64,000 bases of DNA. It comes from Sulfolobales archaeon. Its GTDB lineage: Archaea; Thermoproteota; Thermoprotei_A; Sulfolobales; AG1. The notes under the pieces were generated by a model. The model was given only the letters and a program-made list of their open reading frames with translations, was not told the origin of the DNA and made no database searches. The first letter of the stretch is position 1, and each line of letters opens with the position of its first letter. Positions 1 to 64,000 of this stretch are shown piece by piece. The stretch lies in assembly GCA_038867615.1 (NCBI GenBank), contig JAWBYA010000001.1, positions 448,001 through 512,000 on the forward strand, given 5' to 3'. The position numbers were made by a program, and so were the translations under genes.

Positions 1-405
1 TCTAGGTTGGTTGGGCTGGATGCAAAGATCATCGGGATCAGTGTTGGCAGCCCTGCGGATAAGATTAGGAAGGAGATACACAGCCTAGTCCTTGAGGGTG
101 CTAAATACGCTGGGATTAAGGGCTTCGATATAGATCCCGAGGATATAATTGTGATCGATAGATATACATACGGAGGCTACGGATCAATAACAAAAGAAGT
201 GGTTGAAGCAATAACCCACGTTGCTAGAAAAGAAGCACTACTACTAGACCCAGTCTATACAGCCAAAGCCATGCTAGGCCTCATAGATCTCGTTGATAAA
301 GGCTATATAGAGAAAGAATCTAAGGTAATCTTCATACACACAGGAGGAATACCAATAATATTCCAATACGACAACATACTAGCACAATACACCCCAGAAA
401 GCTAA
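1..405 (+). CDS. D-cysteine desulfhydrase / ACC deaminase family PLP enzyme, C-terminal part (5' truncated by window)
   Basis: Motifs YGGYG, LLDPVYTAKA and FIHTGG typical of the family C-terminus. Confidence 0.85.
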   Translation, partial: SRLVGLDAKIIGISVGSPADKIRKEIHSLVLEGAKYAGIKGFDIDPEDIIVIDRYTYGGYGSITKEVVEAITHVARKEALLLDPVYTAKAMLGLIDLVDKGYIEKESKVIFIHTGGIPIIFQYDNILAQYTPES

Positions 406-551
406 GGTTAATCATCCATGCGCCTCAGCTTCACAGCGATCTTCCCACCCTCTATACCTAGCTCTAACCACACACCGCATCGGCATAAATGTTATATCTT
501 CGTGCTACAATCATAACTACACGGTTATAATAGGTTGTTTATTTAGGATAG

Positions 552-1627
552 ATAGCATTTCTAGTATGGGAATATGCCAGAGAGATCACAGTAATAATAA
601 CCATTCTGGGCACCTTAATACCGATCCTAGCCACTCTTGGGGGTATGACATACCGGCTTGGAAGGAGGTTTGCATTAATAGAAGCAAGGTTTAGAGAAAT
701 AGACAGAAGATTCGAAGCTATAGACAAGAGATTCGAGAACATTGATAAAAGATTCAGCGAGCTAAAAGAATACGTAGATACAAGATTTAATGAATTAAAA
801 GTCTATGTTGATTCAAGGTTCAATGAATTGAGAGAATATGTTGACTCAAGGTTTGATGATCTGAAGGGCTATGTTGATTCTAGGGTTTTGAGAATCGCTG
901 AGGCTTTTAGATCTTACCAGGAGTTCTTCATAGAGTATCTATCTTATCAAGGCGTAATCAGGGCTCCTCTAGAGGCTGAAATGCTTAAGAACGAGGCTTC
1001 CAGAATGATGAAACTAGCAACAATGAACCCCCTAACCAAGGAGGAGTGGGAGAAGATCAAGTACTACTTAGAGAAGGATCAATTGACACTCGAAGAAGCA
1101 TTAGAATTCAGAGAGCTTGCTAGAAAGGTTACAGACGAGTATGGGGTTCGGGCTTCATTGCGGTTGATTTTTATACCAACTGCTCTTCCCTTGGCTTCAT
1201 GGGCCTCAGGGCTCCTTTCATTGGAGCCCTTATCATTGGCCTCCACCCATTCGGGGTGACCCTAACCCACAGCTCCCCTTCATAGATTTTCTCTGGTTCA
1301 TTGCTGTGGGGGAACCCCCACATCCTGGATCTCTTTACCTCTACCCCGCCCACTCGGGTCTCTATCCCCACCCTCATTGTTGGGCGGGCATCCCCATTAG
1401 AATAATAGAGCTTATATAATGTTCCACAGAGAAAAATTCGATATCAACCCCTATAAACCATCACGAAATCCGAAACAGCTGGCTACGGTGATAGACCTGA
1501 GGCTTGGAAGCTACACATACTAGCATCAATAAGAGTGGGAGAAGCGATGAGGAGAATGAAAGAAGAAATGGAGAAGAAGAAAGAGAAAGAAAAACAGGAG
1601 AAAGAAGGATCTAAGCAGGAAGGTTAG
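552..1627 (+). pseudogene. Membrane-anchored coiled-coil repeat protein (PaREP-like crenarchaeal family) interrupted by a 344 bp element
   Basis: 7-aa (RFxxIDK) and 11-aa (ELKxYVDSRFx) repeats. Removing 1145-1488 gives in-frame EYG-DRPEAWKLHILASIRVG... ending at TAG 1625-1627. A hydrophobic N-terminal segment is in frame from ATA 552; first ATG is at 645. Confidence 0.8.
1143..1488 (-). mobile_element. Non-autonomous IS607/IS200-605-like element (MITE), copy 1, carrying putative omega-RNA
   Basis: Closely matches 44335-44686 (inverted). GG at both junctions, no terminal inverted repeats. Internal TATA at 1411-1419. Interrupts an ORF. Confidence 0.85.
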
Positions 1628-1792
1628 GTTTAATACTAGCTATTCTACCCTTAGCTTCGCTATCACCAGGATCTCTTCGGTGGGATCTCCTTAGTGCTGT
1701 AGGAAGCCCTTGCATATTGGTATATCCCTGCCTATCCATCGAGGGGCTCTGCCCCGCGCTATATATGAGGTTTGAGTAGATGCTGGTTTTTG

Positions 1793-2503
1793 CTACCACA
1801 TTGTGAGGATCTTTTTCATAGCTCTAGCGTTTTCAAGCATCCAGTGGTTGTTGTTGAAGAATACATATATTTTTCTAGGGTTTAGCTTTATCACCGCTCT
1901 CGCTATTTCCTCGAGCTCCTCCTCTGTGTATTCGTATGAATACCATGCCTGTCTACCGTGGAGTCTTAGGTAGACGGTGTTGTTGCTCGAAACTATCCAC
2001 GTACCTATCGGTGAGTCTATAGATACGAGCGTGATCCCGATCTCACGGCATATTCTCACTGTGTTCTCGTTAAACCAGCCGGGGTCTCTGAGCTCTAACG
2101 CCATCCTCTCGCCCAGCCCTGTTGCCTCTGCAAACCTCCTAAGCCTTGTGAGAGACTTCTCATTCATCTTAAATGCTGGGGGCATCTGGAATAGGTAGAA
2201 GTCGATATAATCATCAAGCGGTGCAAACAGCCCTCTAAACCTATGCCATATATCCAGGGAACCCTCACCAAGTCTCCTAAGATGAGTTATACTCCTATGA
2301 ACCTTCACAGCCCAGCGGATCCCGGCAGCTTCTGTTCTTTTCTTCCAACCGGCTATCTGGTTTGGAAATGGGAATCTATAGAAGGAAGCGTTTAGCTCAA
2401 CTGCATTAAGCCCTGAATATCTTAGATACCAGTCAAAAGATAGATCCTCGTTCCAGTCATAAAGCCACCCGGAGGTACCTACATAGACTTCCACCAATAC
2501 CAC
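1793..2503 (-). CDS. DUF72 (YecE) family protein
   Basis: VGTSGW, VELNASFYR, YLRLHGR and VFFNN motifs. Confidence 0.9.
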   Translation of the reverse strand: MVLVEVYVGTSGWLYDWNEDLSFDWYLRYSGLNAVELNASFYRFPFPNQIAGWKKRTEAAGIRWAVKVHRSITHLRRLGEGSLDIWHRFRGLFAPLDDYIDFYLFQMPPAFKMNEKSLTRLRRFAEATGLGERMALELRDPGWFNENTVRICREIGITLVSIDSPIGTWIVSSNNTVYLRLHGRQAWYSYEYTEEELEEIARAVIKLNPRKIYVFFNNNHWMLENARAMKKILTMW

Positions 2504-2595
2504 CTACTAATCCTAAACTGTTTGTCTCTTCTCGATTCTATGGTAGATCTACTTTATTTTTATTTTTGTCTTGCTTATAAACTTGGTTTGGGTGT

Positions 2596-3714
2596 ATGGT
2601 GGGTTATCTGGTGTTTCTTAGGAAGTCTGGGAGTGCTTTGGCGATTATGGCTTTGGCTCTTCTTGTGGCTGTGGCTGTTTCTATGACTTCTGTTGCTAAC
2701 TATGTTGGTTCTCAGCCTGGGGTTTTGGCTGGTTCGGTGCGTGTTGGTGGTAGTTATCTTATCCTGGGTAGGGGTGCTGATGGTTTGATTGATAGTCGTG
2801 TTGATTCTGGGCTGGTTGGGCTTTTCTCTGGTGTGAAAGGAGTTAGCTATGTTTTTCCCCAGAGGGTTTTTGAGTCTAGCTTGCACACTGGCTCGGGGGA
2901 TCTTGGGGTGAGGGTTAGGGCTGTGGATCGTCTTGGTGATTATCTAAGACACTATGGTGCTAGTGTGAGGGGTTCTCCGGCCAAGGGGGTTTATGAGGCA
3001 TGCGTTGGTGAGGTTCTGGCTAGGATTGCTGGTGTTGATGTGAATAGCACTTTAAGGCTCTCCCTAGATGGGAGGGATACTAGCTTCACTGTATCTTGTG
3101 TTTATAGGTCTCGGTCGGCTTTGGATTCAGAGATCCTAGTACCCCTCACTATGGCAAGGGGCTCTGAGCTATCTATCATAGAGTTTGTTATCGATCGCGG
3201 TGCTAGCGAGGCCGAGGTTCTTGGATACCTAGGCAAAACGCTGCCCAGTAGTGTGAGGATTGTTAAGGTTCAGCAGCTCGATGTCTTTTTATCAGATATG
3301 AATTCCCAGACCATGGGTCTCCTGGGCTTTTGGAGCTCTATGGTCTATGCATCCGTGTTTGTAGCTTCATACGTGATCACCACGAGGCTTGTGCTCGAAT
3401 CAAGCTACGAGCTATCAGTCCTCAGGGCTTTGGGGGCTGGGAGGAGGTATATCCTAGCCTCGTTATTAGTATATATAGTGATCGTAGCAATAGCAGGCTC
3501 TGCACTGGGCATTGCTATAGGTGTTGTGGGAGCACAGGTTATCTCAACAACCCTCAGGTGGGCTCAGCTTGGTATAGAGCTAGCACCGTTCCTCAAGCCG
3601 GAGCAGGCTGCCTGGATATCGATGCTCACAATACTATCATCAATCCTGGGCTCGCTATACCCAGCCCTCAGGTTTATCCACGAGAGATATAGGGATCTGT
3701 TCTACGAGGTGTAG
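2596..3714 (+). CDS. ABC transporter permease, FtsX/MacB family
   Basis: N-terminal TM helix, extracellular domain, ELSVLRALGA motif, three C-terminal TM helices. Confidence 0.85.
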   Translation: MVGYLVFLRKSGSALAIMALALLVAVAVSMTSVANYVGSQPGVLAGSVRVGGSYLILGRGADGLIDSRVDSGLVGLFSGVKGVSYVFPQRVFESSLHTGSGDLGVRVRAVDRLGDYLRHYGASVRGSPAKGVYEACVGEVLARIAGVDVNSTLRLSLDGRDTSFTVSCVYRSRSALDSEILVPLTMARGSELSIIEFVIDRGASEAEVLGYLGKTLPSSVRIVKVQQLDVFLSDMNSQTMGLLGFWSSMVYASVFVASYVITTRLVLESSYELSVLRALGAGRRYILASLLVYIVIVAIAGSALGIAIGVVGAQVISTTLRWAQLGIELAPFLKPEQAAWISMLTILSSILGSLYPALRFIHERYRDLFYEV

Positions 3715-3718
3715 GAGC

Positions 3719-4900
3719 TTGGGATCAGCTATCACAAGGCTCTCGGGGTTTAGCTATCTGAGGAGGCGTTATATCCTAACACTAGTACTTGTTCTCACAA
3801 TAGCATCAGCACTATTCTCCACAACAGCATTCATACTGCTAGGGATCTACGAAACCCTCGAAGCCCAGCTTGGTGGTGGTAGCAATATAATGATAATCTA
3901 TAACCCTGGGAGCAGGACACCATACACAAGCTCTGTCCCCGCACATCTAGCAATAAGGCTATCAGAGATCGGGGGAGTGCTAGCTAGCAGCCCTGAGGTT
4001 ATAACACCATGCATTGTTAATGGGAGATCTGTTTTTATGAGGGGAGCGATCCCAGAGGATCTGGGCAAGATCGACGGGCTAACCATCATAGACGGCGACC
4101 GGATAGGCCTAAGCGATATAGACTCAGCCCTCATAGGTAGAAACGCTGCCGAGAGGCTCGGGCTAAGGGTAGGGGATACGGTGCTTGTCTTCAGCATTCT
4201 GAGCGATAGATATGTAGAGCTAAGGATCAGAGGTATATTCATCTCAGGCTCAGCTCTGGATGACGAGATCGTAGCACCATTATATGTTGCACAGTGGCTA
4301 AGCGGCCTGGACTATGGGAGCGTAACCCTCATAAGGCTCAAGCTAAGCCCCTCCGCAAACATCTCCGAGGTGCTCAGCATTGTTAGGGCAGAGCTTCCGA
4401 AGCCCACCCAGCCTGAGCCGGGGGAGCTCACGCCCTTAGAGCTGCTAGTGCTATGGAGTGCTGGGAGGTCTGGCCAGGTGAGTGCTGAAGAGGCTTCGAG
4501 GTTTGTTGAGAGCTATGTTGGTAGGTATGGCGTTACTAGGGAGGCTCTCCTAACAGCATCGATCTCTACTCTTGTCTTCTCAAGCCTAGCAATAGTCCTG
4601 GCCTCGAGAACCCTTGTTGCCCAGCATAGGGGTGAGCTGGGTGTTCTGAGATCTCTGGGTGCTTCTAAAAAGCTCCTCAAGATAGATCTATTGATCAAGC
4701 TACTACCATGGATAATAATATCCTCAATACTCGGGATCCTCATAGCCTCAGCATACCTAGCCATAATCCAGAGCTACGGCTTTCTACAGATATTCTCGCA
4801 CACAGTAAAGCTCGAGATCGACCCGCTCATCATAATCCTAAGCATAGCCTCATCAACAACGCTAACAACACTCGGAATCCTTGGGTGCGAGCTACAATGA
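3719..4900 (+). CDS. ABC transporter permease, FtsX/MacB family
   Basis: IGRNAAERLGLRVGD and ELGVLRSLGAS motifs. Confidence 0.85.
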   Translation: MGSAITRLSGFSYLRRRYILTLVLVLTIASALFSTTAFILLGIYETLEAQLGGGSNIMIIYNPGSRTPYTSSVPAHLAIRLSEIGGVLASSPEVITPCIVNGRSVFMRGAIPEDLGKIDGLTIIDGDRIGLSDIDSALIGRNAAERLGLRVGDTVLVFSILSDRYVELRIRGIFISGSALDDEIVAPLYVAQWLSGLDYGSVTLIRLKLSPSANISEVLSIVRAELPKPTQPEPGELTPLELLVLWSAGRSGQVSAEEASRFVESYVGRYGVTREALLTASISTLVFSSLAIVLASRTLVAQHRGELGVLRSLGASKKLLKIDLLIKLLPWIIISSILGILIASAYLAIIQSYGFLQIFSHTVKLEIDPLIIILSIASSTTLTTLGILGCELQ

Positions 4901-6885
4901 GATCTCCATGGCTCCTCCCCGTAATACTGATCCTAGTATTAGCGATCCTAGCAACCCACCTAACTCCCCGGACACAGCCATACATATACCTCAGGGCTGC
5001 TGCAACCTCAGCAATCCCACTATTCCTAGTAGGATTCGCGTTCGTCAAGCTCCTCCTAGTCCGCGAAGCCCTGGGCTTTCTAGAAAGAACTGTGATCTCG
5101 ATCTGTGTGGGCCTCGCACTAACACCCCTAATCACGCTAATCCTCAACTACACCCCCTACGGGATCAAGGAGGATCCCCTCCTAATAACACTCTCAGCAA
5201 TAACCCTCCTCCTAGCACTATGTGCAGCACTCAGGGAGAGGAGTGGAAGAAGCACGGGCAGCACTCCCCACACAGTGTTTCGAGGGGGTGCCAGGGATCT
5301 TGGTTCCGTCTTGTCAGCAGCCTTTCCCCTGGTTCTAGCCTTCTCGCTAAGGATCAGTCCGTTTCTGATGAGCGGTTTACCATTCTCGGTCGATGCATGG
5401 CCATCTATAGGCTATGCTGCATTCCTACTCAAAAACTCACCCACAGAGCTGGATGCGTCTCTAAGCAGCGAGGAGCTTGGGGATCGCCTCTTCGGAGCGG
5501 CTATATCTGCTCTAACAGGCTTGGAACCAGTTATAGCTATGGCTTTCTTCCTACCCCTTGTGGGCGCTATCTCGATCCTTGTCTTCTACACACTGGTAAG
5601 GGGGATATATGGTGAGAGGGTTTCCCTCATAGCATCCATACTGCTCTCCACAGCATTTACAGACGCTATACTGACTGCTGGGGTTAAGGGTGAGACGTAT
5701 GCACGCCCCCTCCACATGGCCCTACTCCTGATCTTTCTACATAGGTTGATACCCTTTCCAAAAAAGATCCTATTGTTCATATTGATCGGAGCCTCACTAG
5801 TCATCACACACTACTACCTAGCACTCGTAACCATAGCTATATTGATATCCATGGGTACAGCGATCTCCATACTCAGGTGGAGGAGCGGATCAGGGCTTGA
5901 GATCCGCGGCCTCCTCTTCCCACTAATCCTAGCACTCCAGACCCTAGCATACGCCATGCTCTACGCCAAACAGATCCTAAGCTTCACCTCGACTATCGAC
6001 TGGCTATCAGCATCATCCTACCAACTCCTATTCTTCTCCCTAGCCCTATACCTAGCACTCAGAAGACCGCCAAGCCGTGCTGAGATCGCAGCACACATCG
6101 CTGCGATAGCATCGGCAGCACTGCTCCTCACAATAACAGCAACAAAAGTATCACTAGTCCTCGGAGCCCCAGTATTTCCCCAACACTACCTAGTATACGC
6201 AGCCCCCCTCATAGTATCCGCCCTACTAGGGGTTCTGGGATACGAAGCGCTTAGCAGGACGCGTAATGATCTCCAGATGCTAGTCCTATTCTGGCTAGCC
6301 GCGGTGCTCGGGCTCGAGGCATACTCTATCTTTGGGAGCACAGAGCTAGGGCTTATAGCGCATAGGGGTTTGAACCACATAATACCCCCACTATCGATCA
6401 TATGTGCCCTCGGCCTCCTCAGAGCATTTAGGGCTAGAGGCTCCGGCCTAAGGAGGGTTGGTGTGGTTCTAGCTATTGCTGCGTTCATCTTTATCCTGGC
6501 TGTTAATCTCTATGCTTTCTACGCAACGCTTCTGGCTTTTGAGCGCTATACGGGCTACTTCTGGCTCTACAGGTCTTCGGAATACTATGCTGGTCTATGG
6601 ATCTCGAGCAGCTATGATGGTGTTGTTGCTGGTGATATGAAGTTCTACTACTTCTTGAGATACTATTTCGGGGTGGATGTTAATGTTATGCAGGGGCTTC
6701 TCTACCTATCGGGGAGGGATCGGGCGCCTGAGATGCTGGTAATATATGATCAGATGTTTTCAAAAGGCTATGTAGTCTCGCCAGGCTATGGTGTTGATAT
6801 GCCTGAGGGCTGGGTTTCAAGGCTCGGGGATCTGAGCCTAGTATACTCAAATGGCGTTGTTGAAATATATGGGAGGCCTGGCTAG
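4897..6885 (+). CDS. Polytopic membrane protein: DUF1616-like N-terminus plus GT-C-like domain
   Basis: Likely start ATG 4897 (ATGA overlap with upstream stop). LERTVISICVGLAL...LILNYTPYGI resembles 30084-30686. Many TM helices and a THY motif. Confidence 0.6.
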   Translation: MRSPWLLPVILILVLAILATHLTPRTQPYIYLRAAATSAIPLFLVGFAFVKLLLVREALGFLERTVISICVGLALTPLITLILNYTPYGIKEDPLLITLSAITLLLALCAALRERSGRSTGSTPHTVFRGGARDLGSVLSAAFPLVLAFSLRISPFLMSGLPFSVDAWPSIGYAAFLLKNSPTELDASLSSEELGDRLFGAAISALTGLEPVIAMAFFLPLVGAISILVFYTLVRGIYGERVSLIASILLSTAFTDAILTAGVKGETYARPLHMALLLIFLHRLIPFPKKILLFILIGASLVITHYYLALVTIAILISMGTAISILRWRSGSGLEIRGLLFPLILALQTLAYAMLYAKQILSFTSTIDWLSASSYQLLFFSLALYLALRRPPSRAEIAAHIAAIASAALLLTITATKVSLVLGAPVFPQHYLVYAAPLIVSALLGVLGYEALSRTRNDLQMLVLFWLAAVLGLEAYSIFGSTELGLIAHRGLNHIIPPLSIICALGLLRAFRARGSGLRRVGVVLAIAAFIFILAVNLYAFYATLLAFERYTGYFWLYRSSEYYAGLWISSSYDGVVAGDMKFYYFLRYYFGVDVNVMQGLLYLSGRDRAPEMLVIYDQMFSKGYVVSPGYGVDMPEGWVSRLGDLSLVYSNGVVEIYGRPG

Positions 6886-6886
6886 G

Positions 6887-7555
6887 ATGACCGCTCTAGA
6901 GCTCTCAGGGATATGGAAATCCTACGGCCCTATAGAAGTTCTCAGGGGTGTGGATCTAGGGGTTATGGGGGGTGAGTTCATATCGATAAGGGGCAGATCT
7001 GGTGTTGGTAAAACAACACTCCTAAAGATCGCGGGGCTTTTAGAGACACCAGACCGGGGTGTTGTGAAAATCCTAGGCAGAGATGTGGGTAGGCTGAGCG
7101 ATGGGGAGAGATCCTCGATAAGGCTCCACTACATAGGATTCATCCCCCAGCTCTTCAACCTAATACCAACACTAACAGTCCTTGAAAACGTAGAGCTACC
7201 CCTAGCCCTAGCAGGGATCAGCAAGCCCGCGAGGAGGGAGAGAGCCCTAGAACTCCTAAGATACTTCGACATAGCAAACCTAGCAACAAGATTCCCAAAC
7301 ACACTAAGCGGAGGAGAGAGACAGCGAGTAGCAATAGCAAGAGCACTAGCAAACAAACCAAAAATAATCCTCGCAGACGAACCAACATCACACCTAGACG
7401 AAGAAAACTCAAAATTATTACTAGAGCTGCTCAGCAAAATAAGCAGAGAAGGAGTAGCAATAATCATAACAACAACCGACCCCCACGAAAAAATACCAAC
7501 AACCAAAGACTATCTACTAAAAGAAGGCCGCCTACAACTGCTCAACAAACTCTAA
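6887..7555 (+). CDS. ABC transporter ATP-binding protein (LolD/MacB-like)
   Basis: GRSGVGKT, LSGGERQR, ILADEPT. The H-loop appears substituted (TTTD). Confidence 0.9.
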   Translation: MTALELSGIWKSYGPIEVLRGVDLGVMGGEFISIRGRSGVGKTTLLKIAGLLETPDRGVVKILGRDVGRLSDGERSSIRLHYIGFIPQLFNLIPTLTVLENVELPLALAGISKPARRERALELLRYFDIANLATRFPNTLSGGERQRVAIARALANKPKIILADEPTSHLDEENSKLLLELLSKISREGVAIIITTTDPHEKIPTTKDYLLKEGRLQLLNKL

Positions 7556-7763
7556 AACCACCCCACCGGATCCACGTTCGGGGTAAGGGGCCCGTATAAT
7601 AACTAAACCTATATAGAATAAAGGGTTATAGAATGAACAAAATATAGTTTCAATGATAAACCACGTCTATCACCTAGCCAGCAATACTATCAATAAGGAC
7701 AGATGCTCCACGTGGGTTCCTACTCTGACAAGCTCTATGGCTAGCTTCTTCACGATTCTTTGA

Positions 7764-9344
7764 CTAGGTTTTCGTTCGGGTTCTGAGGTTTAGGATTTTG
7801 TATTCGTAGAGTAGGATTGGCTTGATGAGGGGCCATAGGATCTTGATCTTGCTGAAAAGGAGTTTGAGGATCTCTAGATCTTGGGTTTGGATCCCGTTGA
7901 TCAGTGGGAGTATTGTTAGGTATGTGATGAAGAAGACTAGGCTGCCGAGCGCGATGTTAGGGATGCTATGTAGCGGTGAGAGGTGGATGAATAGTGTGAG
8001 GGGTATGGCTGAGACTGCTGATGCTAGATAGATCCTTAGCGAGGATGATATGTCTAGACTTACACCAACCCTCTTAACCGTTATGAGAAGCCCGTAGATC
8101 AGCGAGATCAGGCCTGAGATCAGGATAGAGGCGATCAATCCCAGAACCCCGTAGAGCATTGTTAATACTGTGGCCAGGGGGATTAAAGAGGATGTGTTGA
8201 TAAGATTGTATTTAAAAACGATCCTCGTCTCACCTATACCCCTAAGCATGTGCTCCAAAACTATGGAGCCCAAGCCCGCATAGATGTAGATCAGAATGTA
8301 TATGGATAGATATGTAGGAGCAAGGCTGTAGGCGTGGCCATAGAGAACATACACTATATCCTCAGCAATAATAGCCATAGCAATAGACGTCGGGACAATT
8401 AGTAGGGCTGTGTATTTTACAGATAATCTGAAGAGTCTTTTTAAATCCTCACCATTAGGATCAACTTTAGCAAAAGCCGGGAAGAGCGTTGTGAAGGGAA
8501 ACGCTAGGATGACTATTATTGTTGATAGCGTGGTTGCTGCTTGGAAATTACCGATCTCTGTATTCGAAGTGAAGTAAGATAGTATGATGACCCGGTATTG
8601 GCTTGAGAGGAGCATTAACAGTGCGGAGAAGTATAGCGGGAGACCGTATCTAAGCATTGCTCTAAGGTTATCTGAGAAGCTTAGACTGGATAGGCTGTCA
8701 AGGCTTTTATAGAGCTTGAGTAATATGAAGATCCCGGCGATGCTTGCAACTGCATAGCTCAGTACATGGCCCGTGATTGCGCCCAGAACGCTGAAACCCA
8801 GCAATATGAGCAAGGGCGCCAGGAAGGTTTTCATAATAGACTGGAGGTTCATTAATAGAGCATTGTTCTCCATCCTGTCTAGACCGATAAAGGCCGAGCT
8901 TACTGTGGCGAGAAGGCTTTGGAAAAGGATTAGAGGTGAAGCTAACCTGATGTAGAAGCCCAGCTCGGGTCTATTCACTATAAAGGCTGCCAGGCTATCA
9001 GAGAATGTGAGGCAGAAGAAAGACATAGAAGCCCCGATTAGAAATTTGAATAGAAGCCCTGTCCTCAGAACGCTTGCCACAAGCTCATTCCTAGATTCAG
9101 CTCTAAGCCTAGCCGAATACCTAACTAAAGCCGCATCTAAGCCAAAGCCTATAAACCCTATAAGGAGCGAGGGTATAACGAGCGAGATACTGTAAACACC
9201 ATAGTTCTCGGGACCTAAAAGCCTAGCTATGATAATAGAGCCCACAGCCGATATTACCGTTGATAAAGCATTACCAGTTAGAAGGAATAGTCCTCCACGA
9301 ACAGCATCCTCAGCTATTCTGACAAGCTTGTTCGACGTGATCAC
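7764..9344 (-). CDS. Oligosaccharide flippase (Wzx/MOP family)
   Basis: IIARLLGPENYG motif, about 14 TM helices. Confidence 0.9.
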   Translation of the reverse strand: MITSNKLVRIAEDAVRGGLFLLTGNALSTVISAVGSIIIARLLGPENYGVYSISLVIPSLLIGFIGFGLDAALVRYSARLRAESRNELVASVLRTGLLFKFLIGASMSFFCLTFSDSLAAFIVNRPELGFYIRLASPLILFQSLLATVSSAFIGLDRMENNALLMNLQSIMKTFLAPLLILLGFSVLGAITGHVLSYAVASIAGIFILLKLYKSLDSLSSLSFSDNLRAMLRYGLPLYFSALLMLLSSQYRVIILSYFTSNTEIGNFQAATTLSTIIVILAFPFTTLFPAFAKVDPNGEDLKRLFRLSVKYTALLIVPTSIAMAIIAEDIVYVLYGHAYSLAPTYLSIYILIYIYAGLGSIVLEHMLRGIGETRIVFKYNLINTSSLIPLATVLTMLYGVLGLIASILISGLISLIYGLLITVKRVGVSLDISSSLRIYLASAVSAIPLTLFIHLSPLHSIPNIALGSLVFFITYLTILPLINGIQTQDLEILKLLFSKIKILWPLIKPILLYEYKILNLRTRTKT

Positions 9345-9668
9345 TCACCCAAAGCATTCTTCCAGTCTTTTCTTAATACCCACGGTTATTAATATGCATC
9401 GCTCTGCCTATGAAAAACCCCTTCTATCTCTTCGGAAAATCGCAAAACATTTTAGGATTAACATGTAAATAAAAGTCGAAAAGAGCTTTTCCAAGCATTC
9501 AATCCCATCTCTAAAGACGAGAAATACCCCAAAGACTACAAACACTTTCTCAAAACAAAGGATCTTCAGGAAAAACCAACGATACCCTAGAGGATCAAAG
9601 CTTTCATTGTGAGGCAATAAGAAAAACCGAATCGCTCTGAATCCCGCATTTTAAAAGATCCTCATATA

Positions 9669-10027
9669 TCAGAGCACTGCTAGCTCATAATATGATCTTG
9701 AATACTAAACCATCCATGTTGACGGATCCACCTTTAACCCTAACTTCTCAAGAACTGTAATGCCGAGTAGAGGCTCAGGAGGCTCCATGATAGCTACGGG
9801 GAATATACCCTCCCTTATTTTTATATATGCTAGAGATATGCTTGCCTCAGCAACACGCTTATCAGTCAGCGTTAGCTTTGTCCTTGCGTACTCCCGGATC
9901 CCGAGATCCTCTGCAATATGTGGAGGAATAACAGTATAAAAAACCCTGTATCGACCAGGAAGTCAAGCTCCCTGACATATGTCTTATCAATGCTTTCTAC
10001 AAGAGCCCTAACTCTAACATATCCCAT
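9669..10027 (-). pseudogene. Clan AA (retropepsin-like) aspartyl protease pseudogene
   Basis: MGYVRVRA...FLVDTG, frameshift in the T run, then YTVIPPHIAEDLG...EPLLGITVLEKLGLKVDP and an internal TAG. Confidence 0.75.
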
Positions 10028-10290
10028 GTTTTATACTCTATATAAAATAGGTAAAAATAGGACAACCCTATTGCTTTTCATTCGTGTTTCTGGTTATTCT
10101 ATCTATGATTGATAGCAAGTTTCGTATCTCCAGGCTCCTCTCGCTATACTGTGTTCTGGTTTAAATTTAAAATATATTTAATATTTAAGGCCTAAAATTT
10201 TGTTGTCTGTATGCTGCCTCCTCATAGCCTATTCCGTAGATTCTTAAGCTATGTCCTCCCTCTGTGATGGTGGGATTTACCTTAGTATTT

Positions 10291-11148
10291 TTAGTATGTT
10301 TGTCTAGTTAGCCTTGACATTATTAGTCTTCCTATGCGTGAGTCTTGTGTCTTATTAAATATGTGGGCGAGGGTTGTTCTTGTAAGTGGGTCTTCTCGGA
10401 ATTTGTGTATCATGTTTATGAGCCAGAGTGGGGGTGGGAGTTTGTATGGTGTTTCGAGGGCTCCTCTCTCGATCATGTGATTTATTTTTATGGAGAGCTT
10501 GAGTGCTGATTTGCATTTTAGCTCTTCTGCAAGTTTAAGGCTTTTAGCGCTTATCCAGCTCTTGGTTGTGATGTAATCGTTTAGCGTGTAGATCTGCTCC
10601 TTATATATGGCGTGGGATGCTGTGACGAGGGCTTCGGCGTATTTTTCGAGAACTCTTGCCTCGACGCCGCTGAATTCCGCGATCCCGGTGTGGTCTAAGA
10701 GCTTCTGGCCGTCGATGAAGATAATGCCCCCAACACTGGGTTGCGTATATAGGTCTATCATCGAGCCCCCCTTAGCTAGGGTTATGCAGTATGGATCCTT
10801 AACCACAAGCCTATACCCCAGCCCAGCGATGGTTTTAGTTATTTTCTTAGCCTGATCAGCTCTAACCAAAAGATCTATATCTGCTGGAACATAGCTTACA
10901 GGCTTAACAAGCTTGAAGAACGCGTAATCATAACCCCTCAGGATCTTCGACAAGACCCTTATAACCTCAACTACCCTCATCATAGCTCTCTCCTGCGAAG
11001 CTCTCAAAGAGCCCTCGATATTGAGGATCCTGAGTACATGGAGCAAAACCTTATTCCTCGAGGCAAACTCCACCAACATCACTGGATCTATATCTAGGCT
11101 ATGTCCCCTACCATCTAGAACATCGATTATCCTCTTAGTAAGAGTCAC
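10291..11148 (-). CDS. Uncharacterised nucleotidyltransferase (NTP_transf_5-like, Pol-beta fold)
   Basis: FFK...PADIDLLV...IDLY motif pattern. Confidence 0.7.
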   Translation of the reverse strand: MTLTKRIIDVLDGRGHSLDIDPVMLVEFASRNKVLLHVLRILNIEGSLRASQERAMMRVVEVIRVLSKILRGYDYAFFKLVKPVSYVPADIDLLVRADQAKKITKTIAGLGYRLVVKDPYCITLAKGGSMIDLYTQPSVGGIIFIDGQKLLDHTGIAEFSGVEARVLEKYAEALVTASHAIYKEQIYTLNDYITTKSWISAKSLKLAEELKCKSALKLSIKINHMIERGALETPYKLPPPLWLINMIHKFREDPLTRTTLAHIFNKTQDSRIGRLIMSRLTRQTY

Positions 11149-11187
11149 GGCATCTATCCCCCATTGTTAAACCTCCAGCCAGTATAC

Positions 11188-11823
11188 CTAACGCCTAAGC
11201 CTTATCCGGCGTTGAAGATAGCTCCAGAGCTCTGCTAGAGACTCCTCAACACTCCTGCCAGTCGTGTCAAGCTTAAAAGCGTTTAATTGCTTAGCCATTA
11301 TATCGTATAGCCTTAGCTGTCTCAAGATCTTGTTGCGACCCACATCATTCTTCCTCCTTAAGAGCTCCTCAGGCTCAGCTGCCACATAAACCATTATCTC
11401 AGCTCTTGATGCCAGCCCTAAGAGAAATCTTGCAGCAATAGAGTTCACGTAACGGGGATCCCTGGTGGTTAGCGCAACCCACACTATAAAGTCCGGAATA
11501 TATCTCTCAGCTATCACAGTATAGCCTAGAATGCTTGGAACAAGAAACTTAGCGAGAAGAACCGGTAACATGGATACGAATTCTATGAATTGCCACATCT
11601 TCTTAAGCCTCCTAGGGATGCGTATCCCATAGTATGGGTTATCAGAACCCCTAAACACGCTAAACCGTGACAGAAACTTGGCAAGCAGAGAGGCTGAAGT
11701 ATGTGTCCCCCTCATCCACGAAACCCTAACCCTGAAATTTTCGTTGTTTAGCCTTTTGGCTAAGATCTTAGCTAACGTGCTCTTGCCAGAGCCGTCTGGC
11801 CCAAAGAAGCAGATTATGGGCAT
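11188..11823 (-). CDS. Thymidylate-kinase-like P-loop kinase
   Basis: FFGPDGSGKST and VIAERY. Confidence 0.8.
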   Translation of the reverse strand: MPIICFFGPDGSGKSTLAKILAKRLNNENFRVRVSWMRGTHTSASLLAKFLSRFSVFRGSDNPYYGIRIPRRLKKMWQFIEFVSMLPVLLAKFLVPSILGYTVIAERYIPDFIVWVALTTRDPRYVNSIAARFLLGLASRAEIMVYVAAEPEELLRRKNDVGRNKILRQLRLYDIMAKQLNAFKLDTTGRSVEESLAELWSYLQRRIRLRR

Positions 11824-11904
11824 TTTATATTAATTAAATTGATTCCGCAATTATCACAAAATACTCATACAGTACTACATTGGGTGTTACTTTTAACTCT
11901 TCGT

Positions 11905-12650
11905 GTGTGAGGGTCAGGATCTACCAACATTACCGCTTTTGCACGTTTCGTATTGTTTGCACTAAATATAAGATAGAGCGGCCTAAATCATCTATCAGAT
12001 AAGGCTTTATTGAGAGCTTGTTAAACAAGAATTTTAGTAAGGAGCCTAAAATTCTTCTCAGCAATATCCTTCTTTTAGCTCTTTTTCCTCTGTAAACGCT
12101 GATCACCTTGAAGCTGTGATATTTTAGAAGAGCAAGGAGTTCACCTAAATAATATTCCTTTTATGTTGAGGATTAAGAGGGTGTGGCAGTAGCGGTGAAC
12201 TATACATTTTATTTGGGGTACTAAGAATCAACCTTCCCCCTCTTTCTAAGACACGTTTGATCTCATTAAGAAAAGCATTATGATCTTCTATATGTTCTAG
12301 CGTCTTGAGGGAAACTACTGTATCAAAGCTATACTCTCCAAAAGGAAGGTGTGTAGCATCCGCGCATACACAGTCAGCACCGTAAACCATTCTCCCATAT
12401 CGGAGGGAATCTACATCCAAATATCCAAATCTACACTCACGACGGCTTTAACAGCACTACTCCTTCTTAGGATACTAGACCCACAGCAAGTGCCTGATGC
12501 AACATCTAATACTATTCCGTAGGCAAACTTAGAGGCAAATAAATATCTTGAAATATGCTCACTAGCTGTCTCGTTGCTACACCATCTGAGCAAGATAAGT
12601 TCTGGGATTTTGGTGTCGGGATCTATAGGATTTTCCGGACTAGGTTAATA
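11905..12650 (-). pseudogene. Class I SAM methyltransferase pseudogene (frameshifted)
   Basis: EHISRYLFA...VLDVASG in one frame, ADATHLPF...LEHI...LILSTPN in another; ends approximate. Confidence 0.75.
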
Positions 12651-12657
12651 AGTTCGG

Positions 12658-13407
12658 TTATTTCGTCTCACCCATTAGTTGTTCCTTTATTAGTTGGTGC
12701 ACTTTTTCTGGGGTTTGCTTACTTGTATTCACGTAGAGTAGACCATTAGATGAAAGCTCTTTTGAAACTTGGAGGAGTAATGTGCGTTGTATATTTATAT
12801 AATCGCCTCTTTCATCGGGACTTCCTCTGCGTTTCCAACGATGCTTTAACTCGCTGTTTTCAGCGTCTAAGAAAATTATCTGTGTGAAGCCTCCTAGCTG
12901 CATGAGCCTTAATAGGAAAATAACGGTGAAAGATCGAGGTCTAAGCGACAATCCTATGGTTCTACTCAAATATAAGTAATCAGATATTGTAGCTGGGATG
13001 TACTCTTCCACAAGTATAGTGTAGCCGAGCTTTAGAGGGATATATATGTTAAAAAGGAACTTCAGAGAGACACTAATAATATCTAATGCTAGCCATAGCC
13101 TGAAGATCCTCCTAAAGATGTGAGGTTTCTCTGCAACAAGAGCTCCTATCGGGTATAGATCTCTTCTCCTAGTAAGCATCTTAGCTAAGAGAATCGTTAG
13201 AATGTAAGCAAAGACGTGTCCCGATTTCAGGAAGGTTACTCTAACTTTAACCCCTCTACGTCTTAGCTCTGAGGCTAAAAGCCGCATATGTGTCGACTTT
13301 CCAGACCCTACAGAGCCGGAAAACACTATTATACGCATGCGAAACACCATTATAGCATACACTCGATCTATGGTGTCTAGTAAACTGCCATAGTGCTTAA
13401 ATAACAC
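12658..13407 (-). CDS. Thymidylate-kinase-like P-loop kinase (second paralogue)
   Basis: FSGSVGSGKST and ILVEEY. True start probably at MRIIVF. Confidence 0.75.
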   Translation of the reverse strand: MLFKHYGSLLDTIDRVYAIMVFRMRIIVFSGSVGSGKSTHMRLLASELRRRGVKVRVTFLKSGHVFAYILTILLAKMLTRRRDLYPIGALVAEKPHIFRRIFRLWLALDIISVSLKFLFNIYIPLKLGYTILVEEYIPATISDYLYLSRTIGLSLRPRSFTVIFLLRLMQLGGFTQIIFLDAENSELKHRWKRRGSPDERGDYINIQRTLLLQVSKELSSNGLLYVNTSKQTPEKVHQLIKEQLMGETK

Positions 13408-13629
13408 TCTTTAATTTTATTACCATAAATGCGCTCCCGGTAACGGAACAAACTTTGTTGTTAACCTTAGGATCTCCATCGTAATACACTATATTCTAGC
13501 TAATGTTATTTGCCTTATTACCTATTATGAGACTAGCAAGTTTAATTGTGAAAATTACGCATTCTAGATAGCTATCTCTTAGCTGTTATAGTTAAACCAC
13601 ATAACCTTCTACTTCCAATAATATTACAT

Positions 13630-14829
13630 TTATGAGAATACCCTTACCAGTTTCGCCTTTATTGATTCTAGATCAAACTTTTTAATCGTTACCTCTCTTA
13701 ATTTTAATCCGACATCTATGAGCTGTTCTTTATTTAGCGAAAGCACGTATTCCACAGGTCTTATAAATTCGTCAACATTGTCCGGCGAGAATAGCATGCC
13801 CTCAGCGAATGTTCCCTCAACGATCTCTGGCACACCACCTACCTTTGAGGCTATTGGCAGGGTTCCCATGACCATTGACTCTATGATAGCATAAGGTAGG
13901 GGTTCTTCTGATATTGAGGGGAATAATAGAGCCCATAGGTTCTCATGTAATTTGAGATAGTCCTGGTGGCTTAGTCTTTCCATGATTATGAGTTTTGAGG
14001 TCTTTTTCTGTATTTTCTTAAGGGCTTGTAATTCTCGCTTTCTAAATGGCCTGCTACCTGAGATTACATATAAGGTTGCTCTGGTTTCCCTCAGGATCCT
14101 GGGTGTCGCATTTAAAAGGATGCGAAACCCCTTAACATAGCTTGCTCCGCCGATATATGCTAACTGGGGCTTCTCTGATGGCTTCTTATCTATGTTGGGG
14201 ATCTGGGGGAGGGGGTTGTATATGACGTGGGCTTTCTTCATGATGTCTCCTAAATGTTGCCTTAGTATTTCAAGCTGTGCTTTGGAGACTGTGATAATCT
14301 TGTCTGAGTAGTATAGTGCTAAAGTGTTTATAAAATTCAGAGGGCTTATGAGGCCTGTGAGCAACGCTCTTACAAGGCTTCTGTTTTCTAAGTATTCTAT
14401 CATAGCCTGGGATGCTGGAGTGATCCTAGAGCCTCTCATATATATTGAGGTGTAGCTTATAGGCTGGTAGTTGTGGAGGTGAACGATAACCTTAACTTTA
14501 GGGTTAAGCCTCTTAGCCGTTATAGCTAAGGGTAATAGTGTGTGGGATGGTATATAGACAACCTGGGAGCTTTCCACTATTTTTCTGAAAGCCTTAAAGC
14601 TGAAGAATAGCCTGAACCACTCGAAGGGTTTAAAAGGAGTCCTTAATAGAGAATAATAGATATACTTGCACACTCTAAGAATATCCTGGCTTGGATCTTC
14701 AGTCCCTGAGATTATAGTAACGTCAAAGTACTCGGGGAGCATCTTAATTATGAGATATGTAGCTAGCTCGCCACCACCTCCTTCAGGCCAGAAAAGCTTA
14801 GAGAAAACCGTAATCCTGGGTTTCACCAT
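13630..14829 (-). CDS. Glycosyltransferase family 4
   Basis: WPEGGGGE and PSISEEPLPYAIIESM (EX7E). Confidence 0.9.
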   Translation of the reverse strand: MVKPRITVFSKLFWPEGGGGELATYLIIKMLPEYFDVTIISGTEDPSQDILRVCKYIYYSLLRTPFKPFEWFRLFFSFKAFRKIVESSQVVYIPSHTLLPLAITAKRLNPKVKVIVHLHNYQPISYTSIYMRGSRITPASQAMIEYLENRSLVRALLTGLISPLNFINTLALYYSDKIITVSKAQLEILRQHLGDIMKKAHVIYNPLPQIPNIDKKPSEKPQLAYIGGASYVKGFRILLNATPRILRETRATLYVISGSRPFRKRELQALKKIQKKTSKLIIMERLSHQDYLKLHENLWALLFPSISEEPLPYAIIESMVMGTLPIASKVGGVPEIVEGTFAEGMLFSPDNVDEFIRPVEYVLSLNKEQLIDVGLKLREVTIKKFDLESIKAKLVRVFS

Positions 14830-14886
14830 CTTTAGACCCGTTTCAAGAACTTCTTAGTGAGATTGCATTTAAATTTCTATATGTGG

Positions 14887-15903
14887 TTAGATGAACATCC
14901 TTTTAATGCTGAAGCCGTAACCTTTTAGCCTCTCTATTAGTGTGGGTTTATAGCTTGCCATCGCTATAGTACAATTTCGTGCAAGATCTGTTAATTCTTT
15001 TTTATCAAATATTATAAGGTTTTCCCCTGTGGAGCCTATAACAATATCTTTTCCCTCGGCTATTGATACGTGATAGTTGAAGTTGGGGTCAAACCCTTCT
15101 ATATGAGCTACACACCACGTTTTAAGATCCTTGGATACCAGGAAGGCTTGCGGAGCGCCTAATGCCGCCATCCAGATACCGTTATCAAGGAGCTTTAGCT
15201 CACTTATCTGGGCAAAACCAACATTAGCATCATACCATCTAAGAAAGATGAAATCCCAGCGACCCTCACCAGGATAGTATATACCTACGCCTCCCCTCAC
15301 AATCCCAGAGTCCATCCCGAACACTATCCTATCCTCCAGCACCTCTATCGGCACGAACTGCCACGGACCTTTGTATAAAGGTTTCCAGGTATTGCCGAGA
15401 TCCTCAGAGTAAGCAGCTCTAGTTAAACATCCATCACCCAGAGTCGTGATCAGCCATCTTCTGTAAGCGTCGTAAGCTATACTGTGAAAATGTTTCGAGG
15501 ATCGATCGATTTCCATGTTCGTTATAAGCCTTTTCCAATCCTCTAGATCCTCAGATACGTATATGCCTGTAGGAGCCTCGCCGTATTCGTGTACAAATAT
15601 CCTACCCTCAGCCTTGATAGCATGCCAAAAGAAGTTCTTTGGATTAGAAGCTTTTAATACCAATTTACCTTTATGTTCCTCCATTAAGTAAAGGTTATTG
15701 TCTACAGAGACAAGGTATCTATCTCCAATTCCTAGTATAAAGCCTATGGATCCATTAAACCTTGCCAGGTCGATTACCTTTCCTAGATCGATATCAAGGT
15801 AACTTAAAGTTAAACTTCCATTTCTCATAGTCAAAGCTATAGGCTCGTCATTAATAACGTTCACACTTAAAGCGTTTAAACTGAGTATCTTCATGCTACT
15901 CAA
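14887..15903 (-). CDS. Beta-propeller protein with BNR/Asp-box repeats
   Basis: SEDLEDW, SEDLGNTW and SKDLKTW Asp-box-like repeats; EYG and HFH motifs. Confidence 0.6.
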   Translation of the reverse strand: MSSMKILSLNALSVNVINDEPIALTMRNGSLTLSYLDIDLGKVIDLARFNGSIGFILGIGDRYLVSVDNNLYLMEEHKGKLVLKASNPKNFFWHAIKAEGRIFVHEYGEAPTGIYVSEDLEDWKRLITNMEIDRSSKHFHSIAYDAYRRWLITTLGDGCLTRAAYSEDLGNTWKPLYKGPWQFVPIEVLEDRIVFGMDSGIVRGGVGIYYPGEGRWDFIFLRWYDANVGFAQISELKLLDNGIWMAALGAPQAFLVSKDLKTWCVAHIEGFDPNFNYHVSIAEGKDIVIGSTGENLIIFDKKELTDLARNCTIAMASYKPTLIERLKGYGFSIKRMFI

Positions 15904-16255
15904 AGACGAATACGTAATTTCTTTTCATAATTATGATTATATATTCATGTTCATGATTCTAATTTATATGAGATAGCCCTAAAAGGTAACTTTTTAGTTT
16001 TATTAATCAAATGTCTAACAAGGGCCTCTTTACATAGAGAATATGTTACTATCAAATGTGATCTGTTTACTTCGCCAGATAATAGAGAGCCGTACTGGAT
16101 AGAATTCCTTTCTTCAGCTAAAGAAAAATTTAAGAGAGGAGGCAGATTTCTAAACCTTAAAAATATGCCTATTAACAACATTGATGTTAATTGCAGTTAA
16201 TAAGCTTAAAAGCTTGTCAGGCATATTAATTATATTCATAGATCTTCACAGTCGT

Positions 16256-17431
16256 TTATCGTACAACTGACTCTATGGACTCTATGATATGTTTCATAGC
16301 TAACCCACATTTTCTTGCTGAAAAGAAGGAGCTATAGGCTTCTTTAGCGCCCCAAGCAAGATCTTCAAGCAATATGTCATCTTTAAGCAATTTTCTAACT
16401 ATGTTAGGATATTCTAGGTAATTATTTAATATAAATATATGATATAAATGCTTTAACTTATTATGTAACAGCTTAGCAATACTGTTTGTAAGAATAGGTT
16501 TTCCATAAAATAAGGCTTCAAGAAGCCTGTTGCTCACAGATCTAAAAAAGATAGGAATTACAACTAAACGTGCATGCCGGTAAAGCACCCTAAGCTCGTC
16601 ATCTGAAAGACCTCTACCAGCAAACAAAAGATTCTTTGGTAACAACTTTAACCCAAACTTTTTCCTAGCTTCTTCGACAGTTCCACCTGCAATGATAACA
16701 TTGATCTCTGGATATTTTTTTGCAATTAAATATAAGATTCTGAAGAGCATCTGCTCCAGTCTAAATACGCTCCCTGTTTTGCTCATAGTAACAAAACTGA
16801 AGACGTAATCCTCATTTTCAGCTAGCTCTCTTACCCTCGGTGATATATAGCCATCATTGTTATAAAGTGCTGCATAGGTGGGATAAATCACATTTAGCTT
16901 CTTGAATAATGGCAGTCTTCTCAAGAACTTTGCTGTGGAATCATCTAAGACCACTAAAGCTTGAGAGCTCCAGATCTGCATTAAACTATGCAATATGCTA
17001 GGGTAAAAGTTCAGTAGTTCCAAATAATTCTTACCATAAATAATATGGTCGACTAGCTTGTTTGCCCTAATACCCCATACTCGGAGAATTAAAGGTATAT
17101 TAGATTTCCTTGCAATATAGTAGGCTATATAAAATGGTATTGAAGGAGTGACTATAGCAATATCGAAACATTCCTTTTCTATAATGGTTGGAATTAGTTT
17201 TTTAGAAGAAAGTATTGCATGTACCAAAGAAGAAGTGTGTGTAGTTTGTATCATTGGAACTCTTACTACTCCACTATCGATAAAGACGGTCTTTTCCAAT
17301 AATGGTTCATATGTAGTTCCTAGGTGCACATAAAGCACCTCATAGCCTTGCATTATGAGAGAGGCAGCACAACCTAACTCGTGCCTAATCTCACTTCCAA
17401 CGTGAAGAATTCTCAAACGCCTCTTTGCCAT
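16256..17431 (-). CDS. Glycosyltransferase family 4
   Basis: SNRLLEALFYGKPIL C-terminal GT-B motif. Confidence 0.85.
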   Translation of the reverse strand: MAKRRLRILHVGSEIRHELGCAASLIMQGYEVLYVHLGTTYEPLLEKTVFIDSGVVRVPMIQTTHTSSLVHAILSSKKLIPTIIEKECFDIAIVTPSIPFYIAYYIARKSNIPLILRVWGIRANKLVDHIIYGKNYLELLNFYPSILHSLMQIWSSQALVVLDDSTAKFLRRLPLFKKLNVIYPTYAALYNNDGYISPRVRELAENEDYVFSFVTMSKTGSVFRLEQMLFRILYLIAKKYPEINVIIAGGTVEEARKKFGLKLLPKNLLFAGRGLSDDELRVLYRHARLVVIPIFFRSVSNRLLEALFYGKPILTNSIAKLLHNKLKHLYHIFILNNYLEYPNIVRKLLKDDILLEDLAWGAKEAYSSFFSARKCGLAMKHIIESIESVVR

Positions 17432-17443
17432 TATTTTAAAATA

Positions 17444-18688
17444 TTAGTTTTTTTCTTTTGTATTAAAAAGTTTTTTAATCTTTTTAGTTATGTTTAATAA
17501 TGGTTCTAATTTGAGTTCGTAGGCTATTCTAAATAATGAATTTTGAATCACCGAATATCTCAGATTTTTCTCTATTAATTTTGATAAAGTAGCATTCCTT
17601 ATACCTAAAATATTATTTTTATCAGCTAATTGTATCTCTTTCCAGAGTATAAGGTCAATCATATTTAGACGTATGTTACTGAGTCTTCCTTTAATGTTCA
17701 TGTTAAAGAAAGGAAAACCCCAATCGACGGGATTCTGTCCTAGTATCATCAATTCTGCTATAGTACGTAAGCATTTCTCACATAATCCACAGTTGTAAGT
17801 GCCTTTGCTGGCGAAACATACCCTTAATCGAGGTTGAAAGTTAAACTTCTTTGCATAATTTATTAAGTATGAAAGCTTATGAAGACGGGTTTGACTTTCA
17901 CTTCTAACCTCTATTCCACCAAATTTAATACTTTCATAAATCATTTTATAATCGGCCCATGGAAACCATTTAGAAAAAATGTCTGGCAAACCAGCAGCGA
18001 TATAAACTTCTTTAACTCCATTTATAAAAGCAACTGGTATAATTAAAGCTACTGTTGCTATCGAAGAAGCTAAGCCTCCCCAAAAATCGTTGTACCTTAA
18101 ACGAGTAAATGAAAAAATGTCGAGTTTCTCCATAGCAAAAGGGCTTACAAATGTTACTAAGTTCCAAGAAAGATTAAAAACTTTACATATTTGAGTAATA
18201 TAATTAATGGTTTCATGGATTTTCCTTAAATCAAACAACTCTATATCTGTTCCCCAAATAATCGTCAGAATAGGTCTTTTTGATTCAGAGAGTAACTTAA
18301 ATAATAGGTAGGTGCTATAAACTCCCCCACTAAAGGCTAAAAGAGCACCTGTTCTCGTAGCCGCAGAATTGCTTTCTTCCTGCTTTACATCAATGATATC
18401 ATTATCATAAGGAAGACTTGGATACATTAAATGAAAGATTTTCGCGAGTCTTTGAAGACTATATAAAAAATCTCTATCTAAAACATCAACACTTATTCCC
18501 TCCCCAGAAAGGAGAGCCAACGGAAAGAGAATACCAACTCCTACAGCATTTACTAAACTCTTAGGGATGTCTTCAACGTTCAAATCATATTTGACGAAGA
18601 AATGCGTTCTTAGGAAATTCTTAGTTTTGCCGTCGGGAATTATCTCAAGAAAAAAATTATTCTTTTTAACTTCTGTGAGTACCTTCAT
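17444..18688 (-). CDS. PP-loop (HUP) protein with QueC-like Cys cluster
   Basis: AFSGGVYS and LRVC...NCGLCEKCLRT. Confidence 0.6.
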   Translation of the reverse strand: MKVLTEVKKNNFFLEIIPDGKTKNFLRTHFFVKYDLNVEDIPKSLVNAVGVGILFPLALLSGEGISVDVLDRDFLYSLQRLAKIFHLMYPSLPYDNDIIDVKQEESNSAATRTGALLAFSGGVYSTYLLFKLLSESKRPILTIIWGTDIELFDLRKIHETINYITQICKVFNLSWNLVTFVSPFAMEKLDIFSFTRLRYNDFWGGLASSIATVALIIPVAFINGVKEVYIAAGLPDIFSKWFPWADYKMIYESIKFGGIEVRSESQTRLHKLSYLINYAKKFNFQPRLRVCFASKGTYNCGLCEKCLRTIAELMILGQNPVDWGFPFFNMNIKGRLSNIRLNMIDLILWKEIQLADKNNILGIRNATLSKLIEKNLRYSVIQNSLFRIAYELKLEPLLNITKKIKKLFNTKEKN

Positions 18689-19791
18689 TTTAATCTTAAA
18701 TCTATAGATTCTTTAAAAGGTATTCCTAGGAGCCTTAAACCAATTAATTTAATATAATAATAGTCATCCACAATAATAGGTATAAGATCTCCCCTCATTA
18801 CGTAACCCAAAATGTTGAAGTGAAAACTCATTCCAATAAAAGTTCTCGCCTTAATATTCATTAATAAATCTTCGTAGGTCTCAGCTCTTACAACTTCTAT
18901 ATGATTAGCCGGAAAACCTTTATTCCGTATGAACTCTAAAAACCTTCGGATGTGACTTTCTTCTTGAAGATCCATGGTAATGATTTGAATAAAATCTGGT
19001 TTTAGATCAGCAATCTTATTCCATACTGCTTCATAATACTCTTTTTCCAACTCTTCCTTCCACGGACGTATATGAACAGCAATAATTCTTTCTGAAGGTC
19101 TAAGATTATAATTATTATTAATGATAAATTTAAATAAATTTAAATATCCCCAGTCTTTAGCTAAACGAATTTTTGCTTGATCGACGTAAAGATCTTTAGC
19201 TATGGCTAAACTCACCGGCTCTCTCACATAGATTAAATTTATTATTTTAAATAATAATTTAAGAGTCGCTTTAAATTTTCTAGTTATTATCGGTCCTATG
19301 GAGGACGGCCCTAATATTACTTTAATCCTGTGAAGTTTAGCAATTATAGAAAGCATTAGTAAGGGAATTAAAGTGCTTCTCCACCAGTTTTCATTGAGAT
19401 ATCCACCTCCAGAGAACACTAATACATCAGCTTTACGGATCGAGGCTACTAAATTTGCTTTAGGATTTTTCAATCTAGTTAATATAGATAAAGGCAGTAT
19501 TGATATACTAAGAAAACTTATAATATTTAAAAGCACTTCAAGTTTCCTTAGCAATTTTCTTTTGAAACGCTTAGGTCGACATATATCTATAACATCCGGG
19601 ATAACTATGACTTCTTCAAGTTTACCCTTTAATTTCGGATATATGTATTTTTTAAAGTTTCCATAGTCTGGCGCGATTATCGTTAAATAGCCGATCTTAG
19701 AGAAGAATTCTATCGCAAACAAGTCTATCGCTTTATCGCCTAGGTTTGTATATTCTGAATCTAAACGCAAGACTATATTGTATTTTGACAT
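18685..19791 (-). CDS. Polysaccharide pyruvyltransferase family protein
   Basis: NLGDKAI, SGGGY, SIGP, VREPVS and MSFH motifs. Confidence 0.85.
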   Translation of the reverse strand: MSKYNIVLRLDSEYTNLGDKAIDLFAIEFFSKIGYLTIIAPDYGNFKKYIYPKLKGKLEEVIVIPDVIDICRPKRFKRKLLRKLEVLLNIISFLSISILPLSILTRLKNPKANLVASIRKADVLVFSGGGYLNENWWRSTLIPLLMLSIIAKLHRIKVILGPSSIGPIITRKFKATLKLLFKIINLIYVREPVSLAIAKDLYVDQAKIRLAKDWGYLNLFKFIINNNYNLRPSERIIAVHIRPWKEELEKEYYEAVWNKIADLKPDFIQIITMDLQEESHIRRFLEFIRNKGFPANHIEVVRAETYEDLLMNIKARTFIGMSFHFNILGYVMRGDLIPIIVDDYYYIKLIGLRLLGIPFKESIDLRLK

Positions 19792-19794
19792 AGT

Positions 19795-21051
19795 TTAGTG
19801 TCTATAACCTCGCAGAGAATCTCTTATGATCGTAATATATATGCTTCTCTCCTTTCTCAGTATAGCGTCCCAAGTTAAACCTCTAACATGCGACTTAGCA
19901 ATCTCGTTTAAGGTCTCAAGCGCAACAGTATCCTCTAATAGATCTATCACTTTTCGAGCGAACTCCTCTATATTACCTTTAGGAATAGAGATTACCGCCC
20001 TACACTTTTTAAAGAAGGGATCTTTAAATGCAGAGATATCATAGACTATAACAGGTAATCCCATAGCTAAAGCTTCCACAATCGTAATAGGGAAAGCTTC
20101 ATGCTTACTCGGAAATATAAAGACTTTTGATCTGGCAAGAAGTTGAATTTTCTCCTCCTCATTTACAGACCCCATTAATAAAATATTTTCATGCAAGCTA
20201 TACTCTCTTATTCTACCAAGTATTTTATCTTTCATGTGCTTTGGAATTATTCCACACGTTACTAGCTTCGCATTAGGCTTAACTCGAACGACATGCTTCC
20301 ATATTTCTATTAGATCTAAAATTCCCTTTCGCTCGTCATGTACACCGATAAAGATGCCGTCATATATCTTCACTTCTTTGTAATCCTTCATAATCATATC
20401 CGAAACACCATTATAATTCACAAAGATAGGCTTTTTCGTATTTACCAAGTTAAGAAATTCAGCCTTAGTCAACGCGCTAACAGCTATCAGATAACATCTT
20501 TTTAAAATAATTAGAAAGATAAAAGCAATTAAAGTATTAAAAATTGCTTTTAATATTCTATACTTGCTTTTAATATACCTGTAGAGCGATTTAATGCTAG
20601 ATCCTCGCGATTCTAATAGCCATTTTGGAATCAGCTGTATTGTAACCACGCAAGGTCTACGCAAAATTACACTTACCAAATAGCCGTATAACACCCAAGA
20701 AGATAGCACATCAGGTACAAGGATAATATCTGGATAGTGTTTAGCACGACGAATCTCAATAGTTTTTTTAAAAATTTTAAAGAAGTTTATAATAAGGAAG
20801 GGTATTCTTTCTTCGTTGTATCCTTTACCGTAACCTTTAACTGGGTATGCTTGATAACGCGGTAAATTATAACCGAGAGTTCTTTGTATGAATCCCCTCA
20901 ATCGAGCTATAGAAGTAAATTCTATTGTCATATAGTTTATTCCCGTTTCTTTTCCTCTAATTAAAAGCTCAAAAATTCTTCTATAGTTTCCGGAGAAAAT
21001 ATCTGGCGTAAAATGGGGCATGATCATTAAAACATTAATATCTCTTTTCAA
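19795..21051 (-). CDS. Glycosyltransferase family 4
   Basis: ERKG and PSKHEAFPITIVEALAMGLP. Confidence 0.9.
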   Translation of the reverse strand: MKRDINVLMIMPHFTPDIFSGNYRRIFELLIRGKETGINYMTIEFTSIARLRGFIQRTLGYNLPRYQAYPVKGYGKGYNEERIPFLIINFFKIFKKTIEIRRAKHYPDIILVPDVLSSWVLYGYLVSVILRRPCVVTIQLIPKWLLESRGSSIKSLYRYIKSKYRILKAIFNTLIAFIFLIILKRCYLIAVSALTKAEFLNLVNTKKPIFVNYNGVSDMIMKDYKEVKIYDGIFIGVHDERKGILDLIEIWKHVVRVKPNAKLVTCGIIPKHMKDKILGRIREYSLHENILLMGSVNEEEKIQLLARSKVFIFPSKHEAFPITIVEALAMGLPVIVYDISAFKDPFFKKCRAVISIPKGNIEEFARKVIDLLEDTVALETLNEIAKSHVRGLTWDAILRKERSIYITIIRDSLRGYRH

Positions 21052-21127
21052 CTTGTTGCATCCTCAGCTATTGATTTTATTTACGTCTTTTGCTTAAGTT
21101 ATGCTCAACTTTAAATATAGCTGTTAG

Positions 21128-22924
21128 TTAGCCTGAGACAATGTAATATTGAGTTGAAACATATAATGCATTTACTTTTACATCGTTTTCCGAGCGATAA
21201 TATAAGAGAGGGTAAAATGTTTCTTTATCTAATACAAGTAACTCGCCAGGTTTAATAAATCTTACAATATCTTCAGGCTCAATTTTACTACCTTTTTTAA
21301 TATTATAAAGCATGTGGTAGAATTCTGGGACGTGCTTATAGCTTTTTCCATCTAATAATGCTAAGTAATAAAGCGGATCGTTGATACCACGTACAGCACT
21401 TACTGTAGAGCGATCCGGAATAAGCTTGACGATCATCGAACTTATTGTCTGGCCATAAGCATCAGGAAACCTCGTCGTTGTAGTTCTATATTGATCTGGA
21501 GCCCAATTTACGGATAGCGATCCCGAGCTGAGCATCATTAAGGCTATCAATATTGTTAGTATTTTAACCCACATGTTCCCCTTTCTTATTAATGATATAA
21601 AGCATATAATTGCAGGAATGAGTAGACATATGTAAGCTGATACGCCCAGATACCTCGTGTCTGACCATGCTCCAAACTTATAGAAGGAAAGAAAAGCAAA
21701 TAAAAGGATGGCGCCTCCTATTATAGCAAGATATGCGGAAAGATCCTCATATGAATTTCTTTTAGACTTTTTCAAGGTTTTTAAAAGATACCAGTAAACA
21801 TATGAGGCAGCAAAGGCAACCTGGATAGAGTAGGATAGTGTAATGTATTCGTTTTCTGTCTGAAGAGCTGGTAACCTAAAACTTGCTACAGGACTCTGAA
21901 TCTGGTTCATTAATCGAAATACATAGAATTTTAGTATAAATTCAAAAATAAGCGTTAATATCCAGTATGTATATGTTATAACCACAACTAAAGTGAGAAG
22001 TTTGAAGAACATGTATATATCAGACTTTTTACCTTGCCCATTCATTGCCTTTACGACTGCTAGGAAAATCATGCTGACTAACAACGAAATTATGGCAATT
22101 ACAAGAGAAACATGTACCATAATAATTACCGCGATCAGTATTAAGAACGTATAGAGCTTTTCACGAGTAATTAAAATTCTCTCTTTTTTTAGCAAGAGGC
22201 TGAAAAGTGTTAAGCTTAGTAGAGATGCAAAGCCTTGATGCGAGATGCTCCAAAAAGCCAACATCGGGTTGGAGAGAATGAATAATGCTGACGCAACCAA
22301 TGCTAGCCTGTCTTTCTCAAATATTTTCCATATGCATATGTATAAAATAAGTGTGCCTAAAAATGGAAACAATATTGACAATATAGTGTACGCGTGATAA
22401 AGTGAGACGTTTATAAGAACACTAAGTACAGCTACTAAAATTTCAGTAATTGGCGCAGGCATGTTGTAAGTGGGCATCAAAGCAGAAGCCTGCCAAAAAT
22501 TTCCATCAATAATTATTAACTGGGCGGCTGCAAAATCTCTCCAATGATCTGAATGAACTATCGGCGTTCCCTGAGCGGAAATTATCGCAATGGACGTTAG
22601 GGCCACAATTATCAAGGGTAAAATAAAGGTGTCAAGAGAGTTAACCCTCCATGTTAATAAAACGATGGTAACGTACATAAGGATAGACTGCATAACGAAC
22701 CATGACAATGGTCTTTGACCGTATGAAATGGAACTATTTATAAAAACACCTAAAATAAGAATCAATATAAGCTTTATAAGAATAACAGCTCTACCTTTCT
22801 TCTCTTTTACATAAGAGGCCTTTTCGTCTATCTGATGTATCATAAATATTAAAATAGCCGTTACACTAATTGCTGTGATTATCAGTAATAACGTAAGGCT
22901 CATACTAAGTTTCTCAAATAACAT
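21128..22924 (-). CDS. Polytopic membrane protein, possible GT-C / glycan polymerase
   Basis: About 13 TM helices, SDHWRD loop after the early TMs, position in glycan cluster. Confidence 0.55.
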   Translation of the reverse strand: MLFEKLSMSLTLLLIITAISVTAILIFMIHQIDEKASYVKEKKGRAVILIKLILILILGVFINSSISYGQRPLSWFVMQSILMYVTIVLLTWRVNSLDTFILPLIIVALTSIAIISAQGTPIVHSDHWRDFAAAQLIIIDGNFWQASALMPTYNMPAPITEILVAVLSVLINVSLYHAYTILSILFPFLGTLILYICIWKIFEKDRLALVASALFILSNPMLAFWSISHQGFASLLSLTLFSLLLKKERILITREKLYTFLILIAVIIMVHVSLVIAIISLLVSMIFLAVVKAMNGQGKKSDIYMFFKLLTLVVVITYTYWILTLIFEFILKFYVFRLMNQIQSPVASFRLPALQTENEYITLSYSIQVAFAASYVYWYLLKTLKKSKRNSYEDLSAYLAIIGGAILLFAFLSFYKFGAWSDTRYLGVSAYICLLIPAIICFISLIRKGNMWVKILTILIALMMLSSGSLSVNWAPDQYRTTTTRFPDAYGQTISSMIVKLIPDRSTVSAVRGINDPLYYLALLDGKSYKHVPEFYHMLYNIKKGSKIEPEDIVRFIKPGELLVLDKETFYPLLYYRSENDVKVNALYVSTQYYIVSG

Positions 22925-23110
22925 TTATTAATCAAATTAATAACTTGAATTTGTATACTCACTTTTGATAGGAGTAATTCACTTATAGGTACTTCTTCTA
23001 ATGATCAAAGATAATCAATATAAAGACTCTTTAAGTTTTCTTTAAATTTAAAGCTTCTACTAATTCTAGTAATATACAATTATAGATATACTCTTAATTA
23101 TTTAACCTTA

Positions 23111-24181
23111 CTACAGATTATACAGATTTTTAACATAAATATCCACTATTTGGTTCCAGCCAGGAACTTCTGGTTTAGGTTGCTTCCTAATCTTACTTAG
23201 AAAAGCTATTATTTCCTGAGCTATGTCTTCGTTGCTCTTATAAAGTTGAGTTATTAGCGTCCTGCTCTTCTCAGAGAAGTTGAGACCCCAGGGCTCAACA
23301 ATCACAGCTGGTACTCCTATTGCATTAGCTTCATTGATTGTCAGCGCGTATGCTTCTTTAGTTGATAAGTTTGCTATGAACAATGCTCTTGACAATATTT
23401 TTATATACTCCTCGTATGGTTTAAAGGGTGACAGTTCATAATCTACTCTTAGCTTTTCGAGATGTTTGATAAGCTTTCTTTTGTGAGGGCCGTCGCCGAT
23501 TATTTTTAATTCTAGGTTAAGCCCGTGATTAATGTTCAATATTTTAATTATTCTTGCAAGCCTCTCGATGTTCTTGTACCATTCTATTCTGCCAGCATAG
23601 AGCGCGTAGTCTTCGGGCTTCCACTCTAGGCTTTTGATTTGCTCGTCAACACCATGCTCTATAACAGTGCAACCAATTTTTAAGCTTCTCCTTACTAAGT
23701 TAGCCTCATGGTTTGATACACAATGGATCACATCCACGCTCTTGATTAGTCTAGAAACTAAGCGTCTCCACAAAATCCACAGTATACTCCTAAATAACGT
23801 GTGCCCTGTACCGTGATAATGTGGAGTCAAAACTTTACGCACGCTAGAGCTCCTCAGTACCCGTAGAGAGTACATAGGTAGAATACCGTGAACGCTGTGG
23901 AGATGAATCACATCGCATTTATTCCCAATACCTAAAAGCCATCTCGCTAGCCTATTTCTCATCTTCGGGATATGATAAGCATCCCCAGGAGACCATACAG
24001 GCCATCTCACCACATGAACACCATTAACCCACTCTTCCCTGGGAACGTTGATACCGGTCTCACCACATAGCACTGTGACATTGTGTCCCTGTTTGGCAAG
24101 CCTCTCAGCCACAGACTTTACAACGTATTCGATACCGCCAACATGAGGATAGTAACGGGGTGTAAGGTAGAGGATGTTCAT
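23111..24181 (-). CDS. Glycosyltransferase family 4
   Basis: YPHVGGIE, GRIEWYKN and EAYALTINEA. Confidence 0.9.
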   Translation of the reverse strand: MNILYLTPRYYPHVGGIEYVVKSVAERLAKQGHNVTVLCGETGINVPREEWVNGVHVVRWPVWSPGDAYHIPKMRNRLARWLLGIGNKCDVIHLHSVHGILPMYSLRVLRSSSVRKVLTPHYHGTGHTLFRSILWILWRRLVSRLIKSVDVIHCVSNHEANLVRRSLKIGCTVIEHGVDEQIKSLEWKPEDYALYAGRIEWYKNIERLARIIKILNINHGLNLELKIIGDGPHKRKLIKHLEKLRVDYELSPFKPYEEYIKILSRALFIANLSTKEAYALTINEANAIGVPAVIVEPWGLNFSEKSRTLITQLYKSNEDIAQEIIAFLSKIRKQPKPEVPGWNQIVDIYVKNLYNL

Positions 24182-24254
24182 TTCTATTCAGCTTAGTTAT
24201 ATATTAAGTTACTTCATACTTCGTATTTTTAGTATTAGATATTGAGCGTTAAGA

Positions 24255-25076
24255 CTAAGAAGGCTGTCTATATGCCTTCACTACTATTATTTTTGGTCTA
24301 GCTAATATTGAGACAAAGATTCTATAAAGCGCTATAATCAATGTATAAAATTTCGGGCTAACTTTTACCCATAAATTTGCAAATGCTCTAGTTATATGAT
24401 ATTCTTTAATTTTGGTTTGGAAGCCCGATTTTTGAAGTACCTCAATAATAGGCCCGTATTTTCCGTGAATCTCGGCTGCTAGGATGTTGACGTGTTTCAG
24501 CCATTTTTTCTGCTTAAATAGTTCGTATTCTGCTCCCTCAATATCCATCTTGACTAGCACTGGGGGATCAACTTTTTCTAGAAGTTGATCGATAGTTATA
24601 ACGTCAACAACTATTGTTTCCGCTGAGGGGGTACTAGTGAGATGCGGCGATTCGCTCCATGCAGTTATCTTTAGAAAGCGTTTGCCTTGCTCAGCTCCTA
24701 CAGCTTTGCAAATTGCTTCTACACGTAAATGTTTAGCTATGATTACCTCATAATTCAATTTTATGTTATTTAATAATAAGCGGAAAGCCGCCGGATTCGG
24801 CTCTACAGCTATTATACGTGAGCCCTTACTAGCATGCCTTATCGCGTATACCGTGAATGAACCGTGATGCGCGCCGAGATCGATTATTGTATGAGCCGCA
24901 GATATCTCCTCTGGGCTGAAATAAATGTTAAAGTCACTTATGAGATTTTCTTCAAGACTACCGAAAGCGTCAGGCATAATATAGAGTCTACTGTCTCGTA
25001 CAGTTACTAGAAGATATGGAATTTTATTAAGGAACTTTATAAGATATCCGCGTAGTACCTCTAGCAATTCTAGCAA
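24255..25076 (-). CDS. FkbM family methyltransferase
   Basis: IDLGAHHG, AVEPNP and KMDIEGAE. Confidence 0.9.
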   Translation of the reverse strand: MLELLEVLRGYLIKFLNKIPYLLVTVRDSRLYIMPDAFGSLEENLISDFNIYFSPEEISAAHTIIDLGAHHGSFTVYAIRHASKGSRIIAVEPNPAAFRLLLNNIKLNYEVIIAKHLRVEAICKAVGAEQGKRFLKITAWSESPHLTSTPSAETIVVDVITIDQLLEKVDPPVLVKMDIEGAEYELFKQKKWLKHVNILAAEIHGKYGPIIEVLQKSGFQTKIKEYHITRAFANLWVKVSPKFYTLIIALYRIFVSILARPKIIVVKAYRQPS

Positions 25077-25087
25077 TCATATTGTCA

Positions 25088-26215
25088 TCAAGAGAGTAGT
25101 TTAGCTTGCTTGTTCCAGACTATCTCTTTAGACCATAGGTTTTTTAGTGTTGCGGTTAGGAGGTAAGTTTGCATTGTTACCCATATCCTATAGGGTTTTA
25201 GTATTAGTAGCGCTACTCCGAGAGCTAAAGCGGTTATGGCTATAGGTGAGCGTGCTATTAGCGCGCTTGTTGCTAGCAATGTTACTGATATAAATAATAG
25301 GAGTGGGTTTAACATGTGAAGGTAGGCTTCTATGAGGAGTATCGCCTTAAGCTCTCTCGGGGTTCTTCTCAGCTCTTTGAGTACCTTGATAAAGTGTTGT
25401 ATCAAGTGCTGAGCCCTCCTTGCTCTCCATTGGGAGTAGCTTTTGCTAGGGGCTATCTCCTCAACAAAGAGGTTTTCAGGTATTATAGCCTTATAACCCA
25501 TCAAAGCTATTCTCGTGGCTGTGTGGCTGTCGTCTGCACCAATGTCTATAGGGAAGCCGCCTAGTCTTTCTAGTAGATCTTTTCTGAAGGCTGCTAGTTC
25601 TCCGTGGAAGATTGGTGTGGAGTAGGCTTTGCTCTCAGCGATCCTCAGGGTATTATAATAATATCTATAGCTCTCCTCAATATCCCTAACCCTCGCTCCC
25701 AGAGGCTTTTTCAGACAGGATACAGCCCCGACTGTGGGGTCTGAGAACCATTTTAAAGTCTCTTTGAGAGCCTCTCTGGGCCATAGGGCGTCGGCGTCAG
25801 CTATAACTATTATTTCGCCGCTGGCGTGCTTTAAAGCGTGGTTTAATGCTTGGGCTTTTCCTCTCCTCTCAGCTTCTTCAATTAGTTTCAGGTTGAAATC
25901 TCTATGTCTAGAGATCCATTCCTTGACCAGATCGGGGGTTCCATCGTTGCTTGAGCTATCGATGACTATTACTTCGATCAGCTCTTTTGGATAGTCCTGG
26001 GTATAGATATTATCAAGCCTGCTCTGGATAAGCTTAGCCTCGTTGTATGTCGGCAATATAATGGTCGCTCTAGGCCTGTAGCTCTCATCGACCTTAATAT
26101 TCCAGGGCCTAGGCAACCATGCTCTCTTAGCATAGAGGTAATAAGCTATGGGGAATCCGAAGTGTATAGATGCTAGAGCTAACGCTGCTACATCAAATGG
26201 TGTTATGCCTAGCAT
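25088..26215 (-). CDS. Glycosyltransferase family 2 (processive-type, membrane-bound)
   Basis: LPTYNE, DAD, GADD and QWRARR. Confidence 0.9.
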   Translation of the reverse strand: MLGITPFDVAALALASIHFGFPIAYYLYAKRAWLPRPWNIKVDESYRPRATIILPTYNEAKLIQSRLDNIYTQDYPKELIEVIVIDSSSNDGTPDLVKEWISRHRDFNLKLIEEAERRGKAQALNHALKHASGEIIVIADADALWPREALKETLKWFSDPTVGAVSCLKKPLGARVRDIEESYRYYYNTLRIAESKAYSTPIFHGELAAFRKDLLERLGGFPIDIGADDSHTATRIALMGYKAIIPENLFVEEIAPSKSYSQWRARRAQHLIQHFIKVLKELRRTPRELKAILLIEAYLHMLNPLLLFISVTLLATSALIARSPIAITALALGVALLILKPYRIWVTMQTYLLTATLKNLWSKEIVWNKQAKLLS

Positions 26216-26591
26216 CTTAGAGAGTTCGATAACGATGTTCTACCCAGTAGCTAGAAAATAGGCGCTGTTGCTAATACAGCTAGCATGTAATACAAATTTC
26301 TCTTTATACCTGGAAAATGTGTCATAATATTGTGAAAGCTCTTCGAGCATCATAATCATGTCTTTAAGCCTCTGGGGCTTTTTCGTATATTCTTAGCCTC
26401 ACGAATCAAAGCGTAAGAGTATTTGCCAAGCCCTAACCCGACAGAAGGCGCTTTACCTCTTTCTTCTAGCCAGCCTTTTATATTCATAGGCCATATCCGC
26501 AATCATGTAGCCAGTTATGTGGATGTCATGCGGAGACGTACTCTTAAAAAGGCTGGCTATAGCTGGTTCTGTCAATGTGAGGAGCAAAGTT

Positions 26592-27131
26592 CTAACGTCT
26601 CTTCTCAAGTATGAAAATATAGGCTGGGGCTATTGGTAGTAGTTTCATTATGTTTAGGTGGTACACATCTACTCTTTCCTTTAATTTAAAACCCCATGCT
26701 TCAAAGAGCGTCAGTGCGTAGTTTATTGTCACTTCCATGTTTACATAGCTGTAATTGAGCATTTCGAAGATCTTAGACTGAAATCCTCTTGGCAAAAGAA
26801 ACAAAAACGGCCATTTGCTGTGAGGCTCGATCGGGTATTGAAGGTTTGGCAACTGAAGAATCACTTTTCCTCTATCCTTAAGAACTCTATGTAGTTCTCC
26901 CACATGCTTTTTCGGCCCTTGAAGATGCTCCATTAATGAGATAGAGAGAACGCAGTCGATAGAGCCTCCACGAAATGGAAGGTAGTGGGCATCAGCACAG
27001 ATCCTCTCGATATTGTATCCTCTAACATTTCTCAGTAGCTCACATTGAATATCTAACGCCACGATTAGGCGCTTCCCATCATCCAAGGCTTTGCTGAAGG
27101 TGCCTGAGCCACACCCAACATCAACTACCAC
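26592..27131 (-). CDS. Class I SAM methyltransferase (possibly 5'-damaged)
   Basis: VDVGCGSG, ADAHYLPF and MEHL. Confidence 0.8.
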   Translation of the reverse strand: MVVDVGCGSGTFSKALDDGKRLIVALDIQCELLRNVRGYNIERICADAHYLPFRGGSIDCVLSISLMEHLQGPKKHVGELHRVLKDRGKVILQLPNLQYPIEPHSKWPFLFLLPRGFQSKIFEMLNYSYVNMEVTINYALTLFEAWGFKLKERVDVYHLNIMKLLPIAPAYIFILEKRR

Positions 27132-27379
27132 TTTCGCGTTTTCAACGTATTGCCTGAAAAACCCTAGATACCTACTTTCCCTTTTTTTCGTATAATTGAA
27201 GGCGTGCTGCTAGGCTGACTATGCTTTGATAGAAAAGTTTAAAGATGTTCAAGGATGATCTTAGCTTTAGGTAGATTCAGTGTTTTTAGAACTGTGATTC
27301 TTAGCGTTAACCTTTCTGGACGCTCTTTAAGTTTGGGTCGCTTATCGGCTTTTTAGTAGCTGTAAGACTTGTGGAACTT

Positions 27380-28873
27380 CTAAGTCCTGCTCTCGTTCTT
27401 TTCGATTTTCTCTACTATTCTGTGTTCTATTCGTTTGAGCAGGATTGCTATTGTTCCTAGGGTTATGGATTGTGATGCGAAGAGTAGTAGCATTGCTCCT
27501 AGGAGTGCCCAGCCGCTATGCCAGATTCCGTGGAATGTGAGGCGGTAGATGACGAAGGCTAGTATGACCATGGCGGGGATTATGGTTGAGGCTGCGATTG
27601 CTGAGAATAGTAGGATTGGGTTGTGTTTTCTTGCGAGCTCTATGAGTGAGAGGAGTATGGCGAGGCCGTGGCGCCATGTGGATAGCTTGCTCTTACCAAT
27701 CCTGGGTCTGTATTTTATGGGGACTTCGGTTATGCTTCTCTCCATGGCTGCTTGGGCTGCGATTTCTACTTCTGTTGAGAATCCTCTTGTCGCTAGCTCG
27801 ATGTGTTTGGCGAAGTCTGTTTTTATTAGATACATGCCTGAGCATACGTCGGAGAGGTTCGTTCCGAAGAGCATGTTGAAGGCCTTCGTTATCACCCAGT
27901 TCCCAAGCCTGTGGAGGCGGCTCATATTACGCATATCCCTAGCCCCGATGACTAGTGAGTAGAGCTTTCCATGGATCAGCAGCCGCTTAATATCCCTAGG
28001 ATCATATGTGTGATCACCATCCATGACAAGGATATATGGCGTGGTCACATGCTCAACAGCTGTTTTAAGAGCACCAGTCTTCCCCGAGCTATGCTGATAT
28101 ATAACACGAACACCCTTGGACATCGCGATCCTATCAGTCCCATCCTGGGAATAGCCATCCACAACCAAGATATTATTATAACCCTCACCCCTCAACTCAT
28201 CTATAACAACACCTATAGCCCCAGCCTCATTCAAAGTAGGAATAACAACCGTAACATGATCAGGCAATATATCCCCATAACCCGTAACAGAAGATCCCCG
28301 CATAACACTCCCACCAACCCCTCCATCCATCCCCATAGCCACACTGGATCGCATAGCCTCAGAAACCCCCCAACCCCTAACAAGGCTCATGAACGCAGCT
28401 ACAAGCAATATAGAGGAAACCATCAACCCCTCCCCCGTAAATAGCGGGGCATCAAAGCTTTGGAGAACACGGAAATCCACAGGCTCTGCAACTATAGCCA
28501 GATCCGGGTCTAAGCCCATGGAAGAGCCCAGATGGATCGCGAGATCAGCCTTAACCCACAGAGCATTCCCATAAAACGGCCAAAACACCGGCGTAGCCCC
28601 TGAGAAGACATCAAGAGCAATGTGAGAAGCTAGCGAGAAGAAGGCCAGAGCAAATATACGCATCCCCCTCCTCAAAGCATGGGCTATAGCGAAAAGCGGA
28701 AGAAACAATGCTGTTAAAACCACGAGAGAGTGGGAGAAAGACCTATGAACAAGGAACAAAGCATCAAAATCAGGGATCAGAGCTAGAAGCGCTAGAAGCG
28801 AAGCCTTTTTAAGATTTAATCCCAAGAGAACCAATACCAAGAAGGGAACCGTGAAGTGTATCAAAGGCTCCAT
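27380..28873 (-). CDS. Fusion of YdjM-like membrane metal-dependent hydrolase and GT2 (Dol-P-sugar synthase-like)
   Basis: N-terminal H, PDFD, HRSFSHS, SHIALD; C-terminal IPTLNE, VDGYSQDGT, MDGDHTY and two TM helices. Confidence 0.8.
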   Translation of the reverse strand: MEPLIHFTVPFLVLVLLGLNLKKASLLALLALIPDFDALFLVHRSFSHSLVVLTALFLPLFAIAHALRRGMRIFALAFFSLASHIALDVFSGATPVFWPFYGNALWVKADLAIHLGSSMGLDPDLAIVAEPVDFRVLQSFDAPLFTGEGLMVSSILLVAAFMSLVRGWGVSEAMRSSVAMGMDGGVGGSVMRGSSVTGYGDILPDHVTVVIPTLNEAGAIGVVIDELRGEGYNNILVVDGYSQDGTDRIAMSKGVRVIYQHSSGKTGALKTAVEHVTTPYILVMDGDHTYDPRDIKRLLIHGKLYSLVIGARDMRNMSRLHRLGNWVITKAFNMLFGTNLSDVCSGMYLIKTDFAKHIELATRGFSTEVEIAAQAAMERSITEVPIKYRPRIGKSKLSTWRHGLAILLSLIELARKHNPILLFSAIAASTIIPAMVILAFVIYRLTFHGIWHSGWALLGAMLLLFASQSITLGTIAILLKRIEHRIVEKIEKNESRT

Positions 28874-29254
28874 TCTACTCCACTATACGAAACAATGCTC
28901 CAACCACCTAGGCATAGATCATAGATCCCGTGGGGTAGAGAGATCCCTGGATAAAAAGAAAACGAAGGAATCTATATACATCCAGGAACAATGAATAACA
29001 ACAGCTGACACCAGCCCCGGCTAGAGATGCTGTGAAAGCTATAAACATCCAGGCTCCCCTTAAAACCCCTTATGAATGCACAGTAATCCAGAGATACAGT
29101 ATTCTATATGGCTTCTCAAAACCCTCCCTATATAGGAGGAACTCAAGCCTAGCCCTCTCAATAGAAGACTCCGCGACTCTCCTCACAGCACTCTACCCAT
29201 GATCTCGGGGAGAGTTCTACTGACAGGCTTCCGACAGTTCTCACAACACTATTG

Positions 29255-29687
29255 TTAGCCGTAGAATCGCATTAGTGGTGGGTTGTTTAGGTACATGATG
29301 CCTAGGCATAGGATCTTCTCGGCGTTTGATAATATGTCTTTGAGGGATCCCATGCCTTTTTTGAGGAACTCTATGGATCCGTAGAATAGGGCTTTGCCCT
29401 TGAGGCCTGCGAGCTCTATCTCCAAGAATATCCTTGATAACACGTGGGCGAGGGTATGGGATCTTACGGGTTTGGGTAGCCTCCTACAGATTGTGAGGAG
29501 AGCCCTGGCCTCGAGGGCTAGCTCCCTCCAGACCCCAAGCCTTAGAGCCTTCCTAATATATTTTGTAACAACCTCGCTCGTTATAAACCTGGGTGCTAGG
29601 AGCTTTAAGAGAACCCCGCGGATACTGTTCTTCAGGTTCTCACTTACATATTGATCGGGGTCTGGAGGGATGTACGTTTCGGAACAC
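29255..29687 (-). pseudogene. Hypothetical protein with apparent +1 frameshift just after the GTG start
   Basis: The frame SETYIPPDPDQYVSENLK...LMRFYG is open but lacks a start; GTG at 29687 is one base out of frame. Confidence 0.5.
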
Positions 29688-30083
29688 CTATTCTAATTTC
29701 TGTGGGGGTATTTAAGCCTTAAACACGAAATTTTCAAAGCCACGGTATTACTGTGTATCTCGCGGAAAACAACCACTAGGCGGCTTTAACGAATTTTATA
29801 GTACCGTATTACTATTTATTGTTCGTCCCTGGATGCTCGTCCGTGTTTGCCGACGATCTTTCGGATACTGTGTCCAGGGATCTCTGCTTAGATGGCTTAA
29901 AGTGCTGTTCCACTCTATCTGGCTCGAATCTTTCTCTCGCGTCTGAATATTCTGCTTGCTTGGGTCTCTACTATATATCTGCGGTCTGAGATACCTGTTG
30001 TTTGAATCCAAAGTTTGTTCGAAGATATATTGTGATGGGTTCTAAACAGGGGTTGGAGCGATATATTGGAAGCTTTGAGGTTT

Positions 30084-30614
30084 TTATGCTGTTTGGCGTA
30101 GTTTTTCGATCTCCCATTTTCTATGTGCTGCTGTTATGAGTATGATTGTTACGTATATTGCTAGGGTTAGGGTTACGCTCCAGAGTCTTATGCCCCATGG
30201 TGTGTAGTTGAGTATCAGTCCTATTAGTGGTACTATTGCTAGTGAGAGTCCTATTGAGAGGGCTAGCCTCTCAAGGGGTTTTAGGCTGTTTTCGTCTGGG
30301 TATAGGGCTTCTATTGTTGAGTATCCCGGGAGGAATAATACATAGATTGCTCCAAGAACATATCTAGAGGGTTTTAAGGGTTCGAGCTGGAGCATCTCTG
30401 TAGATACTATGATAGCTATCGTTAGCCATGTCAATGCTAGCCCAGTCCAGAGCCATAATGTATATGGGGGTCTGAAGAGATACTCCTTGAAGCTATGTGG
30501 AGGACTCGGATCCACAAGCCTAAGCTCACCGTTAGACGCCAGCCTATAGACATCGGCTAGAACCCTAAACTTAGGACCGCCTTTCTTTCTAATGTGATCC
30601 TCTAGGGTCTCCAT
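30084..30614 (-). CDS. DUF1616 family membrane protein
   Basis: VLFLPGY...LERLALSIGLSLA...LNYTPWGI; likely start METLED. Confidence 0.8.
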   Translation of the reverse strand: METLEDHIRKKGGPKFRVLADVYRLASNGELRLVDPSPPHSFKEYLFRPPYTLWLWTGLALTWLTIAIIVSTEMLQLEPLKPSRYVLGAIYVLFLPGYSTIEALYPDENSLKPLERLALSIGLSLAIVPLIGLILNYTPWGIRLWSVTLTLAIYVTIILITAAHRKWEIEKLRQTA

Positions 30615-30615
30615 C

Positions 30616-31110
30616 TCAGCCCACCACGCTAACGTATAGATGGTTCCACCTTCCAGAATAAACCCACTCCATCCTCCCAGCATCATAGAGCCATAGCTCG
30701 AATATTAGTGCAACCTTCTCTCCGATCTTTAGCTCCTTAGGTATGGTTATTACTATTATGCGTGTCTCGTTAGCCCCATGGCTCAATACACCTCTCCACT
30801 CAGCTATCGGAGGTTGGGACGAGGGCTTCTCCTGAGTCGGCAGTGTCTCGTTAGATCCGATCTTATAGACTACACTCCAGTATATAGGTTTACCCTCATG
30901 GTTGTATACATATATGCATAGGGTCACATTATCCCCGGGGATCACCCTTTTAGGATAATCCCCGATCTTGCAGCTAGAGTCTAGAAGCCCTAGGGCTGTG
31001 AAGGGCTCCACAGAATAGTAATCCCTCAATGTTAAAGCCACCCCTAAGATCGAGGCTATAACCACTACCGCAAGTATGACGGCTAGAACCTCATCGTCTA
31101 GAAGCAACAA
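30616..31110 (-). CDS. DUF1616 C-terminal-like protein (TM plus Ig-like domain)
   Basis: EPFTALGLL...YPK...VYNHEG...HLYV. Confidence 0.65.
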   Translation of the reverse strand: MLLLDDEVLAVILAVVVIASILGVALTLRDYYSVEPFTALGLLDSSCKIGDYPKRVIPGDNVTLCIYVYNHEGKPIYWSVVYKIGSNETLPTQEKPSSQPPIAEWRGVLSHGANETRIIVITIPKELKIGEKVALIFELWLYDAGRMEWVYSGRWNHLYVSVVG

Positions 31111-31507
31111 GCCATCTCCTCCTAAAATAATACCACAGCCTTAGGTAAACCCTGGGTAGGCCGAAGTATACTATGAGGGGGAGTGAGAGGAAGGCTAGAA
31201 CCCTAACAGCTAATCCTAGATAGAACTGTACCTCTATAACCCAAGCCCTCTCCTCCAAACCCGAGATCTCAGCATTAACACCATCAACTACTCTGAGAGC
31301 CTCATCACGCTTCCCAGACTCCCACAGCCTAACCGCCTCACCCAGCCTGGCTACAATGCCATCAATATCGGTCTTCATGTTAAACCTCTCAAGCCTCGCC
31401 AGAGCCTCACCAACACGTGCATCAAAATCACCCTGGCTAACCTCAGCGTTAGCTAAGAGTGCTGTGAGGGCTAGGGTTAGGATTAAAGCTGCGATGAAGA
31501 TCTTCAA
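31091..31507 (-). CDS. Hypothetical membrane protein
   Basis: Signal/TM at both ends; overlaps operon neighbours. Confidence 0.65.
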   Translation of the reverse strand: MKIFIAALILTLALTALLANAEVSQGDFDARVGEALARLERFNMKTDIDGIVARLGEAVRLWESGKRDEALRVVDGVNAEISGLEERAWVIEVQFYLGLAVRVLAFLSLPLIVYFGLPRVYLRLWYYFRRRWLVASRR

Positions 31508-32733
31508 GCGCCAGCACCTACCTCTTCAAAATAGAGTGGGCAGCAGTATATAATTTTCACACCAACCCCTCTAAGCTTCCCGCAAACCCTCTCGTGGGTT
31601 TCGTGGATAACATAGGCATCTTCGAGATCCCTAGCATCGAGCCATGGCTTATGGTGTGTTATGAGGGTAACATTATCTCCACCCAGGGTTTCAGCAACTT
31701 TTAGCAGGTCTTCGACATTGACTAGGGTGCTTGAGACGGCTATTAGGAGTCCCTTCACATCAAAGATCCATGGATCCTTGGTCTGTTTCAAATCTTTAAG
31801 GTGGATCTTTAGGAGTCTTGCTATTTCAGAGTGTGTGAGGGGTTCGATGAACTCGTATATGCTAAGCTTATCCGCAACCTCGGGCTCCAGGACTTTGGAC
31901 AAGCTATATGCTATAAGCCCTGTAGGATCAAGATCCAGGGTCTCTCTGCTACTAGCGTCATAAACCTTTATCCTACCCCCCAGGCTCCTTGATGCGAGGG
32001 CTACTGTGAGGAGTGATGTTGCAAGGTTATCGCAGGAGTGTTCTCCAAAACACCTAACATCTATATACAAGCCCCCAACGCCTGAGCCCTCTTCTCTTGA
32101 GAATGTTTTAACCATGAGCTTTAAAGACCTAGCAGTAGCCTTCCAGTCTATAGTCTTAAGCTCGTCTCCCGGAACATATTCTCTAGTGTATATATACTCG
32201 CCCCTCCTCCCAGCAAGCAGTACCTGGAACTCCCAAACCCCTACACCAGCTCCTCTCAAAGCCTCGAGAGCCTCTAGGAGGGCATAGACAACCCTCGGGA
32301 TAACCCTAACCCTAAAAGAGAAATCCAGTCTCAAGGGAGCCTCTAGAAGTCCTAGGGAACCGCTAACCCATAAGCGTCCCCCGCTTATATCGTAGAAGCC
32401 GGTATGTAGACCCCTAAACCTAAGCAATACCCTGTCATCTCTAAGCTCTGCACCCACAATGTTGGAGTTAAACTCAACCCTAGAGCCTCTACATGTTATC
32501 GTGGCCTCCACAACCCTTTCTTCTCCCAATAATAGTCTAAGATCATGGTCTCTGGCTTCAAGCCTGCAGCGTCTCCTAAGCCTATAAAATAGAAATGAGG
32601 CTTCGAGTGTTAAAGCTGCTGTGAGGGTTGATGCTGCGATAGATATGAAGATATCCCTTGATAATGCTGCTAGGATTGCGAGAGCTAGGGTCATGGATAT
32701 GGCGTAGAAGCCTCTCCTCGTAAGGCGTATCAA
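31504..32733 (-). CDS. DUF58 family protein
   Basis: REYVPGDELKTIDWKATAR. Confidence 0.9.
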   Translation of the reverse strand: MIRLTRRGFYAISMTLALAILAALSRDIFISIAASTLTAALTLEASFLFYRLRRRCRLEARDHDLRLLLGEERVVEATITCRGSRVEFNSNIVGAELRDDRVLLRFRGLHTGFYDISGGRLWVSGSLGLLEAPLRLDFSFRVRVIPRVVYALLEALEALRGAGVGVWEFQVLLAGRRGEYIYTREYVPGDELKTIDWKATARSLKLMVKTFSREEGSGVGGLYIDVRCFGEHSCDNLATSLLTVALASRSLGGRIKVYDASSRETLDLDPTGLIAYSLSKVLEPEVADKLSIYEFIEPLTHSEIARLLKIHLKDLKQTKDPWIFDVKGLLIAVSSTLVNVEDLLKVAETLGGDNVTLITHHKPWLDARDLEDAYVIHETHERVCGKLRGVGVKIIYCCPLYFEEVGAGA

Positions 32734-33674
32734 AGCTTTGGTACCTCTACCTCCTTAAGGGCGGTTCCTATAATGTCGTCAGCTGTGACTCCCTCTAGCT
32801 CGTACTCCCTCTTTAAAATCACCCTATGTCGTAGCACGTGGTAGGCTAGTGCTTTAACATGGTCTGGAGCAACATAGTCCAGACCCTCTAGGAAGGCCAG
32901 CACCCTCGATCCCCTCATAAGCCATATAGACGCCCTAGGGCTGGGTTTGAAGAGAACCTCCTCCCGCCCCCTTATGTAGTTGACTAGATTCACGATATAG
33001 TCCCTCACCTTATCGGATACATAGACAGAGCCTCTAACCATGGCCTGGAGTTTTGATACCTCCTCGGGCGACATTATAGGGTTGGGGTTAGCCTCCTCGA
33101 TATAGTCAGCCCTAACCAGTATCTCGCTCTCCTCCTTAGGGCTTAGATAACCCACGGAATGGTTGTAAGCGAATCTATCGATAACGTAGAAGGGTAGTGG
33201 GTAGACACCCTCCTCACCCCTCAAAGCCTTGGTAGCAACGACGAGGAATGGTTTAGGTGTCTCCTTAGTATAGCCCTCAATGGTAGCCTGTCTCTCCTGC
33301 ATCACCTCTAGCAGGGCTGATAAAGTCCTGGGAGGCGCTCTGCTAACCTCATCTATCAGAACTATGTTAGCGAATATAGGCCCCTCCCTGAATATCCAGG
33401 AGCTTTTAGCAATATCGTAGTAGAATGTTCCCAAAAGATCCGAGGGTAGCGTGTCAGCGGTCATCTGTATCCTCTTAAAAACACCCCCTATAAGTCTAGC
33501 GAAGAGCTTTAGCGTGACTGTTTTACCAGCTCCCGGAGGCCCGTCAACCAGTATATGGCCCCCGCTGGCTGCAGCAACTAGGAGCAGGTTTATAAGGCTC
33601 TCGTTCCCAACAATATATCTAGATAATGTATCCCTAACCTCGCCGAGCTTATCCCTCAGATTCTCCACTCCCAT
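32730..33674 (-). CDS. moxR: MoxR family AAA+ ATPase
   Basis: GPPGAGKT, RIQMTADTLPSD, IDEVSRA and SPRAS. Confidence 0.9.
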   Translation of the reverse strand: MGVENLRDKLGEVRDTLSRYIVGNESLINLLLVAAASGGHILVDGPPGAGKTVTLKLFARLIGGVFKRIQMTADTLPSDLLGTFYYDIAKSSWIFREGPIFANIVLIDEVSRAPPRTLSALLEVMQERQATIEGYTKETPKPFLVVATKALRGEEGVYPLPFYVIDRFAYNHSVGYLSPKEESEILVRADYIEEANPNPIMSPEEVSKLQAMVRGSVYVSDKVRDYIVNLVNYIRGREEVLFKPSPRASIWLMRGSRVLAFLEGLDYVAPDHVKALAYHVLRHRVILKREYELEGVTADDIIGTALKEVEVPKL

Positions 33675-34626
33675 AGAGATCCCTCAACAACCTCTTAAGC
33701 TTTTCAACACTCCAGCCCGGGTGTCTCAAAACTATAAACCCCACAATATCAATCTCCCTCCCCCCAGCTCTCAGAAAGGCAAGAAATCTGCTGACCAGAA
33801 AGGCAACAAGGAGGGAGGAGAGGGCGGAGACATAAACCATAGGGGGTTTTATAGCCAATCCTAAAAACTCTAGAGCACCAGCCCTAAGCCTTGACTGGAG
33901 GCTCTCAAACCTAAGCCCAGATACCAAGCTCAACCCCCCATCGCCTACTAAAGCCATGATAAAGTTCCTGTTAACATCAACCATAGAGTTTATCATAATG
34001 CTAGAGTCTGCGAGAACAACAAGCCTCCCCCTACCCACCCTAGCCTCAACAGCTACACAGAACTCGCCCGAAGGCTCCCCGGGATCCGGAGCCCCATTGA
34101 GGTTCATATCAATAAAGCTCAGCGGAGAACTCTGCCCGATGCATTTGCCCTCATAGCTTGAGAACGCTGTACCGTAGTTAAAATACCCAGTAACATTTCC
34201 CAACCTAACGCGGGGCATGAAGTAATCCTTATAATAGAACATAGGGTCTAGCAGGGGTGCGGGGTAGGTCTCTACCCTAACCCCCAGCTCTCTAGCAACC
34301 TTAAAGCCTTCTCCATCGAAATCCTCTAGGATCAAGACCATTGCTCCAGAGCCGAGGGCGCTTCTAAGCCTTTCCACGAGTCCGTCGACAATCTGGGGCG
34401 ATACTACTAGGATCACATTGCCGGGAGCCTTTTCAGCCTCCTTAGCATCTGCTATTGTAGCGTTAAACTCCTCCACAAGCCTGCTAAGCCCGTTCCACCC
34501 ACTATTACTAATATCGAAATCATCTGTTGGAGGCACTATAATCACGATCATAGGGGTTATTAGAAGAATAACTATAACAGCCAATACAACCCACTTTTTC
34601 ACATCGATAAACCGTGCCAGCCTCAT
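33649..34626 (-). CDS. DUF4350 family membrane-anchored protein
   Basis: NSGWNGLS and GRGRLVVLADSSIMINSM. Confidence 0.75.
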   Translation of the reverse strand: MRLARFIDVKKWVVLAVIVILLITPMIVIIVPPTDDFDISNSGWNGLSRLVEEFNATIADAKEAEKAPGNVILVVSPQIVDGLVERLRSALGSGAMVLILEDFDGEGFKVARELGVRVETYPAPLLDPMFYYKDYFMPRVRLGNVTGYFNYGTAFSSYEGKCIGQSSPLSFIDMNLNGAPDPGEPSGEFCVAVEARVGRGRLVVLADSSIMINSMVDVNRNFIMALVGDGGLSLVSGLRFESLQSRLRAGALEFLGLAIKPPMVYVSALSSLLVAFLVSRFLAFLRAGGREIDIVGFIVLRHPGWSVEKLKRLLRDLYGSGESEG

Positions 34627-36443
34627 CTACCACCAGCCCTCCTCAGCCTCTCTAAAGCCTCAGAAACCTCCCTCACAAGATCATCCCAGAGGTTTTGGAG
34701 GGGTCTTCCATAGAGGAATCTCTCAAGCAGTAGTATGGGCTTGCGTATAACCTCATAAACCCAGAAGGCTCTTAGCCTAACCTCTGAGAGGAACTCCCTC
34801 AGGGTGTGGCTTGCAAGCATGCTCACCCCTGTTAGCGTTGCTACAAAATCTATGAGGATCCTAACAACATCGCCGCCAGCCCGGGGCTTAGCACTAACAG
34901 CATCGCCGATAACCCCAGCCTCTCTCTGTATAGCCTGTATAGCTGGCCTCCTAATCCTTGCCCTCGCCAGCTTTAACGCTGGATATGCTATGAGAACAAC
35001 GGCTACAGCTAGGAGTGTTAGTGAAAGCGCTATTGAAAGCCAGTTAACAACATAGACCTGGAAAGACCTCTCAGCCGAAGCATAGGCAGGGTTTAGAGGA
35101 TCAGCCTTAACAGTAATGTCCACATAGCCCCCTGATATTAGGGGGGTTTGGGGCTCTACCAGGATCTCGCTCCCCACAGCCCTCTCACACACAGTACCCT
35201 CGATACAGATGGTTATGATACTGTCTGTTTGAGCCGTAACCTTGATGGGTATGTGTGAGCCTGCTAAGACCCTCTCGGGAAGCTCTATGTTGATATTCAG
35301 CGGTATCTTATAGATCGTTAGTGTTAAACGCTGGCTCGCAGGCCCCCTGACCCCCTCGGGTAGGACGTTAACCACCACCTGGTAATCGCCAGGCTTAACA
35401 CTATCTGGAATATATAGCGTTGCTGTGGCAACCCCATCAGCCCCGGCATTGGCTGTGGTTTTGCCGAAAGCTATAACCTCAACCCTGGCCCCGGGCTCTG
35501 TCTCGATAACCACCTTAACAGAGCCGCCTGGGGTGGTTTTGTCAGGGCTTAGCTCTGTCTTAAGCCTTGGTGTGTAGAATAACACCTCTACCGGCACTGC
35601 TTCTGAGATGGATGGTTTATATAGGAACCTGTCTGCCTCTACGGGGGTGTATATAGCCTTGACCTCGATGATCCTTGTGTAGTCGTTAACCCTAACCTGG
35701 GTTTTGAAACGCCCGAGCCTGTCTGTTAGGGCTTCGGCTTTGCTTGAGCCCGCTGTGATTGTAACCTTCCTCCCTGCTATAGGATCTCCAGAGGCTTCCC
35801 TCAGCTCTCCCTCAACATTTAGAAACTGGCCTGGGCTTGCGAGGAGGGGTGAGACGTTTACTGTGATCTCTGTATCCCTAGCTTCCATAAGCTGGGCTCT
35901 CAGCTGTTCTCTAAGCTCTGAAATGCGGTTTCTGAGTGAGTCTATAAGTCCCCTGAGTTTCTCGATCTCTGAGGCTAGTTCTCTCTGGGGTATGATTCTT
36001 GAGAGGATGCGTGAGGCGTCGAGTAGATCTTCCATGATGATCTCAGCTCTTCTCAAGCTATCCTCAGCGGTGTTGAGGTTCTTCTCAGCCTCGGGATATC
36101 TACCCTCGCTTAGTAGCTTCTCAGCATCTATGGTTAGGTTGCGAGCCCTCTCCGTGTGTGAGACTAGTTCTTTGAAGAGTTCTGTGAATTTTTTATATGC
36201 GTAGGAGAGTTCTCTAGGCATGTAGGCTTCCTCTATCTCTCCTATCCTAGTGAGTGCTTCGCTGAAGTTCATTGTAGATGCTAGCGTTACGATAAGCTTT
36301 AAGACTGTTATGATGCCGAGTCCTAGGGGAGGTTTCTCACCTATAAGGGCGGGGTTGACATGCTTGGGAGGTGTTATTGAGATTGCGATGTTGGCTCCGA
36401 GCACCATTATTATCAAGGCTAGGGCTAGTGCTAGGCGTTTCAA
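34623..36443 (-). CDS. Membrane-anchored surface protein with coiled coil and Ig-like domains
   Basis: Signal peptide, helical region, beta-rich repeats (TDRLGRF), TM helix near the C-terminus. Confidence 0.7.
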   Translation of the reverse strand: MKRLALALALIIMVLGANIAISITPPKHVNPALIGEKPPLGLGIITVLKLIVTLASTMNFSEALTRIGEIEEAYMPRELSYAYKKFTELFKELVSHTERARNLTIDAEKLLSEGRYPEAEKNLNTAEDSLRRAEIIMEDLLDASRILSRIIPQRELASEIEKLRGLIDSLRNRISELREQLRAQLMEARDTEITVNVSPLLASPGQFLNVEGELREASGDPIAGRKVTITAGSSKAEALTDRLGRFKTQVRVNDYTRIIEVKAIYTPVEADRFLYKPSISEAVPVEVLFYTPRLKTELSPDKTTPGGSVKVVIETEPGARVEVIAFGKTTANAGADGVATATLYIPDSVKPGDYQVVVNVLPEGVRGPASQRLTLTIYKIPLNINIELPERVLAGSHIPIKVTAQTDSIITICIEGTVCERAVGSEILVEPQTPLISGGYVDITVKADPLNPAYASAERSFQVYVVNWLSIALSLTLLAVAVVLIAYPALKLARARIRRPAIQAIQREAGVIGDAVSAKPRAGGDVVRILIDFVATLTGVSMLASHTLREFLSEVRLRAFWVYEVIRKPILLLERFLYGRPLQNLWDDLVREVSEALERLRRAGGR

Positions 36444-36685
36444 GGGGATAGCACCTCTACCACTCTATAGGCTACTGTGGCTGCGAATACTGTTAGGAGG
36501 ACTGCTAGTAGGGGGTCTTTGTATAGCTTTTTAGGCTTTAGGAGCATTTTGATTATAAGATACCAGATCGTGTATAGGGCTATGTAGGCATCAACCCTGG
36601 GCTCCCCAATGCTCCACAAGATCCAGGCTGAGAGAACCACCATCAGGGCTAGCAGTGCGTTTGAGTGGAAGTTCCAGCTACTCAA
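36440..36685 (-). CDS. Small membrane protein
   Basis: Three TM helices; overlaps both neighbours. Confidence 0.65.
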   Translation of the reverse strand: MSSWNFHSNALLALMVVLSAWILWSIGEPRVDAYIALYTIWYLIIKMLLKPKKLYKDPLLAVLLTVFAATVAYRVVEVLSP

Positions 36686-37340
36686 CTACATCGACCTCGA
36701 TAACAATCCTGTCGCCCCTAACACTCTCACCCTTTAAAATAACAGGCCTACCCAGCACCCTCGAAGCTATCGAGGCTGCAAAGACCCCGGGGACTGTGAG
36801 GGAGAAGCCCCCGATAACCTTAGCCCTAACAACCTCAGCAACTATCCTGCCCGTCTCTCTAGAGCATGTAACCCAGTCAGCTATGCCTAGAACATGTACC
36901 AAAGCCTCCTCTATTGAGGAGCATGGCTCGCTAGACTCTACAGAAACCTCACCAGGGCTTCTCAAAACCATCGCTAAACCCCAGGGGGTCTCGAGAACCC
37001 CCTTCGAAACATCAAGATCCCCTAGCATCTTAGGATCCGGGGGGTCTCTTGAAAGTATAATATACGTCCTACCCTCAACGGTCTTGAAAACAGGAGGCCC
37101 CCTAAGGTTTAGAAGCTCAGCCACCCTAGCGATATTCTCAACCTGAGCCTGTGCCAGCCTAGCTAGAACCCTCAACTCCTCCCTAGGCTCCTCAGGCGTT
37201 AGGAACATAGAGAAACCAACTATAGCGAGACCAAGCCATAAGGCTATGAGCGGGTGCAACCCCAGAATCATATATGTAACAATAGCCAATACGAGCGAGG
37301 ATAAAGCTAACGTTAAACCAAAACCCCTATACAGATTCAT
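36678..37340 (-). CDS. Hypothetical membrane protein, first gene of the MoxR operon
   Basis: Two N-terminal TM helices; likely start MNLYRG. Confidence 0.65.
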   Translation of the reverse strand: MNLYRGFGLTLALSSLVLAIVTYMILGLHPLIALWLGLAIVGFSMFLTPEEPREELRVLARLAQAQVENIARVAELLNLRGPPVFKTVEGRTYIILSRDPPDPKMLGDLDVSKGVLETPWGLAMVLRSPGEVSVESSEPCSSIEEALVHVLGIADWVTCSRETGRIVAEVVRAKVIGGFSLTVPGVFAASIASRVLGRPVILKGESVRGDRIVIEVDVVE

Positions 37341-37789
37341 AGAAACCAAAACCCCCCAGAGAAAAACCCAGGCACGTCTCCACAAAGCCCGCTAGGAATA
37401 AAGCAGACACAGGATCATAGATCCAAACCCCACCTTCAATACTATAGTAAATAGACCCCGCGGATTCATAAACCACTGCCAAGCCCAACAGCATCGAGCC
37501 CCCCATATACTATGAGATCATTCCCCGGACGGTTTGGAGCAATGCTCCCATCACCATCCAGAGTCAAGATAAAAATCAACCTATCACCAAAAGCCCTATC
37601 AACAAGACCCTTATAAATCTTCCCTATAGATATCAAAGGAACAGCCCTCTGATAACAATAACCTCGTAGCCTTTCTCATCACAGGCTATGATCCAGGTGC
37701 GAAAAACGCAACAACCCAAATCCCAACAAACCCTAGGATATATATTTTTCACACATATAAAAAACCTGCGTAAAAATTCAGCGAAATAT

Positions 37790-37814
37790 CTTTCAATTCT
37801 ATAGTAGATCGACT
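37790..37814 (-). CRISPR. Solitary CRISPR repeat AGTCGATCTACTATAGAATTGAAAG with leader-like promoter
   Basis: Identical to the repeat at 39941-39965. TATAAG lies about 25 nt upstream on the minus strand (37839-37844). Confidence 0.75.
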
Positions 37815-38036
37815 TACTTCTATTTTGCTTTTACGCGACTTATAGATATGGCTTTTTACTTATTTCAACATGATGTGAAATCAACTCTCGTCGAAAGTTG
37901 TATAATAGGCTATAAGCCACCAGGAGGTTGATCTACTATTTTATTTTATTGATATATGAAAAGTGTGGAGCCACGACCTGTAAAGCTATAGCGAATATAT
38001 ATAGGACTCCTATTAATATTACTCTGGGGAAATGCG

Positions 38037-38618
38037 ATGCAACAGATTCCGGGCTATGCATATGGGGATGTCCCCAGATCCCCGATAACAGACCAGGACT
38101 TCGAGCTCCTTAAGAAGGCTGTGATGCTGGGTGAGGAGGATTTCAGATACTTGAGGAGGGCTTGTGAGGTTCTTAAGGATCAGGTGGAGGATATACTGGA
38201 TCTCTGGTATGGCTGGGTTGGTTCTAATGAGCATCTGGTTTACTACTTCTCAGATCGCGAGACTGGGAAGCCTATAGAGAAGTACTTGCTACAGGTTAGG
38301 AAGAGGTTTGGGCAATGGATACTTGATACAACGTGTAGGGAGTATGATAGGGCTTGGCTTGACTATCAATACGAGATTGGTTTGAGGCATCATAGGACTA
38401 AGAAGGGGAGGGTGGATGATGTGAACACCGTGCCCCATATACCGTTTAGATATATGGTAGCATTTATATACCCCATAACAGCAACCATAAAGTCTTTTCT
38501 AGCTAGGAAGGGCGATCCTCCCGATGTTGTTGAGAAGATGTATAATGCGTGGTTCAAATCAATAGTGCTCCAGATAGCTATATGGAGCTATCCTTACGTT
38601 AAAGAGGGGGACTGGTGA
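38037..38618 (+). CDS. Protoglobin
   Basis: IPGYAYG, ILDLWYGWVGS, RFGQWILDT and EIGLRHHRTKK. Confidence 0.92.
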   Translation: MQQIPGYAYGDVPRSPITDQDFELLKKAVMLGEEDFRYLRRACEVLKDQVEDILDLWYGWVGSNEHLVYYFSDRETGKPIEKYLLQVRKRFGQWILDTTCREYDRAWLDYQYEIGLRHHRTKKGRVDDVNTVPHIPFRYMVAFIYPITATIKSFLARKGDPPDVVEKMYNAWFKSIVLQIAIWSYPYVKEGDW

Positions 38619-38733
38619 TAGGGGATCTCTTTTTTTAACAAACCACTCTGCTATCATTGCCGGAAGATCTGTTCCAAACCTTTCTACAGAGATCTATATA
38701 TTTGATCATGTCTACTATCTATTAGGGGTCTTT

Positions 38734-39351
38734 TTGAGCGATGCGGCGAGCAAAATCGTGGCCGCGATCGAGAGGATCTCTAGGGCGTATAGGTTCATGA
38801 TCATGGGTAGGGCTAAGAGGTATGGTATCACACTCCTTCAGGCACAGATCATTATCTTTTTAAGCGATAGCCCTAGCGGGAGGAGAAGGATCAGGGATCT
38901 CTCACAGGAGCTAGGGATCTCCCAACCAGCTGTGAGCGATTCGGTCAATGCACTGGTTAAAAAAGGCTTGGTGGTTAAGGGAGCTATAGAGACAGATAGA
39001 AGATCCAGTATGCTGAGCCTCACACAGAGAGGGGAGGAGCTTGCCAGAGATCTGAAACAGTGGCATTCGAAAGCCGTTGAGGCTTTAGAGAACGTAGTAA
39101 ACAGGGAGGAGAAGGAGAAGATCCTAGAGATCCTTCTAAAATACATAGCATCACTCCACGAGAGAGGAGCGATAAAGGTCGCAAGAACATGCCTCACATG
39201 CCGCTACCTATCAGTAAAAAGAAGCAGTACAGGTAGGGATTACTACTGCAAACTCCTCAACCTAAAACTCGGCATAGAGGGACTCCGCCTAGACTGTCCA
39301 GAACATATGCCTAGAAGATCGAGGAAACACACTGGGACTCGAGCCTCATAG
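38734..39351 (+). CDS. MarR-family regulator with C-terminal Cys cluster
   Basis: wHTH (ISQPAVSDSVNALVKKGLV...DRR) and CLTCRY...C...DCPEH. Confidence 0.85.
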   Translation: MSDAASKIVAAIERISRAYRFMIMGRAKRYGITLLQAQIIIFLSDSPSGRRRIRDLSQELGISQPAVSDSVNALVKKGLVVKGAIETDRRSSMLSLTQRGEELARDLKQWHSKAVEALENVVNREEKEKILEILLKYIASLHERGAIKVARTCLTCRYLSVKRSSTGRDYYCKLLNLKLGIEGLRLDCPEHMPRRSRKHTGTRAS

Positions 39352-39540
39352 CGGTTAATATCTCCTCGTATCAACCACTCCACACAGCTCCCAGATCTCA
39401 GGACTCCAATGAGTAGAGCCCTTATCACCAGTCTCCATACATTCAGAGCAACTCCTACCCACAGCTCCTCTTTATATTATTCCTGCCAGACTCATTGCTA
39501 TAGTGAACCCTCGCATCCCGATTCTTACCCAGCCCGCTTA
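39334..39540 (-). mobile_element. Decayed copy 3 of the 1143-1488 element
   Basis: Colinear blocks gggactcgagcctcatagcggtt, ctcaggactcc, gagcccttatca, acccacagctcc, cattgcta, cgcatcc; supplies the MarR stop codon. Confidence 0.75.
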
Positions 39541-39751
39541 GATCTTTATAGCTTATAGGCTTATCCGTAAAACAATGGGGATCTAATAGAAGAGCCGATA
39601 CTAAATAAAGCTTCATGAAAGCCGAAATAGCTTGTTACAGCAGATCACAATAATAAGTCGGATCTACAAGATCAGGATGTGCTAAAGCCGGCATACCCAA
39701 AGAAAGAGAATCTATAATTTATAAGCTGGTTAAGAATAAATATAAAGGCAG

Positions 39752-40037
39752 AGTCGATCTACTATAGAACTGAGCATCGCAAAAAGAGATCCCGTGTGAG
39801 TCGATCTGCTATAGAGATAGGCCCTCGGGGGCAATGCCCCTTAGATAGCCATAAATATCAGAGAAGATCCTAGATCAGATCGATCTACTATAGAATTGAA
39901 AGCAGGGGATAAATATTGCTAGATATTGCAACCCACAAGCAGTCGATCTACTATAGAATTGAAAGAGATACAATAACAGGTGCTTTAAAAAGGGTGGAGG
40001 GCTTCATACTTTGTTTTTAGCTCTATAGCAGATCGGC
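39752..40037 (+). CRISPR. Orphan degenerate CRISPR mini-array (4 repeats) followed by an inverted degenerate repeat
   Basis: Repeats start at 39753 and 39800 (3' degenerate) and at 39879 and 39942 (intact ATTGAAAG, ~39 nt spacer between). Inverted copy at 40014-40037. TTATAAG at 39719-39725. No cas genes in the window. Confidence 0.8.
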
Positions 40038-40109
40038 TGGTATTATTAGAATGAAAGATGGAAGTCCAGGTTATTTGGGGTTTTATATGAAGCAGCTATT
40101 GAGATCGGT

Positions 40110-40188
40110 TGGTGCGGCGGCCGGGATTTGAACCCGGGATTTCCGGCGTGGCAGGCCGGCGTCCTAGACCAGGCTAGACGACCGCCGC
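40110..40188 (-). tRNA. tRNA-Gly(GCC), CCA encoded, no intron
   Basis: Cloverleaf GCGGCGG...CCGCCGC-A-CCA, anticodon arm CCGGC-CT-GCC-AC-GCCGG, T-loop GGTTCAAATCC. Confidence 0.97.
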
Positions 40189-40203
40189 CTATTATATCTT
40201 AGT

Positions 40204-41793
40204 ATGGATGGGGCTTATATTTATCTCCTAGCTTTGCCGCGTGATTGTTTCTCGATACTCGTGTTGTTTTGGCTTGAGCGAGTGCTACGTTTTAAATATA
40301 TTTTTCTTGTATTGTTAGTATTGGTTTCTGTAGTGGGGCGTGGCGTGCTTTTTAGTGGGAAGGGGGCTGTTCTCGTGGTTGTTGTTCTTGGTGTTTTTAT
40401 GAGTGCTGTTGATGTTACCATAGTTGTTCTCGCCCTCCCCAGCATTGCCCAGGATCTTGGCTCTGGTCTTGGTCCCGTGGTCTGGGTTATACTCTCCTAC
40501 TCCCTCGTGATCTCATCCCTCACAACCCAGCTGGGGAGGCTTGGCGATGCTTTCGGCAGAGGTTTTATGTATAACCTCGGCCTCATCATATTCTCCCTCG
40601 GCTCTTTATTATGTGGTTTATCGACGAGCGGTTCTATGCTCATAGCATCTAGGGTTGTTCAGGGTATAGGGGCCTCGATGATCCAGGCTAATAGCGGGGC
40701 CGTCATAGCCGATCATTTCGAGAGCTGGGAGAGGGGGAGGGCTTTCGGATACACAGCCCTCGGGTGGAGTATGGGGGCTATCGTGGGGATCCTTCTCGGA
40801 GGCTTGGTTGTAACCTATGCTGGGTGGAGATATATATTCCTAATAAACGTCCCCATAGGATTGGTACTCTCTGTCCTGGGCCTCAGGGTTATAAAGAGCA
40901 GGCGGGGAACCCCGGGGTGCTTCGACATCCCTGGAGCATCGATCCTCTTCTTTCTTCTCCTCCTAGTATCGATAGCATCCTATAGATCTATATTTGAGGG
41001 CCTCTCACAAAGTGTATCTATACTCGCAGCTACAGGCCTCCTACTCCTCGCACTCTTCATACTAGTCGAGAGGAGATCTTTAGAGACCTCTTCAGAGAGA
41101 TCCTCGTGCCCCGTGATAGACCTCGGGATCTTTGGTAATAGATACCTATCATACTCACTCCTAGCAGCATTTCTCCAAAGCGTTGGCATGTTCGCATCAT
41201 CATTCATACTAACCATCTACCTCCAAGGCGTGAGGGGTCTCACACCTCTCGAGACATCTCTGCTCTTGCTACCAAGCTACCTCGTATCCAGCATAATAGC
41301 ACCAATAGCTGGGAGGCTATCCGATAGATATGGCTCTAGGATCCCTGCGAGCCTCGGAATATCCCTCATGCTCGCCTCCTCAACAATCTATGCATTAATA
41401 CTAAACCCCGGAATGCCATTGGAATACATAGTGCTCATATCGATCGTGGGGGGCATAGGATCCTCGATCTTCTTCCCAGCAAACAACAGGGCCGTGATGG
41501 TGAGCGCATCAAGCGACATATACGGAGGAGTCTCGGGACTCCTAAGAACACTTAACAACATAGGTACACTGCTAAGCTACTCAATAGCCATAGCAGTCTC
41601 ATCAACAACAGTACCGAGGGATATAGCCCTCACAGCATTCCTAGGCGAAAGAGTTATCGGGGGCATCGGGGCTGGCTTTGTAGAGGGCCTCAGATCCTCG
41701 TTCGCGGTATCAGCAGCAATACTCCTAATCACACTCATCCTATCGATCCAGAGGGGAGGGGAGGATTTAAAGCATGGGAACACCACTAGATAG
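40204..41793 (+). CDS. MFS transporter, DHA2 (EmrB/QacA) family
   Basis: DVTIVVLALP, GRLGDAFGR and WRYIFLINVPIG. True start probably ~40344. Confidence 0.9.
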   Translation: MDGAYIYLLALPRDCFSILVLFWLERVLRFKYIFLVLLVLVSVVGRGVLFSGKGAVLVVVVLGVFMSAVDVTIVVLALPSIAQDLGSGLGPVVWVILSYSLVISSLTTQLGRLGDAFGRGFMYNLGLIIFSLGSLLCGLSTSGSMLIASRVVQGIGASMIQANSGAVIADHFESWERGRAFGYTALGWSMGAIVGILLGGLVVTYAGWRYIFLINVPIGLVLSVLGLRVIKSRRGTPGCFDIPGASILFFLLLLVSIASYRSIFEGLSQSVSILAATGLLLLALFILVERRSLETSSERSSCPVIDLGIFGNRYLSYSLLAAFLQSVGMFASSFILTIYLQGVRGLTPLETSLLLLPSYLVSSIIAPIAGRLSDRYGSRIPASLGISLMLASSTIYALILNPGMPLEYIVLISIVGGIGSSIFFPANNRAVMVSASSDIYGGVSGLLRTLNNIGTLLSYSIAIAVSSTTVPRDIALTAFLGERVIGGIGAGFVEGLRSSFAVSAAILLITLILSIQRGGEDLKHGNTTR

Positions 41794-41814
41794 GGGATAG
41801 CTATACATCGCTGC

Positions 41815-42252
41815 GTGTTCTGCGAGATAGTGCGTGGGAGGGAGGCATCGTGGAGGATCTATGAGGATAACGAGATCATAGCATTCCTAGACAAATACCC
41901 AACAAGCTACGGCCACGCCCTAATAGCACCTAAAGAGCATTACGAAAACGTTATAGAGACACCCCCAAACCTAGTCTCAAGAGCATTCATAGTGGCAAGA
42001 GCCATCGGAAAAGCAGCTATAAAAGGGCTCGGTGCTAGTGGTTTCAGAATAGTCGCCAACACAGGATCCTCAGCAGGACAGATCATATTCCACTTCCACG
42101 TCCACATAATCCCAAGATACTCATACGGAGACCCGGGACCCATAGAACCAAGATCAGAGATCACAGAAGAAACAGCTAGAGAAATCGTTGAGAGCTATAA
42201 AAAAGCCCTAGAGGATAGAGAGATAAGACGCATGATAGCAGGTGAAGCATAA
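41815..42252 (+). CDS. HIT family hydrolase
   Basis: FCEI and HFHVHIIPR. Confidence 0.92.
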   Translation: MFCEIVRGREASWRIYEDNEIIAFLDKYPTSYGHALIAPKEHYENVIETPPNLVSRAFIVARAIGKAAIKGLGASGFRIVANTGSSAGQIIFHFHVHIIPRYSYGDPGPIEPRSEITEETAREIVESYKKALEDREIRRMIAGEA

Positions 42253-42488
42253 CCATTTATTCTAGTATTCTTTACCCCTCATATCTAGGGAAACCAACCC
42301 GTCGACAGGGATCTCTGCCCATATATACTATTAAACCCAGCGAAACAGAGCTCCTATACTAAAAGATCTTTTCTAGGTATCTTAAACATGCTTCCATCCT
42401 ATTCAGAACAGATATTGAAAGTAGCTATAATCAGAATGAATATCGGTAAGAGAACAGCTCATCGTTATATATTTCAATACCACTATAT

Positions 42489-43331
42489 ATGCGGAGCGGG
42501 ATGAGTGAGAAAGATATAGAGAGGGCTTTGCTCGAGATCCTGAGAACAAGATCTAGGGAGCTTGTAGAGGCTATTCTGAATACCATCGAGACAAGCGATG
42601 ATCTCATGCTAAGACTCGCATCAATAGTCTCCAAAAGACTAGCAATACCCCTTAATGTGGCTACCCAGAGTGATCTAAAAGCTCTCGAAGGCACGATCAG
42701 ATCCGAGATCGCCGGTCTCGGACAGAGGATCACTGGTTTAGAATCTACTTTGAAGTCTGAGGTTTCAAGGCTTGATCAGAGGATCACCGGTCTGGATCAA
42801 AGAATCGCAGGACTTGATCAGAGAGTTTCTGGTTTAGAGTCTACTTTGAAGTCCGAAGTCTCAAAACTAGATCAGAGGATTGCTGGGCTTGATCAGAGGA
42901 TCGGTAAGGTTGAGGGTGAGTTAAGCAAAGTTAGGAGAACGGTTAGGGATATTGCAAGAACTATTGAGAACATAACAATCTCTATCGAGGAGGAGGCCAG
43001 GATTGCTGTGGAGAGGTTTTTAAAAGAGAGAGGTTTGGAGATAAGCATCAGGCCTATCGTGCTTGATAGGAGGTATGAGTTCGATATATACGGCTCGCGC
43101 GATGGTTTCGTGATCGTTGGTGAAGCTAAGACAAAGGCTAGTGAGAGGCTTGTTGACAGGCTTGCAAAGAGAATCGAGGAGGCTAGAAAGAAATGGCCAG
43201 AGAAATTCACAGGCAACGTTATTATGGTGCTTTACTGCCTAAAATACATAGGCGACCCCAAGAAAGCCGAAGAAAAGGGAGTATGGCTAATAGAATCCTC
43301 GAGGGAGCTAACAAAAATCCCCCTGGCCTAG
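42489..43331 (+). CDS. Coiled-coil repeat protein with C-terminal PD-(D/E)XK-like domain
   Basis: Heptad repeats (I.GLDQR) with a 96 bp internal duplication; EFDIYG...GEAKT. Confidence 0.75.
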   Translation: MRSGMSEKDIERALLEILRTRSRELVEAILNTIETSDDLMLRLASIVSKRLAIPLNVATQSDLKALEGTIRSEIAGLGQRITGLESTLKSEVSRLDQRITGLDQRIAGLDQRVSGLESTLKSEVSKLDQRIAGLDQRIGKVEGELSKVRRTVRDIARTIENITISIEEEARIAVERFLKERGLEISIRPIVLDRRYEFDIYGSRDGFVIVGEAKTKASERLVDRLAKRIEEARKKWPEKFTGNVIMVLYCLKYIGDPKKAEEKGVWLIESSRELTKIPLA

Positions 43332-43367
43332 CATAAACTCCTTACTAGATCTCAATTCCCTCATCGT

Positions 43368-43490
43368 GGAGTTCCGGGCTTCACAGCGGTTTGTATTTGT
43401 TTATGTCAGCCGTTAGTTCCCTTTGCTTAACTACCCACCTGACTCTCTATGGATGCTTGTAGAGCAGCATATATTATTCCTAACTAGTTT
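43368..43490 (-). mobile_element. Internally deleted, decayed copy 4 of the element
   Basis: ggagttccgggcttcacagcggtt matches the right end; cccacctgactctctat and tagagcagcatatattattcc match left-part blocks. Confidence 0.6.
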
Positions 43491-44334
43491 GTATGGGCTG
43501 TAGCTAGATATGCTTCTGGATTGCTGCAGCGAGTATAGGGTCTGGTACTGTGTAGTGTTCGTCTCGCTTCTCTATCAAGCCTGCCTTGATGAGTTTCTGG
43601 AGAAGTGTGTTGAAATTATGATCATCTATCTCTATACCCTCGCTGAACTCTAGCGCTCTTTTCAGCTCGCTCCACCTTATAGGCTTCTGCGAGGCTAGCT
43701 TGAGTATCGTTCTGAACCTCTTCACGGATCTTGTTCTTGCTAGGAATCTCTTCACCTCTTCTGCCTCTTGTCTAGAGGCGGTGTCCACTATATTCTCAAG
43801 ATCCCTTACACCGTTTACATAGCTCCACCCGAAAAAGGTTAGCCAGCCTATGAGGCCGTCGAGCCTCTCAACAGCCTCCTCGATCACATGCCTGCTAACC
43901 GCAACACTAGACTCGCTGAAACCTCTCTCGAGAAAATCTATAGACTCGCTTCTAGAAAGCCTCTTAACCCTCACCTCGGACACAAGCCTCCCATAGAGAG
44001 GACTCTCGGGATCTTCAATGCCCAGCATGTCATAGAGTAACCCGACCTGAGAGCCGGATAGGATCACGACAAGGTTTCTCAGATGATCATATGTATAGGC
44101 AAGCAGCTTTGAGAAATCCAGATTCAGAGGCAACAGTTCTTGGAGCTCGTCGAAAACCAGGGCAAGCCTTATACCCTCGTTTTCTGCAAACATGTTTAAG
44201 GTTTCTAGGAGGGTGGCTATATTGAATCTCTCCCTCCTCTTCCACCTCAAGGAGATCCTAGCGATGGAAAAATCAACCTCAACACCACTAACACCCCTCA
44301 GAAGACCCAGCAACCTATCAGCGAAACCCCTATG

Positions 44335-44686
44335 CCGTAGCCAGCTGTTTCAGGTTTCATGATGGTTTATAGGGGTTGATATTGAATCGTAGTTCTACAA
44401 TAATGGAACATTATATAAGCTCTGTATTTTATTGGGATGCCTGCCCAGCAATGAGGGTGGAGATAGAGACCCGAGTGGGTGGGTTAAATAAAAAGCCCAG
44501 GATGTGGGGGTTTCCCCACAGCTATGAACCCGAGCAATGCTATGAAGGGGAGCTGTGGGTTGGGGTCACCCTGAATGGGTGGAGGCCAATGATATGGGCT
44601 CCGATGAAAGGAGCCCTGAGGCCTATGAAGCCAAGGGCTGAGCGGTTGATATCAAGCAATATCAACCGTAGTGAAGCCCGAACCCC
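44335..44686 (+). mobile_element. Non-autonomous IS607/IS200-605-like element, copy 2
   Basis: Starts CCGTAGCCAGCTGTTTC, ends GAAGCCCGAACCCC, TATA at 44411-44419; colinear with copy 1. Confidence 0.85.
44434..44686 (+). ncRNA. Putative omega-RNA-like structured RNA with three kink-turns
   Basis: Downstream of a TATA box; helices and GA/GA motifs conserved between copies 1 and 2; 5' end approximate. Confidence 0.6.
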
Positions 44687-44904
44687 CTGCGAGGCCCTAC
44701 AACGGCCACAAGCCTGGCATTCCTATAGCTCCTATAGAGGTTCTCAAGCTCCTCGGCAAAATCATACAGATCCTTCCTAGAGGTCTTAGGAGCTAAATCA
44801 AAGAGCAGAACCACCACCAGTAACTGGTGCTTATACCAGTTAATAAACAGCGAAACACCCACACATAAGATAACATTAAAATACACAAGCACAGAGCATG
44901 ACTA

Positions 44905-44995
44905 AAAGCAGAGATAAGGAGGCATGGTTAATAGAATCCTTAAGAGAGCTGACAAAGATCCTATATGATCTAGTGCGAGCATCCATTACCTAGAT
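44905..44995 (+). repeat. Degenerate direct copy of the 3' end of the 42489-43331 gene
   Basis: ggcatggttaatagaatccttaagagagctgacaaagatcc vs agtatggctaatagaatcctcgagggagctaacaaaaatcc (~43263-43350). Confidence 0.7.
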
Positions 44996-45079
44996 CCTCT
45001 CTACTATGAGAAAGCCTTCTACATCGGAATCAAGGCTGCTTGTATTTAGTAGTGAGGCTGTTTTTGGATAAGAAGGCCT

Positions 45080-45436
45080 TTATTTCATTAAGAGTCTTTC
45101 AGGCCTTATCTCCCTCTTCAAAGGATCGAGGATTAGGCCGAAGATCTTGAGAGTAACTGTCCTGAGGATGTTCCATCCTCGCTCTCTCTGAGGATCACTG
45201 GTGTGTCTCTCTCACTCACCATATCCATTCAGCTCTATCAGTACTTCGGAAACTTTTCTCTTGATAATGCTTCCATCTGCCAACACTAGCTCTGCTTCTC
45301 CAAGAGGCTCTAATCCTAAGTATTCCCGCACATTCTTCTTGGGGACAGTATATGTTATCCCGGAATCTACTAGGAGCTTTACCGAGATGCTCTTACCCAT
45401 GTGCTTCACTACAGCACCAATATGAACTAAATCCAT
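45080..45436 (-). pseudogene. Clan AA aspartyl protease pseudogene
   Basis: LLVDSG...LADG, a stop, then ILRTVTLKIFGLILDP. Confidence 0.7.
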
Positions 45437-45517
45437 CTGGTGCTCAAAAAAATAGCGGTATGGGTTTATTTTAAAGATCTTTTCCTAGGGATCTAGTTAT
45501 AGATCCCTTTTTTCGGT

Positions 45518-47632
45518 CTATGGAGCTGTTTTCTTAATCCTTGTTGAGGCTATTATGCTTCCAAGCCCTATTGGTAGTGCTGCTATGTTTAGGATCTCGC
45601 TTGGTATGATCATCATGATCCCGGTTATTGCTAGCACTATTCTCAAGGGCTTAGCGATCTCCCCTCTATGGTAGCCCACGTTTGCGAGGGTTAGGAACCA
45701 TATTCCCGCAAGGATTGCTGCGACTCTGGTTATGGTTAGGAGTGCTGCTTCTTGTGGTGGTGAGTGTAGGAGCACTGGTATTATTAGGATCGATGCTCCC
45801 CAGTATGAGTATACGAAGGATATGGAGTATATGTGTTTTGGTAATGCTACGAGGGCTGCCTTAACCCCTGCCTTTATAGGATCGAGTTTAAATACCGCGG
45901 CGGCTGCGAAGGCTGAGAGGGCTACCGGGGGTGTTACGTCGGCCAGCATCGCCATGTAGAATAGGAACATATGGGTTGAGAGTGTAGCGGTATCCTGCGG
46001 TATCCCTATGGATGTTGCAAGACCTATTATTGCTGGGGCTGTTAGTAGTGATGAGAGCACATAGGTTGCTGTTGGAGGAACCCCCATGCCCAGGACTAGT
46101 GAGAAGCCCCATGCGAAGAGTATTGCTAGCACGAGGTTGTTCTGTATTATTGCTAACAAGGCTAGTGTGAACTTCTGGGACAACCCGGAGATCACCACCA
46201 TGCTCATGATCACGTTGGCCATGGCTATCGATGCACCTATAGATGCCATCGGTATAAAGCCTTCTTGAAGCCCCACCCATATGTTCTTGATCCTCGGCCT
46301 GAGATCCTTATCAAGGGCCGCGAGGATTATTGAGAAGATAATAGCTATTGTTACTGCGAGGGATACGCTGTATCCAAGGAAGATCAGGGCTAGTATTAGG
46401 AAGGCAGGGGCAAACACATGGATCTTGAAAGAACCCTTCTCAGAAACCACGACGGGTTTTAACCCAGCCTTCCTCGAATAGTACTCGTTATAGAGGTATA
46501 TGGATGATATATATAGAAGGGCTGGGATGATAGCCATGATCACAACACTGCTATAGGGTATAGCCAGGATCTCCGCCATTATGAAGGCGACAGACCCGAG
46601 AATAGGCGGGGTTATTATAGCCAGGGTTCCGGCGTTAGCGGCAAGCCCGGCAGCCGAGAGATCATCATAACCAGCTGCCTTGAAAATAGGCTTCATAGTA
46701 GAGGATATAAAGGTGGTGTCAGCAGCACCCGACCCAGAGACCATACCCATCCCAGTCCCCATGAGGGTGGCAACCCTGCCCACGCTAGCAGGGCTCCTAC
46801 CCATCCTTGAGAGAAATGTTCTAGCCATGGCCTCACCATACCCCAGGGCCCCCAGGATCCCGGCTAGTATTGTGAAATAAACCACATATTTTAGAGAAAC
46901 CCCTGTTACGAGTCCGAAGAGTGCTGCCTCGCTCTCGATATAGATCTTCCCGACGAGGTAGTCTATCGAGAAACCCGGGTGGGACCATGGGGGTGGGAGG
47001 CCTGGTGCGTAGATATTATAGAGTATAAAGATCGTTACGAGGAGGGGCATCTCAGGCCCGACAAGCCTGAGGACAAGACCCATTAGGAGGAGAACCTCCG
47101 ACCAGCCCATATAGAGATCGGCTGGGAGAGGCACTACAGCCCTGTAGATCAGGTTCTCATAATCATACACCATATATAGATACGGAGGTACCGCTGCTGC
47201 GAGACACACTAGATCTAGATACCTAGCCTTTCCACTGCTCCTCAGAACAAGGGGTGAGAGAATGGCTACGAACCATACTAACATGGTTAGAGTACTGTAG
47301 AGGGGGCTTTTGAGAAAAAGAGCCAGCTGGATCGTTGGTATCAGTGTTAGAATAGAAGTTATATAGGCGATCGCAAGCCTAACCCTACCCATCCTCGGTC
47401 TAGCTGTGTAGGAGAGTAGAAACCCCACTAGCAGTATGAAGAACACGTGTGTTGCTCTCTGCAGCTGCGTTAGATCCAGAATACCTATTCTATATAGATA
47501 TGATAACGGCGTGTAGGGGTGGAAGATGAGGTATAGATGGTATAGGGAGGCTATAATAGCTATAACGCCCAGGGCTTTCTTAGCAAGATCCTTTGCATGG
47601 CTCTCCCCCAAATGATTTTTCAAAACAAACAC
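45518..47632 (-). CDS. TRAP transporter fused 4TM/12TM permease
   Basis: SGSGAAD, PPILGSVAFIMAE, LGMGVP and DVTPPVAL. Confidence 0.92.
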   Translation of the reverse strand: MFVLKNHLGESHAKDLAKKALGVIAIIASLYHLYLIFHPYTPLSYLYRIGILDLTQLQRATHVFFILLVGFLLSYTARPRMGRVRLAIAYITSILTLIPTIQLALFLKSPLYSTLTMLVWFVAILSPLVLRSSGKARYLDLVCLAAAVPPYLYMVYDYENLIYRAVVPLPADLYMGWSEVLLLMGLVLRLVGPEMPLLVTIFILYNIYAPGLPPPWSHPGFSIDYLVGKIYIESEAALFGLVTGVSLKYVVYFTILAGILGALGYGEAMARTFLSRMGRSPASVGRVATLMGTGMGMVSGSGAADTTFISSTMKPIFKAAGYDDLSAAGLAANAGTLAIITPPILGSVAFIMAEILAIPYSSVVIMAIIPALLYISSIYLYNEYYSRKAGLKPVVVSEKGSFKIHVFAPAFLILALIFLGYSVSLAVTIAIIFSIILAALDKDLRPRIKNIWVGLQEGFIPMASIGASIAMANVIMSMVVISGLSQKFTLALLAIIQNNLVLAILFAWGFSLVLGMGVPPTATYVLSSLLTAPAIIGLATSIGIPQDTATLSTHMFLFYMAMLADVTPPVALSAFAAAAVFKLDPIKAGVKAALVALPKHIYSISFVYSYWGASILIIPVLLHSPPQEAALLTITRVAAILAGIWFLTLANVGYHRGEIAKPLRIVLAITGIMMIIPSEILNIAALPIGLGSIIASTRIKKTAP

Positions 47633-47795
47633 CTAGTAGTAAAACTGTGGAAAGATATAAATAGCTGGGTATATTGTGTGTTGCGGTAAAACGAGCAATC
47701 CATATCCTTTAAAGAGATCTCGATGCCTAATGGCTAGATAATACATAACCATAACAAGTGGGTAAATATTAGCTATCAATATGAATACATTATAG

Positions 47796-48281
47796 ATGAC
47801 AAGCCTGGGAGTCCTGGCGATATCTATCACACTACCGATCATATTGGTATCGATCGCATTATTCGCAACAGCTATTTATCTCGATAAAGAGATCCTGGTC
47901 GTTGTTGAAAACAACACAGTAGCAATGCTCCCAGCATCATGCGGTTCAAATATATATTTGGTGTTCAACAACTCGGTAACAGGCTCGCGGGTTGAGATCA
48001 CATATGGGTATTGCGGTTCTTTTGAGGGGAGATATATGATCACGGATAGCGCTGCTTACGAATACTACTCAATGGGGTTTATCGATGTCAACAAGTCTAT
48101 TTCAAGCTATAGGGGGGAGTATATAGCATTCTGCAGTGAGAGCAGCATCTATATAGGGATAGATGGTTTTGAGAGGCATGTTCCGCCGGGGTCTTGCATA
48201 GTGGTTACAAGCCTGGGTGTGGTTTTAAAAAACATGTTGAGGGAGATCCCGGGTTTCCCGTGGATCTCTATCCCTACTTAA
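47796..48281 (+). CDS. DUF1850-like small membrane-anchored protein
   Basis: N-terminal TM helix, FNNSVTGSRVEITY; lies between TAXI and permease genes. Confidence 0.55.
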   Translation: MTSLGVLAISITLPIILVSIALFATAIYLDKEILVVVENNTVAMLPASCGSNIYLVFNNSVTGSRVEITYGYCGSFEGRYMITDSAAYEYYSMGFIDVNKSISSYRGEYIAFCSESSIYIGIDGFERHVPPGSCIVVTSLGVVLKNMLREIPGFPWISIPT

Positions 48282-49314
48282 CCACACCTACCTCTCTATA
48301 GTATTTCAGAGCACCCTCGTTATACGGTATAGTTCCCCCGATGTATTTCACGGCATTCTGGGGGGTCGTATCCTTCGCCGGGGCTACTGCTTTCTGGAGC
48401 AGGTCTAGGCGTTCGAACACTGCTTTGGTTATCTTGTAGGCAACATCGGGTGGTGTATCCTTGTGGCAGACAAACATGTTCCAGAAGCTGAGGGTCTGGG
48501 TATCGCTATCCGTACCATAGACGTTCTTTGGTATAGTGCCTGGTGCAGCGATACCTGGGTATCTATTTGAGAACTCACTGATCACGTCGTCTGTCACTGG
48601 TACCAAGTAGATCTTCAGACCCCTCTGGGCAAGTGTTTTCGAGAGCTCCACTATAGAGCCTGTAGGTACTCCCCCGCTCCAGAAATAGGCATCTATAGTC
48701 CCGTCTCTCAGCGCGTTGGCACTCTCCTCAGCCCCCAGCCTCTCCCACTTCGAGAAATCCTTAGAAGGATCTATCCCTATTATTCGGAGGAGTAGGAGGG
48801 CTTCAACCTCCGTACCGCTGCCGGGAGCCCCTGTGGATACCCTCTTACCCTTGAGATCCTGGAGTGTCTTGATACCCTTGTCGGCTGTTGTTACTATGTG
48901 GAGGTAGTTTGGATACATAGCCCAGAGGATAGAGATAGGTGCTGTGGCGTTCTTAAACCTATCATGCTGCCCGGTATAGGCTAGATAGGCTGAGTCTGGG
49001 AGAACAGCTGCGCAGTATATTACACCGTTGGCAAGATCAGTCTTATCCCTTATGAGGAGCAGGTTATCTATAGACGCTGCTGTCTGGATGCTTGTAGCAC
49101 TAATATCTGTGTAGTTGGATATGATTCCAGCCACGGTTGCTCCGTAGTAATAGTAAACACCACCCACACCCCCTGTAGCGATCACTACTTTGTATTTAAT
49201 CGACTGCCCGGCTTGCCCGGCTAGCTGGTTATATGCTACGAAGCCCGCGACTATAGCTATAACTATCACAGCTATTACTACATATAGAGCTGTTTTTGAC
49301 AGGCCCTTCAACAT
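48274..49314 (-). CDS. TAXI family TRAP solute receptor
   Basis: IATGGVGGVYY and LKGKRVSTGAPGSGTE. Confidence 0.92.
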   Translation of the reverse strand: MLKGLSKTALYVVIAVIVIAIVAGFVAYNQLAGQAGQSIKYKVVIATGGVGGVYYYYGATVAGIISNYTDISATSIQTAASIDNLLLIRDKTDLANGVIYCAAVLPDSAYLAYTGQHDRFKNATAPISILWAMYPNYLHIVTTADKGIKTLQDLKGKRVSTGAPGSGTEVEALLLLRIIGIDPSKDFSKWERLGAEESANALRDGTIDAYFWSGGVPTGSIVELSKTLAQRGLKIYLVPVTDDVISEFSNRYPGIAAPGTIPKNVYGTDSDTQTLSFWNMFVCHKDTPPDVAYKITKAVFERLDLLQKAVAPAKDTTPQNAVKYIGGTIPYNEGALKYYREVGVVK

Positions 49315-49538
49315 AGAAATCCCATGGAGGATTATCTCCGAGGAATATAAGTATCGAATTAAAAATTATTGATAGCTTTATATAGTATAGCCGGGTATGT
49401 TAATCTATATGAATAGAACGTAGATCGAGGACTTAGACTCTATAATCGTCCTAGCAAGCGATCCTTAACAAGGGCTTTAACAATCTAGGGAGTGCTTATG
49501 CTTAGACGAGGTTTGCACACCGGCCTGATGCTTTTAAT

Positions 49539-50783
49539 ATGCTTGTGGTTATAGAATATCTGTGGGCCGTGAGTATGGAGGATAGGAATGACTATGACGA
49601 TGTAAGCATGGATAGAGATCTTGAGAGATATCTGAGATATCTAGAAAAATCCGTTAGAGAGCTTCAGGTTGAGAAGAAAAGCCTTATGGACGAGCTTGGC
49701 CAGTGCAGAATAGAGCTTGAGAAGATGCTCCAACCACCCCTCATAGAGGCTGTCGTGATAGACGTGCTGCCAGATGGTAGGGTTATTGTTAAGAGCTCCA
49801 CAGGTCCTAACCTAATCGTTGGTGTGAGTAGCAGGGTTGACCCCTCGGGCCTGAGACCAGGTGTTTCTGTCGCCCTTAATAACAGGGGGTCTGAGATCGT
49901 TGAGATCCTCGGGACTAGAGAGGATCCTTTGGTAACTGCTATGAAGCTCGTTGAGAAGCCCAAGACAAAGTACTCCGATATAGGGGGGTTGGAGGAGCAG
50001 ATCAGAGAGATCAGGGAGGTTGTCGAGCTACCCCTAAAGAACCCAGAGCTCTTCAGAAAACTCGGGATCGAGCCCCCCAAGGGTGTTCTCCTCTACGGAC
50101 CCCCAGGGGTTGGTAAAACCCTCCTAGCAAGAGCCGTTGCTGGGGAGACAAACGCTACATTTATAAGGCTTGTAGCCTCAGAGCTAGCCCAGAAATTCAT
50201 AGGAGAAGGGGCTAGGATTGTTAGGGAGGTTTTCGCCCTCGCTAGGAAGAACGCACCATCTATAGTGCTTATAGACGAGATAGACGCTATAGCTGCTAAG
50301 AGGATAGATATCGGGACGAGCGGTGAGAGAGAGATCCACAGAACACTCACCCAGCTCCTAGCAGAGCTCGACGGCTTCGACCCGCTTGATAACGTTAAGA
50401 TCATAGCTACTACGAACAGAGTAGATATCCTAGACCCAGCTATCCTTAGGCCGGGGAGGTTCGATAGGATCATATATATACCCCTACCAGATAAGAGGGC
50501 TAGGAAGGAGATCTTCAGGGTTCATGCGAGGAGGCTGAACATAAAGGGAGAAGTAGATCTAGATATGCTTGCCTCAATAACAGAGGGAGCATCTGGAGCA
50601 GATATAAAGGCCATATGCACCGAGGCAGGCTATATAGCTATAAGGGCTGGGAGGGACTATATAACCATTGAGGATCTCGTCGAAGCTGCTAAGAAGATCA
50701 TGGGTAAGAAGGGATCAGGGGTAGAAGATATCGAAACACCACCCACGGCACAGAATAAACAGGCCGCTTACCAGCACATCTAG
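49539..50783 (+). CDS. pan: Proteasome-activating nucleotidase
   Basis: Coiled coil, OB domain, [12 protein letters not shown] and RPGRFDR. Start probably ~49575. Confidence 0.95.
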
Positions 50784-50795
50784 CCGGGGTTTGTT

Positions 50796-51314
50796 TTGCC
50801 ATATAGAGAGCACTTCATGGTTCAGAGACCATCTCCTAAAACCCTTGCAAGGCTCAGAGCTATAGCTGATTACCAGTTCTTCCCAGGAGCTGGCGAGGTC
50901 TTGGTGCCTGATAACGCTAGGATCTTGGTTTCGAGAAACACTGGGAGGGTTAGGGCTGTGGTTGGGGATATGGGGATCATTGCTAGCATCAGGGCTTCTG
51001 ATTATAGATATATCCTTAGATACCCGGGTGCAAGGCTTCTCCACGCCTCAACCGAGCCCCCGCTCCTAAGGGTTTTTGTCGCTAACGAGGTTGCTGATGA
51101 GATAAGGAGGGGTGGGAATCTCTTTGCAAGGCATGTTCTATACATAGACGAGGATCTCAGACCCTGGGATGAGGTCCTAATAGTTGATGAGGATGACAGG
51201 CTATGCGGTGTTGGGAGGCTCATTCTATCTCCAAGCGAGATTCTATATTTTACCAGGGGAGTCGCAGTAATAACTAGGGATAGTGAGTGGAGCGGTGGAG
51301 GAGTAGAAGAATAA
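50796..51314 (+). CDS. PUA-domain protein (C-terminal module of split archaeosine TGT / ArcS-like)
   Basis: LRAIADYQF, NLFARHV...DLRPWDEV and RGVAV. Confidence 0.75.
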   Translation: MPYREHFMVQRPSPKTLARLRAIADYQFFPGAGEVLVPDNARILVSRNTGRVRAVVGDMGIIASIRASDYRYILRYPGARLLHASTEPPLLRVFVANEVADEIRRGGNLFARHVLYIDEDLRPWDEVLIVDEDDRLCGVGRLILSPSEILYFTRGVAVITRDSEWSGGGVEE

Positions 51315-52033
51315 GGATCATTGTTGCAGAGCCTCTGGAGGCTATGAGGAGGAATGGAGAGCTAGTCCTGATCACAGGGTTCCCAGGATTCGGTGCTGTT
51401 GGGTATATAACGACGAGATATATTGTTGAGGCTATGAAGCTCAAGAGAATAGGCTATGTGATCACAAAATACATGCCCGACGTCGTCTCGATAGAGGGTG
51501 ATAGGAGATTCAGCTTCCCCCACGAGATCTACTCAAAGGAGGGGAGCGGCTTAATAGTGCTTGTCAACAGCATCGTACCAAATATACATGAGAGGGTTGA
51601 GTTCGCCGAGTCTATTGTTAGGTGGAGTATTGAGAACAAGATCAACGAGATCCTCTTAATAGGAGGCCTAGACCCAAGTGTCAGGAGATCCCAGGATGAT
51701 ATCCTCAGATGGACTGGGAATAGCTGGGGTAAGAGGGTTCTCAAGGAACCGACAATGGATAGGGGTCTCATAATAGTGGGGCCTCTAGCAATAATACTGA
51801 TGTTCACGGAGATCCTTGGACAGCCAGCAACGGTTATACTACCCTATGCCGAGAGGGAGAGACCAGATCCCAGAGCGGCTTCAGTTGCTGTTAAGAAGAT
51901 CTCAGAGATCTTTGGGGTGGAGATAGATATCCAGGATCTCATAAAACATGCAGAGACAATGGAGGAGATAGAGAGGAAGATAAGGGAGCACATAGAGATC
52001 CCTGAGAAGAGGGTCACAGGCTATCACATGTAG
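51287..52033 (+). CDS. PAC2 family proteasome assembly chaperone
   Basis: GFPGFGAVG, IGGL and PDPRAA. Confidence 0.88.
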   Translation: MERWRSRRIRIIVAEPLEAMRRNGELVLITGFPGFGAVGYITTRYIVEAMKLKRIGYVITKYMPDVVSIEGDRRFSFPHEIYSKEGSGLIVLVNSIVPNIHERVEFAESIVRWSIENKINEILLIGGLDPSVRRSQDDILRWTGNSWGKRVLKEPTMDRGLIIVGPLAIILMFTEILGQPATVILPYAERERPDPRAASVAVKKISEIFGVEIDIQDLIKHAETMEEIERKIREHIEIPEKRVTGYHM

Positions 52034-52110
52034 CTAGAAACACCAGACAATCTGGAGAGAACCCATGGAGATAGAATTTGGTTTATATCTATAAACAAGC
52101 CTAGACAGGA

Positions 52111-52482
52111 CTATGCATTGATCATGGCTTGCATGAGTATGCCATGAATCTGTGGGAGATCTATTGTTGCTGTCGAGCCAGAATCGTTTGTAGGCTCCCT
52201 CCTAACATAGAGAATAGATCCCGCTTCTCTATTGCTTGACAGCTTCTCGGATCTCGCTGCCTTGAGCACGAGATCAACTATAGCCTCGCAGGTAGCATTA
52301 CCATCAACCCTAGCCATGAAATTCCCAATCCTTATAGCCTTCTCACCGCCCAGGAGATCTATCGAGGGTTTCACATAGGCCTCTATACCATGCACAGACC
52401 TAAGGATCCTCGCAGCCTGGAGTGCAAGCCTTAGGAGCTTAAAGCTATCCTCATCAGACCCTCCGAGAACCTCTATATCCAA
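52111..52482 (-). CDS. Hypothetical protein
   Basis: ORF fills the gap with plausible composition. Confidence 0.55.
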   Translation of the reverse strand: MDIEVLGGSDEDSFKLLRLALQAARILRSVHGIEAYVKPSIDLLGGEKAIRIGNFMARVDGNATCEAIVDLVLKAARSEKLSSNREAGSILYVRREPTNDSGSTATIDLPQIHGILMQAMINA

Positions 52483-52539
52483 CGAAAAGCCCCGGGAATC
52501 CAGCTTATCAACCCCCCAGCCTTATAAGCACGGGGAGCC

Positions 52540-52794
52540 ATGGCCGTCTGGTTCGCCCACATGAGATCCCCTCTAGGGACTAGTGTGAGGATAGGCTATG
52601 TAGCGATAATAGATGTGGGGGATAAAGAAGAGCTCGAGGATCTCGCTAGAAAGCTTGGATCCTATAGGCTCGAGATCCTATGCCCAGAAAACCTCGACGA
52701 TCTATACAGAGCATCAACACTAGACCCAGACGCGGTTGATACTATGAAGAGCTGTGGAAATAAATGCTGCGTCTTAGTAGCATATGCCCAATAG
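52540..52794 (+). CDS. Hypothetical protein
   Basis: ATG after TTATAAG and GGGGAG. Confidence 0.55.
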   Translation: MAVWFAHMRSPLGTSVRIGYVAIIDVGDKEELEDLARKLGSYRLEILCPENLDDLYRASTLDPDAVDTMKSCGNKCCVLVAYAQ

Positions 52795-52853
52795 ATCCGT
52801 CTTAGAACTATGACTGTTTATTTAGGCTTAGGAACAACATCTAGGGAAACGGC

Positions 52854-54584
52854 TTGGGCAGTAATAGCAGTATGAGTGGTGCGAAAGCCCTCCTAGAGAT
52901 GCTCAGAGGCTATGAGGTTAGACATGTGTTCGGATTACCTGGAGAGACCACGCTAGAACTGTATATGGAGTGGCATAACTACCCAGAGATCAAGCATGTA
53001 ATGGCTAGGGATGAGAGGAGCGCCTGCTACATGGCAGACGCCTATGCCAGGGCTTCTTATAAGCCTGGTATCTGTGAGTCTCCAAGCCCTGGTGCAGCCC
53101 ACATAGTCCCTGCTGTTGTTGAGGCCTATAGATCCTCTGCCCCGATGATAGCTATCACAACAGATGTCCCTCTCCATCTTGAGAGGAGGAACATGCTCAC
53201 ATCATACGATCAGTCATCGATCTTCAGAGCGATTACCAAGGAGTCTATAACGATCACAAGAGCGAGCGAGATACCCCATATAGTGAGGAGGGCTTTCAGA
53301 ATAGCAACTACGGGAAAGCCTGGGCCTGTGCATCTAAGAATACCCATGGATGTCCTGGAAGAGGAGGCAGTGTTCAGCGATATCTATGCCCAGAAGGAGT
53401 TCTCGAGATATCCTGGGCATAGGTTCGCCGCTAGTATCGATTCGATCAGGAAAGCCCTAGATCTCATCCTAAGCAGTGAGAACCCCGTCATAGTATGTGG
53501 GCAGGGAGCTCTATACTCACAAGCATGGGATGAGGTTAGGGAGCTTGCAGAACTCCTCGGAATACCTGTTGCAACCACAACAATGGGTAAGGGGTGCTTT
53601 CCAGAGGATCACCCACTATCGATCGGCGTTATAGGTGCTAGAGGCGGGACAAGCTTTTCCAACAAGATCCTCAGCGAATCCGATCTAATATTCTACATAG
53701 GAGCAGATCTCGACTCCATAGCAACCAACACCTGGAGCCTCCCAAAACCCCTCGAGGGTAGAGAGATAATCCACCTAGATATAAGCGAGGCCAACGCTTC
53801 GAACAACTACCCCGAGGCTCTGAGCCTCATAGGGGATGCGAAAGCCACGCTGGGGGTTATGATAGATATGCTAGATAAGAGGATTGCGAGGGGCTATGGG
53901 GAAAGCCCTAGGATCAAGGATCTTATTGCTAGGAGGAGGGAGTATGAGGAGTCTCTGAAGAATTACATGGATTATGGGGAGCTTGTAAACCCCCTAAGGC
54001 TTGTGAAGGAGCTTGAGAGAAAGATCCCAGGGGATCACTTGATAGTAGCAGACCCAGGTGTAGGGGCGATCTACATGCTAGCCTTCTACAAAGTCAAAAA
54101 AGCTGGGAGGAGTGTTATAACCAACTACTCTATAGGATCTCTCGGATACGCTATACCAGCCTCTGTGGGAGCTTATTTCGCAAGGCCTGATAGCTATGTT
54201 GTGGTTCTAACAGGCGATGGTAGCTTTGGACTCAATGCTGGGGAGCTCGAGACGATAGCCAGGGTTAATGGTAATATAAAGATCTTCTTGTTCAATAACA
54301 ATAGCTATGGCTGGATAAGGGCTGAGATATTCTATAAACACGGAGCAAGGTTCTTTGCAACGGATTTCAAGCCTGTGGACTACGTTAAAATAGCCGAGGG
54401 CTTCGGGATAGAGGCTATGAGGATAGAGAGTAACAACAAGATCGAGAAAACAATAGATAAAGTGTTTAGGAACAGAGATCCAGTCTTGGCGGAGGTCTTG
54501 GTAGAGCCTCAGGATAAGCTGTGCCCACCAGTCCCAGCATGGGTTGAGAGGGCTAGGAATCGTGGTGTGGGGTATATCTATTAG
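52854..54584 (+). CDS. TPP-binding protein (acetolactate synthase large subunit family)
   Basis: FGLPGE, RDE, TGKPGPV and GDGSF...NN. Confidence 0.9.
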   Translation: MGSNSSMSGAKALLEMLRGYEVRHVFGLPGETTLELYMEWHNYPEIKHVMARDERSACYMADAYARASYKPGICESPSPGAAHIVPAVVEAYRSSAPMIAITTDVPLHLERRNMLTSYDQSSIFRAITKESITITRASEIPHIVRRAFRIATTGKPGPVHLRIPMDVLEEEAVFSDIYAQKEFSRYPGHRFAASIDSIRKALDLILSSENPVIVCGQGALYSQAWDEVRELAELLGIPVATTTMGKGCFPEDHPLSIGVIGARGGTSFSNKILSESDLIFYIGADLDSIATNTWSLPKPLEGREIIHLDISEANASNNYPEALSLIGDAKATLGVMIDMLDKRIARGYGESPRIKDLIARRREYEESLKNYMDYGELVNPLRLVKELERKIPGDHLIVADPGVGAIYMLAFYKVKKAGRSVITNYSIGSLGYAIPASVGAYFARPDSYVVVLTGDGSFGLNAGELETIARVNGNIKIFLFNNNSYGWIRAEIFYKHGARFFATDFKPVDYVKIAEGFGIEAMRIESNNKIEKTIDKVFRNRDPVLAEVLVEPQDKLCPPVPAWVERARNRGVGYIY

Positions 54585-54611
54585 AGCATAAGATCTATAG
54601 GGATCGGGGTT

Positions 54612-55253
54612 TTGGAGACGGAGCAGAGGGTTAGGGAGGCTATATATAGATACCTAGCAGGCGATAAGAGCTATGAGGATCTGTTGAAGACACTGCCAGA
54701 GATCCGCGGGGATCTATCTAGAGTAAGACTAGCTATGGAGTATATATCAAGGGGAGGGGATCCAGAGAGGATCTCGGATCTCCTGAGCTGGAGGGATTTC
54801 GAGGAGTTCGTCTCAAAAGCCATGGAGCTGAGCGGCATGGATGTTGCTAAAGGAATAAGAGCCCCACCGCCGAGGGGCTTCGAAATAGATGTCCTTGGAG
54901 TAGACAGGGTATCCGGGATAGCCCTCATGGTTGACTGCAAGCATTGGGGCAGGGTTAGGGGGATCTCGATCGCCTCAGCCTCGATGATTGAGAGGGCTAA
55001 GAGAGCTCTCTCAAGATGCGACCTTATAGCCAGGATCCTTGAGAGCTTTAGAGAGGCTAGAGAACTCTACCTAGCCATAGTTACGCTCAGAGAGACAAGC
55101 GTTAGGAGCCATGGCAACGTATTCATAGTCCCCATATATAGGTTCAGGGATTTCCTGCAAAACATAAAGCTATACTCAGAAGAGCTAGGCATAGAACCCC
55201 TACCCAACCCATGCTCTCCCAGATATTCACTAGATAGCTACCTATCGAGATGA
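54612..55253 (+). CDS. Restriction-endonuclease-like (Mrr/NERD-type) protein
   Basis: WRDFEEFV and EIDV...DCKHW. Confidence 0.75.
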   Translation: METEQRVREAIYRYLAGDKSYEDLLKTLPEIRGDLSRVRLAMEYISRGGDPERISDLLSWRDFEEFVSKAMELSGMDVAKGIRAPPPRGFEIDVLGVDRVSGIALMVDCKHWGRVRGISIASASMIERAKRALSRCDLIARILESFREARELYLAIVTLRETSVRSHGNVFIVPIYRFRDFLQNIKLYSEELGIEPLPNPCSPRYSLDSYLSR

Positions 55254-55479
55254 GATCCAGGGTTTCTAGTGTGGAACTAATTAGTAGTATGGTGATATAG
55301 ATAGAGATCAGCCATGAGTATTCAAGCGATCCTATTGCTATGAGGCTGTGCTTCTAAGATCTCGTAATATTTAATATAGCGATAACTCCAAATCTCATGG
55401 CGTATTAGCAAGGGTTTTAGAGATGAGCGCTCAGCGGCTGAAGGTTCCTTGAGAAGGATCCTGTTTTAATTTCTGGGCT

Positions 55480-56673
55480 TCAGAGTAGTTTCTCCACGTG
55501 GTCGGCGAAGATTTTTGAGAGTTCTTTTTTGTCGAACTTATGTGCTACGGATCTTATCTTCTCTCTATCAAATCTGCCCAGGTTTTGAGCCATGCTTGCT
55601 ATCCCTTCTCCTATTTCTTTTGGATCGTTGGTGTCGAGATACACTCCCAGATTATTGCTTTTTATGAAATACTCTATATGCGATGGGCTTGGTCCGAAGG
55701 CTAGTATTGGTAGTCCTGCAGCTGCATATTCATATATAACTGTTCTTGTGCTGGTTATGTTCCACGGATCCTTCTGTCTGGGTCTGCCTAGCAGGGCTAG
55801 GTCGGATAGTATTAGTTCTTTCACCATCGATTCCCTCTCCATGTATCCTGTGAATATAACATCACCCTCGAGCCCTTTGCTCTTTGCAAGCCTCATGAGG
55901 CTTTCTTTTAGAGGCCCTTCCCCTATGATTTTCAGCCTTATCCTCCCGCTACCCAGTGTTTTTCTCGCCTCGCCAAAGCCCAGGATGATCTTATCCACCA
56001 TATGGTATCTCCAGCTCAGATCGCCTAGAAACACTGCTTCGACATAGCTCTTATCCTTTCTATGTGTGATTGCTCCGTATATTTTATCATAGAGCTCTAC
56101 ATCAACGCCGTTGTGGATAACCTCGATATTCTTAGCACCGGCTATCTTCTCGAGAGCTATTTTCTGAGCCTCTGTGACAGCGATCAAGAGATCTGCTTCG
56201 GCATAGATATCACCTAACCCCCTATAATAGATAGACCTGGAGAATCTCCTAAACAACCCACCAGAGAGATGGAGCTCTATGAGGTCGTGAACATCTATAA
56301 CAAACGGGACACCGAGGGATCTCGAGAGCCAGTGACCGAGATAAACAGCATCAACCGGGGGGTGGGCGGAGATAACTAGAGAGGGTCTGACCCTCTCAGC
56401 ATAGCTGGAGACAGCAGGCCTAAGCATATAGATATTCCTGAGGAAAGTAAGGATCCTACCAAGAGATCCTGACCCCATGGTTGGGTAGTTCATAACAAGC
56501 TCCCCATGATCACCAACCCTAACACCACCACCAACCCTCGGGGTAACCTGGATCACGGTAACACTATGACCCCTCCTCCTAAGCTCTCCCACGAAATAAT
56601 AGTTCCTAATACCATTAGCAGTCTCAGGCGGGGGGTAGAAACCAACTATATAGATTATATTCAACACAAACAC
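55480..56673 (-). CDS. Glycosyltransferase family 4
   Basis: FYPPP, IHNGVD and EYAAAGLPI. Confidence 0.88.
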   Translation of the reverse strand: MFVLNIIYIVGFYPPPETANGIRNYYFVGELRRRGHSVTVIQVTPRVGGGVRVGDHGELVMNYPTMGSGSLGRILTFLRNIYMLRPAVSSYAERVRPSLVISAHPPVDAVYLGHWLSRSLGVPFVIDVHDLIELHLSGGLFRRFSRSIYYRGLGDIYAEADLLIAVTEAQKIALEKIAGAKNIEVIHNGVDVELYDKIYGAITHRKDKSYVEAVFLGDLSWRYHMVDKIILGFGEARKTLGSGRIRLKIIGEGPLKESLMRLAKSKGLEGDVIFTGYMERESMVKELILSDLALLGRPRQKDPWNITSTRTVIYEYAAAGLPILAFGPSPSHIEYFIKSNNLGVYLDTNDPKEIGEGIASMAQNLGRFDREKIRSVAHKFDKKELSKIFADHVEKLL

Positions 56674-56681
56674 CCAGCATA

Positions 56682-57638
56682 TTATGGCTTATTCTCACAC
56701 CACCTATACATGCCGCTCTCCCAATACCTCTTTACAAGGCTTGGCAGCTCCCCATATTTTGACTCATCATATCTTGGCAGCTTCTCAACCATTTCTCTGG
56801 TGATCCTGCACCCAACTTCCTGAAGATCCTCTGTTCCATAGATCTCTTTAGCCTTCATAGAGGCGTATTCCTCATAGGAGATCCCCTTCTTAGCCGCTTC
56901 ATAGAACCCAAGCTTATCATGCCACCAGAGAGCTTTAATCGCCAGTCTCACAGGTTTTCTAACCATTAAGTGTACTCCTAGGATCTTATCAACATGGATC
57001 ACCTTATAGAGCCATAACGGGGCTATAAGGGAGTCGTATAAAGTTCCATTAACATAGATATTTTTGTATTTCAGTCTCTCAGAATATGTGAAGAGCCAGT
57101 GTTCTACTTGATAGGGTTTCTCACTGCATGTGTGATATATATCACCGCATATCTGGATCAATGGCCAGTATATGAGATAATGTCTTCTGGGATCCAGACT
57201 TTCCACAAGACCTCTGATAAAACCAGCCGAATTATCTTTCAAAACGAAATCCCCATCCCAAACAAGAACCCATCTATAGCTAGTCTTAGCTAGGGCTGCG
57301 TTCCTTATGTTTGTAGTGTTTCCCGGAGGAATCCACTGATACTTTATATTTAACCCGACCTCGTCTCTGAGCCTCGTAATAATATTTGGAGTATTATCGC
57401 TCGACGAGTCAAAGACCACATATTCGTCAACAAGGTCTTTTATAGATAGCAGTGATGGTTCAATCCACTCCTCTTCATTATATACCATAACCATAGCCGA
57501 GATCCCCTGGGGCCTCTTCCTAGGATCCTCTCGCACACCTGCATAGAAAGCTAGTGATGTTGCTATGTTTCTAATCATAAATGTGCCTCTCCTGCCTAGA
57601 AGCTTTCGGATAATAACCCTTGGACTGTTTCTCTTCAT
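56682..57638 (-). CDS. Glycosyltransferase family 2
   Basis: VYNEE, DSSSDNT and WDGD. Confidence 0.8.
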   Translation of the reverse strand: MKRNSPRVIIRKLLGRRGTFMIRNIATSLAFYAGVREDPRKRPQGISAMVMVYNEEEWIEPSLLSIKDLVDEYVVFDSSSDNTPNIITRLRDEVGLNIKYQWIPPGNTTNIRNAALAKTSYRWVLVWDGDFVLKDNSAGFIRGLVESLDPRRHYLIYWPLIQICGDIYHTCSEKPYQVEHWLFTYSERLKYKNIYVNGTLYDSLIAPLWLYKVIHVDKILGVHLMVRKPVRLAIKALWWHDKLGFYEAAKKGISYEEYASMKAKEIYGTEDLQEVGCRITREMVEKLPRYDESKYGELPSLVKRYWESGMYRWCENKP

Positions 57639-57764
57639 TGCTCCCCATTAGGCTGTATAGTGCGGGCTTATAATTACCATGGGGGTTGTGTTTTTAGGTA
57701 TGTATTTCCTGAGGGTTTGTTTTATACCGAATTATAGCTGTCTAGCTATTTTGCGCTAAGATCC

Positions 57765-58865
57765 TTATAAGCCTAGGTAGAATATCGCTGCATATGCTCC
57801 TAGGAATATTGGTATGCCTATTGGGAGTGCTTTTCTAGCCCATTCTCTGAAGCTTATGTTGTTTGTATATGCTATCACTATGTTTGGGACGTTGCCGGGG
57901 ATTAGGAAGCCTCCTGATATTATGAGGGATACTAGGAATGATTTTATCTGCATGATCTCCATCTCTGGTGTTACTATCGCTGCTACCAATGTAGCATTAT
58001 CAAGGGCTGCTGAGGTGCTTCCGAATAGGTAGAGTGCTTGGGGATTTAGATGGACTATGAATCTCTCCACCACCGGGTCGAAGGAGTGGCCTAGGAGGAC
58101 TAGTGCGAATACGAAGATATATACCTTCACAGCCCTTATAATCGCTTCCCTATACCCGCTGCCCCCATGCCCGTGGGATCCTGCTTTCACAGCCTCAACC
58201 TCTCTTGCGAATGTTTCTATTGATGTGAGAGCCCTCTTATAAATGATCCAGCTGGCTATCGAGCATATAACAACTATAGCCAAAACATAGTCCCATAGTA
58301 ATCTCATGAGGAAGAAGAAGTCAGCATGGTAAGGCTCGCCCGAGAGCTTGGCAACAGCTATGGTTGATAAGGGCTCACCAACAGGTGTTAGAGCAGCCCC
58401 AGCACCTATAGCGTATGCAGGCAATACTAGGAGGGGAACCCTAGCCCTCGGGGGAAGCCCTATTGTCTTGGCTATCTCAGCTATTATAACAGAAGCCACT
58501 ATCGCAGAGATAAAGCTGCTCCCAAGCCCTAGGAGGAAAACAAGGATCGCGTAGAGAGCTGGCAGAGAGATCCCCCGAGACCTCTTGAGATAACCACTCA
58601 GAGAAGCCCTGTATTTCTCAAACAAAAGCCCAGCGATCAAAACAGCCTGGAAGATCCCGAAGGGTATCTCGCGAACGGTAACAGGGGTAATGAAAGCCTC
58701 TAGCAATAGCTTGAAACCAAGAGTCCCAGCAATAGCCGAAGCGGTAAAACCCATTACTAGGAAATAGATCTCGAGGTTCTCCTCAATCCTCCTAGATAGA
58801 AGAGGCCCAATAAGCACAGCAACCAGAACAGCTATCAACCCGTAGAGAACCAGCTCCTCAGGCAA
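57765..58865 (-). CDS. DUF1646 family membrane protein (IT-superfamily transporter-like)
   Basis: GAALTPVGEPLSTI, DNAT and IPGNVPNI. Confidence 0.8.
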   Translation of the reverse strand: MPEELVLYGLIAVLVAVLIGPLLSRRIEENLEIYFLVMGFTASAIAGTLGFKLLLEAFITPVTVREIPFGIFQAVLIAGLLFEKYRASLSGYLKRSRGISLPALYAILVFLLGLGSSFISAIVASVIIAEIAKTIGLPPRARVPLLVLPAYAIGAGAALTPVGEPLSTIAVAKLSGEPYHADFFFLMRLLWDYVLAIVVICSIASWIIYKRALTSIETFAREVEAVKAGSHGHGGSGYREAIIRAVKVYIFVFALVLLGHSFDPVVERFIVHLNPQALYLFGSTSAALDNATLVAAIVTPEMEIMQIKSFLVSLIISGGFLIPGNVPNIVIAYTNNISFREWARKALPIGIPIFLGAYAAIFYLGL

Positions 58866-59107
58866 TTGAGGCGACCACTAGAGAATATCGAAATAGAACT
58901 AATAAGAGAGTTAGAGAAACTAAGTAAAGCTAACCTATTATCTCCTATTATCTATTGCAGTGAATGTAAAGCAAAGCTGCAAGCTATGAAAACTCCGGGG
59001 CGGGACGATCTTTGCAGAAGATCCTCTTTGACGTCTCGTGAACCACACGATCTTCTAGATCAAACTGCAAATTTAAGGCCTGGCACAAACATTACTCCAG
59101 AGGAGAA

Positions 59108-60568
59108 ATGCAAAAAGATACAAGAAATATAGTTCTAGAATTTGAATGGCTAGGTCCCTTAAGAAGAGGCAGGATCGCTATTAAGCCACTAACAATACTT
59201 ATAGGGCCTAACGGATCCGGTAAATCATATAGTGCTATGCTATTGTATGCTATAAATAAAGCCCTGAAGGATCATCTCGCCGATATTTTAGGATCCATGA
59301 TATCTTTAGCTATTAAAATGCAGTCGGGCGAGCTTAAAGATAAAAATGAGTATTATAGAAACTTGTATGAAAGTGCAAAGAACTCTTTAGAGAAAAGACT
59401 TAAGGAAAACATGGTAGCAATATTTACAGATCTAGGTTCATCAATAAATATCGATAGCGATAAACTGACTGCTAATCTAAGGATCGATGATCACATATCA
59501 TATGGATTTACCCTTAAGAGGGATGGAGGTATTGTTGTTGACAGGTATATAGATTTCGAGTACTTTATGGGAGAAGTTAAAAAAAGAGGAATCGATAGTA
59601 TGATAGATATTGTTATAGGCGCAAGATCATATGAATCGCTTCTTTCGTCGACCAAGGAAACTACAGATACTCTTGGAAAAGTATCTGCAATCATGGGATT
59701 CTTTCTTTTTATAGGACCTGCGTATCTTAAAAATATTTTCGCACCGCTAGAGATCGTCTATCTGCCCGCTACACGATCCGGCTTATTGCAAGCTCATAGG
59801 GTGATAACAAACGCCTTAGTGTCAGCAGCACCTAGACTCCCACTAGCAGGCGGGCAAAAAGCCTCTATCACAGGAGTATCGGCTGATTTCATAAATACGA
59901 TATTGTATTCTGGGATCCTATATGAGCTTTCCAAAGCATCTGGTTTGGCTATTGATAAAGGAATCTTAGAAGCCGTAGAGTTTCTTGAGAAAAGAGTTTT
60001 AGGAGGAGTTATAGATATTGTTGAGAGAGAAGATAATATAGTGGAACTAGTATATAAAGATCTACGTGGTAACCTAACAATACCAGTTGTTGCCGCAGCA
60101 TCAGGAGTAGCCGAGTTAGCCCCGCTTGCTCTCTACCTTAAGAAATATGTAATCAGCCCAGGTACTGTGCTTATATTCGAGGAGCCCGAAGCCCATCTCC
60201 ATCCGAAAATGCAGAGGGAAATAGCTAGGCTTATTGCAATGCTTGTTAATAGTGGTGTGTGGGTGTTGATAACAACACATAGTGATCTGATCCTTGAGGA
60301 GTTCAATATACTAATGAGGCTAAGCAGAATGAGTGAGGAGGAGAGGAAGAAGCTGGGCTATGAAGAGTATGAATACTTGGATACGAATAGCGTGAGTGCC
60401 TATCTATATAAATACGATGATAATGAGAAGGGCTATGTTGCGAAAGAGCTAAGCATAACAGAGGATGAGGGGATTCCTCAGGACGAGCTTACAGAGGTAG
60501 CGTTCGAGATGGGAGAGACACATGCCAAGATAACCCGCATGGCTGAGCTAGGGGAGAGGGCTGTGTGA
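59108..60568 (+). CDS. ABC-type ATPase (AAA_15/AAA_21-like), no membrane partner
   Basis: GPNGSGKS, YLPATRSG, ASGVAE, EEPEAHLHP and TTHS. Confidence 0.88.
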   Translation: MQKDTRNIVLEFEWLGPLRRGRIAIKPLTILIGPNGSGKSYSAMLLYAINKALKDHLADILGSMISLAIKMQSGELKDKNEYYRNLYESAKNSLEKRLKENMVAIFTDLGSSINIDSDKLTANLRIDDHISYGFTLKRDGGIVVDRYIDFEYFMGEVKKRGIDSMIDIVIGARSYESLLSSTKETTDTLGKVSAIMGFFLFIGPAYLKNIFAPLEIVYLPATRSGLLQAHRVITNALVSAAPRLPLAGGQKASITGVSADFINTILYSGILYELSKASGLAIDKGILEAVEFLEKRVLGGVIDIVEREDNIVELVYKDLRGNLTIPVVAAASGVAELAPLALYLKKYVISPGTVLIFEEPEAHLHPKMQREIARLIAMLVNSGVWVLITTHSDLILEEFNILMRLSRMSEEERKKLGYEEYEYLDTNSVSAYLYKYDDNEKGYVAKELSITEDEGIPQDELTEVAFEMGETHAKITRMAELGERAV

Positions 60569-61020
60569 TCTGTGAGGCTGAAGTATATATCTTAGAGGAA
60601 CCATCGTCTAGAGATTATACTAGAGTGAGGAGGGTATGCGAGAAGATCCTTAGACAATGCTCTTATAAAATCTATGACTATAGCAGCATACCTGGCCTAG
60701 GTTTAAGGAGCATCGCTGGTACGAAGCACTGTGATGCGGTAATTAACATAAAAGGTCTGTGGGTTTTTATAGAGATTACTGGGCGAGCAGAGCCTGCCGA
60801 CATTAGTAAGCTGGACAATACAGTAGAGCTCCTAAGTAGTATTGGTATAAAGGATTTCGATCCGAACAACTCTGTGAGGATCCTCCACATCGAGAGAATG
60901 GATAGCATTACCTCGAGGATCGTGAGATCGCGGAAAACCTATAAGGGAAAAACCATAATACCCATGAAGTGCAGCCAAACCCTGATCGAGAGTTTAAAAG
61001 AATATCAATACCTCCCCTAA
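60565..61020 (+). CDS. Small putative PD-(D/E)XK-fold protein coupled to the ATPase
   Basis: GTGA overlap; CDAVI...VFIEIT...KLDNT. Confidence 0.55.
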   Translation: MICEAEVYILEEPSSRDYTRVRRVCEKILRQCSYKIYDYSSIPGLGLRSIAGTKHCDAVINIKGLWVFIEITGRAEPADISKLDNTVELLSSIGIKDFDPNNSVRILHIERMDSITSRIVRSRKTYKGKTIIPMKCSQTLIESLKEYQYLP

Positions 61021-61111
61021 CAATAGACTCTAGATTCCTAGATATTGCTTCTAAAACCTCACCACCTAATAGGCTTAATAGCATGTAGTGATTATGAAGG
61101 ATTAAGAGGAG

Positions 61112-62293
61112 GTGTATAGAGTCTCGACACGCTACGAGGCTTCTCCGAGGTATTTGGGTTTAGCCCTTGCATCTCTATCCTTCTTCTCAACGCTTCTTCT
61201 AAGGATATATTGGGGATCTCTAGCCCCGTATCTAATTTCTCGCGGGGTTGGTGAGGAGCTGATTGGTCTTGTTGGGAGTGCTTTCTTCGCTGGATACGTG
61301 GTCTCCCAAATTCCCGGAGGTATTCTGGGCGATAGGAAGGGTCCCGGGTTTGCTATGGGTATTGGGCTTGTACTCTCGGGTTTTTTCAACACTCTCTTCT
61401 ATCTAGTGGATCGTGGGTTCTGGGTTTGGGTCTCTCTAGCAGTTGGTCTTCTCTCCGGTACTGTTTATGGACCCTCTGTAAAGCTTGTCAAGACCCTCTT
61501 TCCCCAGAATACTGAGAGGGCTATGGGGGTCTATAGTGTTGCGTGGTCTCTTCCCTTTCTCACTGCTCCGTGGCTTGTCTCTGGTGTTGTGGGGAGTGGT
61601 GATCCTGGCTATGTCCATATGGTCGTTGGGCTTCTATGCGTCTCTGTAGGGATAGCTGATCTTGTTCTCTTAAGAGGGGTTGGTGCGAGGGATCCTGGCC
61701 AGGTTCTAGGCGATCTTGTATCGACTCTATGGCGTTATAGAGGGTCTCTCGTTTTTGTAAGCCTTGGTGGTTTCCTAACCCTGTATTATAACTGGGTTAT
61801 AGCTTATTGGACGCCCTATTATATTGTTCTCTCAGGCTCTAGCACTATAGAGGCGTCTCTCGCCATGAGCGTCTTCTCCATAGCAGGCTTGGTCTCAATG
61901 CCTCTAGCAGGGATCCTGGCATCGAGGCTGGGTGTTATGAGGCTCTTGGTTATAGATCTTTTCTTCTACTCAGCATCAGGGATCCTTTTATCCAGATATC
62001 CCTCAGGCTCGCTACTCATCCCCCTAATGACTATCCTGGGTTTTACCAGGTTTGTTACAACACCTCTTAACTCAACAATACTCTCAATGATCTTCCCGCG
62101 ATCAGTGCTCTCAACAGCATCCTCCCTAGTGAATACCTTCTGGCAGCTGAGCGGTGCAGCAGCACCAATCATAACAGCATTATCACTAAAAACAACGAGT
62201 CCTGGAAACGCCATGCTGATCTCGTCACTAGCGCCCCTCTTAGCAACGATCCCATACTCGCTCTTGGCTAGAAGAGTCGGTCGCGGAGGCTAG
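61112..62293 (+). CDS. MFS transporter
   Basis: QIPGGILGDRKG, 12 TM helices. Confidence 0.88.
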   Translation: MYRVSTRYEASPRYLGLALASLSFFSTLLLRIYWGSLAPYLISRGVGEELIGLVGSAFFAGYVVSQIPGGILGDRKGPGFAMGIGLVLSGFFNTLFYLVDRGFWVWVSLAVGLLSGTVYGPSVKLVKTLFPQNTERAMGVYSVAWSLPFLTAPWLVSGVVGSGDPGYVHMVVGLLCVSVGIADLVLLRGVGARDPGQVLGDLVSTLWRYRGSLVFVSLGGFLTLYYNWVIAYWTPYYIVLSGSSTIEASLAMSVFSIAGLVSMPLAGILASRLGVMRLLVIDLFFYSASGILLSRYPSGSLLIPLMTILGFTRFVTTPLNSTILSMIFPRSVLSTASSLVNTFWQLSGAAAPIITALSLKTTSPGNAMLISSLAPLLATIPYSLLARRVGRGG

Positions 62294-62420
62294 CATTAAC
62301 ATCTTAGATCCACCATGCTTAGCATCGACGTCGGTTTTAAATTAAGATTATCAAAGATCCTGGGGATCCTCGGCTATTGATTTATAAGCTTTTACCTAGA
62401 TTTATCAGTGGTGATCATGG

Positions 62421-62705
62421 GTGGTTTATGATATCGTTTTAACAGCAATCGGCGTTATCGTTCTCCTCGCCGGGCTGGCTATGTTTGCTATGAAGAAGAG
62501 CGGGTGGATGCTAGCCGTAGCAGTAGGCGCCCTATGGCTCCTCGCCATGGGGATCTATGCTGCTTACAAAGCCAGCGGTTTCTATGGTCCCGTGGGTCTT
62601 GCCGCTGGGAGTGCTGGTCCTCTTGTGACAACGATTATCGGCTTCCTGATCTTCTTCCTCGGTGTTGGGGCGTTTCTATATGTTATGAGAAAACGTAGGG
62701 GGTGA
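62421..62705 (+). CDS. Small membrane protein
   Basis: Three TM helices; overlaps the next gene. Confidence 0.65.
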   Translation: MVYDIVLTAIGVIVLLAGLAMFAMKKSGWMLAVAVGALWLLAMGIYAAYKASGFYGPVGLAAGSAGPLVTTIIGFLIFFLGVGAFLYVMRKRRG

Positions 62706-63550
62706 TCATGGTGGCGATCGCTGCTAGAGGTATCTGGGGGGTTAGTATTGTAATAGCGATCCTGTTTGTAGCCCTCTTCATATACATAGCCTATGATATC
62801 GTTAGCAAGGGTATAGGGCCTGATAAGGCCTCAACATGGCTTGTAACACAGCCCTTCGTGGTGCTTGGGAGGGATTTCTGGTTCGCCATAGCAGGGATCC
62901 TATGGATCGTGGGGACAGTGATCTTCGCCCTAGAGATTAGTGGTAGGACTATAACTAGGAGGGGCATTGTTAAGGTTGATCTCAGATGGGATGCTGTAGA
63001 CGTATCAGTAACGGCTCTAACAGCAGCACTATATGGTGGAGCATTGGCAGCCACTGGAGGGATCCCGATAATCCCCGGCTTCACGTGGGTGAGGCCTGGC
63101 AATGCACTAGCACCTCTCTTCGGCATGCTCTTCGGAGTCCCGGGAGCCCTTGGAACGTCTATAGGTAACTTTATAGCAGACGCCCTGACGGGGTATCTGA
63201 GCATTGGGAGTATTGGGGGCTTTATAGGTAACTTCATAATAGCATGGGTTCCGTATAAGTTTATGAGGGATCATAGCTTTAGGAGTCCGAGAAGCCTTAT
63301 AGAGTACTACATATGGGGAGGCGTTATAAGCTCTATCTGGTGCTCTCTCTACATCTCATGGTGGCTAGATCTATTAGAGCCGGTGATAGGGCTTCCAAGA
63401 GCCCTTGTATGGGGATGGTTCGCGCCATGGGTTATATTCAACAACGCTGTGGTTACAACGACACTCACACCGATACTTGGATACCTGCTATACCAGCCGA
63501 TAAAGATGAGGGGTCTCTACTGGAAGGATAGGATCAGATTCGCATCCTAG
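62702..63550 (+). CDS. ECF transporter S-component (QueT-like) with N-terminal TM extension
   Basis: ALTAALY, VRPGNAL, LFGVPGALG...GNFIAD. Confidence 0.75.
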   Translation: MIMVAIAARGIWGVSIVIAILFVALFIYIAYDIVSKGIGPDKASTWLVTQPFVVLGRDFWFAIAGILWIVGTVIFALEISGRTITRRGIVKVDLRWDAVDVSVTALTAALYGGALAATGGIPIIPGFTWVRPGNALAPLFGMLFGVPGALGTSIGNFIADALTGYLSIGSIGGFIGNFIIAWVPYKFMRDHSFRSPRSLIEYYIWGGVISSIWCSLYISWWLDLLEPVIGLPRALVWGWFAPWVIFNNAVVTTTLTPILGYLLYQPIKMRGLYWKDRIRFAS

Positions 63551-63571
63551 CCAGGGGCGTGTAGAGGCTCA

Positions 63572-64000
63572 ATGGGGCTTGTGGGTGTTAGGGGGCGCAT
63601 ACTAACACTGGATCCCGAGAAACCTTTTTTCAAGGACGGGCTTGTGATTTTTGATCAGGATGGCTATATAGTGGATGTAACGGATCTCGAGGATGGTAAG
63701 AAGTACTCGCCAGAGATAATTATTGGTAGTGAGAAGAGCATAGTGACCCCGGGGCTTGTCAATACCCATAACCACATCCCTATGTATCTATTCAGAGGGA
63801 TCGGGCTTAACCTCACAGGCCTAGAATGGCTCAAAAAGATCTGGTCCATGGAAGCGTGTCTAAAACCATGGCATATATACTGGGGAGCACTTGCAGGGAT
63901 AGCAGAGCTCCTCATAACAGGCACAACACTCTTCGGAGATATGTATTTCTACGAAGAGGAGGTGGCTAGAGCAAGCAAGGATGCGGGTATAAGGGCATCC
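63572..64000 (+). CDS. Amidohydrolase (MTA/SAH deaminase-like), 3' truncated by window
   Basis: PGLVNTHNH, FRG and GTTLFGDMYF. Confidence 0.88.
   Translation, partial: MGLVGVRGRILTLDPEKPFFKDGLVIFDQDGYIVDVTDLEDGKKYSPEIIIGSEKSIVTPGLVNTHNHIPMYLFRGIGLNLTGLEWLKKIWSMEACLKPWHIYWGALAGIAELLITGTTLFGDMYFYEEEVARASKDAGIRAS

Follow-up and report, generated by a model that had tools for sequence, protein, structure and literature searches.

What kind of element lies twice, without genes of its own, in the 64,000-nucleotide stretch of Sulfolobales DNA analysed here (the window), and what, if anything, is its RNA for? An earlier note, which had seen the window alone, described a protein-free IS607-like element that keeps only a promoter and a TnpB-type omega-RNA. 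The origin and anatomy of the element as IS607-derived and gene-less are by now very firmly supported. The whole account, in which such an element has its RNA served by a TnpB in trans and is thereby retained, is in our view probable. It would offer a fully dissected archaeal case of a transposon that sheds all its genes and keeps its ends for movement and a promoter with a guide-RNA scaffold for retention.

Copies and extent of the element

The two copies in the window (Table 1) lie in opposite orientations, are 85% identical and have unrelated flanks. No transposase open reading frame is present inside either of them, as had been stated before, and the sole noteworthy open reading frame in copy 1 is a minus-strand frame of 68 amino acids (1171-1377), with the reading ...MWGFPHSNEPEKIYEGELWVRV... 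Both copies reported earlier are real, but two was an undercount because only the window had been seen. In the 2.2-Mb hot-spring archaeal assembly, 51 blastn matches to the element were obtained, 17 of them over its full span, and the assembly holds at least 17 full-length copies and at least 11 shorter deletion forms, a repeat number far above chance expectation. Termini were located 45 times for the left and 36 times for the right end, and 26 pair into elements, of which 14 measure 344–358 bp, 11 measure 251–294 bp and one measures 1649 bp. Three deletion subfamilies are devoid of parts of the scaffold, each occurring at 3–5 loci with identical breakpoints.

Insertion sites are mostly species-specific. 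For 5 of the 17 copies of this genome, an orthologous copy was found among the 32 fetched from two sister species (G002 and G003); three of these five lie on contig C7 with flanks 98–100% identical, and the pairs are too few for a rate test. The open reading frame broken by copy 1 has an intact orthologue of 180 amino acids in G003 (L072:1396-1938).

Table 1. Features of the two copies in the window. The sense (tnpB-sense) strand of copy 1 is the minus strand, and sense position p equals 1489 minus the window coordinate.
Feature	Position	Strand	Sequence or size	Basis or remark
Copy 1, non-autonomous IS607-derived element	1143..1488	-	346 bp including both GG	Boundaries from empty sites in G002 and G003
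Left-junction core	1487..1488	.	GG (CC in sense)	Empty-site comparison; 40/44 left termini begin with CC
Right-junction core	1143..1144	.	GG (CC in sense)	Empty-site comparison; final 2 bases of ...GAACCCC
Left terminus, sense 1-49	1440..1488	-	CCGTAGCCAGCTG...GGGGTTGATATC	Homology to parent and to tnpA-bearing IS607 left ends
TATA region, predicted promoter	1411..1423	-	AACATTATATAAG	13/13 match to parent positions 200-212
TATA box of copy 1	1412-1419	-	TTATATAA	Within the 13-mer 1411..1423
Stem-loop P0, sense 101-144	1345..1388	-	CCCGCCCA...TGGGCGGG	Comes from the stretch of tnpB that encodes the zinc ribbon
Right-end module, sense 161-346, helices P1-P7, putative omega-RNA scaffold	1143..1328	-		tnpB 3' tail and right end
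Penultimate hairpin P7, sense 306-329	1160..1183	-		Inverted pair of GGTTGAT(A/G)T, a motif found once more in the left end
Predicted guide of copy 1	1127..1142	-	ATACTCGTCTGTAACC in sense	Host flank within the interrupted ORF; adjoins the GAACCCC end
Copy 2	44335..44686	+	352 bp	Left end from 44335; 85% identity to copy 1
TATA box of copy 2	44411-44418	+	TTATATAA	
P0 of copy 2	~44440-44483	+		
Right-end module of copy 2	44497-44686	+		
Predicted guide of copy 2	44687..44702	+	CTGCGAGGCCCTACAA	Inferred
Host ORF broken by copy 1	645..1259	+		Last 42 codons (per sister species) swapped for 37 element codons

Origin from a tnpB-carrying element

A tnpB-only element with the same ends lies in the same genome (C1:11135-12700, 1566 bp, no tnpA), as the earlier note had anticipated, and encodes an intact TnpB of 457 amino acids (C1:11373-12743), the sole intact cognate TnpB of the genome. 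A second longer element with the same ends (C1:50095-51743) is frameshifted. The C-terminus of the 457-amino-acid protein reads MWGFPHS...ELWVGV and is the same tail as that of the residual frame in the element, whose MWGFPH...WVGV had correctly been compared to archaeal TnpB tails. The left terminus is 80–88% identical to positions 1-49 of the tnpB parents, P0 shows a 75% match to parent positions 1248-1294, with a C-G pair in the element where the parent has U-A, and the 186-nt right-end module is 88% and 84% identical to the final 190 nt of the two tnpB parents. Judged from these alignments, the element is evidently the product of three internal deletions in a tnpB-carrying element, which took out the interior of the left end, almost the whole of tnpB, and 82 nt between the zinc-ribbon stem and the tail. 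A description as only a promoter and an omega-RNA is right about these two parts, both of which are present, but omits the left and right ends, which are kept as well and are needed by a transposase.

The parent protein is predicted to have a TnpB/Cas12f fold with a zinc ribbon. It matches PF07282 (E = 7.9e-14), its matches among PDB sequences are Cas12f and TnpB, and the top Foldseek matches of its model are Cas12f, ISFba1 TnpB, Fanzor2, and ISDra2 TnpB (best E = 1e-12). Among the RuvC residues, D207 and E287 are invariant, a glutamine (Q365) stands at the canonical third aspartate in 21/21 aligned TnpBs, and the neighbouring position 363 is D or N throughout. As this glutamine is found in the whole clade, cutting by the TnpB, as opposed to binding, is not assured. 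Archaeal TnpBs linked to serine recombinases have been described to include branches with a rearranged RuvC-III (PMC10691335), and conserved RuvC rearrangements are deemed probably active in the part of a PNAS 2023 survey that deals with them. Residues 379-457, the tail encoded by the right-end region, are predicted to be disordered (pLDDT 25–36), which fits a right-end region conserved for RNA reasons. SisTnpB1 of Sulfolobus islandicus was considered as the closest characterised enzyme and set aside, as it is described among IS200/IS605 elements with a TTTAA TAM.

Assignment to the IS607 family

Within the order, 18 of 30 related tnpB loci have an adjoining upstream open reading frame with a TnpA motif, and all four of the open reading frames upstream of orthologous tnpB genes from other genera that were analysed with Pfam carry HTH_17/MerR plus Resolvase domains. 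The left terminus of the element aligns with the left ends upstream of tnpA in five such loci (L043, L050, L051, L053, and L054). On the other side, the terminus ATGAA(G/A)CC(C/T)(G/A)AACCCC is kept even next to TnpBs that are only ~40% identical, and each position of the right ends ...AACCCC in the assembly is kept in 32–36 of 36.

The occupied site of copy 1 reads TAT-GG[342 nt]GG-TGA, with GG at both junctions and no longer target duplication, whereas G002 and G003 have empty sites with a single GG, in the form TAT-GG-(C/T)GA. In a metagenome contig (run X7), 1142 runs on into 1487, with two ambiguous letters, and this is weak, being one contig with a shorter side of 30 letters. At the site of copy 2, the left flank has a counterpart in G002 that ends at the junction, where unrelated DNA takes over, and no match was found in G001, G003, and G005. 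The GG at both junctions (TAT-GG...CTAC-GG-TGA) and the IS607 type had both been proposed earlier; the first is now seen against the single-GG empty sites, and the second is borne out by these sites together with the serine-recombinase TnpA of the relatives and the homologous left ends.

Terminal inverted repeats were sought in the element, and its termini are not inverted repeats, in line with the earlier description. One inverted repeat lies subterminally (1154-1168 with 1443-1457); its 15 nt match imperfectly, at 80% complementarity, and are built on GGTTGAT. A classical MITE of the DDE type was rejected on the grounds that there are no terminal inverted repeats and that only the 2-nt crossover dinucleotide is repeated. 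Otherwise, MITE has here the loose sense of a miniature non-autonomous element. An IS200/IS605 element of the PATE kind, moved by a Y1 transposase, was considered too, as PATEs are likewise protein-less, hairpin-rich, tnpB-derived and without terminal inverted repeats. However, the dinucleotide is doubled at the junctions and single in the empty site, relatives pair tnpB with a serine recombinase, and PF01797 has no match in the genome, with control matches in 6/14 genomes, and a Y1 origin is accordingly given next to no probability.

A parent that carries both tnpA and tnpB had also been expected. Relatives that bear tnpA and have homologous left ends were found, but no cognate TnpA in the assembly, where an IS607-type TnpA query gave 0 matches (94% completeness). 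The sole PF00239 match of the assembly (C23:6589-7203) opens with its catalytic domain and closes with its HTH, which marks it as an ordinary resolvase/invertase; as it also has no adjoining tnpB, it was excluded as the mobiliser. Within the genus, the cognate TnpA type was seen in G005 alone, where the contigs are fragmentary. The IS607 elements L079/L080, from G002 and G003, were discarded as partners, as they are of another lineage with a TnpA 53% identical to the query and a TnpB of 411 amino acids, and their ends have no similarity to those of the element. With no cognate TnpA found and copies decaying evenly, the family appears stranded in this assembly.

Promoter and RNA fold

The 13-nt TATA region is identical to one 35 nt before the ATG of tnpB (parent position 239), and the TATA box that had been noticed near one end of copy 1 belongs to this tnpB promoter 13-mer. 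A box is present in 46/46 distinct copies, as TTATATA in 35, TAGTATA in 6, and CTATATA in 5. From the shared sequence we infer that this region is the promoter of the element. P0 begins 29–31 nt downstream of the box, at about the expected transcript start; the deletions thus set the TATA box ~30 nt before the first stem and give a concrete predicted start of the RNA. Across copies, the majority fraction is lowest in the linkers made by the deletions (0.67–0.69) and amounts to 0.85–0.96 elsewhere.

From the TATA box to position 1143, copy 1 is rich in hairpins, in agreement with the helical region first seen up to the far end. The arms of P0 form 8 perfect base pairs, and among 329 ungapped cells across copies, 286 are Watson-Crick and 21 are G-U pairs. 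For the right-end module, the fold was analysed on 19 right ends (17 tnpB-linked from 17 genomes and the 2 from the window), sequences from which the fold itself had partly been derived. It comprises 44 pairs, of which 8 have both-sided changes, and is paired in 95.6%. Cells with both-sided changes numbered 43 compared with 13.9 in shuffles, and the covariation score was 0.175 compared with 0.094 in shuffles, of which 0/500 scored as high; slid controls reached at most 0.073. The right-end secondary structure is conserved with compensatory changes. The reading of this region as a TnpB-type omega-RNA is upheld by the 84–88% homology to the tnpB 3' end and by the covarying fold, with its role as a scaffold being putative. 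Both-sided changes are found in 3/11 pairs of P7, a hairpin that is likely to be a TnpA binding site as well, besides its putative scaffold role.

Wobble pairs gave no signal for the transcribed strand, neither in the tnpB-linked right ends (G-U 28 versus A-C 24) nor among stem mismatches of the gene-less copies, where G-U 158 versus A-C 123 allows no strand call. The sense orientation is assigned because of the tnpB homology and the promoter position, not the wobble counts. With Rfam 15, only a tRNA reaches its gathering score in the window, and the best permissive match to the element has a score of 20 compared with a gathering score of 74 (E = 0.32). Little follows from this result, as none of the curated models matched the scaffold.

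Copy 1 does hold an open reading frame, and both strands fold better than shuffles (z -3.1 and -3.8), so that an independent structured non-coding RNA family or a small-protein gene (the MRVG...MWGFPHS... frame of 68 amino acids) was also considered. Every segment is, however, accounted for by homology to the tnpB 3' end and to transposon ends, insertions are polymorphic between species, the tail is predicted to be disordered already within TnpB, and no Rfam family matches. Such an independent gene is thus extremely improbable.

Guides and a possible mechanism of retention

Retention by RNA-guided cutting of the empty site has been demonstrated for IS605 and IS607 elements. In the IS607 IStron, a TAM of TGGG is discriminated from the right end TCGG at position -3, as described in the preprint on that element (10.1101/2023.11.20.567912). 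For the element described here, a similar course of events can be put forward. The element inserts at a GG dinucleotide, which is afterwards present at both junctions. The TATA box would drive a tnpB-sense transcript of ~250 nt that starts at the first stem and passes ...GAACCCC into the flank, and the 3' end of this transcript would be a guide matching the neighbouring DNA. The intact TnpB (C1:11373-12743) would bind such gene-less RNA in trans. After excision by an IS607 serine recombinase, ...(A)G-CC would be left directly before the guide-matching DNA, and the RNP might recognise and cut this empty site, whereupon recombination with a sister copy would restore the element. The TAM would be the left-flank (A/T)(A/T/C)G before CC, and as the right end CCCC differs from it at -3, the occupied site would be spared. 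A gene-less transposon would in this reading borrow both of its proteins.

Position -1 of the left flank is G in 41/44 termini, with an overall preference for (A/T)(A/T/C)G before CC; copy 1 has A, not G, at this TAM-like position. Both guide sequences that had been predicted earlier were checked for position and are the DNA adjoining the GAACCCC end, and by analogy with IS607 TnpB systems copies 1 and 2 would use them as guides. For the use of the RNA of the element by TnpB, the chances seem to us evenly balanced.

Decay of the copies and other possible roles

Rare alleles per site were counted across copies at 0.90 for paired, 0.81 for unpaired, and 0.84 for left-end positions. Purifying selection on individual copies is unsupported by this uniform density, and individual copies look like neutral decay. 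The deletion subfamilies deficient in scaffold, at 3–5 loci each, indicate that spread needs no intact scaffold. The element might therefore be an inert relic, a transposition-competent pair of IS607 ends whose promoter and fold are inherited baggage and whose RNA is either unmade or unused by TnpB. The promoter and fold segments would then persist because recombinase binding sites overlap them, and the GGTTGAT motif, common to the left end and P7, could owe its conservation solely to the recombinase. The even spread of rare alleles over paired, unpaired and end regions, A-C mismatches about as common as G-U, the multiplication of subfamilies without central helices, and the missing cognate TnpA all go along with this. 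What speaks against an inert relic is that precisely the TATA 13-mer, stem P0 and the entire fold of the right end were spared by three separate deletions, which put the TATA box 29–31 nt before the stem. A mere pair of ends would not need sense 50-300. The full-length class is the commonest (14/26 paired elements), and conservation is lower in the linkers than in the promoter and stems. Neutral decay of copies is, moreover, also expected for a selfish element with selection on source copies. On balance, we hold a relic to be possible but doubtful, and the retention of a TnpB-served element remains the preferred reading.

A role in host regulation was considered as well. A TnpB with an altered RuvC-III might bind without cutting, and the cassettes might guide it to neighbouring host genes in a TldR-like manner. 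This idea draws on the glutamine at the canonical aspartate in 21/21 TnpBs next to a D or N at position 363, on the location of copy 1 inside a host open reading frame, and on the extra near-matches of the 36 guides (up to 2 mismatches over 18 nt), which number 12 compared with ~3.3 expected by simple arithmetic. Flank motifs of the common TCTAGA type are, however, involved in these extra matches. The Q motif is shared by relatives whose tnpB still follows tnpA in mobile IS607 elements, which makes it a trait of this clade of transposon TnpBs and not a sign of domestication, with conserved rearrangements deemed probably active where the PNAS 2023 survey treats them. Insertion sites are mostly species-specific (5/17 orthologous), and copies decay neutrally. 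An exapted regulator is thus very unlikely. Equally remote is the related idea that the dozens of promoter-bearing cassettes form a dispersed guide library for the Q-bearing TnpB clade. If it were true and TnpB only bound, gene-less copies would be RNA-guided modulators of host genes within or beside them, and the family would represent a transposon-borne step to TldR-like regulators or to a multi-guide array in hyperthermophilic archaea.

Comparison with known systems

Close counterparts are IS607-family insertion sequences with a TnpA(Ser), a TnpB and a right-end omega/reRNA, such as the IS607-type IStron of Clostridium botulinum (10.1101/2023.11.20.567912). As far as the IStron preprint describes them, both have a core GG at both junctions, the site of insertion and (predicted here) of excision, and no terminal inverted repeats, both have a TAM (predicted here) that contains the dinucleotide and departs from the right-end terminus at -3, and both have an omega RNA (putative here) that runs from the tnpB 3' end into the flank (10.1101/2023.11.20.567912). 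The partner in relatives is, as in IS607 systems, a MerR-HTH serine recombinase. Unlike the IStron, the element is gene-less, archaeal and without a group I intron, its motif is (A/T)(A/T/C)G-CC instead of TGGG, and the linked TnpB clade has a Q at the third RuvC position.

Protein-less omega-RNA elements are already published, and the idea is not new: PATE-like minimal IS200/IS605 elements of Geobacillus stearothermophilus encode omega RNAs, according to the preprint of Meers et al. (PMC10055086). As these are described there, PATEs share with the element that proteins are lacking, that ends and omega RNA are kept, that a TnpB encoded elsewhere is needed, and that many copies exist beside tnpB-only elements (PMC10055086). 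PATEs are moved as single strands next to the TAM by a Y1 HUH transposase (PMC10055086), whereas the element belongs to IS607, a serine-recombinase family, crosses over at GG and has an archaeal TATA promoter fused before the scaffold.

IS607-derived MITEs of this archaeal order have been published too. In Staphylothermus marinus, "MITEs" of ~260 nt were reported to resemble the sequence preceding one-ORF elements of the IS607 family (Anderson et al. 2009, PMC2678158). By description, they agree with the element in archaeal order (by the grouping of relatives used here), IS607-family one-ORF parents, multiple copies, a size of ~260–350 nt and the disruption of some open reading frames, but are given as flanked by inverted repeats and, in the part of that report devoted to them, without a link to guide RNAs (PMC2678158). 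The element opens no new category.

ISC1733 is a member of IS200/IS605, a family other than IS607. SMN1 of Sulfolobus islandicus, a 320-bp non-autonomous element said to depend on ISC1733, is by description like the element in being archaeal, gene-less, roughly 320 bp in size and served by a transposase in trans (PMC3718332); SMN1 is tied to ISC1733, whereas the element is tied to the IS607 type. With tnpB-only (IS1341-like) elements, to which the parent C1:11135-12700 corresponds by consisting of ends and tnpB without tnpA, the element shares its descent but has lost tnpB too. Set against these systems, the flank logo (A/T)(A/T/C)G-CC compared with the right end CCCC provides a testable TAM for a thermophilic TnpB clade with altered RuvC-III, and for annotation, the element accounts for a "structured RNA-like" repeat in many copies and for the interruption of an open reading frame in the genus.

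Copies and anatomy of the element

The repeat element is real, and similarity between the two window copies, which lie in opposite orientation and are 85% identical, ends exactly at their boundaries (1143-1488 and 44335-44686). The earlier note had counted two copies, which holds for the window only. In the whole assembly of this archaeon (G000; 2.22 Mb, 28 contigs, 94% complete), where the window spans C1:448001-512000, the element gave 51 blastn matches, 17 of them spanning its full length, and a finer search found 114 pieces. By a search for termini, 45 left and 36 right ends were located, and 26 paired into elements, of which 14 measured 344–358 bp (the full-length and largest class), 11 measured 251–294 bp, and one measured 1649 bp. 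The DNA runs containing the stretch are hot-spring metagenomes.

Two longer elements in G000 carry the same ends. As the segments of the short element match separate parts of these parents (Table), the gene-less element is a parent minus three internal stretches. The earlier interpretation was correct in anatomy. The stem derived from the zinc ribbon has 8 bp, with a C-G pair replacing the parent's U-A. In the parent, a TTATATAA box begins 35 nt upstream of the tnpB ATG; an archaeal promoter at such spacing gives a near-leaderless mRNA, and the arrangement fits this. The box was found in all 46 distinct copies from G000 and two sister species (G002 and G003), in 35 of them exactly. It starts 29–31 nt before the first stem in 28 of the 46 copies (those where the pattern located both), so a transcript would begin at about the stem. 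Conservation within the gene-less copies is lowest in the linkers at the deletion junctions.

Elsewhere in the window, a 96-nt unit occurs twice in tandem at positions 42708-42899 (76% identity between the units), probably as a repeat within a coding region.

Table. Positions of the element's segments, its parents, and a tRNA gene (sense positions follow the tnpB-sense strand of copy 1, with position 1 at window 1488; C, contig of G000)
Feature	Position	Strand	Remark
Left terminus	sense 1-49		80-88% identity to parents' left terminus
TATA region AACATTATATAAG	sense 66-78		identical to parent positions 200-212
Zinc-ribbon-derived stem	sense 101-147		matches parent 1248-1294 (zinc-ribbon coding part)
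Right-end module	sense 161-346		88% and 84% match to last 190 nt of the two parents
tnpB-bearing parent element	C1:11135-12700		1566 bp, uninterrupted ORF
Second longer parent-type element	C1:50095-51743		frameshifted copy
Parent tnpB (P0001)	G000:C1:11373-12743		
tRNA gene	window 40113-40188	minus	only Rfam match in window at gathering score

The parental TnpB

The ORF of the intact parent, taken from its first ATG, encodes 457 aa (P0001) and matches PF07282 (Cas12f1-like TNB domain, E 7.9e-14); PDB chains of Cas12f and TnpB were among its further matches. Its AlphaFold model (mean pLDDT 73.5) retrieved Cas12f, ISFba1 TnpB, Fanzor2, and ISDra2 TnpB in Foldseek (best E 1e-12). The residual frame within the element had been likened to a TnpB C-terminal tail, and the tail of P0001, ...KMWGFPHSNEPEEIYEGELWVGVTLNGWRP..., is that frame.

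D207 and E287 are conserved in 21 of 21 aligned TnpBs of the clade (P0001 and 20 relatives). The position of the canonical third RuvC aspartate is occupied by R364-Q365 in all 21, preceded by D or N, within the motif LDRQ..AS.NIY; typical TnpBs are described with DRDxN at this aspartate (PMC10691335). Because R364-Q365 is also present in copies behind tnpA, it is a clade trait. Branches with rearranged RuvC-III, some of them nearly confined to archaea, are described in the same 2023 survey, which considers rearrangements likely to be active where they are conserved (PMC10691335). The nuclease of this clade may be rearranged or inactive.

The stop codon of the parent ORF lies beyond the right end, 43 nt into flanking DNA (G000:C1:12700-12743); in relatives, the TGA within the terminal ATGAA motif closes the frame. 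A second TnpB lineage is present as an intact 462-aa ORF, 43% identical (G000:C6:23953-25287), and its adjoining right end has the same architecture, terminating in ...ATGAGACCCAAACCCC. This TnpB could also serve or compete for the RNAs of the gene-less elements.

Insertion sites and IS607 membership

In the two sister species, the orthologous locus of copy 1 (88% DNA identity) lacks the element, with the sequence ...GACGAGTAT-GG-(C/T)GATAGACC...; the occupied locus of G000 reads TAT-GG[342 nt]GG-TGATAGACC. Insertion thus turns a single target GG into one at each junction and duplicates nothing else, as described for IS607 TnpA(Ser) (10.1101/2023.11.20.567912). A single contig from one metagenome run shows 1142 fused to 1487 as well, there with two ambiguous letters; taken alone, this is weak. 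Copy 1 interrupts a host ORF that is intact in G003 (180 aa), and in the G000 product 37 element-coded residues replace the last 42.

On the sense strand, where GG reads CC, the left flank has G at position -1 in 41 of 44 termini, A (23), T (12), C (8), or G (1) at -2, and mostly A (23) or T (11) at -3. The right flank is variable except for T at +1 (19/36). Including the crossover CC, the target reads (A/T)(A/T/C)G-CC, and the right end has C-CC at the same place. The Clostridium botulinum IS607 system uses TGGG versus TCGG, with discrimination at -3 (10.1101/2023.11.20.567912); such discrimination of self from non-self would operate here too.

TCTAGA occurs within 60 nt of G000 right ends in 6 of 36 flanks (about 1.4 expected from genome-wide density), and the 18-nt predicted guides have 12 extra near-matches (about 3.3 expected); both could result from the element inserting into a common intergenic motif. 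Up to junction 44334/44335, the left flank of copy 2 is 92% identical to a G002 locus (L116, contig C18); beyond it, L116 continues into unrelated DNA and not the right flank of G000, suggesting that a rearrangement or a further insertion took place at this very position.

Relatives of P0001 were found by tblastn in 37 of 151 genomes of the order. Among 30 fetched tnpB loci, 18 have an adjacent or overlapping upstream ORF with the motif ...LRPKEVC..L..., and all four such ORFs tested showed HTH_17/MerR followed by Resolvase, which is the IS607 TnpA architecture. The element's left end aligns with DNA upstream of the relatives' tnpA (...CCGTAG..A.CTG.TTT....TTTCAT.A.GGTTTATA.GGGTTGATAT), and every right end examined terminates in ATGAA(G/A)CC(C/T)(G/A)AACCCC, including those beside TnpBs only ~40% identical.

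Searches of G000 returned no cognate TnpA and no Y1 transposase. Within the genus, fragments of the cognate type were seen in one further genome only (G005), and the IS607 lineage of G002 and G003 is a different one that lacks the element's ends. The sole Resolvase-domain gene of G000 (G000:C23:6589-7361, 205 aa, close to the contig end) was rejected as partner, having the ordinary resolvase/invertase domain order and no tnpB nearby. An unassembled repeat makes up the final ~130–170 nt of that contig; it is found again at, or close to, the ends of C11 and C17, and shorter stretches of it occur in C12, C14, C19, and C27.

The right-end fold

Right ends adjoining tnpB from 17 genomes (17 sequences) were aligned with the two window copies. 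Most helices were proposed by RNAalifold, and the penultimate hairpin was added by hand. Over these 19 sequences, 95.6% of cells pair in the 44-pair structure. Changes on both sides affect 8 pairs and 43 cells, compared to 13.9 cells in shuffles, and 0 of 500 shuffles reached the observed value; the covariation score was 0.175 (0.094 shuffled). Sliding the partners by 1–3 columns gave at most 52% pairing and scores up to 0.073, a control that favours the structure, as this was partly derived from the tested sequences. Compensatory changes are plainly visible in helices P4, P5, P6, and P7. The protein tail encoded here (residues 379-457) is predicted to be disordered (pLDDT 25-36), which fits a right end conserved for its RNA. 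In Rfam, no family matches the element.

Do the gene-less copies function?

Whether the gene-less copies act through their RNA stands at about even odds. What the three deletions spared is precisely the promoter, first stem, and entire right-end fold; this, the lower conservation of the linkers than of all other parts, the box in all copies, and the predominance of the full-length class count for function. Against it count four observations. Rare alleles per site are even (paired 0.90, unpaired 0.81, left end 0.84), and the count of A-C mismatches (123) comes close to that of G-U (158). Three deletion subfamilies without the central helices each occupy 3–5 loci with identical breakpoints, so that spread needs only the ends. 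A cognate TnpA was not found in G000 (0 hits).

When 32 copies fetched from G002 and G003 were compared with the 17 of G000, only 5 of the latter had an orthologous counterpart. Insertion sites are thus mostly species-specific, and the family was active after the split of these species; today it looks stranded in G000. Three copies on a 69-kb contig (C7:20142-20494, 27768-28115, and 66950-67286) are 98–100% identical to G003/G002 loci over 1.1 kb including flanks, in contrast to ~88% at the chromosomal copy-1 locus; C7 could be a piece of mobile DNA exchanged recently, or else an artefact of binning.

Relation to known systems

The element belongs to an already known kind of gene-less element, here with a putative omega RNA. 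Stand-alone omega RNAs were reportedly mentioned by Altae-Tran et al. in 2021. Meers et al. (preprint PMC10055086) describe PATEs as frequent carriers of omega RNAs, which depend on a TnpB supplied in trans from another locus. Anderson et al. (2009) described ~260-nt MITE-like repeats in Staphylothermus marinus that resemble upstream regions of IS607-family one-ORF elements (PMC2678158). Compared to the C. botulinum system, the target motif is (A/T)(A/T/C)G-CC instead of TGGG and the right end C-CC instead of TCGG. SMN1 of Sulfolobus is another archaeal element that, like the present one, carries no genes (PMC3718332).

Follow-up and report, generated by a model that had tools for sequence, protein, structure and literature searches.

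Within a window of 64,000 nucleotides from a Sulfolobales archaeon (the whole stretch of DNA analyzed here), positions 44434-44686 raise the question of what kind of RNA a gene-less sequence with three potential kink-turns (K-turns) might encode, and whether the host protein L7Ae takes part in its function. The initial annotation had read the sequence as a thermophilic omega RNA that co-opts L7Ae. Comparison with related elements indicates that the stretch is the omega-RNA (guide RNA) part of a gene-less miniature TnpB transposon copy in this hot-spring archaeon. It constitutes the RNA-coding part of a ~351-bp MITE, itself a deletion derivative of a tnpB-only IS200/IS605 (IS1341-type) element.

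The MITE copy (copy A) spans 44334-44686 on the plus strand, as seen from the alignment of 16 full-length copies with their flanks, and 44434-44686 covers its 3' two-thirds. The 16 copies share a common sequence from (G)CCRTAGCC to GAACCCC, and unrelated flanks start directly after ...ACCCC; in copy A the right end (...GAACCCC) is at 44686. At the left junction only G (16/17) or GC is constant, and the target motif is inseparable from the element end. The left boundary of copy A is therefore uncertain by 1-2 nt, as G44334 and C44335 may be target motif. Neither inverted termini nor a target-site duplication was seen among the 16 aligned copies. Nearly all of tnpB is missing from the MITE, which retains the left end (LE; 44335-44390, plus strand), common to the autonomous elements at C1:11135 and C1:50095, the TATA box of tnpB, one stem originating in the sequence that encodes the zinc finger, the omega-RNA scaffold in full and the right end. 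The TATA box (TTATATAA, 44411-44418, plus strand) is kept in the 16 aligned MITEs. In the parent element the same box lies upstream of the ATG, ~30 nt ahead of the tnpB start codon, and in copy A it would place the start of a transcript near 44438-44442. The terminal hairpin of the initial annotation was found as a subterminal right-end (RE) hairpin at 44642-44669 (plus strand), with 11-bp arms (44642-44652 / 44659-44669) and the loop CAAGCA. It is helix 7 of the scaffold, shows double changes in 5/5 pairs, and probably serves both as the RE transposition signal and as the last helix of the RNA. The flanking DNA past the right end (44687-44706, plus strand) is the guide segment predicted from the OMEGA/TnpB mechanism, with its length assumed from other TnpB systems.

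An intact parent is present in the same genome. MITE positions 163-352 correspond, in the same order, to the last ~190 nt (tnpB 3' end and right end) of a 1.57-kb element at G000:C1:~11135-12700, whose sole gene encodes a 457-codon TnpB (G000:C1:11373-12743). This protein matches PF07282 and the solved ISDra2 TnpB in the PDB (E 2.5e-17). A frameshifted sister IS lies at C1:50095-51743, and a second TnpB family, with 39-43% protein identity, at C6:23927-25287. The MITE arose from the parent by two internal deletions, the first running from just past the promoter to the zinc-finger coding region and the second, of ~90 nt, from the zinc-finger region to the scaffold core. In TnpB-linked homologues, as in the MITEs, the element boundary is where the scaffold stops and copy-specific sequence begins. 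Together with the location of the scaffold 3' of TnpB in 76 loci, the match to the parent bears out the omega-RNA identity proposed in the initial annotation. A search of the assembly (94% complete, so that absence is not proof) for a Y1 transposase (PF01797) gave nothing, and the elements are accordingly classed as IS1341-type, tnpB-only. A Gln residue is invariant at the position of the ISDra2 catalytic D361 (RuvC-III) in 12/12 aligned TnpBs of the clade, so DNA cleavage by these proteins is uncertain. RuvC-III-rearranged, largely archaeal branches of TnpB are described in the available part of PMC10691335, and the Gln residue puts the proteins of this clade among them. The tnpB frame is open through most of the scaffold. 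Most of 68 homologues stop at a conserved TGA located 12 nt, or 5 nt, short of the right end, and in 8/68, the element of this genome among them, the frame continues beyond it.

The insertion of copy A splits an archaeal ATPase gene (PF01637 and wHTH). The C-terminal part of this gene lies at 43504-44313 (minus strand) and its upstream part at 44689-44892; excising 351 nt (44336-44686) restores a single 348-codon frame across the joint. The contigs of four DNA sequencing runs contained no empty-site form and gave only repeat-level depth. One strain contig has 154 other letters where the MITE sits, and one RE-to-LE joint, possibly an assembly artefact, was also observed. A blastn search of a phage collection gave no match.

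The core of the scaffold occupies 44500-44686 (plus strand; 187 positions in covariance model R1). Its closing helix pairs GGGGGTT (44506-44512) with GAACCCC (44680-44686), and a small hairpin, P3 (CACCC / GGGTG), is located at 44567-44581 (plus strand). The minimum-free-energy fold of 44434-44686 on the plus strand has -109.4 kcal/mol (z -4.68 vs 200 shuffles) and includes every helix flanking the three K-turn loops; on the minus strand the fold is poorer by 14 kcal/mol. For comparison, TnpB homologues were gathered from 53/121 genomes of the order, together with 79 further named TnpB loci from Desulfurococcaceae, Ignisphaera, Acidilobus, Thermogladius, Sulfolobaceae, Archaeoglobaceae, Thermococcus, Methanocaldococcaceae, Baldrarchaeota, Methanomethylicota and Asgard-related MAGs. 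Alignment of 29 scaffold cores with MAFFT yielded an RNAalifold structure of 38 pairs, with double changes in 9/38, from which R1 was built. The model gave 76 matches over 92 loci in many archaeal lineages, nearly all spanning model positions 1-187 and lying at or overlapping the 3' end of a TnpB homologue; it was also matched in 13/61 Thermococcales genomes searched. In the 76-sequence alignment (A3), which is fitted to the model structure so that pairing counts are favoured, 90.6% of cells are paired vs 70.7% after shuffling. A covariation check had been suggested in the initial annotation. On this alignment the covariation score is 0.460 vs 0.160 for shuffled alignments (0/500 reach 0.460), and sliding the partners by 1-3 columns leaves 0.123 or less. 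The same exchanges can be seen in the MAFFT alignment, as at an inner hairpin pair that is C-G in 11, U-A in 10 and A-U in 3. The frequent G-U pairs and the better plus-strand fold argue that the structure is that of an RNA of the tnpB sense strand, and these comparisons point to a real and widespread omega-RNA structure.

The companion search of Rfam, likewise suggested, brought no support: at gathering thresholds only a tRNA matched in the whole window and nothing in the stretch itself, and a permissive search of 44300-44720 returned chance-level matches only. Identity as a box C/D sRNA was considered and rejected. The best relevant Rfam family, sR9 (RF01312), remained at 14.7 bits vs a 36-bit cut-off (E 3.4), and the RNA of this stretch lacks both a C'/D' pair and a methylation guide.

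We now turn to the K-turns. All three sites in the window show the expected sequence pattern of a C helix, a 3-nt bulge, tandem G.A pairs and an NC helix, the -1b:-1n pair being Watson-Crick. The three stem/bulge/GA...GA motifs of the initial annotation are present in copy A where it had placed them, and again in copy B (window 1143-1488, minus strand), which is 85% identical to copy A. The number of motifs is not by itself above chance. With a strictly set descriptor (a C stem of 4 bp, NNN-GA, a spacer, GA and some NC pairing), the 253 nt yielded two matches, K-turns 2 and 3, compared with a mean of 0.43 in 2000 dinucleotide shuffles, at least two being reached in 152/2000. The whole genome has 1.9 strict matches per kb per strand, and loose descriptors give about 2 matches per kb anywhere in it. 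K-turn 1, whose C helix has only 2 bp and then a bulged A, is recovered solely by a descriptor that accepts a C stem of 2 bp. It is the comparison with homologues, and not the motif count, that makes K-turns 2 and 3 convincing, and the three motifs fare differently in it.

K-turn 3 (44584-44623, plus strand) is the most widely conserved. Its strands are GGCC-AAT-GA-TAT-GGGCTCC (44584-44602) and GGAGCCC-T-GA-GGCC (44610-44623), with the C stem GGCC at 44584-44587 / 44620-44623, the bulge AAT at 44588-44590 and the GA dinucleotides at 44591-44592 and 44618-44619. The inner hairpin (GGGCTCC/GGAGCCC, 44596-44602 / 44610-44616) closes the loop GATGAAA. Among the 76 sequences, the 5' GA is present in 73 and the 3' strand reads GA in 68, AA in 6, GG in 1 and a gap in 1, with GA on both strands in 66/76; these are column counts, the automatic listing having chosen spurious partners when AA was allowed. 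The C stem is 92.5% paired, with double changes in 3/4 pairs, and varies among GGCC/GGCC, GCCC/GGGC, GACC/GGTC, GGGG/CTCC, GCGT/ACGC and others, while the enclosed hairpin is 96.4% paired with double changes in 6/6 pairs. The Thermococcales matches to R1 also show K-turn 3, with C stems GGCC/GGCT or GCGT/ACGC. The NC side is irregular, with TAT opposite T; 2n is A in 6/76 and G1n in 1. The codon phase of the GA varies among the homologues: G1b is the third base of a codon in 38 sequences and the first in 21, and G2n is the first in 39 and the third in 20. What is constrained is therefore the nucleotide, not the encoded residue. K-turn 3 is an ancient core feature of the whole archaeal clade, and its clade-wide conservation is a useful new point.

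K-turn 2 (44514-44559, plus strand, in helix P2) is of narrower distribution. Its strands are CCCCACAGC-TAT-GA (44514-44527) and GA-GCTGTGGG (44550-44559), with the C stem at 44514-44522 / 44552-44559, the bulge TAT at 44523-44525 and the GA dinucleotides at 44526-44527 and 44550-44551. Within the 29 Desulfurococcales-type cores the 5' GA is invariant and the 3' GA is found in 28-29/29. The C stem is 98.3% paired over the 76 sequences, with double changes in 7/7 pairs, and the descriptor finds the motif at the base of P2 in 33/76. Baldrarchaeota and Archaeoglobaceae members keep the K-turn with unrelated stems (for example, CTTC-AAT-GA...GA-GAAG). Sulfolobaceae-type members have a plain hairpin in its place, and so K-turn 2 is dispensable for the clade. 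We regard it, on these comparisons, as a feature of the Desulfurococcales-type subfamily plus a few distant members.

K-turn 1 (44440-44483, plus strand) derives from the stem in the zinc-finger (CxxC) coding region of tnpB. It pairs CCTGCCCAGC-AAT-GA-GGGT (44440-44458) with ACCC-GA-GTGGGTGGG (44469-44483), with the bulge AAT at 44450-44452 and the GA dinucleotides at 44453-44454 and 44473-44474. The stem is encoded by the codons T-C-P pairing with V-G-R and covaries, including by non-synonymous compensations; it is probably part of the RNA. The initial annotation had also remarked that differences between the two copies preserve pairing. This holds in that stem 1 of copy B (CCCGCCCA/TGGGCGGG) still pairs, but the evidence consists of two G-C to G-U changes relative to copy A, without a double compensatory change. 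The 5' strand reads GC (Cys codon TGC) and not GA in every TnpB-linked element. The autonomous elements have no K-turn 1 because of this Cys codon, at which GA would create a stop codon. Among genome copies covering the site, the 5' GA is found in 36/55, and the 3' side is GA in 31/56 and AA in 18/56. The claim of three K-turns therefore stands clade-wide for K-turn 3 and within a subfamily for K-turn 2, whereas the K-turn 1 consensus is restricted to the MITE lineage. There it may reflect an adaptive gain once the sequence was freed from coding, or a hitch-hiking mutation of the MITE founder.

These differences bear on the strongest alternative, that copy A is an inert relic in which the motifs were inherited, K-turn 1 arose by chance and no functional RNA is made. 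The MITE is abundant in the 2.2-Mb genome, the number of matches depending on the method (53 by genome search, 107 blastn pieces, 134 by nhmmer). Sixteen copies are full-length, and many others are internal-deletion variants or decayed; within the window, a degenerate scaffold fragment of the K-turn 3 region, about 73% identical, lies at 39397-39484 (minus strand). Across the 134 nhmmer matches, the GA columns of the K-turns are 0.55-0.93 conserved vs a column mean of 0.81. They are no better conserved than average, so individual copies look neutral. Further points for a relic are the lack of K-turn 1 in autonomous elements and a look through sequencing runs, among which no RNA run containing the stretch is listed. 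In copy A, on the other hand, the TATA box is intact, none of the helices or GA pairs has been lost, and the genome also contains an intact tnpB. We consider a relic unlikely, while giving it more weight than the alternatives that follow.

A second alternative accepts the K-turns as real RNA architecture but makes them independent of L7Ae, which would stay outside the functional RNP; their folding would be brought about by tertiary contacts or by TnpB itself, as for the K-turns of bacterial riboswitches. The conservation and covariation described above speak for an RNA motif and not for its ligand. L7Ae, however, has a high affinity for nearly every consensus K-turn that is accessible, and archaeal cells contain it in abundance. 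The present genome encodes the protein (TIGR03677, 140.6 bits vs an equivalog cut-off of 134.6), with L30e encoded separately. In favour of independence, the available text of PMC10640517 describes S. islandicus TnpB1, from another branch of archaeal TnpBs, whose RNP obtained from E. coli, and hence without L7Ae, cleaves DNA. The related RNAs of P. abyssi argue the other way. According to the accessible sections of PMC3124441, sRkB and sRkC have their own promoters and repetitive loci, one paralogous locus being the 3' end of an orphan OrfB (IS605/IS200). With L7Ae in vitro they form at least two complexes in EMSA and show two K-turns in T1 footprints, and mutating their sheared GA pairs abolishes the shift (PMC3124441, same sections); sRk52 binds L7Ae through a K-loop. 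The same portion of that paper states that small RNAs linked to transposase ORFs in S. solfataricus bind L7Ae through a K-turn; the work in question (Zago 2005) used L7Ae co-immunoprecipitation, as cited in the accessible part of PMC3432209. Taking both sides together, K-turns that work without L7Ae seem to us distinctly improbable.

The conserved pattern could also be a signal at the DNA level, namely right-end single-stranded hairpins for the transposase and not RNA. The ends of IS200/IS605 elements carry subterminal hairpins that are read as single-stranded DNA; the hairpin at 44642-44669 belongs to this type, and the left end repeats a part of it (GTTGATAT). The structure as a whole, at ~190-250 nt, is nevertheless far larger than a transposase end site. 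Many of its helices need G-U pairs, which would be A-C on the other strand, the scaffold ends exactly at the guide start, and the assembly yielded no Y1 transposase. A DNA signal is accordingly very hard to credit. Least credible of all, at the margin of what need be considered, is that the GA dinucleotides are by-products of a conserved TnpB C-terminal tail: the open frame with its conserved TGA would suit such a tail, but the reading is contradicted for K-turn 3 by its codon phases, in which the residues are M/V vs D/E and E/D vs L/P by lineage, and the flanking helices covary and gene-less MITEs keep the structure.

Recruitment of L7Ae by the K-turns therefore remains, in our analysis, the best explanation of the element and its RNA, and one that we hold to be fairly probable. 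A transcript initiated from the TATA box would carry a scaffold of ~250 nt and, after it, a guide taken from the adjoining DNA. TnpB from the intact gene at G000:C1:11373-12743 would load the MITE RNA in trans. The abundant host L7Ae would bind the K-turns, this being their most likely role, and by fixing sharp bends it would stabilise the large RNA fold at high temperature, a task that it performs for box C/D RNAs, H/ACA RNAs and the RNA of RNase P. The resulting RNP would then recognise a target adjoining the short left-flank motif. In the MITE, a third consensus K-turn arose where the Cys codon constrains the parent. Co-option of host L7Ae by a thermophilic omega RNA, as first proposed for this locus, is thus plausible, given the L7Ae gene and the L7Ae-binding RNAs from OrfB 3' ends in P. 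abyssi (available part of PMC3124441), and L7Ae as a subunit of archaeal TnpB RNPs appears to us a good lead.

A literature search for TnpB or IS1341 with L7Ae, k-turn or kink-turn found no description of natural K-turns in omega RNAs. The link between L7Ae and OrfB RNAs had already been glimpsed in Pyrococcus and Sulfolobus, and in the literature searched it is not stated in TnpB terms. The main text of the L7Ae RIP-seq study in S. acidocaldarius (PMC5539422), in its available form, contains no transposase-related words. Table S1 of that paper (6 unknown sRNAs along with 32 pieces of mRNA) may bear on the matter.

If L7Ae does bind, a large archaeal TnpB clade would use a three-part RNP, in which a host ribosomal/snoRNP protein joins TnpB and omega RNA, and this would constitute the first host-factor requirement for an OMEGA system. 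There would be a rationale for adding L7Ae in reconstitutions of thermophilic TnpB, and the L7Ae-bound 'transposase RNAs' of 15-20 years ago could be re-read as guide RNAs. A bolder reading, possible but which we advance only tentatively, is that L7Ae is an obligate third subunit throughout the pan-archaeal, RuvC-III-rearranged, tnpB-only clade with its long omega RNA, K-turn 3 and the lineage-specific extra K-turns nucleating folding by way of L7Ae. Were this true, these complexes would be a DNA-targeting counterpart of box C/D RNPs, and the promoter-driven omega RNAs of MITEs, freed from coding, would have gained an extra L7Ae site in K-turn 1. The 'transposase-related' RNAs bound to L7Ae in 2005 and 2011 would be explained, and reconstitution of these TnpBs would need L7Ae, or SNU13 in eukaryotic cells. 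More generally, a guide RNA inside a coding region is shaped by two constraints, and the MITE shows the effect of escaping one of them.

Comparison with known systems places this RNA between two groups. On the TnpB side, the omega RNA (reRNA) of ISDra2 and IS200/IS605, associated with the names of Karvelis (2021), Altae-Tran (2021) and Nety (2023), reportedly comes from the tnpB 3' end, overlaps the ORF and the right end, and is said to consist of a scaffold followed by a guide from flanking DNA. ISDra2 TnpB is homologous to the parent TnpB described here. The scaffold of the window is longer than that of ISDra2 type, has two to three K-turns, also occurs as promoter-bearing MITEs, and belongs with a TnpB that has Gln at the RuvC-III Asp position; the literature searched does not describe, for the ISDra2-type RNA, any natural K-turn or any protein partner from the host. 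The sotRNAs of Halobacterium salinarum (Gomes-Filho 2015; accessible text of PMC4615843) are likewise sense-overlapping RNAs from the 3' end of IS1341-type tnpB, with a stable right-end-like hairpin near the end and additional intergenic copies. They differ from the present RNA in that the same text makes no mention of K-turns or L7Ae (PMC4615843).

On the side of L7Ae, the archaeal K-turn RNPs comprise box C/D and H/ACA sRNAs, RNase P RNA, SRP RNA and the l7ae mRNA leader (in part from PMC5539422). Like the RNA of the window, these have a C stem, a 3-nt bulge, tandem G.A pairs and an NC stem. K-turn 3 (AATGAT...CTGA) resembles box C/D, and K-turn 2 (GC-NNT-GA-AC / GG-GA-GC) is similar to the ribosomal Kt-7. 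Box C/D RNA is distinguished from the RNA of the window by its C'/D' pair and methylation guide. The L7Ae-associated RNAs of S. solfataricus (Zago, Dennis, Omer 2005) are, by the accounts in the accessible parts of PMC3124441, PMC4615843 and PMC3432209, sense RNAs that overlap transposase genes and are bound through K-turns. In the present clade, K-turn 3 also occurs in the Sulfolobaceae members, the comparison with the S. solfataricus RNAs being one of descriptions. Also close to our RNA are sRkB/sRkC and sRk48/sRk52 of P. abyssi (Phok et al. 2011, PMC3124441, in its available part), which are small RNAs from intergenic repeats with BRE/TATA promoters. As in the element described here, the sequence looks like the 3' end, in sense orientation, of an orphan OrfB gene (TnpB) of the IS200/IS605 family. 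They come from another phylum and were interpreted, before TnpB and omega RNA were understood, as possible cis-regulators (PMC3124441, same part). The P. abyssi RNAs have two K-turns and bind more than one L7Ae (PMC3124441, same part); KT1 and KT2 of sRkB are candidate counterparts of K-turns 2 and 3 of the present scaffold.

Copy A of the MITE (window 44334-44686, forward strand), a gene-less derivative of a tnpB-only IS200/IS605 (IS1341-type) element, interrupts a gene for an archaeal ATPase (PF01637; winged helix at the C terminus) and divides that gene into the minus-strand segments 43504-44313 and 44689-44892. The ATPase frame is rejoined only by deletion of 351 or 354 nt, which suggests that G44334 and C44335 are part of the target motif and not of the element. 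Just past the divided gene, the fragment at 44912-44961 is 80% identical to the 3' end (43271-43320) of a coiled-coil ORF (42489-43331), and therefore represents a paralogous module. The same ORF holds a 96-nt tandem repeat (42708-42899).

In run X1, a single metagenome contig links position 44686 back to 44332, forming a junction of right end to left end. Such a junction might stem from excision of the element as a circle, from a tandem copy or from misassembly caused by repeats. A contig of run X3, from a strain of about 9% divergence, carries 154 other letters where the MITE (349 nt) would stand. The whole genome holds more than 100 MITE/IS fragments, but a Y1 TnpA (PF01797) was not found in the 94%-complete assembly. 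The L7Ae gene (C1:162293-162571) is followed, after about 730 bp on its downstream side, by a deletion-variant MITE (contig C1:163303-163596); this proximity is probably coincidence.

The TATA box of tnpB (44411-44418) is kept in the MITE, as seen in 16 copies; its retention would make each copy a self-contained cassette of promoter plus guide RNA. A TATA-like box is also present upstream of a Thermococcales solo copy (L147).

RNA structure and coding sequence overlap at the 3' end of tnpB. The sequence encoding the CxxC zinc finger folds into a stem of 7-9 bp, in which the codons for T-C-P pair with those for V-G-R (44440-44483; the intact element L033 and its homologues), and this stem covaries between lineages, with paired non-synonymous changes included. 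On sequence grounds, the metal-binding motif of tnpB probably contains an embedded RNA structure. Within K-turn 3, a hairpin is topped by the near-invariant loop GATGAA(A) (44603-44609, and the same column of the MAFFT and covariance-model alignments), which persists throughout the clade, including members whose stem beneath it is wholly different; the loop is likely to be a protein or tertiary contact. Helix P2 of the second TnpB family (C6:25040-25180, with loci L046, L049, L050, L098, L102 and L108) holds an internal loop that is asymmetric and conserved, with 5' RA-GCA facing 3' ..GGATGA; judged by eye only, this loop reads like an opposite-strand K-turn with a 4-nt bulge. The tnpB frame is open across nearly the entire omega scaffold in the covariance-model alignment (68 loci with an assignable frame), where a conserved TGA closes it 12 nt (or 5 nt) short of the transposon end in most homologues; in the genome's own IS, the frame extends 43 nt beyond this end.

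In ISDra2 TnpB, D361 is the catalytic RuvC-III Asp. At the position of R360-D361, all 12 aligned TnpBs (C1:11373-12743 and homologues L036-L057) have an invariant Arg-Gln, preceded by Asp or Asn, and the RuvC-I Asp and RuvC-II Glu are retained. Nuclease activity of this clade is uncertain because Gln replaces the RuvC-III Asp. By its sequence, the clade fits the RuvC-III-rearranged TnpB branches, mostly archaeal, that Altae-Tran 2023 (PMC10691335) describes.
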